Below, piece by piece: positions 1 to 31,819 of a stretch of 31,819 bases of DNA. The notes beneath the pieces were generated by a model that saw only the letters and a program-made list of their open reading frames with translations, did no database searches and was not told the DNA's origin. Every line of letters begins with the position of its first letter. Within the stretch, counting starts at the first letter, position 1. Origin of the DNA: a virus (taxonomy: Duplodnaviria > Caudoviricetes); the IMG/VR virus record IMGVR_UViG_3300024310_000022, positions 1 to 31,819 of that record, one strand, 5' to 3'. The position numbers and the translations under genes are program-made.

Positions 1-3000
1 TACTTCCACCTGCCGTTGGTGTTCCTTGAAAAGTAAAGATCGGAGCCGTGGCGGAAAGCGTCGTCTGCTGGAAGTATTCACCCGCCACCGCCGTGTGTGT
101 GCCGCCGTGGATATTGATTTCGCACACGATGCCAGCGTTGGGGAGCGCGTCCACCAGGGTGTCTGTAACCGTTGGATTCGCGGCCGTCGTCGTCCCCGTG
201 GTGAGTGTCCACGAACACGTTTGTCCGATTCCCGCAACGGCCGTGACGGTTGCCGCGCCCGTCGATTGCCAGCCTGCGCTTAAAGCCAACTCTCCGTTCG
301 TGCAGGCCGTGCCTAGATCGGCGTAGTGACTGCGCGCGCTAGCGATCCCCGTGTTGCCCAAATTGAAAACCTTCGTGACGATGCTGTTGATCGCATACGC
401 GGAAAAATAGTTGCCGGTGTAGCCTGCGGCAGATCCGAGTTCGAACGTGTTGGAGGCGCCAGATCCGCAGGCTTGAGAGATGCCGAGAGGAAAGGAAGCG
501 GGACAATTTTCAACACGCACGAACCAGTTAGAGAATCGATCTGTCTGAGTTGTTTGGCCTGTCGTGGCGGTGACCTTGATTCCGAAAGTTGAGTTTGTAT
601 TGTCGGCCTGAAAAATTCCTTCACCGAATTTTCCGATGCCGGCGATCCTTGTGCCGGCCACGTTTCGTACAGCGAACGTATCCGCGTTAAGTCCAGCACT
701 CTGCTGGATCACAAGTGGAGGATTTGCACTCCCATTAGCACCAACAAACAGTGACCCACTTATGTCCTGCAAAATTACGTTAACGTATTGCCCTATCGGG
801 GTGAGGCCGTTACCTGAACTGGTTGCTGTTCCAGGCTGCAAAAAGGCATTCGCGACTGGGACGCCGCCGATAATCGCATCTGAGCCATTGGAGTTGTAGC
901 CCGTGATTTTCAGGTTGTACGTTCCCTGGCCGCCATTCATGTTGTTGACCATCGGAACGGCACCAGGTACGGCCGTGTCAGCGAGGGAAACGTGGTCAAC
1001 CGTGATATCGACCGTTTTCAGAACGCTCGAATTGATGTTTAAGAAAGGCCTATTCCCGTTCTCCTGCAGGATGTTCATCACGATCATGTCGCCGCCGCAG
1101 TTTACGCACTCGATGCTGGACACCTGCATCTTCCCGTTGGTGCTTCCCATGATCGTGGTGAACCCTCTGTCCGTGTAGATCCCTGGCGCATCGTCTGAGG
1201 ATAAAAACACTCCACCAGTTATGTATGTGCCGAATCCGCCTCCAGACGTTCGGAGTGCGGAACCATAGTTGGCGGATCCACTGGGAGAACCCTGGAAATC
1301 GATTAAGTTGACGTTCGATGGCGCAAGAACGCCAGAACCGTATACATGGACGCAGTCGCCTGCGCTGGTGAGGCAGAGGATGCTCTGGACTACAGCGGGA
1401 TTACCTGATTGCCCAGTGATCTGAATTTGTGGGTTGATGCCCGTATTGTTGATCGCTGCTTCTGGCACCTTTCCAAAAACGGCGTTTCCAGTCCCAACCA
1501 GCCCTACAAATTTGTACGGCCCTTGTCCCGTGTCCCATGCGATAGTTTGAAGCGGAAACAGCTCCCCGCTAAATTGCACGACCATCCACTTAGAAATGTT
1601 CGGTGAGGTGGCAGGAAAAACCAACTGCCCAAAGTTGTAGGAGCCCAGCGGGAGATTGACGATTCCTCCACCGCCAAAAGTCGTCCTGGTGTTACTCGCG
1701 GCTGCGTTCAGTGTGGCGTTGATCGCCGCTGTATCGTCATGCTGCACAGTGTTGCCGGCAACCGTGTTGCCAGCCGCATCCACCAGGACCAGGTTTACTG
1801 TCCCAGCCCCGGACTGAATGGTCGAAACCAAATCTTGCGGTGTAGCTGCCACTGGTGGATTCGTTGAAAGTACGTCCGCTGGAACCGTCGAATTGTGGCC
1901 GAAGTCTCTAAAAGTTGGATTTTGACCAGTAACTGTTTCGACCGGCATACTCCCAACTTTGGTCAGACTGCCTCCAGTCCTGCCCCACACAATGTACTGG
2001 GTGGCATTGGTGCTGGCGCCGGTGCAGGTGACCTGATTATAGTTCTGCACTCTGACGGTGCCACCGCTTAGAGTTACGTCAGGTTCACGGCTTGCACCAA
2101 AGGCTTGCGTGAACGTGATCGTGTTCGCGGTTCCACCTGAAGTGGTAAAACGCCCGTTTGAGCTGAGATCACCTGTGCCGTACACATCGACCGTGGTGCC
2201 GGTTGGGATCGATGGCGATGTCGTTAAAGTGATAGTTACGGCACCAGCAGTGCGGACATAGCCGCTTGCCGCGATCGTGAGAAGTTGCTGACCCAGTGCG
2301 GCGTTTCCGGTGGACGTAGTGATAACAGATGTTGCGGCCGAAAGACCGCCAAGCGAATCGCGGCTGGAAACCTGGTAATTGTACGTGGTGGCACCAGGGA
2401 CACCGATCGGCGTCACGGTGCAACCAGTTGGTGGCAGCATCGCGGACGTTGGCCCGCCACTAAATACGTTAATCCCCTGGCCGTTCTTAAAATCCTTTGC
2501 AGCGGCAAGCGTGAGAAGTTTCGAACCGGAATTGATCGATCCGGTGGTGTTTTGGTTGGACCCGCTAGCGCCAAAGGCTTTGACATCCCAGTACGGATCA
2601 CCGGACGCGGGAGATTGAGCCTGCGTCACGATTCCAGGACAGTTGAAATTTATCGGCCCCACAGTCAGATCGGTGAAAGTCAGACAGTTCGTTGCTCCGA
2701 ACGGTCCGTTATTGTTCACCTGTGTCTGGCCGAAGGTGCCAGCCGCGGTTCCGCTGCTGCTCACATTACTCAACGCTGGACAAGCCGAAAAACTGGAAGA
2801 AATTGATTGCGACGCTCCGGTGATCGTGATCGTGGCGCTGCACACTTGCGGGCCGGTGCCGAGCGGCGGCGGTATACCAGGAGTTTCCGAAACAAAAAAA
2901 GCCCACTGCGTTCCGGCTGGCGTAACCAGGGAATTATCCTGCAGCGTGATTCCACCGCCGGCGATGTTGCCGAAGGGATCCAGCGTGAACGGTCCGGCGT

Positions 3001-3259
3001 TGGGGTTGAATGGGACCTGGCACGGCGCGCTGCCGAAACCGTTTGCTTTGCACTGCGCCAGGTTGCTGATCTGCAGGGTGGGATTGCTCACAGGTGTGCC
3101 GGCAAACACCAGGCCGGCTTTCATGGCTCCGCCAACGTATGGGATTCCGTTCACATCCTTGACCGTGCCGCTGACTGTGGTTAGTTGCGCTGCCGCGGGA
3201 AGGGAAAAAAGACAAAGAGCGGCAAATACCAAAAGATATTTACCGCTCGTCGAGCGCAC
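1..3259 (-). CDS. Large secreted spike/receptor-binding protein with pectate-lyase-like beta-helix (5' part; about 1096 aa in total, continues across the junction to 31657)
   Basis: Hand translation from GTG 3259 (GGAGG upstream): MRSTSGKYLLVFAALCLFSLPAAAQLTTVSG (signal peptide, AxA site), YWDVKAFGASG, HDDTAAINATLNAAAS..GGGGIVNLPLGSYNF. No ORF is reported in this frame, consistent with the frame being open to the window edge; all + strand shadow ORFs here share one frame. Confidence 0.85.
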   Translation of the reverse strand, partial: MRSTSGKYLLVFAALCLFSLPAAAQLTTVSGTVKDVNGIPYVGGAMKAGLVFAGTPVSNPTLQISNLAQCKANGFGSAPCQVPFNPNAGPFTLDPFGNIAGGGITLQDNSLVTPAGTQWAFFVSETPGIPPPLGTGPQVCSATITITGASQSISSSFSACPALSNVSSSGTAAGTFGQTQVNNNGPFGATNCLTFTDLTVGPINFNCPGIVTQAQSPASGDPYWDVKAFGASGSNQNTTGSINSGSKLLTLAAAKDFKNGQGINVFSGGPTSAMLPPTGCTVTPIGVPGATTYNYQVSSRDSLGGLSAATSVITTSTGNAALGQQLLTIAASGYVRTAGAVTITLTTSPSIPTGTTVDVYGTGDLSSNGRFTTSGGTANTITFTQAFGASREPDVTLSGGTVRVQNYNQVTCTGASTNATQYIVWGRTGGSLTKVGSMPVETVTGQNPTFRDFGHNSTVPADVLSTNPPVAATPQDLVSTIQSGAGTVNLVLVDAAGNTVAGNTVQHDDTAAINATLNAAASNTRTTFGGGGIVNLPLGSYNFGQLVFPATSPNISKWMVVQFSGELFPLQTIAWDTGQGPYKFVGLVGTGNAVFGKVPEAAINNTGINPQIQITGQSGNPAVVQSILCLTSAGDCVHVYGSGVLAPSNVNLIDFQGSPSGSANYGSALRTSGGGFGTYITGGVFLSSDDAPGIYTDRGFTTIMGSTNGKMQVSSIECVNCGGDMIVMNILQENGNRPFLNINSSVLKTVDITVDHVSLADTAVPGAVPMVNNMNGGQGTYNLKITGYNSNGSDAIIGGVPVANAFLQPGTATSSGNGLTPIGQYVNVILQDISGSLFVGANGSANPPLVIQQSAGLNADTFAVRNVAGTRIAGIGKFGEGIFQADNTNSTFGIKVTATTGQTTQTDRFSNWFVRVENCPASFPLGISQACGSGASNTFELGSAAGYTGNYFSAYAINSIVTKVFNLGNTGIASARSHYADLGTACTNGELALSAGWQSTGAATVTAVAGIGQTCSWTLTTGTTTAANPTVTDTLVDALPNAGIVCEINIHGGTHTAVAGEYFQQTTLSATAPIFTFQGTPTAGGS
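6..131. repeat. 126-bp terminal direct repeat, copy 1 (circular-genome overlap)
   Basis: ccacctgccgttggtg...cgcacacgatg is identical to 31694-31819. Bases 1-5 (tactt) differ from 31689-31693 (tggtg). Confidence 0.95.
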
Positions 3260-3272
3260 GGTGGCCCCTCCG

Positions 3273-4433
3273 CTACTGTTGGACATAATCGAGCACGCCC
3301 TGCACGTTGATCCCGGTGCCGGCGGTCAGCGCGCAGAGCGCGGTGCCCGGAGCCGTGTTGAACACCGTGCCCTGATAACCGGGCGACGGCGTGATTGTCG
3401 GTGGATCCGCCGAAAAGAAACCACCGGTGAGCGCGGTGGTGCCGACCGCGCAAGCCGCGCCGGTTCCAAATTCAAAAGTGACGCTGGGCACGGCGGTGCC
3501 GCCCGTGGATCGCGCGCCGAAAACGAAGCTGCACACGTAAATGGACGACGTGCCGCTGAGGGGCACCAACTGCGTGGTGGTTGCCGTGCTGATGTTCAGG
3601 AGTACGCTGGATTTTTTCGTGGTGGAGGCGCACGGATCGGAATTGCCGGCGGTGCCCTGTGCGGAGAAAATATATTCCAGTGTGTACGTAACGGCGCTGG
3701 CCCCTCCGCTGGTATAGGTGAGCGTCACGAAGGGACACGTTGACCCGGGGACGTTGAAAAACTGTGGCGCGGCCGTCGTGCCCAGGGCGTAGTTGAACGA
3801 ACTCAGATTTTGTCCGGAATTTGTGATGCACTGCGCGGTGATCGTGGATCCCGCCGGACCGATGCCGCTGTAGTCATGAATGATGGTACCGGCGGAGTTT
3901 CCGTTTGGCGTCTGGAACGTGATGCTGGCCGTAGCGTTAGCCGGCGCCGTCTGAAAGGGCAGCTTGTCAACGGAGGCCAGCAGCGTGCCGGCAATGTTCG
4001 GCGGTTGCGGAGAAAAACTTCCGGTGTAGGCCGCCGAAAAAGTTGCGGCGGCGGTGCACGTCACGCTGACCTGGATGTTGGTCATGTACCCCGAGGCGGT
4101 GACGACCAGCCCACCCTTCGCGCTGGTCGGGATGCCCACCTGCAAGTCGGAAAGCCGGTAGACGTTGCCCAGGTTATCGATCCCGTCGATCTCCATCTGA
4201 AACGTGGCGGCGTTCGACGTGGCGGTGGCCAGGTGGCTGGTCTGCCCGACATTTTTGAAAGTGCCCGCGGGAATGCCGGCGTTACCGGACGTGGTGAAGT
4301 TTTGCGCCGCGCCGGTGCACGTGGCTCCGTTGGCCAGCGTTGCGGATATAGTGCGCAACGCCACGTTGCCGAGATCCTGCGCGCCGCACGCCGTGGCGAC
4401 AGATAGTAAGAAAAATAACGCGATACTGCGCAT
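3273..4433 (-). CDS. Secreted beta-rich virion surface protein, 386 aa (probably several jelly-roll/Ig-like domains)
   Basis: N-terminal signal peptide MRSIALFFLLSVATACGAQ; Thr/Gly/Ala-rich beta pattern; multiple Cys; RBS AGGGAG. Confidence 0.8.
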   Translation of the reverse strand: MRSIALFFLLSVATACGAQDLGNVALRTISATLANGATCTGAAQNFTTSGNAGIPAGTFKNVGQTSHLATATSNAATFQMEIDGIDNLGNVYRLSDLQVGIPTSAKGGLVVTASGYMTNIQVSVTCTAAATFSAAYTGSFSPQPPNIAGTLLASVDKLPFQTAPANATASITFQTPNGNSAGTIIHDYSGIGPAGSTITAQCITNSGQNLSSFNYALGTTAAPQFFNVPGSTCPFVTLTYTSGGASAVTYTLEYIFSAQGTAGNSDPCASTTKKSSVLLNISTATTTQLVPLSGTSSIYVCSFVFGARSTGGTAVPSVTFEFGTGAACAVGTTALTGGFFSADPPTITPSPGYQGTVFNTAPGTALCALTAGTGINVQGVLDYVQQ

Positions 4434-4442
4434 CGTAGCTCC

Positions 4443-4646
4443 CTACCTGCTTTCAATCACGCTGACCGGCACGTGCAGAAATTTGACCCCACCGTGATGT
4501 GCTTTTTCGAATTCGACGACGGCCCAGTCCGGTTGTCCGTGGAGATAATCCACAAACTTTGCTTCCACCGGTGCGCTCTCGCCCTCGATGGACAACTTTT
4601 TATCGAGGAGAACGCGAACAAGCTGACCTTTTGAGAATTGAAGCAT
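4443..4646 (-). CDS. Small hypothetical protein, 67 aa (SH3/KOW-like beta barrel?)
   Basis: ATG 4646 with AGGGAG RBS; MLQFSKGQLVRVLLD...WAVVEFE..FLHVPVSVIE. Confidence 0.7.
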   Translation of the reverse strand: MLQFSKGQLVRVLLDKKLSIEGESAPVEAKFVDYLHGQPDWAVVEFEKAHHGGVKFLHVPVSVIESR

Positions 4647-4656
4647 TTGGTGCTCC

Positions 4657-5160
4657 CTAAAACGCGATGTTCGCGGGCTCTTCACGGATAGAATGGAAGG
4701 ATCCGCCAAGGCGGCCGCCAACCAGTTGCCCGGCGACCGCGATGGAAATGTTTTTCACCACCAGCGCCACGGTGGCCAGTTCCATGATGTGAATGCCGTC
4801 CACTTGCGAGGGATTCGAAACCGATCCCATCGACGCGATGATGTTGTCGAAATTCGGCGCGACGGTGCCTTTGGGCAGATCGAGAAAAATCTGCCAGATG
4901 ATCGCGCTGGAAAAATCGGTGAAGCCGCCGCCAACGAACACGTTGGCGATGCGGCGAATGAAGCCGTTGTTTCCGCGCGGCACCTGGAAGGAAAACACGG
5001 TGGCTTGCGCGCCGATCGCCGGCAGCGGGACGCCGCCGTGGAATTCGAACGGCTTGCCGCTGGGCGCCATGAAATTCTGCACGGGGAGCTGCGGCACTAC
5101 CACCGCGCACGATGGCTCGTAGATCGACTTGCCCTGTTTTCTTGTGAACGCGGTATTCAC
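4657..5160 (-). CDS. Putative minor capsid / beta-sandwich virion protein, 167 aa
   Basis: Beta-rich (VFSFQVPRGNNGFIRRIAN), same size as the two upstream paralog-like genes, GTGA coupling. Confidence 0.7.
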   Translation of the reverse strand: MNTAFTRKQGKSIYEPSCAVVVPQLPVQNFMAPSGKPFEFHGGVPLPAIGAQATVFSFQVPRGNNGFIRRIANVFVGGGFTDFSSAIIWQIFLDLPKGTVAPNFDNIIASMGSVSNPSQVDGIHIMELATVALVVKNISIAVAGQLVGGRLGGSFHSIREEPANIAF

Positions 5161-5654
5161 GTGATTTTTTTCCTCGTGTCTGGCCGCAGCCCCAGGCCCA
5201 CAAGCTGAATCGCGTTGCCGGCCGTGGCCAGGTTGATGATCCGGGATTCCAGTTGGTCGCCGACGTGGATGTGCTGCGGCGTCAGCAGATAAAACGGCCG
5301 CTGGCCGGTGCCCAGCATGTCTTGGTTGGGAACGTCGTCATCCTGGAAGTTGGTTTCTTCACCCGGCAGGAATATCTGCGCGGCGAAGCCGGCCGCTTGC
5401 TGGGAGCTGGCCATTAGCGCGATCAGCCAGGTGTCTTCCTGGACGGTGATCTGGCCGCGGTCGGTTTGCTGCGCGCCGATCACGCCGTCGTAAATCAGAA
5501 ACCAGAATGGCCGCGTGGCGAGCACGCGGCCCAGGGCGTCGTCGCGTTCGAGGCGCCAGTCGTTCGGCCAATCCGGCGTTGCGTCCCATTCGTCTTCGTA
5601 AAGACCCGGCGGGATGGGATTCACCGGCACTCCAAATACTTGGAGCATGCCCAT
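5157..5654 (-). CDS. Putative minor capsid protein (paralog of 5672-6160), 165 aa
   Basis: PFWFLI..GTGQRPFYLLTP..NAIQLVGLG aligns with LFWYLI..GTAQLPFRMPKP..NTIQLCLAG. Confidence 0.75.
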   Translation of the reverse strand: MGMLQVFGVPVNPIPPGLYEDEWDATPDWPNDWRLERDDALGRVLATRPFWFLIYDGVIGAQQTDRGQITVQEDTWLIALMASSQQAAGFAAQIFLPGEETNFQDDDVPNQDMLGTGQRPFYLLTPQHIHVGDQLESRIINLATAGNAIQLVGLGLRPDTRKKIT

Positions 5655-5671
5655 GTGGTTTTCCTTCCCCC

Positions 5672-6160
5672 TTAGCTCGTCGGCGCCTTCGGCAGTTTGT
5701 CGATCTTGTAGCCCGCCAGGCAGAGCTGGATGGTGTTCGGCGCGGCGCTGCGATCGTTGAACTTCGCCTTGATCGTCGACGTCCGGTAGATCGGGTACGG
5801 CTTGGGCATCCGGAATGGCAACTGCGCGGTGCCGGCAAAGTTTTCACCGTTGATCGGCCCAGTCATCAGCGGAGAGTTACCGGCGAAGCTGTCGAACAGC
5901 TCCACGCTGTAAAGCCCCGTCTGGCTGGAAATGATCCAGCGCCACTGGAAGTCCGCGTCGTTATCCGTGGTGACGCTGGCCAGCACGCCTTGCTGGTTCG
6001 CCGTCAACTGCGCGGGCGAAATCAGGTACCAGAAAAGCTGGTCCGTGAGATCTAGCGAAACCTGCGTCGTCCCCAGGCACAGCGGACATTTTTGCGGCGA
6101 TCCTGTTTGCGCGTTCGCCACCGCTCCGCGGCCCTGGCAAGCTGGACAAGTTGAATTCAT
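5672..6160 (-). CDS. Putative minor capsid protein with N-terminal CxxCxGxG zinc finger, 162 aa
   Basis: CPACQGRG...CPLCLGT followed by a beta-rich domain; AGGAAAGGAAG RBS. Confidence 0.75.
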   Translation of the reverse strand: MNSTCPACQGRGAVANAQTGSPQKCPLCLGTTQVSLDLTDQLFWYLISPAQLTANQQGVLASVTTDNDADFQWRWIISSQTGLYSVELFDSFAGNSPLMTGPINGENFAGTAQLPFRMPKPYPIYRTSTIKAKFNDRSAAPNTIQLCLAGYKIDKLPKAPTS

Positions 6161-6205
6161 GGTGTGCTTCCTTTCCTGCAGCGCCGGCGGCGCGAAATTT
6201 TCTAG

Positions 6206-6595
6206 CTAGTTCAACTCTGCTGCCACGTATCCGAAATGCTGCACCTGCTCGCGCAGCGTCTTGATTTTTTCGGAGTCGCGTTCCGTCTTCAGCGCTTCCC
6301 GCGCGGCCGCCTGCAGCTTTTCGGCGATCTCGGCGGTGACGATCTTTTCGGCCTTCACGAATTTTTGCTGGTTGTGGGAAGCGTTGCCGGGATGATCCAC
6401 CAGCACCATCGCGCCGGCCGCGTTCAGCGTCAGCACGTGCGCGTAGAGATAGTGATCGAGCGGATGCCCCGGACTGTCGTAAACCATTACGCGATCGCCT
6501 TCCTGCATGGCTTTGGTTGGAAGTGAAGCGGTTTCACTTCCAGAATTGATTTTCGCTTCCGCCGGCTTCCCGTTGATCGTCGTGAAGGCGTTCAT
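6206..6595 (-). CDS. Hypothetical protein, 129 aa (small beta-barrel plus helical C-terminus)
   Basis: In-operon ORF with GC3-biased codons; begins MNAFTTINGKP. Confidence 0.75.
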   Translation of the reverse strand: MNAFTTINGKPAEAKINSGSETASLPTKAMQEGDRVMVYDSPGHPLDHYLYAHVLTLNAAGAMVLVDHPGNASHNQQKFVKAEKIVTAEIAEKLQAAAREALKTERDSEKIKTLREQVQHFGYVAAELN

Positions 6596-6626
6596 TTTTC
6601 TCTCTCACTTTCGGTTTTGGAATTTT

Positions 6627-6675
6627 CTGCAAGCCCGGCCGCCAGTGCTTTACCTCTGGCAGCCAGGCCCGCAGC
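6627..6675 (-). other. Strong RNA stem-loop downstream of the candidate major capsid gene
   Basis: Minus strand CTGCGGGCCTGGCTGCCAG-loop-CTGGCGGCCGGGCTTGCAG; no U-tract, so a stabiliser/processing element rather than a classical terminator. Confidence 0.55.
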
Positions 6676-6704
6676 TCCTCTCCAAGGAGTGGTTTGCTCT
6701 GGTC

Positions 6705-7475
6705 CTACTGAGCAACTCGGATCAACTGGCCGTCCTGGCGGAACCATGCGCACAGGCCAGCCGCCACGACACCGGCAGGGAAGCCCGCCGCGGCCAACGC
6801 GGTGGGGGATCCGTTGCCGCCGCCCACGAGGGCGTTGCCGCTGGGGTCCACGATGCAGTCGAACGTTTCCTGCGGGTTGATGTACTGCCCGCCGGGAAGC
6901 GCGTAGACGTTATCGGTTTCCGCCCAGCCGTTGGTGTTGGTGACGCTGGAGACGGGCGCCGTCAGCGTGCCGAAGCCGCTGGTGAACTGGCCGCCGCCGC
7001 CGGGGAGCCACGCGGGGATGCCGATGAAGTATTCCTTTTTGTTGATGCGGAATTTCACCAGCGAGCCCAGCAGGTTTTCCATGTCTTCACGATGCACGCC
7101 GGGGTGCGCCGTGCCCTGCTGGCCCTGCACGTAGATCGAAAGCGCGCGCACGATGAACGTGTACGAGGATTCGAGCTGGCCTGGCTGCACCAGCGAGCAG
7201 TGCTGTTCGCCCTTGGCAAACGCGGTGACGCCGTTAAATGCGTAGTTCGCGCCCTGCTGGAGCGTGTAGAGAGCCAGTTTGTTGAACGTGCCGCCGGCGG
7301 CGACAGCGTAGATGTCAAACAGGCTCCACACCACGAATTCCGGGATGCCGGTATTCGGGTTCTTCATCCGCGGCGCGCGGGGTTTCCCCAGCTCATACGC
7401 GGTGATTTTTTCCATGCGCCGCACGTGACGGTGGCTTTTGCCAGCGCGTCCGGCGGTTTCGATATTTCGTGACAT
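6705..7475 (-). CDS. Candidate major capsid protein (single jelly-roll-like), 256 aa
   Basis: Basic N-terminal arm ending in MKNP, then a beta-rich domain (WSLFDIY...K..HCSLVQPGQLESSYTFIVRALSIY); strong RBS AAGGGAG; flanked by stem-loops; central position in the structural operon. The fold is inferred, not demonstrated. Confidence 0.6.
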   Translation of the reverse strand: MSRNIETAGRAGKSHRHVRRMEKITAYELGKPRAPRMKNPNTGIPEFVVWSLFDIYAVAAGGTFNKLALYTLQQGANYAFNGVTAFAKGEQHCSLVQPGQLESSYTFIVRALSIYVQGQQGTAHPGVHREDMENLLGSLVKFRINKKEYFIGIPAWLPGGGGQFTSGFGTLTAPVSSVTNTNGWAETDNVYALPGGQYINPQETFDCIVDPSGNALVGGGNGSPTALAAAGFPAGVVAAGLCAWFRQDGQLIRVAQ

Positions 7476-7548
7476 TCGGGATTCTCCCTTCGGAATTTTC
7501 TTACTGCAGCCGGAACGCGGTCAGCAGCCGCCTGCGAAAGCGAAATCA

Positions 7549-7594
7549 GAAAAACTGTCTCCTGCCCCGCCGCCATTCCACGGCAGGGCAAGAG
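7549..7594 (-). terminator. Intrinsic-terminator-like hairpin between the core-protein and candidate MCP genes
   Basis: Minus strand TCTTGCCCTGCCG-loop-CGGCGGGGCAGGA followed by GACAGTTTTTCT. Confidence 0.5.
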
Positions 7595-7605
7595 AGAAAG
7601 GGGAA

Positions 7606-8463
7606 CTAAGCCCAGCGGCTGGCGTCGCCGGCGCTGTTGACGCCCCAGCGGCCCGTGCCGATGCCGTGCATGGCCGGCGCGGGAAGCGCCGCAGCCGCGG
7701 CCGCCGCACCTGCCCGCACCGCCGCGGCCGAAGTGGCCGGGAAGGGCGGGTTGGAAAGCGACGGATTGCCGGGGAACATGCCATACGGTCCGCCAGCGCC
7801 TTGCGGGTACGGGAAGCGATCGTCGACGTAGTACGCGAGATCGCCGCTCATTGCCGCGGACGTGGTGGAGCCGGTGGTGGCCGCGTGGTCCTTCACGATG
7901 CGCAGCAACAGGGAGAGCCCCGTGCCGATCAACGCGCCGGTGCCCCAGCCGCGTCCCAGGAAGCGTTTCAGCCCCCAGGACAGCGCCAGCCCTGCACCGG
8001 CCTGAATTGCATAGCCGGTGATGCCGGTGTTATACGCTGCGAGCTGCGGGATCAACGACGGCAGCGCGTTGCTGCCGAAGAATCCGATCGCCGCGCCGCC
8101 CACCGTCTGCAGCATGCCGCCGCTGGTGAACGTGCTGAGCCCCGGATTGCTGCTGCGCCGGCGATGATGCCGCCTGCGTCCGCTGCTGCGTCTCCGACCC
8201 TTGCGCCGAGGCGCGGCCAGAAACAGCGTGCGTGGATTCGAACTGCGGTGAATAACACGCCGGCGGCGCGAAGCTCGACGCTTCGCACTACGGCGTTTTC
8301 TGCTCTTCGCCATGTGTCCTCCGCCTGCGTTTTTTTGCGCAAGCGCGCGACGCATCTTTGCCCAGTAGCGTTTCAGCCCGCTGGGCATTTTGCGTTTGCG
8401 CGCGTTGCGGCGTGAAGGCCGGCGCTTCGCGCGGGATGAATTCACAAGCCGTACGGTTGGCAT
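7606..8463 (-). CDS. Arg-rich protamine-like DNA-condensing core protein with C-terminal membrane segments, about 285 aa
   Basis: ATG 8463 with AAAGGGGAAAGGA RBS; about 110 aa of R/K/S-rich sequence (RRRRSSGRRRHHRRRSSNP) followed by three Gly/Ala-rich hydrophobic helices. Confidence 0.8.
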   Translation of the reverse strand: MPTVRLVNSSRAKRRPSRRNARKRKMPSGLKRYWAKMRRALAQKNAGGGHMAKSRKRRSAKRRASRRRRVIHRSSNPRTLFLAAPRRKGRRRSSGRRRHHRRRSSNPGLSTFTSGGMLQTVGGAAIGFFGSNALPSLIPQLAAYNTGITGYAIQAGAGLALSWGLKRFLGRGWGTGALIGTGLSLLLRIVKDHAATTGSTTSAAMSGDLAYYVDDRFPYPQGAGGPYGMFPGNPSLSNPPFPATSAAAVRAGAAAAAAALPAPAMHGIGTGRWGVNSAGDASRWA

Positions 8464-8529
8464 TGTTCCTTTCCCCTTTTTCTCACCAGAGGACACGCGG
8501 CGAAGCGTCACCGCCCGTCTGATGGATCT

Positions 8530-9267
8530 CTATCCTCGCGAGTCGCCGCCGAAAATCGGCACGCCCCCGAAGAAATGACACTCGCCCGTGGTCTGATCCA
8601 CCAGGAACGCGCAATGCGTTCCACCGGCGTCGGGCCGAAATTCGATTTTCCATTCCGCCGGCTTGAAGCCGTGGGAGTCGCCGGCCTTGAACTCTTCCGG
8701 CTGATAGGTGAGGCGCAGCACCGGCTGGAACACCAGGTAGTTGCTGCCGGCGAGCCGATCGTTGGTGCGATCATCGAGCCGCTGCGGAATCATCCGCGGC
8801 TTGTCTTTGCCGGCTCGGAGAGTCACGTGTTTGTGCGGCCGCGTTTTTCCGCCGGGGAGAACGTCCACGGTTTTCCGGCAGTTCGCGTCGCAATCCGGAT
8901 TCATCGCCTCTTCGGCCGTGTACGCTTCCGCGCGCCAGGTGGGATCCACCAGATCCGGCAGGCCCACGTAGCCGTCGCTGCGGATCAGCGGCGCCATGCA
9001 CAGGATCATGTTCTTATCCGGCGCCTGCGCGATCGGCAGCCACTGCCCGCTGAGATCCAGCATGCGGCCGCGCGCGTTTTGCTGCGGCTGCGGACCCCAT
9101 CCGCTGATGATCGGATCGCGCGGGGGAGGCGTGTACGTGTCGCACGGCCCCACGGCGATCGTGCGCATGCGGCCCAGCGACAGGCAGTTTTTCGTGCGCA
9201 CCAGGTCTGTCTGGTATTTCAGGATGTCCGCCGGCGACATCGTTAAGGTTTGTGTTGCGCTTCCCAT
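8530..9267 (-). CDS. Hypothetical protein, 245 aa
   Basis: In-operon ORF with AAGGAGA RBS; no motif recognised (no Walker A). Confidence 0.75.
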   Translation of the reverse strand: MGSATQTLTMSPADILKYQTDLVRTKNCLSLGRMRTIAVGPCDTYTPPPRDPIISGWGPQPQQNARGRMLDLSGQWLPIAQAPDKNMILCMAPLIRSDGYVGLPDLVDPTWRAEAYTAEEAMNPDCDANCRKTVDVLPGGKTRPHKHVTLRAGKDKPRMIPQRLDDRTNDRLAGSNYLVFQPVLRLTYQPEEFKAGDSHGFKPAEWKIEFRPDAGGTHCAFLVDQTTGECHFFGGVPIFGGDSRG

Positions 9268-9306
9268 TTTTCGTTTCTCCTTGGAGAGGATTTTTCTTTT
9301 GGCCCT

Positions 9307-10101
9307 TTACAGCAACTTCCACAAAACAAAAAACCCCGCTGCTGGCAGCACCCAGGACGGCAAGCCCACGCCGGCGATCGCGCTGCTGATCGGGGAAAGT
9401 GGATTGGCCGCCGCTTGCTGCGCGGCCGCCGCGGCCAGATCGTCGAACTGGCTGGACATCTCCGCAATCGCGGCCTTCAGTTGTTTTGAAAGCACACACG
9501 CCGCGTTGCACGCCGACGAACTGTCTTTGAGGATCGAAGCGACCTGCTGCCGGAATTCTGTGTAGAGCTGCGTCAGCGCGGCCTTGCCGTCCGCCGGGGA
9601 AATCGTTCCGTTTTGCACGGCCTGATAAATTGCGCTCAGCCCGTCGTTGGCCGCGGGCATCGCCGCGCACTCCACTTGCTGCTCTTTTCTCACCGCGGCC
9701 GCGTGGCCGGCGAAGAGAGTGCCGAACAATCCAAGCAGTGCGCCGCCGAGCGCGACGAACGGAGCGGCCGGCCCAGTCAGTGGAGCAAGTTTCACCGCGG
9801 CTCCGCCGGCCGTGATCATGATTGCCGGCTTCAGCGAAACGGCGCCGGTGCCGCCGCAGCTCGTGGGGAGTTGGGACGCGAGCTGCAGGTTTTGCGCGGA
9901 CTGCGTGATCTGGTTGTAGACCGCCTGCGTGAAGCCGGCCTTGCCGCTGACTGTGTTTTTCGGCATGGCGATCTGCGCGGCCTGGTCCGGTGTGATCGCG
10001 GAAAGATGCGAAAGCCTGCGGCGCACACGCTGGCGCGAAAGCGCGGCGCCCATCTGATAGGTGCCGCGCGGTGCCGCGCCGAGTTGTGCCGCCTGATACA
10101 T
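9307..10101 (-). CDS. Tail-anchored virion membrane protein, 264 aa
   Basis: Starts MYQ; internal hydrophobic hairpin; helical domain with Cys; C-terminal TM (LPSWVLPAAGFFVLWKLL). Confidence 0.8.
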   Translation of the reverse strand: MYQAAQLGAAPRGTYQMGAALSRQRVRRRLSHLSAITPDQAAQIAMPKNTVSGKAGFTQAVYNQITQSAQNLQLASQLPTSCGGTGAVSLKPAIMITAGGAAVKLAPLTGPAAPFVALGGALLGLFGTLFAGHAAAVRKEQQVECAAMPAANDGLSAIYQAVQNGTISPADGKAALTQLYTEFRQQVASILKDSSSACNAACVLSKQLKAAIAEMSSQFDDLAAAAAQQAAANPLSPISSAIAGVGLPSWVLPAAGFFVLWKLL

Positions 10102-10290
10102 TTACTTGGCTTGTCCCTCTTCCGCGTCCGCCGCGTTCGATCCGAGATCCCCGACCTCACCCACGTCGCCGACGTCGCCGCACTCAGCGCGATGCGTTTG
10201 CGTTTTGGCCGAAGGCGCCGACGTCGTCGACGGCGCCCCCTGGCCCTGCTGCTGTCCGACTGGTTTTCCGTTGATAGTGGTCAGCGTCAT
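10102..10290 (-). CDS. Small low-complexity protein, 62 aa
   Basis: GAGAGGGGA RBS; MTLTTINGKP start; GDVGDVGEVGDLG repeat; abuts the next gene. Confidence 0.65.
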   Translation of the reverse strand: MTLTTINGKPVGQQQGQGAPSTTSAPSAKTQTHRAECGDVGDVGEVGDLGSNAADAEEGQAK

Positions 10291-10300
10291 TGGTCCCCTC

Positions 10301-11170
10301 TCAGTTCTCGATGCCCGGCGAAATTTTCCCCAGCGGTGTTCCCGGCGCGGGCATGTTCACGTCCACCCAGTAGTTGCCGCCGATAAAAAAGATTTGTTTG
10401 CGCAGCTTGTCGTACATCAGCCGCGGTAGCGTGCCGTCCACTTCGCCGAATTCGTGGTAGTACTCCACTGGCTGAAACTTGCCGTGGATCTTCCGCGCCA
10501 GGTACGCGACCTCAAGCGCGTCGCCCAGATCGATGAAGTCTTTCTGTTTCGAATCGTCGTCGAGGCACGGGAGAATGTTTTGGTTGCCGCCGATGCAGTA
10601 GAGCTGCTTGCCATCCGGAGAGATGGCCAGCTTCACACCGTCGCCGTGGAAGTTGAACTCCGCCTTTTTGCCTACCGGCGTTTCCACTTTCAGGTACACC
10701 AGGTCGCCGAGCGCGGTGTAATCCAGCCGCGTGGCGGCGCTGACGTGCTTCTCCACGACCTCTTTCGGATCGTGCCCGTGGAAACCCTGGAACAGCCGTA
10801 CGGCTTGCTCCTCTTCGCTGGGATTGCGGCGTGGCTTCACGCTTTTCTTTTTCGGGTTCAGCCGGGCCGCGCGGATCCGCGCTGCTCGATCGCGCGCGGT
10901 GCGCTTCTTCTCAACCGTCGATGGATTGCCGAAGATCAGCAGCTCGCCGGGATTCTTCCGCGCCTTCTCGCTCAGCGCGCACTTTGGATTTTTCTCGCCG
11001 GCCGGGTGAAGGATCTCCACCACTTTGCCGCTGCCTTTTTTGCGGCGGCCGGGAGGGAACGCGATGCGCACCTCGTGTTTCGAATCCGCGCCCGGCGCAA
11101 TCGTGCGCACTTTCCATCCGCGCGGCGTTTCCGCAACGTGTTCGGTCCGCATTTTTGCCGCACCGGCCAT
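10301..11170 (-). CDS. Virion protein with basic NP-repeat N-terminus and internally duplicated C-terminal domain, 289 aa
   Basis: KNP, KNP, GNP, LNP, RRNP in the N-terminal half; two LGD...KQ(L/I)(Y/F)xIGGN units; TGATG coupling. Confidence 0.8.
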   Translation of the reverse strand: MAGAAKMRTEHVAETPRGWKVRTIAPGADSKHEVRIAFPPGRRKKGSGKVVEILHPAGEKNPKCALSEKARKNPGELLIFGNPSTVEKKRTARDRAARIRAARLNPKKKSVKPRRNPSEEEQAVRLFQGFHGHDPKEVVEKHVSAATRLDYTALGDLVYLKVETPVGKKAEFNFHGDGVKLAISPDGKQLYCIGGNQNILPCLDDDSKQKDFIDLGDALEVAYLARKIHGKFQPVEYYHEFGEVDGTLPRLMYDKLRKQIFFIGGNYWVDVNMPAPGTPLGKISPGIEN

Positions 11171-11955
11171 CAGAGTTCCTTCACCAGGAGTAACGCGCCG
11201 AGCCCCAGGCCGATCGGCAGGGCATAGGCAGAAACAAAACTGGAAAGATCGAAGCTGGCCGCGGCGGCGCCCAACACTATTTGCGACGCGGTCACCTGGC
11301 GGCCAGCGTTGCCGATGGCGCTGTCGATGATGGCCTTGATGTCCTGCGCCTGGCCGTAATCGCGCGTGGTGTGGATGGTGATGGAGAAACCAGTCGCCTG
11401 CCCCACAACGGTGGAAGGGATCGTGCTGCTATCGATTTCGATTCCCCACTGCTGGGAGAGAATCGGCTTCACCGTGGCGAGGATCTGCGAAGGGTTGGCG
11501 ACGTTGAGAAGGGAACTGGCCCACTGCACGGAATACGTCAGCACCGATCCGCTCTTCAGAAAGTTGCTGGGCGTTTGGGTGACACTCGACGTTGTGGTGG
11601 ACGTCGAAGGCGGCGTGATGGGTTGCGGTGCGGCCGGCGTCTGAGGATATGCGGCAATCTGTGCGACAACCGCTCTCAGGTCGGAACCACTCAGCGTGGT
11701 GACCACGTTGCCGTTGGAGTCGTATACATTTCCGTTGGTGACGTCGACCAAAGTCCCATCGGCGTACTGCACGATCGTTCTATCCGGCGTGATCGTATAA
11801 ATCGGATCGACACCAGGCACGGCACCCATCCGGCCCAGTCCGCCCATGCGTTTCGTTGGCGGCGTGGAGATCCCGCGCGCGGAACATCCGCAGCCCATTC
11901 GGCCGAGGTTCCACTTGCGGTTATTCACCGGCGCCGGGTTTTGCAACAGATACAC
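11170..11955 (-). CDS. Tail-anchored virion membrane protein, 261 aa
   Basis: MYL start; VNNRKWNLGRMG and MGGLGRMG motifs; P/T linker; C-terminal TM (YALPIGLGLGALLLVKEL). Confidence 0.8.
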   Translation of the reverse strand: MYLLQNPAPVNNRKWNLGRMGCGCSARGISTPPTKRMGGLGRMGAVPGVDPIYTITPDRTIVQYADGTLVDVTNGNVYDSNGNVVTTLSGSDLRAVVAQIAAYPQTPAAPQPITPPSTSTTTSSVTQTPSNFLKSGSVLTYSVQWASSLLNVANPSQILATVKPILSQQWGIEIDSSTIPSTVVGQATGFSITIHTTRDYGQAQDIKAIIDSAIGNAGRQVTASQIVLGAAAASFDLSSFVSAYALPIGLGLGALLLVKEL

Positions 11956-11956
11956 G

Positions 11957-12265
11957 TCAGCTCCTCAGCTCACGAAGTGCGCGGCGAACTTTTCCGCCAC
12001 GCGAGCTGCGCGGATGTTTGCGACCGAACAGAAACGCGGCCAGCGCGAGCGCTCCGATGCCCAGGCCGAGCGCTGTGGGATCCAGCGTCACCGGATCCGC
12101 GCCGAGGCCGCCGCCGGGAATGAAGCCGCGCGCCATCGCCTGGTTCGGCCGGAAGAAACGCAAGCCGCCGCCAGGCAACAAACCGGAAAGCGTGGAGGTG
12201 GATCCCCACTTTGTGTTGATGGGGAAATACCCGTTCGAATTGCCGCATTGTGAGGTGAGGTACAT
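11957..12265 (-). CDS. Small tail-anchored membrane protein, 102 aa
   Basis: Likely start ATG 12265 overlapping the upstream TAA (TAATG): MYLTSQC...GGGLGAD..TM (ALGLGIGALALAAFLF)-basic tail. Confidence 0.75.
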   Translation of the reverse strand: MYLTSQCGNSNGYFPINTKWGSTSTLSGLLPGGGLRFFRPNQAMARGFIPGGGLGADPVTLDPTALGLGIGALALAAFLFGRKHPRSSRGGKVRRALRELRS

Positions 12266-12942
12266 TAGCGCCGCCTTCCTCCGCCGCCGCCGAGCGCGGT
12301 CAGCGCAAACAGGCCGGCGCCTGCAGCGAGCAGTGTTGTGGGGCTGAGCCCGAAAATTGTTCCGCTCGGCGCGGCGGCCGCTTTGTTGGTGGCGTTTTGG
12401 TAGCTCTGCTGCCAGAGCTGGTTCACCACGCCGGCGGGAACTCCTGCAGCGATCGCGGCTTGCGGGCTGGGAAACCGCGCCAAACTGGCCGTCCATGTGC
12501 TATAGACCGTGGCGGGATCCAAGCCGGCAGCGATCGCCGCTTGAGGAGAGGTGTAGTCCAGCGGATTCGTGGAAGGCCTGGTGGCCGGCACCGTGGTGAT
12601 GCCGCCGTTCGAAGCGCTGCCCGTAACAGGGCTTGGATTCTGCGCGCCCGTACGAACCGGCGTATTGAGCGCGGCGGTCCACGCTCCGCCATTCGCGGCG
12701 CACTCCGTTGGATCCGAAAACAGATCCAAAGATTCTGCTGTGGTGCCATCTGCAGAGAAGTAGGTGCAGTAGCCGGATGACGGTGCATCGCCAAGCCCGC
12801 GCAGCCCGCGCAGCCGCCACGGTTGCCCTGTGCTGCTGGCGCCCATGCGGCCCAGATTCGGCAAACGCACCGGCTGCAATCCCATGCGGCCGAGATTCCA
12901 CTTCCGGTTGTTTACTCTCGTATTGGAGTCCATCAGGTACAT
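12265..12942 (-). CDS. Tail-anchored virion membrane protein, 225 aa
   Basis: MYL start; VNNRKWNLGRMG, NLGRMG, LRGLRGLGD; duplicated SPQAAIAAG; C-terminal TM plus GGGGGRRR. Confidence 0.8.
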   Translation of the reverse strand: MYLMDSNTRVNNRKWNLGRMGLQPVRLPNLGRMGASSTGQPWRLRGLRGLGDAPSSGYCTYFSADGTTAESLDLFSDPTECAANGGAWTAALNTPVRTGAQNPSPVTGSASNGGITTVPATRPSTNPLDYTSPQAAIAAGLDPATVYSTWTASLARFPSPQAAIAAGVPAGVVNQLWQQSYQNATNKAAAAPSGTIFGLSPTTLLAAGAGLFALTALGGGGGRRR

Positions 12943-13568
12943 CAGCGCTTACCCCCTGAAGTGACTTTGTAAAGCAGCAGCGCTCCGCCGCCGGCCACGA
13001 TCCAATTCGGGATCCCCGCAAAACCGATCGAGGACAAAAGCGAGTCTTGCTGCAGCCAATCGAAAATTTCTTGGTAGCCACTGCTCGCTGCAGCGGGAGC
13101 GATGCTGACGTTCACCGGTGGCGGTGCGGTGGTTCCAGCGGGAGCTGCGGTGCTGGCGCCTGAAGAAGAAGGTGGCGGCGCCGGCGGCGTGGCGCTCGCG
13201 CCCGTGTTGTACGGCGTGCCCACGTTGATCCACTTCGCCTGCGAGGGGCTGTACTGCCAAAAGGATCCGTCCGTGTTTACGAAGATCTGGTTGGTGGAAT
13301 AACCGGAAGGAACTGGCGTGCCGGAATTCGCGCTGACGGGTGGCGCGGTCACGGGCGGCATTGGTGCGGGAAGAATCGGCGGCCGCGGCGTTGTTACCGG
13401 CAACTTGATCACGGTGGAAGTCGTGCTTACGATCGGTTGGTTCACCGTAGGGATCGGTGCCGGCGCAACGGGACGGATGACTGGCCGGATCGAGCTGTCA
13501 TACCGAATCGATGGCAGCGAGATCGCCAGGCCCATGCCGTTCATTCGTCTGTGGCCCTGAAGGTACAT
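12942..13568 (-). CDS. Pro-rich tail-anchored virion membrane protein, 208 aa
   Basis: MYLQGHRRMNGMG start; Pro/Thr-rich linkers; C-terminal TM (IPNWIVAGGGALLLYKV) plus GGKR. Confidence 0.8.
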   Translation of the reverse strand: MYLQGHRRMNGMGLAISLPSIRYDSSIRPVIRPVAPAPIPTVNQPIVSTTSTVIKLPVTTPRPPILPAPMPPVTAPPVSANSGTPVPSGYSTNQIFVNTDGSFWQYSPSQAKWINVGTPYNTGASATPPAPPPSSSGASTAAPAGTTAPPPVNVSIAPAAASSGYQEIFDWLQQDSLLSSIGFAGIPNWIVAGGGALLLYKVTSGGKR

Positions 13569-13574
13569 TCCGAG

Positions 13575-14594
13575 TCAGCGTCTCCCTGCCAGCAGCAATG
13601 CGCCGCCGACTATCGCGGCACCAATCAAAAGCGTGTTGGTGGAGATCCCACCCACCTGGGAAGTGATCGGCAGCAAAGAAGGCGACGCGGCTCTTTGCGT
13701 CATGGACGTGGTAGGCACCAGGTTGTACGGCGAAGCGCGTTCGGCCGTGATGATGTTGGCCGCGCCGGTGGTTGCGCCCTGAATCGCGGTCGACAGTCCG
13801 CTCCAATCGAAGCCATCGTCGTCGCCGAGCGTGCGGCGAAGATCGTCTCGACTGAAATCGGAAAGCGCGCGTCGCGCGGCCGGCACACCGTAGTTGCCGA
13901 GGCCGATCGGCGGCCGCTTGAACTGCTGGTGCGGCGGCGCCACGGGAAATTTATTCAGATAGGTACCGGTCATTTCTCTCGCCGGCATTCGAAAAGGCGC
14001 ATACAAGTTCGCGCGCCAGGCGCCGACCGGGCCTTGGCCTGGTGCGATGCTGTTCCGCACGTTGCCCATTCCACGCATGTCAGTGAACTCCTCTGAGTCC
14101 ACGCACCACACGCGCTTGCGCGAGTAATGTTCCGGACTCTTCCCAAACGCGGGATGCCGACGCGCGGCGTCGAGCGCTACCCAGCGGCCGTTCACTTCCG
14201 CTTCGGGATAGACGTGGGAGAATTCGCCGCCCGGATCCGTGGCGATCGTCACGATGCGGCAATCGCATCCGATCGTTTTCAGCAGGGAACAGATCAGCAC
14301 CGTGTGATCGTCGCAATCCCCGATGCCCAGCCGAATAATGTCCGCCGCGCCGTGCAGCGTTTCGTTCCCGTCGACGTCGCGCGTGAAACGCAGGTTGCGC
14401 CGCACCGCTTCGTAGATCGCGCGCGCTTCGCCTTCCCAGTCGTACGCCGGCACGTTCGCTTTGCGCAGGATCTGCGCCGCCAGCTCGTGCACCTTGGGAT
14501 CTTGTTTGCCCTGGTGAATCAATCGACGCATCTGCCGGATGGTCTGCTCTACTCCGGGATCGCCGTCGAGGTGCGGTATGCGCGTGAGTTTCAT
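13575..14594 (-). CDS. Transglutaminase-like cysteine enzyme (putative maturation protease) with C-terminal membrane anchor, 339 aa
   Basis: Triad motifs GDCDD, FSHVYPE, WVALDA of the transglutaminase-like superfamily; then MRGMG/IGLG/TLGD motifs and a C-terminal TM (TLLIGAAIVGGALLLAGRR). Confidence 0.88.
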   Translation of the reverse strand: MKLTRIPHLDGDPGVEQTIRQMRRLIHQGKQDPKVHELAAQILRKANVPAYDWEGEARAIYEAVRRNLRFTRDVDGNETLHGAADIIRLGIGDCDDHTVLICSLLKTIGCDCRIVTIATDPGGEFSHVYPEAEVNGRWVALDAARRHPAFGKSPEHYSRKRVWCVDSEEFTDMRGMGNVRNSIAPGQGPVGAWRANLYAPFRMPAREMTGTYLNKFPVAPPHQQFKRPPIGLGNYGVPAARRALSDFSRDDLRRTLGDDDGFDWSGLSTAIQGATTGAANIITAERASPYNLVPTTSMTQRAASPSLLPITSQVGGISTNTLLIGAAIVGGALLLAGRR

Positions 14595-14781
14595 TCATCG
14601 AAAGGTTGGCGGCGGGTGCTTCGCGGGCTTGGAATGGCTCACAGGCGGCCCCGCCACCGCACAACTTGCCACCTGCGGCAACAATCGGGCCGGTGTGCTG
14701 TTCTGTCAAAGGCTTGCACTCAGAGACGAGATAGAACGCGCGCTGAGACGCGACGAAGGGAACTCTGAACAGTCCTTTACG

Positions 14782-14810
14782 TTGTGAGGTTTGCTGAGTA
14801 GTGGTATATG
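14782..14810 (+). promoter_or_regulatory. Putative sigma70-type promoter of the early arm
   Basis: TTGTGA-17 bp-TATATG with a TG extended -10, upstream of a GGGAGA RBS and TTG 14852. Confidence 0.4.
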
Positions 14811-14851
14811 TAGGGTGCTTCGCGGTAGCGGATGGCAATGGGAGAAATACA

Positions 14852-16273
14852 TTGCCGAGAAAAATCGACGCCTCACCGGCCACGCCGGTGATCAACATCA
14901 ACACCTCTGCGCCCGCATCCTCTCCAGAAACTGAAAAACCGGTAGTCCCGAAGGAAGAAAAGGAAATTAACTGGTTTTTCACCGAACTCGCGGACAAACC
15001 CACGCACGAGTGGGGAAGGGTCTGGAGTTTGGAGCTGCACCGGTTGAAACCGGATGTGCCAGGAGTACCCGGTACGAAAGGGTATCTGCGTTTGTTCAGC
15101 GAGCCGGTGACGCTGGAAACGATTCGCTCGAATTTCGGCGGCGGTCGCTTCCGCCTGAACCTTTGCAAGAACGGCCGCTGGCACACCAGCCACGAATTTG
15201 AAATCGAAGGCCAGCCTATCTACGACCCGAATCGCGAACGGCCGGCGGTGAACGGCAACGCGGCAATCAGCGGAGACTTCCAGAAAGAACTCGTCAGTAT
15301 GCTGCGCGAAGAGTTGCAACGCGGCCGCGACGGGCAAGCGCCTGGCGGAGAGGAAGTGATCAAGATGCTTACCTCCGCGAGCGAAAAGGCGATGGAGATC
15401 GTCACCAAACAGACGACGCCCGCAAGCGATCCGGCCGCACAGTTGAATGCGTTGCTGAGCGCCGCGAAAACTCTCGCGGATCTCCGAGCCCCGCAAAGCA
15501 ACGGATTGGGCGAACTGGGCCAGTACATCGGTCCTCTGCTGAAAGCCGTCATGGAAAAACTGGTGACCCCAGTGGATCCGTTGGCGGAGTTGCAAAAAAT
15601 GGCCGGGCTGATGGACGTGCTGGAAAAAATTCGCGGTGGTGCCGGGGACGCGCCGCCGAAAGATTGGCGCGCCGCGGCCGTGCAGGCCGTTACCTCGCAT
15701 CTGCCGGAAATCCTGGACACGTTCAAAACAACTTCCGCGAACACTGTCGCCGCGAATCAAGCACGCGCGCGCGCCGCGGAAGTGATGCGCGGAGCTTCAC
15801 CGGCCGCCGCTGCACCCACAGCGCCGCCAGCGAACTCCGCACCTGCAATAGCCGCAGTAGCGCCGGCGGCGCCGGTGAATTCGAACGGTGGCTTGCGCCT
15901 GGTGCCGCGCGATTCGGTGGACGAAGCGCCGCCGGCACCCGAGCAGCGTGCGGAAACCGCCACGGCCCAACCACTGTCAGTGGAAGAGCACCGGCACGCT
16001 TTGAAAATCAACGTGGTAAATTTATTCATGCACGGCGCCAGCGGCAGCAGCATCGCGAGCTACGTCGAGGATGTGGATCCAGAATTCGCGGCGGACTTCG
16101 GCAAATACACCACGGACCAGATCATCAGTTTTTTTGCGACCGACGAAATCCTGAAGGTGATGGTGGATTCCAGGCAGCCGCCAAGCGATCCCACTTTTCC
16201 CACGCGGCTGCATGAAGTGCTCGCCGACGCGCGCGAGTTCGTGAACGAAGGCCAAGAGATCACCGTCAACTGA
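14852..16273 (+). CDS. Hypothetical protein, about 473 aa (small beta domain, helical region, Ala/Pro linker, helical C-domain)
   Basis: Long ORF with coding-like codon bias; TTG start with GGGAGA RBS preferred over GTG 14801; no family recognised. Confidence 0.8.
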   Translation: MPRKIDASPATPVININTSAPASSPETEKPVVPKEEKEINWFFTELADKPTHEWGRVWSLELHRLKPDVPGVPGTKGYLRLFSEPVTLETIRSNFGGGRFRLNLCKNGRWHTSHEFEIEGQPIYDPNRERPAVNGNAAISGDFQKELVSMLREELQRGRDGQAPGGEEVIKMLTSASEKAMEIVTKQTTPASDPAAQLNALLSAAKTLADLRAPQSNGLGELGQYIGPLLKAVMEKLVTPVDPLAELQKMAGLMDVLEKIRGGAGDAPPKDWRAAAVQAVTSHLPEILDTFKTTSANTVAANQARARAAEVMRGASPAAAAPTAPPANSAPAIAAVAPAAPVNSNGGLRLVPRDSVDEAPPAPEQRAETATAQPLSVEEHRHALKINVVNLFMHGASGSSIASYVEDVDPEFAADFGKYTTDQIISFFATDEILKVMVDSRQPPSDPTFPTRLHEVLADAREFVNEGQEITVN

Positions 16274-16282
16274 TACTCGTTG

Positions 16283-16308
16283 TGCGCAATACTGCGCACT
16301 ATTGCGCA
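16283..16308. promoter_or_regulatory. Three TGCGCA palindromes at 10-bp period (putative operator)
   Basis: TGCGCA at 16283, 16293 and 16303 in the intergenic region upstream of the helicase gene. Confidence 0.45.
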
Positions 16309-16503
16309 ACGGGTTTCCACAGCGGTGGTAACTGAACCACAACCTGTGGGCAAATCTTCGTGTTGACACAATTCCTTGTGTGCCCGTATCCTCGCCATCG
16401 ATCCGTCCGCTAATCGCAAAGCTGATCGGGAGCGGTGAACGGCCTGGCAGGTTGGCTCCGCTCCCTTCGATCAGCCCAGTGATTCCGCGACCGACCTGCC
16501 AAA

Positions 16504-18039
16504 ATGTCCACTGTCCCATTCACGCGCGCGCGCCAAGTTCCACTTCCCAACGATCTCCGAGAAAAACTGCCGACCAACATAGACGCCGAGCGATCAATCC
16601 TCGGCGGCATCCTGCTCGAGAACAAATCGATCACGGTTGCCCTGAAGGAACTAAAGGCCTCGGATTTCTCCGTTTCTGAAAACCAAATTATTTTTCAAAT
16701 GATGTCTTCGATCGCCGAAGAGCAAACCGCAAGGGAAGAGACGCTGGCGATCGACCTGGTGATCCTCACCGAACGTCTGCAGGCGATTTCGAAACTGGAA
16801 GCGGCTGGCGGAGCCGGTTACCTGGCGTCGCTGATCGACGGCATGCCGCGCGTCACCAACGTGGCGCACTACGCGAAGATCGTTCGCGAAAAATCCCAGC
16901 AGCGGCGGCTGATGCACCTGGCCTACAGTCTGCAGCTCAAGGCTGCGCAAGGCCGCGACGGCGAAGACGAAGGCATCGAGTCGATCATGAAAAGATCGAT
17001 TGAGGAGATCACCGCGATCCGGGAAGAGAAGGCCTCCACGGAAAACCCGGTGGTGGTGGTGCCATACAGTGAGCTGCTGACGCTGGAACTTCCGAAAGCG
17101 GATCCTTTGATCGAGCCGCTCGTGACGCGCGCTGGCACGTTTATGATTTTCTCCTGGGCCGGTTGGGGAAAAAGCTGGATCGCCACTCACCTCGCGTTTG
17201 GTGTTTCGAATGGTTTGGATGTTCTGTTCGGCGGGCATGAAGGACCTGGTGGACACTGGCCCGTCTATGGTCCGATGCGCACGCTGTATCTCTACGGCGA
17301 AATGCACGGAGAGAAAATCCGCGAGCGGTTGAAACTGATCGGCAAACACTTCAAGACGGAGCCGAATTTTTCCGACCTGGCCACTGTCTCCAAAGACTAT
17401 CAGCGGATCGCGCGCGCGCCGCGCTGCGCGCATGCCTGGCGGCCGAGCATCAAGGACGCGCGCGACCGGAGATTCATCGAAGAGTTTCTTTCAGGTGAGG
17501 GTTATCCGTTCCTGGTGCTCGACAACATCTCCACGCTGTGGAGCGCCGCGCAGGAAGATCAATCGCGCCAGGTCGCGGAGCTGAAAGAGTGGTTCATCGA
17601 TCTAAATTCGCGCGGGATCACGGTGTGCTTCCTCCAGCACGCCGGCAAGGGTGGAGATTTTCTCGGCGACTCCGCGCAGGTCCACATTCTGGATTCGTAC
17701 ATCAAGCTGGAACATCCCGGAGACTATCGGCGATCGCAAGGCCTGCGCGTGGTGCTGAGCGTGGAGAAGATCCGCCACGAGCTGCGCGATCCGCACTGGG
17801 GCGTGCCGTTCGAAGCGCAGCTCGTCACCTCGCCGGAAGGCGGCGCGGAGTGGTTGACGCGGCCGGCGATGAGCGCGATGAAGAAAACGGTTTTCGAAAT
17901 GTTCTCGAACGGCGCGCCACCAACCGAAGTGTTGCGCGCCTTCTCGATCCTGAAGCGGCCCACACTCTACCGCTGGCACCACGAGTGGAAAGAGAAGAAG
18001 TCCTCCGACACCACGTCCTCCGACGACGATGAACAATAG
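16504..18039 (+). CDS. Replicative helicase/initiator: DnaB N-terminal domain + RecA-type AAA_25 ATPase + C-terminal HTH, 511 aa
   Basis: LPTNIDAERSILGGILL...AAGGAGYLASL..NVAHYAKIVREKS (DnaB-N); Walker A variant SWAGWGKS; Walker B LVLDNISTL; QHAGKGG; C-terminal PTEV..LKRPTLYRW. Confidence 0.88.
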   Translation: MSTVPFTRARQVPLPNDLREKLPTNIDAERSILGGILLENKSITVALKELKASDFSVSENQIIFQMMSSIAEEQTAREETLAIDLVILTERLQAISKLEAAGGAGYLASLIDGMPRVTNVAHYAKIVREKSQQRRLMHLAYSLQLKAAQGRDGEDEGIESIMKRSIEEITAIREEKASTENPVVVVPYSELLTLELPKADPLIEPLVTRAGTFMIFSWAGWGKSWIATHLAFGVSNGLDVLFGGHEGPGGHWPVYGPMRTLYLYGEMHGEKIRERLKLIGKHFKTEPNFSDLATVSKDYQRIARAPRCAHAWRPSIKDARDRRFIEEFLSGEGYPFLVLDNISTLWSAAQEDQSRQVAELKEWFIDLNSRGITVCFLQHAGKGGDFLGDSAQVHILDSYIKLEHPGDYRRSQGLRVVLSVEKIRHELRDPHWGVPFEAQLVTSPEGGAEWLTRPAMSAMKKTVFEMFSNGAPPTEVLRAFSILKRPTLYRWHHEWKEKKSSDTTSSDDDEQ

Positions 18040-18178
18040 AAAAAAAACGGCGGTGTTCGATCTCTTCTCAACAAGTTTAACACCCGCCGAAGTGTGGAGA
18101 ATGGTGCCCGATCTAAAGCGGTCCACCGTCTACCGCTGGCATCTCCAGTGGAAAGAAACTCTCAAAACCACGAACTAA
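18029..18178 (+). CDS. 49-aa stand-alone HTH, paralog of the helicase C-terminal domain (not in the ORF track)
   Basis: MNNRKKTAVFDLFSTSLTPAEVWRMVPDLKRSTVYRWHLQWKETLKTTN vs helicase KKTVFEMFSNGAPPTEVLRAFSILKRPTLYRWHHEWKEK. Confidence 0.75.
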   Translation: MNNRKKTAVFDLFSTSLTPAEVWRMVPDLKRSTVYRWHLQWKETLKTTN

Positions 18179-18599
18179 GACAAAATAAGACAATTAAGTG
18201 AGACACGCCTAACCCATTGGTGTGCCTACACTTATCCAGTGTGGTGTCCGTTACACAAAAACCCTGAGACACGCCACAACAAACAGAAAAATAGGGAGTT
18301 AAAAACAATAAAGCCAGAAGTCTCACCCTAACCCCACTCCATCGAATTCTTTTTGCGTGACTTGCACTCAATCTTAGACCCTCTCACCCACACACCCTGA
18401 GACACAAAATAAGAAAAACTCTTTCTTTCTCTTAGAGTTAGGCCTTGATTTTAAGGTTTTTGGATGAGACAACCTCTCTTCTAAGTCATGTGTTTGTAAC
18501 AAAAGCGACCGTGAACGCGAGACAGAGGCGCGAGACAGTGCGAGACACCCTGTGCCCATGCGGCGATTTCGAATTTCCGAATCGAAAAAAGTTGTCTCA
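18176..18599. repeat. AT-rich putative replication origin with YGAGACA iteron-like repeats
   Basis: YGAGACA at 18199, 18265, 18398, 18465, 18518, 18531, 18541; inverted at 18593 and (GTCTCA) 18320; TAAGACA at 18176 and 18186; non-coding, directly after the helicase gene. Confidence 0.7.
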
Positions 18600-18614
18600 C
18601 TATCCAAAGTCCTA

Positions 18615-18643
18615 TTGACAAGGATTGAAATGTTTGAAATAGT
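18615..18643 (+). promoter_or_regulatory. Sigma70-type promoter giving a probably leaderless HTH mRNA
   Basis: Perfect TTGACA (18615), 17 bp spacer, AATAGT; ATG at 18650 with no RBS. Confidence 0.6.
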
Positions 18644-18649
18644 GCGCGT

Positions 18650-18937
18650 ATGGCCAAGGGCGTCAAGATCGGCGAGCAGCTCCGGACAAGCCTAAACGAC
18701 ATTCGGATGAAGTACCGGATGTCCTTTGAGCAGATCGGCCGGCTGACCGGGCTCTCCCACGCGACGATCCGCAAGGTGATCGTGAAGAAGGGAACGGCCG
18801 TCCGTGACGTCCACCGCTACGCTCTCAACGAGTTTGTGGAAAAGGTGAACTCAGGCGTGATCACATTCACCGAGGACCGTAAGGCAGTCGTCCACGAAGC
18901 GGTGGCGGTGCCAGAAGGGAACGGCGCCCGGTCATGA
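18650..18937 (+). CDS. Cro/XRE-like HTH transcription regulator, 95 aa
   Basis: LNDIRMKYRMSFEQIGRLTGLSHATIRKV helix-turn-helix pattern. Confidence 0.8.
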   Translation: MAKGVKIGEQLRTSLNDIRMKYRMSFEQIGRLTGLSHATIRKVIVKKGTAVRDVHRYALNEFVEKVNSGVITFTEDRKAVVHEAVAVPEGNGARS

Positions 18938-19374
18938 ACCTCGACCTAAAATCGGCCGCGATCGGTCTTGCCCTGGGTTTGGTGGTGTGCGGTGGCTGGT
19001 ACGCCGGATCCACGCGGCCGGTGATCCAGAGGCTGGTGGAAGAGAAGGCCCAGGCGACCGGCCGCGCCAATCAGCTCGACCAGGAAAAGACTCAGTACAA
19101 GACGGCCGCGGAACACTGGTTTGCCGTGTCCAATAGCCAAACCCAGCAGGTTGCGCCACAGGATCCTGCAGTGGCCATGCTCAACGCCGTCAAGCCTGGC
19201 TTAGGCACGATCGCCAGCCAGCTCGGAAAATCCTTAACACCCGCCCCGACCAGCGCCGCAGCCACGCCGAATGGATGCCCATCCGAAAGCCCGATCATGG
19301 CGCGCAACAATCAAGGGAAGTGGGAGTGTTTCAGCGTTTCGCAAGGTCCTGCCAATCGGGACGGTGCGCAATGA
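18934..19374 (+). CDS. Membrane-anchored coiled-coil protein, 146 aa
   Basis: N-terminal TM (AAIGLALGLVVCGGWY), coiled-coil-like segment, C-terminal Cys pair; ATGA coupling. Confidence 0.75.
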   Translation: MNLDLKSAAIGLALGLVVCGGWYAGSTRPVIQRLVEEKAQATGRANQLDQEKTQYKTAAEHWFAVSNSQTQQVAPQDPAVAMLNAVKPGLGTIASQLGKSLTPAPTSAAATPNGCPSESPIMARNNQGKWECFSVSQGPANRDGAQ

Positions 19375-19542
19375 CCTGCCTGATTTGCAAGTTAACATAT
19401 TATAGCTTGACGGGTGTATTTAAGTCGTTACCTGCCCGCTCCCTGTTTACTAGTTTAGTTCTATCCCCCGTACCATTCCAGTTACTTATATCCCGGCCTA
19501 ACGTACCCTCCGTTCGATCAATCCCCATCCCCCGGAGGCTTT

Positions 19543-19827
19543 ATGGATTTGTCCATCCAACAGATCGAGGACGCCGCTGCTGGCATGAAAGAAGATCTGC
19601 AGCGCAAAGCGAATCAAGGAATTTTGCGCAACGACCTGAATCGCGCTCTGACGGCTCTTGCCGGCATCGAGCACATCAACCAGTTCGTCCACCTGTTGGA
19701 GATCCGGTCGCGTTCGACGTTCGACCAGTACATGGCCACCAGGCGCGGCCGCGGACGGCCGGCTGGGCGCGGACGCCGTGGACGACGTCCACCAAAACAA
19801 TTTCCGTCGCAGACCCCTTCAGATTAA
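19543..19827 (+). CDS. Small helical protein with C-terminal AT-hook-like tail, 94 aa
   Basis: GGAGG RBS; RRGRGRPAGRGRRGRRPPK. Confidence 0.8.
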   Translation: MDLSIQQIEDAAAGMKEDLQRKANQGILRNDLNRALTALAGIEHINQFVHLLEIRSRSTFDQYMATRRGRGRPAGRGRRGRRPPKQFPSQTPSD

Positions 19828-19843
19828 CTGACTGCGATGGAGT

Positions 19844-19890
19844 AGGGGAGTGTCGGCCGCAACGATGAGCCGGCACTCCCCTTTTTTATT
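19844..19890 (+). terminator. Rho-independent terminator
   Basis: AGGGGAGTGTCGGC-loop-GCCGGCACTCCCC followed by TTTTTTATT. Confidence 0.85.
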
Positions 19891-19928
19891 TGCGATCGGA
19901 AAACAGAGCCTAGCCAGGAGGCGGATCG

Positions 19929-20420
19929 ATGCCAAGGAAATACATTCGTAAGACGGGGGAAGCCGCGCGCGCGTTGTCTCCGGACGTTCGCCGGCGCCTG
20001 AAAGAATTCCGCGCGCGTCACGCCGCGAGACTCGGGTTTTCTTCTCTTAGCATTCCCGCGCTGAAGACATCGATGAGCGCTCCCTTCACCTGGGAGACGT
20101 TGAAACGCGCGATGGAGGGGAAGAAGGTCCGCGCCGACAACTGTCAGTTCATCGAAGAGTTTCTCGATCGCCACAGCGCTCGACGGCCACAGCTTGCCCT
20201 GGGCCTTGATCGAAAGACTGTCTCCGCCGGCGAGAGGGAGTACGAAGAAGCCGCGCCGCAACCACGTCTCGATCGGGATCTCGTTAGCAGTCACGGTTAT
20301 CCACTTTCACAGCGGGCCTTAAGCCCCAGAACCAGCGCAACGGAAGAAGAAACCCAAGAGGCCTTGCGCGAACTCGACAGCGACGTGGTGGAAGAAATAA
20401 CGCACCGGGGATCCCGATGA
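19929..20420 (+). CDS. Hypothetical protein, possibly DNA-binding, 163 aa
   Basis: AGGAGG RBS; basic N-terminal helical region. Confidence 0.75.
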   Translation: MPRKYIRKTGEAARALSPDVRRRLKEFRARHAARLGFSSLSIPALKTSMSAPFTWETLKRAMEGKKVRADNCQFIEEFLDRHSARRPQLALGLDRKTVSAGEREYEEAAPQPRLDRDLVSSHGYPLSQRALSPRTSATEEETQEALRELDSDVVEEITHRGSR

Positions 20421-20632
20421 GTCCCACCAAAATCACCAACTGCACCTACTGCAAAAAGATCATCGTCGAGCTGCCGGTGCCGGACAGCGTGGTGACACTC
20501 TTCCCGGAATTCCACCGCGCCTATGTGAACGGCCTGCCGACCATCATTGCAGACGGCATCTGCGATCACTGCCGAGCGACAAAGTTTTCCGAATTTCCAA
20601 AGAAGGTGACCCATGATCTCGCCCAAAAATAA
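20417..20632 (+). CDS. Small zinc-ribbon protein, 71 aa
   Basis: CTYC...CDHC; ATGA coupling. Confidence 0.7.
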   Translation: MSPTKITNCTYCKKIIVELPVPDSVVTLFPEFHRAYVNGLPTIIADGICDHCRATKFSEFPKKVTHDLAQK

Positions 20633-20954
20633 ATTGTGGTTGCGAAAGCGGTTGCTGATGGCGCTGCGGTCGATTCTGTGGACCGCCGACGAATGGCTGC
20701 ACGCCGCGGAGTTGCGGCTGCGCGACGATCTTGCGTGCATTTCGAGTTTGCCCACTGTTGTAGGCAGCGCGGCAAAACGCGAGCCGGAAGAACTGGTGGG
20801 GACCCGCTCTCCGGCTCGTGTCACTTTCCAAGAGTGGGAGGCGCGCAAAAGCGGCGTGGACGTCTCCGCCCGTCCACGTCGCCGACGCGCGCACGGATCC
20901 GCCGCCGACTTCGACCGCGAACTCCGCGAACGCTTTTCCCGGAGCGCGTCATGA
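20613..20954 (+). CDS. Hypothetical protein, 113 aa
   Basis: AAGGTG RBS; tiles the operon. Confidence 0.6.
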   Translation: MISPKNKLWLRKRLLMALRSILWTADEWLHAAELRLRDDLACISSLPTVVGSAAKREPEELVGTRSPARVTFQEWEARKSGVDVSARPRRRRAHGSAADFDRELRERFSRSAS

Positions 20955-21148
20955 CGGAACTGTTTGCCAGAGTCGTTGCTATCCAGATCTGCCCGCGCGG
21001 GCGTTTCGTACTCCTCGACGTGGACTCGCTTCCGAAAGACCGTGTTGTGCTCGGCCGCTTTCATATTCCCAGCGAAACGCTGCAGCTTGGCGACCGCGTG
21101 AAGTTGTCCGCTCAGCTCTACGTGAAACCACCGGCGGTGCAGCCGTGA
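20951..21148 (+). CDS. Small beta-rich hypothetical protein, 65 aa
   Basis: ATG 20951 overlapping the upstream TGA, GGAG RBS; MTELFARVVAIQ. Confidence 0.65.
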   Translation: MTELFARVVAIQICPRGRFVLLDVDSLPKDRVVLGRFHIPSETLQLGDRVKLSAQLYVKPPAVQP

Positions 21149-21390
21149 CGCACTCGATCAACGGAAAGCCGGTGCCTCAGTGTGGCGACGAATGCTCTTG
21201 CCCATCACTGGCCGCCAGTCGCCAGGCGCCGCCCAATCCTCGTCTCAGCGAGCTGCAAATGTACGCCAACCTGGTGGACGCGGTTCACCTGATCGAGCGG
21301 ATGATCGAACGCGCCAAATACAACTGCACCGCCGAGGAAGCGGAACTGATCTGGCGTCTCCGCTTCATCACCAGGATCCAGCCGTCATGA
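21145..21390 (+). CDS. Hypothetical protein, 81 aa
   Basis: GTGA coupling; begins MTHSINGKPVPQCGDECSCP. Confidence 0.65.
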   Translation: MTHSINGKPVPQCGDECSCPSLAASRQAPPNPRLSELQMYANLVDAVHLIERMIERAKYNCTAEEAELIWRLRFITRIQPS

Positions 21391-21545
21391 TCGCCGCAGC
21401 CCGTGTACTCCTCTTTCCGCTTGCCGTCTTGGCGACATTTGCAACCGGCATGGCGCTGCACCTTCCGTTGTGGAGCACGTTGCTCTGCGGAATCGTCGAC
21501 GGCGCACTTGCGCGCGACATACGTGATCGGCTGGGAGACGAGTGA
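21387..21545 (+). CDS. Small membrane protein, 52 aa
   Basis: ATGA coupling; hydrophobic MIAAARVLLFPLAVLATFATGMALHLPLWSTLL. Confidence 0.6.
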   Translation: MIAAARVLLFPLAVLATFATGMALHLPLWSTLLCGIVDGALARDIRDRLGDE

Positions 21546-22513
21546 TGGGGAAAACTTCGATCGAGTGGACGGACGCGAGCTGGAATCCCATCGTGGGCTG
21601 CACGGAGATCTCTCCCGGCTGCGCGAACTGCTACGCCGCGCGCCTGGCCGCCACGCGGCTGCGCGAAACGCCGCAGTACAAAAATCTCGCGACCATGACT
21701 CTGGACAAGGGCGAGTTTGAATTGAAAGAGAGAAAACCTCGCTGGAATGGCGGCGTCCGGCTCCTGCTGGAACGCCTGGAAGAGCCGCTGCACTGGCGTA
21801 AGCCGCGGCGGATCTTCGTCTGCGACATGGGTGATCTCTTCCACGAGTCCGTGGACGTGGAGGCAATCGGCATGGTTGTCCAGACGATCGCAAAGTGTCC
21901 GCAGCACACGTTCCAAATTCTCACGAAGCGGGCGGCACGGATGAAAGAGATCTTCTCCGGCTACACCGAATACACCACGTTTTTCAAGGGTAAGCCGCTG
22001 CCAAACGTGTGGCTGGGCGTGAGCGTGGAAAACCAGCACTTCGCCGACGAGCGGATCCCGCTGCTGCTTTCAATGCCTGCAGCCGTGCGCTGGATCTCCG
22101 CCGAGCCGCTGCTCGGTCCAGTGGACATGCGAGTGTGGCTTAATCCGCCGCCGTATCCGATAGGGCCAGGGCACTGGCCAGGAATCGATTGGGTGGTGTG
22201 CGGCGGAGAGAGCGGCGCGAACGCACGGCCAATGCATCCGGATTGGGCGCGGTCGCTGCGCGATCAGTGCAAAGCCGCCGGCGTCCCGTTTTTCTTCAAA
22301 CAGTGGGGCGAGTGGGCGAGATGGGAGCCAAGTCTTGGTACAGACCACGTTCAGCACATGGCGGTGGATGGAAGGACAGGATCCTCACCTGGTTGGGTTG
22401 ACGGTTACAAAAACATCACGATCACTGAGCCGATCGTAAAAGCCGGCAAGAAAAAAGCCGGCCGTCTGCTCGACGGCCGCGAGTGGAATCAATTCCCCCA
22501 GGTGGCGCCGTGA
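21542..22513 (+). CDS. Phage Gp37/Gp68 (DUF5131) family protein, 323 aa
   Basis: TSIEWTDASWNPIVGCTEISPGCANCYA, IFVCDMGDLFH, HTFQILTKR, WLGVSVENQ, SAEPLLG, WVVCGGESG..ARPMHPDW, PFFFKQWGEW. Confidence 0.93.
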   Translation: MMGKTSIEWTDASWNPIVGCTEISPGCANCYAARLAATRLRETPQYKNLATMTLDKGEFELKERKPRWNGGVRLLLERLEEPLHWRKPRRIFVCDMGDLFHESVDVEAIGMVVQTIAKCPQHTFQILTKRAARMKEIFSGYTEYTTFFKGKPLPNVWLGVSVENQHFADERIPLLLSMPAAVRWISAEPLLGPVDMRVWLNPPPYPIGPGHWPGIDWVVCGGESGANARPMHPDWARSLRDQCKAAGVPFFFKQWGEWARWEPSLGTDHVQHMAVDGRTGSSPGWVDGYKNITITEPIVKAGKKKAGRLLDGREWNQFPQVAP

Positions 22514-22725
22514 TGGAAGAGGCGCGGTGCATCGGCTGCGGTTGCACGGAGAGTTCGCCGTGCCTTGTCCGATCCTCGCCGTTGGCGCTGGTGTCCACGG
22601 GCACCTGTTTCTGGACGTGGGTAAGCGATAACGAGAAATTCGGGCTCTGCAGCGCATGCGCGACGAAGCCGATCGAGCAACTAGCGCCAGGATTCCTGGC
22701 GGCCACAAGGGGGATGTCCACATGA
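22513..22725 (+). CDS. Small Cys-rich zinc-finger protein, 70 aa
   Basis: CIGCGCTESSPC...CFW...LCSAC. Confidence 0.7.
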   Translation: MEEARCIGCGCTESSPCLVRSSPLALVSTGTCFWTWVSDNEKFGLCSACATKPIEQLAPGFLAATRGMST

Positions 22726-22943
22726 CGCGCGAGGAATTCAATGCCGAGCAGCGATTGCGCCGCGCGGATCTGCGCGCGCGGGGTATCTGCCCGGACTGCG
22801 GAAAGGGCAAAGCCCACGTGGACGAAAAAAGGAAGCGCCACGTGTGTTGCGAAGATTGTCTGGAAGCGCGCCGCGTCCGCAGCCGCAACGGCTCGAAGCC
22901 GCCGCTGATCAAGCTGATCGAGAAAGCGGAGGCCACGCAATGA
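22722..22943 (+). CDS. Small zinc-finger protein, 73 aa
   Basis: GICPDCGK...CCEDCL; AAGGGGG RBS. Confidence 0.7.
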   Translation: MTREEFNAEQRLRRADLRARGICPDCGKGKAHVDEKRKRHVCCEDCLEARRVRSRNGSKPPLIKLIEKAEATQ

Positions 22944-23131
22944 TCGATCCGCAAAACACGGCCATCACCATTCACGGCGAGCTGGTGGATCTGATCAATA
23001 GCGGCGAAGCCGTCAACCTCGGCCTGCTCGTCTACGACGTCCAGGACGACGCGCTGAAATTCATCAGCTTTTGTTCCGAGTCGGGCGCGATGCTGGCCAA
23101 ATTCGGCATCGCAACGCAGGTGATCAAGTGA
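22940..23131 (+). CDS. Hypothetical protein, 63 aa
   Basis: GGAGG RBS, ATGA coupling; MIDPQNTAITIH. Confidence 0.65.
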   Translation: MIDPQNTAITIHGELVDLINSGEAVNLGLLVYDVQDDALKFISFCSESGAMLAKFGIATQVIK

Positions 23132-23367
23132 TGGGGATGCCAGCGCAGTTCAAGATTGTGGATTTCACCGAGCAGAGCGTCCTGATCCGCGACATCGGCC
23201 CGTGGGACCAGTGCTTCACCATCACCAACGACGCGGAGAGCGTCGTCGCACGGATACTGCCGATCCTTGGCCGGCTCTTTTATTTCGACAGCGAAGGCGA
23301 CCTGGCCGAGCTGCTGGTGAAGGATGGAAAATTCGCGGGCTTCGTCCGCGCGGAGCAAGTGCCGTGA
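23131..23367 (+). CDS. Hypothetical phage protein, about 78 aa
   Basis: TGATG coupling; TITNDAESVV..RLFYFDSEG. Confidence 0.65.
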   Translation: MGMPAQFKIVDFTEQSVLIRDIGPWDQCFTITNDAESVVARILPILGRLFYFDSEGDLAELLVKDGKFAGFVRAEQVP

Positions 23368-23630
23368 GCCACGAAACTCCAACGCATCACTGCCCCTGCT
23401 GCCGCCACCGCTTCGATCGCGCCACTGATGCTTCGAATCAAGAGAGGCGCCCTGAACCTGGCGACGTAACCGTGTGCTTTTACTGTCTGGAAGTTTTGGT
23501 TTTCACTGAGGCGTTGGTTGCTCGGCTCCCCACGCAGGAAGAGTTGACACAGATCCAGTCCAGCCCTTCGTGGAGCATCATCGAACACATCCGGCAGGCG
23601 AGACGGCACCAGATAGCGGAGATGAACTGA
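23364..23630 (+). CDS. Zinc-finger protein, 88 aa
   Basis: GTGA coupling; CPCC...PEPGDVTVCFYC. Confidence 0.7.
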   Translation: MSHETPTHHCPCCRHRFDRATDASNQERRPEPGDVTVCFYCLEVLVFTEALVARLPTQEELTQIQSSPSWSIIEHIRQARRHQIAEMN

Positions 23631-24133
23631 TGAAAGCGCTGACGCTTTACGAACCGTGGGCGGCGCTGGTGGCCGCCGGATGGAAAGAAGTGGAGACGCG
23701 CGACTGGTACACCAGCTATCGCGGGCCGCTGGCGATTCATGCGAGCGTGCACCCCGCGGACAAGGTGGAAACTTCGCGCCTCACGTTTCTGCTCGGCTCC
23801 AAGGGGCACGTGTTGCCGGAATTCCAGATGGGCCGCGTGGTGGCGGTGTGCCGGATGGCGGCGTGCGTGCCCACGGCGCTGGTTGGGATCCGCTCGCAGC
23901 AGATCAAGCCGCAATTTTCTCCGAAGCACGGCTGGGAAGTGGAGCTGCAGGTGGGAAATTACGATCGCGGACGCTGGGCGTGGATCCTCCGCGACGTGCA
24001 GCGGCTCGAAACACCCGTTTTTGTCCGCGGGCAGCGCAAACTGTGGGATTGGACGCCCCCGGAAGGCACCCTGCCTCCATCCGTTTCCACAGACCCCGCC
24101 ATATCCAGCCCCGCTTCGAAAGTGGGGGTCTGA
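23630..24133 (+). CDS. ASCH domain protein, 167 aa
   Basis: MKALTLYEPWAALVAAGWKEVETRDWYTSYRGPLAIHAS...RWAWIL...VRGQRKLW (GxKxxExR motif). Confidence 0.9.
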   Translation: MKALTLYEPWAALVAAGWKEVETRDWYTSYRGPLAIHASVHPADKVETSRLTFLLGSKGHVLPEFQMGRVVAVCRMAACVPTALVGIRSQQIKPQFSPKHGWEVELQVGNYDRGRWAWILRDVQRLETPVFVRGQRKLWDWTPPEGTLPPSVSTDPAISSPASKVGV

Positions 24134-24139
24134 GACGCC

Positions 24140-24535
24140 GTGGGAGCCATCCTCAAGACCTGGCCAGCCTTCATGACACCGAAAAAGGTGTTGGAAGTGT
24201 TCACGCACGATTGGGGCAATTTCTACTTCACGCTCGGCCGCGGCAAACCACAGCGGGGCGACGTGACGCAGATCTACCACACGCACCGAGGAATCATCCT
24301 CGGCCACTTCGACATCAAGACCATCGTGCGCAACCTGGGAGACAACTTGCCGGAGCTGACAGCGATCGACGGCACGGAAAGCGAGTGGCAGATCAAGCTG
24401 ATGAATTGGGTGGCTGTCTGCCCGCCGCCGTTTCACCCACTCAAAGAGAAGATCTTCCACGAAGGTTTCCGCGGCTGGCGCTATTTCGACCTGGAGACTC
24501 ACCGTGGCTCGATCGGCGCGAAGGTCCAGATCTAA
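24140..24535 (+). CDS. Hypothetical protein, possibly PUA/ASCH/EVE-like, 131 aa
   Basis: IYHTHRGIILGHF and C-terminal GFRGWRY pattern. Confidence 0.65.
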   Translation: MGAILKTWPAFMTPKKVLEVFTHDWGNFYFTLGRGKPQRGDVTQIYHTHRGIILGHFDIKTIVRNLGDNLPELTAIDGTESEWQIKLMNWVAVCPPPFHPLKEKIFHEGFRGWRYFDLETHRGSIGAKVQI

Positions 24536-24740
24536 ACGAAAAGAGAAGTGCGATTGTCCGCGCTGCCGTCGTGTGCCCACAGCAAATAAACGCTGGGGAT
24601 TCGATGAAGCGTTGGTGCCGAAAGTCCACTGTCTTTTCTGCAAGCGGCCGATCGGCAACGAACCGTACAGGCTCGACACCTGGTTAGCCCGCTTCGGCAA
24701 TATGTTTTTCATTCACAAGCGTTGTGATCGGAAAAAATAA
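24504..24740 (+). CDS. Possible small Cys-rich protein (start uncertain)
   Basis: CDCPRC...HCLFC...IHKRC fills the gap in the operon. Confidence 0.45.
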   Translation: MARSARRSRSKRKEKCDCPRCRRVPTANKRWGFDEALVPKVHCLFCKRPIGNEPYRLDTWLARFGNMFFIHKRCDRKK

Positions 24741-24754
24741 AACGGGGTGCTCGC

Positions 24755-25066
24755 ATGAAAAAGTCTTCCCCTACAAAATCGACGGCCGTCAAAGGATCCA
24801 AAAAGCGGCCGCGCGCAGCGATCGCCAGATGTAGGGTATCGCCGCCGGTGATCTACGTGCACGAGCGCGATGCACAGCACCCGTGGCGGGATCCCTTCAT
24901 CAAAGCCCACCTGCGAAACAAGCTGGGATATGTGTATCTGTGCTGGCGATCGGGAAAACGAGTTCGCACGTTCTATCTCGGCAAAGCGCCCCGTAGTTCC
25001 CCTACGGCTGCAGATCCCAGCTCCGCCGGCGCCGGCGAGCGCCGTAGGGGAAAACGCGAACTCTAA
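24755..25066 (+). CDS. Basic putative DNA-binding protein (DUF6788-like), 103 aa
   Basis: GYVYLCWRSGKRVRTFYLGK motif; GGGGTG RBS. Confidence 0.65.
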   Translation: MKKSSPTKSTAVKGSKKRPRAAIARCRVSPPVIYVHERDAQHPWRDPFIKAHLRNKLGYVYLCWRSGKRVRTFYLGKAPRSSPTAADPSSAGAGERRRGKREL

Positions 25067-25107
25067 AAACACAAAGGCCGCCCGATTTCTCGGACGGCCT
25101 TCGTGTG
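25066..25107. terminator. Hairpin between the convergent early and late arms (likely terminator)
   Basis: CACAAAGGCCGCCCGA-TTTC-TCGGACGGCCTTCGTG, with an A-tract on the left (a U-tract for the minus strand). Confidence 0.65.
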
Positions 25108-25210
25108 CTCTGACGGAGTGCGAGGCCGCCCAGGGTAAAACGGCCGCGCGGGAGGAAACTACGGGGAGACGCGAGCCGCGGTCGGGCAGCTCGCGCCGGG
25201 GTGGAAGATC

Positions 25211-25564
25211 CTACTGCTCAGGCGTCAAGCTGGCCGTGAGCGTGTCCGGTGCGGTGGCGACCGGGGCAATCACGTCGAAGTCGACCGAGCCCACCAGGTT
25301 GTTGCTGGTGTCCGTCACTTTCACGTTGATCGTGCCCGTCTTGCCGTTGCCGCTGACGCGGAAGATCGTCGGCGTTTTCTGATCCGGCGTTCCCGGCACC
25401 ACCACGATCGCGCCGTTTTGTCCGTTCGCGTCCGCGGTGGGATCCGTCACGTCGACCTGAAACGGCCCGGCCGATGGAAACACCTGGCCGGTGGCCGCGA
25501 ACGTTTCCAAGATCGCGAGCACCAAGCCTTTTGTTGCGTTCGAAAAAATCTGCACATTGCTCAT
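25211..25564 (-). CDS. Ig-like beta-sandwich protein, 117 aa
   Basis: AGGGAG RBS before ATG 25564; GKTGTINVKVTD..VDFDVIA. Confidence 0.7.
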   Translation of the reverse strand: MSNVQIFSNATKGLVLAILETFAATGQVFPSAGPFQVDVTDPTADANGQNGAIVVVPGTPDQKTPTIFRVSGNGKTGTINVKVTDTSNNLVGSVDFDVIAPVATAPDTLTASLTPEQ

Positions 25565-25700
25565 ACGAAACTCCCTAAAAGTGGATTTGCCCACGAAGCT
25601 CGAAAGCGCCAGCGCGATCAGTTCCAGGCGATTCTTGTCCGCCCGGTTTGCCCGCCGCGGATAGAGAAACAGCACCAGGCGATCCGGTGCGTGGCGATGA

Positions 25701-25946
25701 TCACGCTTTCGGCGCATCGGGAATCGGCGTGAACGTGGGGAGCGTGGACACGAAGGCCTGCACGGCCGCGGGATCCGCCCAATCGATCGCGACGCCCTTG
25801 ATCTTCGCGTTTTCCTGCAGCACCGCCAGCGTCGCCTGGTCCGCCAGCGCGATCGCCTCGCCGACGGTCTGCGCGGTCTTGTTGTGGAGCTGCTGCAGGT
25901 AATTCGCCGCGATGCCGATCAATCCCAAAACAAATTGCAGTCCCAT
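25701..25946 (-). CDS. Small amphipathic/membrane protein, 81 aa
   Basis: AGGAGG RBS; hydrophobic N-terminus MGLQFVLGLIGIAANYL. Confidence 0.75.
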   Translation of the reverse strand: MGLQFVLGLIGIAANYLQQLHNKTAQTVGEAIALADQATLAVLQENAKIKGVAIDWADPAAVQAFVSTLPTFTPIPDAPKA

Positions 25947-25968
25947 CGTGTCCTCCTAGAAAAAATCT

Positions 25969-26313
25969 CTACCACTCACTCGCGCCGATCGAAAGCGGGC
26001 GGCTTGGATGCCCGTCCACGTGAGGCAGCAGATCGCGTACGCTCTGCTCGCTGATCGGCGTGACGCTGTACAGCGCCGACTTCCCGAAGTACCGCGTAAA
26101 TCCCGGCCGCTCGACTTCGTTGTTTTTTAGCAGGTCGGGAACATCGACGCGCACCATGCCTGGGAAATCAATGGGATCAACTGTGACGAGGCCGACAATC
26201 CGTTGGTGGCCGAATAGCTCGACGAGCGCCCAGTTACGAAGCAGCGGGACGTTCTCTTCCGGAAGTGCGTCAGGTACCACACTGAGCAGGGCTTGTGTTT
26301 TCTTTTGTGCCAT
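25969..26313 (-). CDS. Phage hypothetical protein, 114 aa
   Basis: WALVELFGHQRIVG...RVDVP...FTRYFG.SALYSVTP pattern. Confidence 0.7.
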   Translation of the reverse strand: MAQKKTQALLSVVPDALPEENVPLLRNWALVELFGHQRIVGLVTVDPIDFPGMVRVDVPDLLKNNEVERPGFTRYFGKSALYSVTPISEQSVRDLLPHVDGHPSRPLSIGASEW

Positions 26314-26333
26314 GGTTGTCTTTGCATCGCTCA

Positions 26334-26804
26334 CTACGGTTTGGTGATCACCTTCACGGAGCTGGTCTGCGTCACCAGCGCGTTGACGGTGTTGCTCAGC
26401 GTGGCCTGGGCTGCGCTGGCGTTCGCTTGCGCCACCTGCGCGTTTTTCGTTGCCTGGTCGCATGCGGCGGAATTCGCCGCCGCCGGAGTGCAAGCGTTGA
26501 TCTGGATCTGCGTTGTGGAGCGGGCCACGGCTTCCACGCTCAGCACGTCCTGGAAGACTTCCTTCGCCTTGTTATAGGCGTTGCCGAGATCGTTGATCAG
26601 TGTGCGATTCGTCGGCGTCTGCGGGATCGTGCCGGCCTGGTATTGCTGCTCGGCCAGGATGGCCACCGTGCCGGCGTCCGCGATCGCGGTGGTGATGGTC
26701 TGGTGGACCGAAGCCGCGGTGATCGGCTTTTTCTGGCAGCCGGTGACACCACAGAAAAACAAAAGCAGGGTGACCGCGGACCTGAGAAATTTGCGTGGCT
26801 TCAT
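26334..26804 (-). CDS. Helical lipoprotein (spanin-like?), 156 aa
   Basis: MKPRKFLRSAVTLLLFFCGVTG-C lipobox; Ala/Gln-rich helices; lies in the lysis cluster. Confidence 0.75.
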   Translation of the reverse strand: MKPRKFLRSAVTLLLFFCGVTGCQKKPITAASVHQTITTAIADAGTVAILAEQQYQAGTIPQTPTNRTLINDLGNAYNKAKEVFQDVLSVEAVARSTTQIQINACTPAAANSAACDQATKNAQVAQANASAAQATLSNTVNALVTQTSSVKVITKP

Positions 26805-26938
26805 GGGGTGACTCTCCTTTTCAACTGTTCCAACCTGGCCCGCATCGCGGGCAAAAACTGTTTCGGCGTTTTCGGATTCGCCAGCGCTTTTTCCACTCCC
26901 CGGATCAGCTCTTCGACCGTGAGTTGGTGGCGCGCCAT
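26801..26938 (-). CDS. Small basic helical protein, 45 aa (not in the ORF track)
   Basis: MARHQLTVEELIRGVEKALANPKTPKQFLPAMRARLEQLKRRVTP; exactly fills the gap, ATGA coupling. Confidence 0.65.
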   Translation of the reverse strand: MARHQLTVEELIRGVEKALANPKTPKQFLPAMRARLEQLKRRVTP

Positions 26939-26939
26939 T

Positions 26940-27251
26940 TCAGACCGCCAAGGCCGATCGCGGCGCGCTCGTCTTTGCAGCGGCCTCGTGCACTTTCGCT
27001 TCCGCGTCCTGGCCGCGGGCGGCGAGGATGCGCGCGGAAACCGCGTCGAAACTTTCTTCGCACCAATGCATCATCCCGGTTTTGAAGTTCAGCACCACAA
27101 GCGTGCGGCCCCGCAGGCTGCGGTGCATCCCCTGCGGCAGCGGATCCGGCACCACCCACGGACCCCACGAAGAGATTTCGTTGGCGTCCGCATAGGTGGG
27201 GATGTGCTCTTCGCCGCTGCTGGTGTTGACTAGCAAAAGTTTCACGAACAT
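26940..27251 (-). CDS. Hypothetical protein, 103 aa
   Basis: AAGGA RBS, TGATG coupling; MFVKLLLVNT. Confidence 0.7.
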   Translation of the reverse strand: MFVKLLLVNTSSGEEHIPTYADANEISSWGPWVVPDPLPQGMHRSLRGRTLVVLNFKTGMMHWCEESFDAVSARILAARGQDAEAKVHEAAAKTSAPRSALAV

Positions 27252-27634
27252 CAGTGATTTTCCTTTTCGGGAATGAGCGTGGGCGTCAACTTGTCCGGAC
27301 CTGGTGGCGGATGACCATTGCCGTTGCCGGTGTTCCGCGCGCCGATCGCGCCGAGGAATGCGCCGTTCACAGCCGAAAGAATTCCAACGATGGTGGTCTG
27401 CAGTTGCGCATCGAACTGTTTCCAGAAATGGATCAGCAGCAGCAGGACCAGGCCATCGGAAATCCACAGCAGCAGGAGCTGCCCGCCCTTGCTCTCGAAA
27501 CTATCGAGAAACGCCTGCCACGCCGTGATGCGGGGAAATTTATTGAAGGCGATGACATAGAACGCGAAGAGCGCGCCCACAATCACCAGCGTGTTCTGCG
27601 TGAACCATTCCCAGATCGTCTGCATGAGTTGCAT
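27251..27634 (-). CDS. Holin-like multi-pass membrane protein, about 127 aa
   Basis: Three hydrophobic segments and a hydrophilic C-tail, downstream of the endolysin. Confidence 0.65.
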   Translation of the reverse strand: MQLMQTIWEWFTQNTLVIVGALFAFYVIAFNKFPRITAWQAFLDSFESKGGQLLLLWISDGLVLLLLIHFWKQFDAQLQTTIVGILSAVNGAFLGAIGARNTGNGNGHPPPGPDKLTPTLIPEKENH

Positions 27635-27690
27635 CGTAAGCACGCGGGCAAACGGAAAGCTATACGAACATTTCCCCCGGTGAGGAAGAC

Positions 27691-27876
27691 TTAGATTTTT
27701 CCAGAGGCGAAGCGGCGGATGATGGCGCGGCCGGCGGCGCGGATCGCCAGGCCCAGGAAGAGCGCCGCGGTGGTCAGCACCACCGTTGCGATCAGCAGCG
27801 CCACCGCGACGGTGGCGACAAAGCGGCCGGCTTCGTCGATCGCGTCGCAGATCTGCATCACCGAGGGAGTGATCAT
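27691..27876 (-). CDS. Small single-TM protein, 61 aa
   Basis: ATGA coupling with the endolysin; long hydrophobic stretch then a basic tail. Confidence 0.6.
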   Translation of the reverse strand: MITPSVMQICDAIDEAGRFVATVAVALLIATVVLTTAALFLGLAIRAAGRAIIRRFASGKI

Positions 27877-28454
27877 CCGGGCAGCGCCCCGTCAATGTTT
27901 TGGTAAATTTCCATGCGGCGGAGGCCGTTGGGGATGTACTTGGGATCGGCGGTGGGGGAGTGCGGGCGCCCAGTGTTCCAGCAGTCGAACATCTCGGAAA
28001 AATCCGCCGCCAGGTCAAACTGATAGCGCCGGGCGAAATCGGCCAGCATGCGCGTGGCGACGTCCATCTCCGAAGCGGGAGTCTGCAGCGCAACGATCCC
28101 GTTGGTGTGCAGCGCGATGGCTTCGTAGCCCATGACCTGCACCAAGCCCCAGGACGTGGAGAGCTGATCGAGCGCCACGATCATCTGCATGTTCAGCGTG
28201 CTTGAAACCTGCTGGCCAAAGGCGATGATGTTTTCCCGCGCGATCGAGCCGTAAAACGCTTTGCGGTTCAGCAGCACCGCGAAGAGCTGCGCCAGCACGC
28301 CAGGCTCGAAGCGCTTCGCGTCCGGATTGCCGCCAGATTCGTTGGCGACGAGCGCCGCGAGAAACGCCGGCGGCACGCTGGATGCCCTGCACGCGGCGTC
28401 GATCACCGCGCCCCACTTCGTCTTGATCGACTGCATCAGCTCCTGATCGGTCAC
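27873..28454 (-). CDS. Endolysin, lysozyme/transglycosylase fold, about 193 aa
   Basis: LAALVANESGGNPDAKRFEP (catalytic ES), STSWGLVQVMG, CWNTG. Confidence 0.85.
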   Translation of the reverse strand: MTDQELMQSIKTKWGAVIDAACRASSVPPAFLAALVANESGGNPDAKRFEPGVLAQLFAVLLNRKAFYGSIARENIIAFGQQVSSTLNMQMIVALDQLSTSWGLVQVMGYEAIALHTNGIVALQTPASEMDVATRMLADFARRYQFDLAADFSEMFDCWNTGRPHSPTADPKYIPNGLRRMEIYQNIDGALPG

Positions 28455-28678
28455 TCGTCCCACCCTTCGCCGAACGCTTCCAGGTAAAACCGGCGCGCCG
28501 CACGCATCACGTCATCGATCGAGGTGCATTCGGAGGCGGGGCTGTAGTTGGCTTGTTCGATCGCCCACTGCCGGCGATCTTCGCGCAGTCGCTTTTTCTG
28601 TTCTTCCTCGGCCACCAGGCGAAGCAGCCGCGCCATCTCGTCGCGCTCCGCTTTTTTGTTTGGGAAGAGACTGAACAC
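28451..28678 (-). CDS. Hypothetical helical protein, about 61-75 aa (start uncertain)
   Basis: Coding-like frame between the SLT and endolysin genes; GTGA coupling at the 3' end. Confidence 0.55.
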   Translation of the reverse strand: MFSLFPNKKAERDEMARLLRLVAEEEQKKRLREDRRQWAIEQANYSPASECTSIDDVMRAARRFYLEAFGEGWDE

Positions 28679-28728
28679 GGTGAGAGTGTCGATTCCGCGG
28701 CGATGCGCGTCAACACGAAGATTTCCCC

Positions 28729-29400
28729 CTAGTCGTTGAGGAGATCGCGCAAGAGGACAACAGCGAGCGCCGCGCCCGCTGCCACCAGGACCGGTGTAGG
28801 CACCGAAGAAAGATCCAGAGAGGGAAGGGAAGCGGCGGTTGCCGGCGGCGTGGGAGTCGAATCGTCGATCGGCTGGCCGGTGGCGGCGTCGATCGTGAGG
28901 GGCGACGCGCCCTGCGAGTTCGGAGGCGTCGAGTCCGGCGAACTGACCGACGGTGGCGTGACCCCGGCGATCTTCGCCACGTAGTTTTGCGTTTCGGCCG
29001 GCGCGTGCGCCAGCCACTGATCGCCCCAGGCGGCAATCGCCTTGCCGAGATTTCCCGGACCCCAATCGTAAGCCGCCAGCGCCTTGGCGATGTCTCCGAA
29101 CCGATTCAGCAGATCCGCCAGATAGTGCACGCCGGCATCGATGTTCGCGGCGACGTTGCGGCAATCGGAAACACCGTATTGCGCGGCCGTCGACGGCAGG
29201 AGCTGCAGCACGCCGCAAGCGCCGCTGCTGGGATTGATGACGTTGCGAAAACCGGATTCCTGCTGCGCCTGCGCGAGGATCAGCGAAGGATCGAAGCCAT
29301 AGCGCGCCGCAGCCTGCACCAGGAGCTGCTGGATGCTGGCGGCGCTCACCGTGTCGCCAAGCCCACGAAGCGCGAAATATGGATTGCGTCGCCTAGCCAT
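28729..29400 (-). CDS. Virion-associated lytic transglycosylase (SLT) with C-terminal membrane anchor, 223 aa
   Basis: AQAQQESGF..SSGACGVLQLLPSTA..NIDAGVHYL..ALAAYDWGPG..ETQNYV; P/S/T linker; C-terminal TM; N-terminus MARRRNPYFALRGLGD. Confidence 0.9.
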   Translation of the reverse strand: MARRRNPYFALRGLGDTVSAASIQQLLVQAAARYGFDPSLILAQAQQESGFRNVINPSSGACGVLQLLPSTAAQYGVSDCRNVAANIDAGVHYLADLLNRFGDIAKALAAYDWGPGNLGKAIAAWGDQWLAHAPAETQNYVAKIAGVTPPSVSSPDSTPPNSQGASPLTIDAATGQPIDDSTPTPPATAASLPSLDLSSVPTPVLVAAGAALAVVLLRDLLND

Positions 29401-29899
29401 GATGGGACTCGCCCCGCATCGGATCGGCTTGCGCGTCCGGCCGGTCCTGTTTCCTGCGGTCAAAAAACTTCATGTTGGGGCGGAGAAGGTAACACGCGAC
29501 GGCCAGCGCGGCGGCGGGTTTCAGATCGTGCGCCACTTCAAATGCCTCCAGCTCCGGCGTGAAGCGATTTTCGATTTCGATCAGCAGATCGATGTCGGAA
29601 AGTTTGCTGCCCGCGGCTTCGTAAAATTCCTTGAGTTTTGCCACCAGGTCGGGATGCTGGTTGAAGGCCTCCAGATTCGCGGTGATCGGGCTGTTGTGGC
29701 TGAGGATCCCGGACTCCAGGCCTTCGGAAGTGCCGGTGCGGAAAACCAGTCTCCACATCGCGTCCACCTGCGCGCCGATCCTGCCGCGCCATTCGGCGTT
29801 GGCCAGCGCTTCCTTGTGGGTGTGGTCCTTCGCAACCGACCAGCTAAGTAGAATACTGACCGCAACTCCCACCAAAGCGATCCATGCTTCCGCCGTCAT
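29393..29899 (-). CDS. N-terminally anchored membrane protein, 168 aa (possible lysis accessory)
   Basis: MTAEAWIALVGVAVSILLSWSV TM; GGGGG RBS. Confidence 0.7.
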   Translation of the reverse strand: MTAEAWIALVGVAVSILLSWSVAKDHTHKEALANAEWRGRIGAQVDAMWRLVFRTGTSEGLESGILSHNSPITANLEAFNQHPDLVAKLKEFYEAAGSKLSDIDLLIEIENRFTPELEAFEVAHDLKPAAALAVACYLLRPNMKFFDRRKQDRPDAQADPMRGESHHG

Positions 29900-29914
29900 T
29901 GGCCCCCCAGGGAT

Positions 29915-30229
29915 TTATTTCTCCTCGTCGTCGTCTTCTTCGTCTTCCGGTCCGCCGCCGACGTCGTCGTCCTCATCATCCTCGTCTTCGATGCCGAGCA
30001 GCTCGTCGATCCATTCCTGGATCGAGTCCTCGTCAAACTCCGGCAGCTCGTCGATCTCCACGGCCACGTCGATCGTTTCGCCGGCGCGGTGCGCAGGGCC
30101 GAACTGCGGGCAAACGCCGGCGTGGCCCTTGAGATCTTTTTCCGCTTCGCTGTCGTTGGGCGCCGTGAAGCCGTGGAACATCACGCGGCCGTTGGAATTT
30201 TTCTTAAAGCTGAGCAGCATCGTGGGCAT
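29915..30229 (-). CDS. Small protein with highly acidic C-terminal half, 104 aa
   Basis: GGAGA RBS; EDEDDEDDDVGGGPEDEEDDDEEK. Confidence 0.75.
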   Translation of the reverse strand: MPTMLLSFKKNSNGRVMFHGFTAPNDSEAEKDLKGHAGVCPQFGPAHRAGETIDVAVEIDELPEFDEDSIQEWIDELLGIEDEDDEDDDVGGGPEDEEDDDEEK

Positions 30230-30482
30230 GGTTTGGTTTCTCCGGTACTGTGCTCACGCTAGGTGGCGCTGCGCTCCCTGTCAACGCGAAGATTTTCTCC
30301 TGCACCAGGCAAACGATCAGCCGGCGCGCGTCCGCTATGCCGTACAGCCCGCGCTGCCGCAGTAGATGGCCGATGTGCCACTTCACCATCCGCACGCTGA
30401 CGTGGATCCGATCGGAGATCTCTTTATTGCTCAGCCCCTCGGCCAGGCAGGCCTTCACGCGCTGTTCGGTTTCGTCCCGCAT
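30204..30482 (-). CDS. LuxR/GerE-type HTH regulator, 92 aa
   Basis: EQRVKACLAEGLSNKEISDRIHVSVRMVKWHIGHLLRQRG. Confidence 0.85.
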   Translation of the reverse strand: MRDETEQRVKACLAEGLSNKEISDRIHVSVRMVKWHIGHLLRQRGLYGIADARRLIVCLVQEKIFALTGSAAPPSVSTVPEKPNHAHDAAQL

Positions 30483-30503
30483 CTGCTACCGCCCCTTTTC
30501 GTC

Positions 30504-30911
30504 TTACTGAACGACGACGCTAAAGTTGGCAGGTGAGGTGGGCGCCACCCCGGCAGTAGCAGTAGATGCGTTTGGGCTTGACTCCGTGCCGTCCGCCATC
30601 ACGGCCGTGGCCGCGAAAGTGTGCACGCCGGATTTCAGCGTAAGCGCGCCACTGGTGCCGGTGATGCCCGTCAGCGCGGTATTCGCTCCGGATGGCGCGG
30701 TGATCGAGAAAAGTTTCACGGGCGTGCCGCCCCCGGTGATGTCGTAGATGTTGAACTGTTTTAGACACCCGGTGGTGACGGTGGAGCTGCAGCCGTTGTC
30801 CACGCTGAAATCATAATTCAGCGTGGCCTTCACCGTGTGCGTGGCCTGTGCCGGCGCCGCCCCCGCGAGCGTCAACGCCACCAGAATCAGAACTAACAGC
30901 TTGCTTTTCAT
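30504..30911 (-). CDS. Secreted FN3/Ig-like protein, 135 aa
   Basis: Signal peptide MKSKLLVLILVALTLAGAAPAQA; FNIYD, GVHTFAATAV..GTESSP, PTSPANFSV; Cys pair; AGGAGG RBS. Confidence 0.8.
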   Translation of the reverse strand: MKSKLLVLILVALTLAGAAPAQATHTVKATLNYDFSVDNGCSSTVTTGCLKQFNIYDITGGGTPVKLFSITAPSGANTALTGITGTSGALTLKSGVHTFAATAVMADGTESSPNASTATAGVAPTSPANFSVVVQ

Positions 30912-30927
30912 GTGTTGCCTCCTGAGT

Positions 30928-30936
30928 TGCTATAAT
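30928..30936 (+). promoter_or_regulatory. Perfect extended -10 promoter (TGnTATAAT) for the FkbM gene
   Basis: TGCTATAAT at 30928-30936, ATG at 30945 (near-leaderless). Confidence 0.7.
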
Positions 30937-30944
30937 TCCTTACC

Positions 30945-31652
30945 ATGCGGCTGCCGTACACAAACGTCGAGATCCCTCTCGGGTGGCTGGTTTCTCCATT
31001 GGCCAACCGTGTGCCGCGCACCGCCACGATGCGGATCCTGCAAGGTCCGGCCAGAAATCTGCGTTGGATTGCCGGCGCAGGACAACCGAATTTTTGGCTG
31101 GGCACCTACGAGCGGGAAAAAGTTGAAGAGTTTTCTAAGTGGCTCAAACCGTCCTCCGTTGTCTACGACGTGGGAGCCAACGCGGGATACTATTCGCTCG
31201 TCGCGGCGAGGCGATCTGCCGAGGTCTACGCGTTCGAACCGTATCCAGAGAACGCTTTTTTTCTGAGAGAGCACTTTCGCACGAATAAACTGACGAACTG
31301 CAATGCCGAGGAGTGTGCCGTCGGCAGCGTGGATGGCATGGTAGCGTTCGCGCCTGGCCGAACCAACTGCGAGGGCAAGATCGATCCCGATGGCCTCTTC
31401 CGGTTTCGCTGCGTGAAGCTGGACACGTTTTGCGACGGGCACGCCGCGCCGGACGTTCTGAAGATAGATGTTGAAGGCGCGGAGCTGGACGTGCTGAAGG
31501 GCGGCACGCGAATGTTTTCCGCGAAGCATCCGGCCATCTTCCTGGCCACGCATAGCGAAGTGCTGGACCGCGAGTGCCGTGCGTTCCTGGCTGCGTTTGG
31601 CTACCGGATTCGAGATCTCGATCATCGTGAATTGCTCGCCGCAGTCCCCTGA
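30945..31652 (+). CDS. FkbM-family SAM-dependent methyltransferase, 235 aa
   Basis: VVYDVGANAGYYSL, VYAFEP, PDVLKIDVEGAELDVLKG. Confidence 0.92.
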   Translation: MRLPYTNVEIPLGWLVSPLANRVPRTATMRILQGPARNLRWIAGAGQPNFWLGTYEREKVEEFSKWLKPSSVVYDVGANAGYYSLVAARRSAEVYAFEPYPENAFFLREHFRTNKLTNCNAEECAVGSVDGMVAFAPGRTNCEGKIDPDGLFRFRCVKLDTFCDGHAAPDVLKIDVEGAELDVLKGGTRMFSAKHPAIFLATHSEVLDRECRAFLAAFGYRIRDLDHRELLAAVP

Positions 31653-31656
31653 GAAA

Positions 31657-31819
31657 TCATGGTCCGCACCGCCTCGTGACGAAATACGTGGTGCCACCTG
31701 CCGTTGGTGTTCCTTGAAAAGTAAAGATCGGAGCCGTGGCGGAAAGCGTCGTCTGCTGGAAGTATTCACCCGCCACCGCCGTGTGTGTGCCGCCGTGGAT
31801 ATTGATTTCGCACACGATG
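31657..31819 (-). CDS. C-terminal end of the spike protein (joined across the circular junction)
   Basis: Reading through the repeat gives ...EYFQQTTLSATAPIFTFQGTPTAGGTTYFVTRRCGP-TGA (stop at 31657-31659). Confidence 0.8.
   Translation of the reverse strand, partial: IVCEINIHGGTHTAVAGEYFQQTTLSATAPIFTFQGTPTAGGTTYFVTRRCGP
31694..31819. repeat. 126-bp terminal direct repeat, copy 2
   Basis: Identical to 6-131. Implies a circular unit length of 31,688 bp. Confidence 0.95.

Follow-up and report, generated by a model that had tools for sequence, protein, structure and literature searches.

A tethered transglutaminase-fold enzyme and [LM]-G-tagged membrane proteins as a candidate virion maturation system in a predicted single jelly-roll virus

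We describe a late gene block in a viral genome of 31,819 nucleotides (IMG/VR record IMGVR_UViG_3300024310_000022; hereafter the window, meaning this whole stretch) in which an intact transglutaminase-fold enzyme accompanies tail-anchored proteins whose [LM]-G tag lies at a basic-to-acidic boundary, recurs in tandem copies and co-occurs with the enzyme. On balance we consider it probable, from sequence comparison, that the enzyme is a membrane-tethered virion maturation protease with a predicted cut after [LM]-G. Tailed phages and eukaryotic jelly-roll viruses are known to mature by proteolysis, and our search of the open-licence literature returned no description of such a step, or of a transglutaminase-like gene, in tailless membrane-containing prokaryotic viruses; for a phage of this type, which belongs to a widespread and little studied group, it would be a novelty. 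All six open reading frames and every motif named in a preliminary description of this DNA were found where it had placed them.

14801..16273, plus strand: conserved 490-aa protein, divergent from the enzyme; homologs in 25 of 27 loci
13575..14594, minus strand: transglutaminase-fold enzyme, 339 aa (Pfam and homolog alignments)
Enzyme, minus strand: catalytic domain, about residues 1-172, with C94 at 14313-14315, H127 at 14214-14216 and D142 at 14169-14171
Enzyme, minus strand: basic linker with MRGMG at 14064-14078, IGLG at 13896-13907 and TLGD at 13821-13832
Enzyme, minus strand: acidic/amphipathic body, then C-terminal anchor and RR
12942..13568, minus strand: Pro/Thr-rich tail-anchored protein with MYL start, MNGMG at 13530-13544 and weak anchor; homologs in 14 of 27 spanning loci
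12265..12942, minus strand: tail-anchored protein with MYL start, LGRMG twice (12880-12894, 12841-12855) and LRGLRGLGD (12787-12813); homologs in 5 of 27 loci
11957..12265, minus strand: small membrane protein, 102 aa, with MYL start, GGGLGA at 12098-12115 and basic tail; homologs in 6 of 27 loci
11170..11955, minus strand: tail-anchored protein with LGRMG twice and MGGLG; homologs in 7 of 27 loci
9307..10101, minus strand: conserved tail-anchored protein with central hydrophobic segment, two conserved Cys, QLGA, QMGA and LSHLSA (9997-10014); 27 of 27 spanning loci
28729..29400, minus strand: tail-anchored SLT lytic transglycosylase with RNP (29380-29388) and LRGLGD (29353-29370) within its first 16 residues

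The transglutaminase-like domain with an intact Cys-His-Asp triad proposed for the product of 13575-14594 was borne out. PF01841 matches residues 38-143 (E 1.8e-11) with 44.7 bits against a gathering cut-off of 23, which places the protein in the superfamily, and PF24656 is the only other Pfam family on it. The triad C94, H127 and D142 follows the PF01841 order, and each residue is present in 120/120 close homologs; among 50%-cluster representatives the counts are 149/150, 150/150 and 150/150, respectively, in a family of at least 376 such clusters at E<=1e-30. Matches by PDB sequence search are transglutaminase-like (3ISR, E 6.5e-9), and neither this search nor Pfam detected a Ulp1/adenain-family catalytic domain. 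Members of PF01841 comprise transamidases and deamidases besides proteases (PMC10318531), which counts against a protease reading. The tag of the enzyme is internal, between catalytic domain and anchor, and not N-terminal; the preliminary description had placed it between a short basic leader and the body. Of the 133 anchored proteins among the 50%-cluster representatives, 95 have G[LM]G in the linker of the enzyme (18.8 in shuffled sequences). The profile of the post-tag body matches PM2 P3 (E 1.5e-4 among 2,362 ORFs), and the match disappears once the anchor is excluded from the profile. Complex prediction of the catalytic domain with a 40-residue tagged peptide scored 0.02, which counts neither way.

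Tag enrichment was evaluated on 38 related loci comprising 147 tail-anchored late, 202 early and 83 post-capsid proteins. The strict tag was defined as G[LM]G or [LM]G[DQ] and scored in the first 100 aa with the anchor excluded, using composition-preserving shuffles as the null. It occurs in 105 of the 147 anchored late proteins against 28.0 in shuffles (maximum 40), as opposed to 15/202 early proteins (15.4 shuffled) and 9/83 post-capsid gene products (12.1 shuffled), in agreement with the late-versus-early enrichment anticipated in the preliminary description, and G[LM]G[DQ] is found 45 times against 3.1 expected. Within the window, the six proteins contain nine G[LM]G (1.74 expected; 0/1000 shuffles reach 9), three of which fall within C-terminal anchors, and four [ML]xG[ML]G (0.19 expected). 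There is no tag excess in its 14 early proteins, and its other 25 minus-strand proteins, taken as a set, show no G[LM]G enrichment (2 vs 4.5). A looser pattern, [RH].{0,3}[LM]G[ADQES], was set aside, being also raised in early proteins (24/202 vs 10.6). It is hardly credible that the tags simply reflect Gly-rich sequence of low complexity or duplicated gene starts: the anchored proteins are indeed Gly-rich (10.8%), 30 of 158 G[LM]G lie inside anchor helices and a 12-residue leader stretch is common to 11170-11955 and 12265-12942, but the shuffles preserve composition and refute this account, and the 6 of 12 codons that differ in the shared stretch are all synonymous. Since codon use is free and these differences are silent, the tag is kept at the protein level; a DNA-level repeat was rejected.

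Tags sit at a charge boundary, with a net charge of +2.3 before and -1.0 after the site (before exceeding after in 66/81), and L/M recurs at -3 (57/135), -6 and -9, giving tandem sites. The core reduces to two residues, [LM]-[G/S], which is very loose for a specific protease and counts against a maturation protease. The residue after GLG is Q in 22% of sites (4.2-fold, the commonest), D in 18%, A in 17% and R in 9%. These frequencies bear on the possibility that the enzyme is a transglutaminase/transpeptidase, cross-linking the tagged proteins through the Gln of GLGQ and a Lys, or moving a cut leader or domain onto an amine, such as a lipid or capsid lysine. The family name, its known transamidase members and the prominence of Q speak for it, but we regard it as decidedly unlikely: Q is missing from 78% of sites and in the window occurs only at the upstream QLGA/QMGA, so that no conserved acyl-donor Gln is present, and no conserved acceptor Lys was seen. 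The cross-linking alternative offered in the preliminary description thus lost ground, while its adenovirus-like protease fared unevenly: a protease is the best reading of these sequences, and the adenovirus likeness is one of analogy, with 38/135 [LM]G[DQ] sites fitting the consensus (M/I/L)xGx-G, 57/135 having neither the consensus Gly nor the upstream hydrophobic residue, and [MLI]xGG equally raised in early and anchored proteins (1.8 vs 1.7-fold).

The anchored cassette itself is variable, its bodies differing between genomes (four families, in 5-14 of 27 loci each) while the tag persists, which counts for the protease reading; none of the cassette proteins has a match in PHROGs or NCBIfam. 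All six proteins had been described as ending in a transmembrane helix; in 12942-13568 this anchor is weak, KD failing to exceed 1.5 over any stretch of 17 residues. The QLGA/QMGA tags assigned to 9307-10101 are present, but the conserved site is another: LG[ADQ] occurs within the first 100 aa in 28/33 homologs (8.7 shuffled), by eye immediately ahead of the conserved body; at this point the window reads L-S-H-L-S-A (9997-10014). LRGLGD does recur in the distant SLT protein, whose gene begins at 29400 and whose product carries both tag classes described here.

That second class, a basic-N-P tag absent from the preliminary description, marks soluble capsid and core proteins, with 76 occurrences against 10.6 expected in soluble late proteins and 5 against 6.4 in anchored ones.

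10301..11170, minus strand: soluble N-P protein; basic N-terminal region with KNP, KNP, RNP and others, conserved beta-rich C-terminal domain
10102..10290, minus strand: small acidic protein without tag or anchor
8530..9267, minus strand: conserved soluble protein; 27 of 27 loci
7606..8463, minus strand: core-type protein rich in Arg; basic part with two SNP tags, hydrophobic middle, MSGD (7840-7851) and MHGIG (7657-7671); 26 of 27 loci
6705..7475, minus strand: major capsid protein, predicted single jelly-roll; its basic N-terminal arm, modelled with low confidence, ends at N39-P40
4657..6160, minus strand: three small conserved proteins after the capsid gene

The products of 10301-11170 and 10102-10290, which lie within the range first noted, have no anchor and no leader tag. 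The C-terminal domain of the N-P protein contains an invariant Y, K and H; its model (pLDDT 82) has no Foldseek match at E<=0.001, a best VIA Z of 4.6 (PilZ/split barrels) and Atlas matches under 0.9. By eye only, this C-terminus resembles that of SSIP-1 gp43 (E 0.021, probability 2%; E 0.1). The MSGD site noted in the core protein is C-terminal and conserved throughout the family (26/28 members vs 6.8 shuffled). As an alternative protease, 8530-9267 was rejected, having no conserved Cys/His/Ser catalytic set and no Atlas match. In several virion-type proteins, then, a short motif is shared at what by sequence look like propeptide-type boundaries.

The enzyme is kept in 22/22 virus records at least 90% complete that were recruited through the N-P protein, which counts for the protease reading, and homologous genomes that keep the enzyme generally keep the tag. 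One exception is locus L109, where the C/H/D triad is retained and strict tags are 0/4, with only VGD/VGE/MGE variants, which counts against that reading; in the same locus enzyme domain and body are separate genes (profile E 1.5e-6), which counts for it. Six loci of one clade (L112, L113, L120, L121, L123 and L125) also tell against it: their enzyme has neither linker nor self-tag, leaders are only 4-10 residues long, and of the 7-9 anchored proteins, which were called roughly, 1-4 bear strict tags. Further points against are that P23-77, which has no enzyme, contains four G[LM]G in anchored proteins (0.76 expected, P 0.012), these being without basic leader or D/Q, and that the N-P tag accompanies the enzyme to an equal extent. 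Likewise against it, enzyme and putative substrates of one genome do not agree significantly in the flavour of their tags (L/M, P 0.14; D/Q, P 0.09). The enzyme might instead act elsewhere, on the N-P tag of capsid and core proteins or, as a virion lysin, on host cell-wall cross-links, while some host protein, or another protein of the virus, recognises the L-G tag. In L109 and L002 the L-G tags decay and those of the N-P class remain, N39-P40 is invariant in 47/47 capsid proteins, and the enzyme weakly matches a pseudomurein-binding repeat protein of Methanobacterium virus Drs3 (E 3e-4). We nevertheless think this quite unlikely, given that the enzyme bears L-G tags (30/38 loci) far more than N-P tags (5/38), that the virus already encodes two SLT-type lytic enzymes and that an invariant Y/K/H set is present in the N-P protein itself.

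A more credible, if still unlikely, alternative is that the leader, with its M-Y-hydrophobic start, basic stretch and L-G tag, is never cut and serves as a sorting or docking signal that brings tail-anchored proteins lacking a signal peptide to the viral membrane; an assembly factor, or the enzyme domain in the role of receptor, would bind it. It is favoured by Tyr at positions 2-4 in 64/147 anchored against 11/202 early proteins, by the very short leaders of the six-locus clade, by the clean sorting of the two tag classes by compartment and by a candidate receptor in the conserved divergent gene (>300 aa, beside the enzyme in 35/38 loci). Against it, the tag lies inside the enzyme and near the C-terminus of the core protein, which suits a cut site better than an N-terminal address; the tandem copies also tell against a signal, as does a triad that is never lost, which a pure receptor would not need.

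The invariant triad, the tag enrichment, the charge boundary and the tandem sites count for a maturation protease. On this proposal, tagged precursors would collect on the internal membrane of an assembling single jelly-roll particle, where the tethered enzyme would cut off the basic leaders of neighbouring anchored proteins in a register (hydrophobic P2, small P1) of papain-fold rather than adenovirus type, uncapping the bodies of the membrane proteins. It may also trim the C-terminal tail of the core protein and cut its own linker, freeing the catalytic domain from the PM2-P3-like anchored body. Leaders may recruit proteins prior to cutting as well, a double role as address suggested by the Tyr near their start. 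If correct, a different protease fold has been recruited to the same job, with membrane tether and self-processing, which bears on how ATPase-less viruses enclose and later release a 32-kb genome. More speculatively, and we hold this to be rather unlikely, a large lineage of single jelly-roll, ATPase-less bacterial viruses could use a two-tag code in which basic leaders, ending in [LM]-G on the membrane proteins and in N-P on those of capsid and core, bring DNA, membrane and shell together during assembly, the anchored protease and the Y/K/H domain of the N-P protein then cutting the tags. Tailless prokaryotic viruses would in that case have invented proteolytic maturation on their own, together with a way of enclosing the genome that needs no motor.

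The capsid assignment rests on an all-beta model (pLDDT 72) whose top matches are single jelly-roll capsids, a predicted fold shared with Helvetiavirae/Singelaviria. SPV1 is the top match (Foldseek E 8.9e-4; VIA Z 7.6, rmsd 3.9, 137 aligned), and P23-77 VP17 has Z 6.4, a Z under 8 not being decisive for kinship. Helvetiavirae/Singelaviria have capsid proteins of two types and package DNA with an FtsK-like ATPase; SPV1 lacks a packaging ATPase (PMC8812541). None was found here either, as the 98%-complete record has no PF01580 match, and no Walker A motif occurs in the late block downstream of the enzyme in 38 loci. A second capsid protein may be among the three small post-capsid proteins. Portogloboviridae combine one jelly-roll capsid protein, no ATPase and an archaeal host, and the likeness here is the Z 7.6 fold match only. 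A bacterial host is likelier, because one relative was found within an Acidobacteriota contig. No enzyme homolog was detected in P23-77, IN93, SH1 or PM2, the last having the P3 protein that the enzyme body resembles by profile and not the enzyme.

The closest cultured comparison is phage SSIP-1, whose gp34, labelled a structural protein with no function given in its record, has a homologous domain with C/H/D (HHalign 99.2%), a C-terminal anchor, GMG in the linker and first position in the structural block. GMG/GLG occurs in gp34, ORF36, gp37, ORF52 and gp53 and N-P in gp40, gp41 and gp44-46, and the structural protein gp47 matches two window families, both from the small proteins after the capsid gene (E 2.1e-6 and 1e-5). 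SSIP-1 differs in that its gp40 is a P-loop protein and its capsid proteins are of two types (PMC6356626), and in its less basic leaders; its capsid proteins do not match the window capsid profile, and its tag enrichment is marginal (P 0.04-0.07), which counts against the protease reading. The divergent 490-aa product resembles SSIP-1 gp33 by eye only, profile comparison giving no match. Carrying the enzyme and similar tags in culture, SSIP-1 makes the idea directly testable; a maturation role would provide a candidate function for gp34 and predicts exact processing sites.

Among other known systems, double-glycine leader systems combine a C39 domain and an ABC transporter in one fusion protein and have leaders ending in GG/GA. 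Such a system was rejected here, with no C39 or ABC match among 38 window proteins and no Walker A downstream of the enzyme in the 38 loci. The adenovirus protease (AVP, adenain) trims minor capsid and core precursors at (M/I/L)XGX-G and (M/I/L)XGG-X (PMC3386624). By analogy, the proposal shares with it a cysteine protease, short Gly motifs and virion precursors; the present enzyme differs in family (PF01841), membrane anchoring, bacterial host and single jelly-roll capsid. Polinton proteases are named as Ulp1 family (PMC11161782); like those of virophages, also Ulp1-family members, they belong to another family than the present enzyme. SPN3US and T4 remove propeptides, including the C-terminal propeptide of the protease itself, and N-terminal propeptides have been proposed as targeting signals too (PMC7411985). 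The short motif and the N-terminal propeptides on many internal proteins liken T4 gp21 and SPN3US gp245 to the proposed system, whereas theirs are Ser/His enzymes acting on soluble substrates in HK97-fold tailed heads and ours would be a Cys enzyme with anchored substrates. No virion maturation role for a PF01841 member is described in the accessible parts of PMC10318531. Fold and triad are common to the enzyme and the PF01841 members 3ISR and 4U65. They are likewise common to PeiW/PeiP, pseudomurein endoisopeptidases that we take to be relatives within this family; what sets the viral enzyme clade apart from other PF01841 proteins is the addition of a tagged linker and a tail anchor.

A tightly coupled minus-strand operon begins at 14594, and its first gene encodes a transglutaminase-fold protein (PF01841, Pfam E 1.8e-11) in which a basic linker, a body and a C-terminal anchor follow one another. 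The preliminary description had proposed an intact Cys-His-Asp enzyme at this position, and the proposal holds: C94, H127 and D142 are retained in all 120 listed homologs and, among the best 150 cluster representatives, in 149, 150 and 150, respectively, the family comprising 376 clusters at E ≤ 1e-30. All six open-reading frames (ORFs) and every motif quoted in that description were located in the window, whose relevant features are the following:

6705-7475, predicted capsid protein
7606-8463, core protein
9307-10101, 11170-11955 and 12265-12942, late tail-anchored proteins, putative substrates
10102-10290, small acidic protein with a G-D/E-V repeat, found likewise in related loci L015 and L021
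10301-11170, protein with a basic-N-P tag (N-P protein)
13575-14594 (-), enzyme
14801-16273 (+), conserved 490-aa gene that in 35 of 38 loci runs divergently to the enzyme gene
16504-18039 (+), replication gene of the virus group, encoding a fusion of DnaB N-terminal and AAA_25 helicase domains that ends in an HTH-like C-terminal part
27873-28463 and 28729-29400, lytic enzymes of SLT type, of which one is soluble and the other tagged and tail-anchored

The capsid protein model (pLDDT 72) is a single jelly roll with the SPV1 capsid protein as top match (E 8.9e-4; Z 7.6, rmsd 3.9, 137 aligned) and Z 6.4 against P23-77 VP17, values that support the predicted fold, not kinship. No FtsK-family match was found in the 31,819-base record, which the collection estimates to be 98% complete, nor any Walker A motif downstream of the enzyme across 38 loci. 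Taken over the record and 38 related loci, this 32-kb virus group has a single jelly-roll capsid protein nearest SPV1 and no packaging ATPase that could be found; SPV1 likewise lacks one, according to PMC8812541. In a Candidatus Angelobacter (Acidobacteriota) genome, a contig of 190 kb carries a relative at 51% identity, and the early region of another relative (L005, 5684-6607) contains an ORF resembling, by eye, an insertion-sequence transposase. The anchored proteins, together with the cultured phage SSIP-1, suggest that the particle has an internal membrane.

The six window proteins contain nine instances of G[LM]G against 1.74 expected (three of the nine within anchor helices), with no excess in the 14 early proteins or in the other 25 minus-strand proteins taken as a set. 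Related loci were collected around enzyme and capsid homologs, calling genes with our own hexamer model and then extending starts; 94 sequences with an enzyme match yielded 71 below 85% identity, of which the 38 with at least 3 kb downstream (window counted) were kept and the remainder discarded. Proteins were considered tail-anchored if a 15-residue hydropathy window reached at least 1.6 within the last 40 residues, and tags (G[LM]G or [LM]G[DQ]) were counted by protein class in the first 100 residues only, leaving anchors out. Among tail-anchored late proteins, 105 of 147 contain the tag versus 28.0 (maximum 40) after shuffling; the counts are 15 of 202 for early proteins (15.4 shuffled) and 9 of 83 for post-capsid proteins (12.1 shuffled), and G[LM]G[DQ] is seen 45 times where 3.1 are expected; homologous proteins in these counts are not independent, and the patterns are partly post hoc, because they were taken from the preliminary description and a view of the first loci. 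The enrichment expected in late versus early proteins is borne out, and we give almost no weight to the notion that the tags arose by chance.

The core of the tag is [LM]-G, at times [LM]-S, the first Gly being optional. It lies early in the protein (median position 30) and separates a net charge of +2.3 from one of -1.0, the preceding segment being the more basic in 66 of 81 cases. L or M stands two residues upstream in 59%, Q, D or A follows downstream, and L/M repeats at -3, -6 and -9; the tag also occurs in tandem copies. Codon use within it is free, and a 12-residue stretch common to two window genes differs in six codons, all synonymously. Since four of the five substrate families occur in just 5-14 of 27 loci, substrate bodies turn over while the tag persists. 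The enzyme itself carries G[LM]G in its linker in 95 of 133 anchored representatives versus 18.8 shuffled, a count that excludes the 17 of 150 lacking a clear anchor; a modestly amphipathic segment follows and exceeds its shuffles in 77 of 105.

An adenovirus-type consensus (PMC3386624), previously suggested for the tag, covers a minority of the sites: 38 of 135 [LM]G[DQ] sites fit it, and 57 lack both its Gly and its upstream hydrophobic residue. At the boundary, the 9307-10101 family has LG[ADQ] in 28 of 33 members versus 8.7; the window's own protein reads LSHLSA there (by eye), and the QLGA/QMGA motifs reported for it are present, not as the boundary site but as extra copies further upstream. 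In the core protein the tag lies after the hydrophobic part (26 of 28 versus 6.8), so it is not solely an N-terminal signal. That it acts as a sorting signal and is left uncut is possible, if doubtful. We lean slightly towards the enzyme being a membrane-tethered maturation protease cutting after [LM]-[G/S], judging from sequence. Papain-fold proteases usually prefer a hydrophobic P2 and a small P1. The enzyme would be located in the virion, would hydrolyse tagged proteins at a scissile bond after [LM]-[G/S] (hydrophobic P2, small P1) and would release itself via its own tag; the leaders may have a DNA-binding role. Cross-linking of the tagged proteins by the enzyme appears quite improbable.

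A second tag, a basic stretch followed by N-P, marks soluble late proteins (10301-11170, 7606-8463 and 6705-7475); the pattern [RK]NP has 76 instances in non-anchored late proteins versus 10.6 and no excess in anchored ones (5 versus 6.4). This pattern is found in 18 of 27 capsid proteins, and N39-P40, at the end of the capsid protein's N-terminal arm, is invariant across 47 capsid sequences. The lytic transglycosylase at 28729-29400 starts with both tag classes (N-P at 29380-29388), confirming the noted recurrence of an LRGLGD-type tag in this distant gene. The conserved domain of the N-P protein, with invariant Y, K and H, has no recognisable fold match, though its model is confident, and is a candidate second enzyme. 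The domain (10304-10831, -) appears internally duplicated, and a short ORF in L002, a related locus (12570-12848), is similar only to its second half. Action of the transglutaminase-fold enzyme on another substrate, such as N-P or the cell wall, seems unlikely.

A search by the N-P protein returned 29 records, 25 of which hold the enzyme, among them every one of the 22 whose completeness reaches 90%; the records without it, four in number, are 16-81% complete. The test is not fully independent, because 8 of the 29 contigs were already in the earlier locus set, near-duplicates occur among the records and enzyme-bearing loci supplied the query profile. Tags were read in 23 of these records on rough ORF calls, omitting six already-seen contigs. 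Persistence of the tag where homologs keep the enzyme is true across related loci but fails in one: L109 (9935-10919) keeps an unanchored enzyme, its membrane body is the next, separate gene (E 1.5e-6, depending on the anchor part), and strict tags occur in 0 of 4 anchored proteins, L-G tags having decayed and N-P tags being retained. This locus is a partial counter-example to enzyme-tag pairing. Six others (L112, 134-1104; L113, L120, L121, L123, L125) have a short enzyme, anchored straight after the domain and devoid of a self-tag, and a next gene with a short leader and GLG/GLA/GLS tag before a body that, by eye, resembles that of the enzyme; the remaining leaders in this clade, which end in LG or MG, are only 4-10 residues long. 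The clade also encodes many small Cys-rich anchored proteins.

The enzyme-body profile also matches PM2 P3 weakly (L099, 6345-6659; E 1.5e-4). No tag excess was seen in the enzyme-less controls IN93, SH1, PRD1 and PM2; P23-77, also enzyme-less, has 4 tags versus 0.76 expected (P 0.012), but these lack both basic leaders and D/Q. In SSIP-1, gp34, an anchored protein annotated as structural, is homologous to the enzyme (tblastn E 7e-12, triad aligned) and has GMG in its linker. GMG/GLG is carried by ORF36, gp37, ORF52 and gp53, and N-P by gp40, gp41 and gp44-46; tag enrichment in this phage is marginal (P 0.04-0.07).

Novelty was weighed against passages of PMC5894146, PMC6356626, PMC6260650, PMC10318531, PMC11161782 and PMC8812541. 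Those of PMC5894146 do not mention 'protease', and among the open-licence papers that the searches listed 'transglutaminase' occurs in three, once in each. By its membership tests, adenain does not include this system, whose enzyme belongs to PF01841. The T4/SPN3US prohead protease, which removes propeptides along with its own C-terminal propeptide (PMC7411985), is the closest working analogy, as much as adenovirus.
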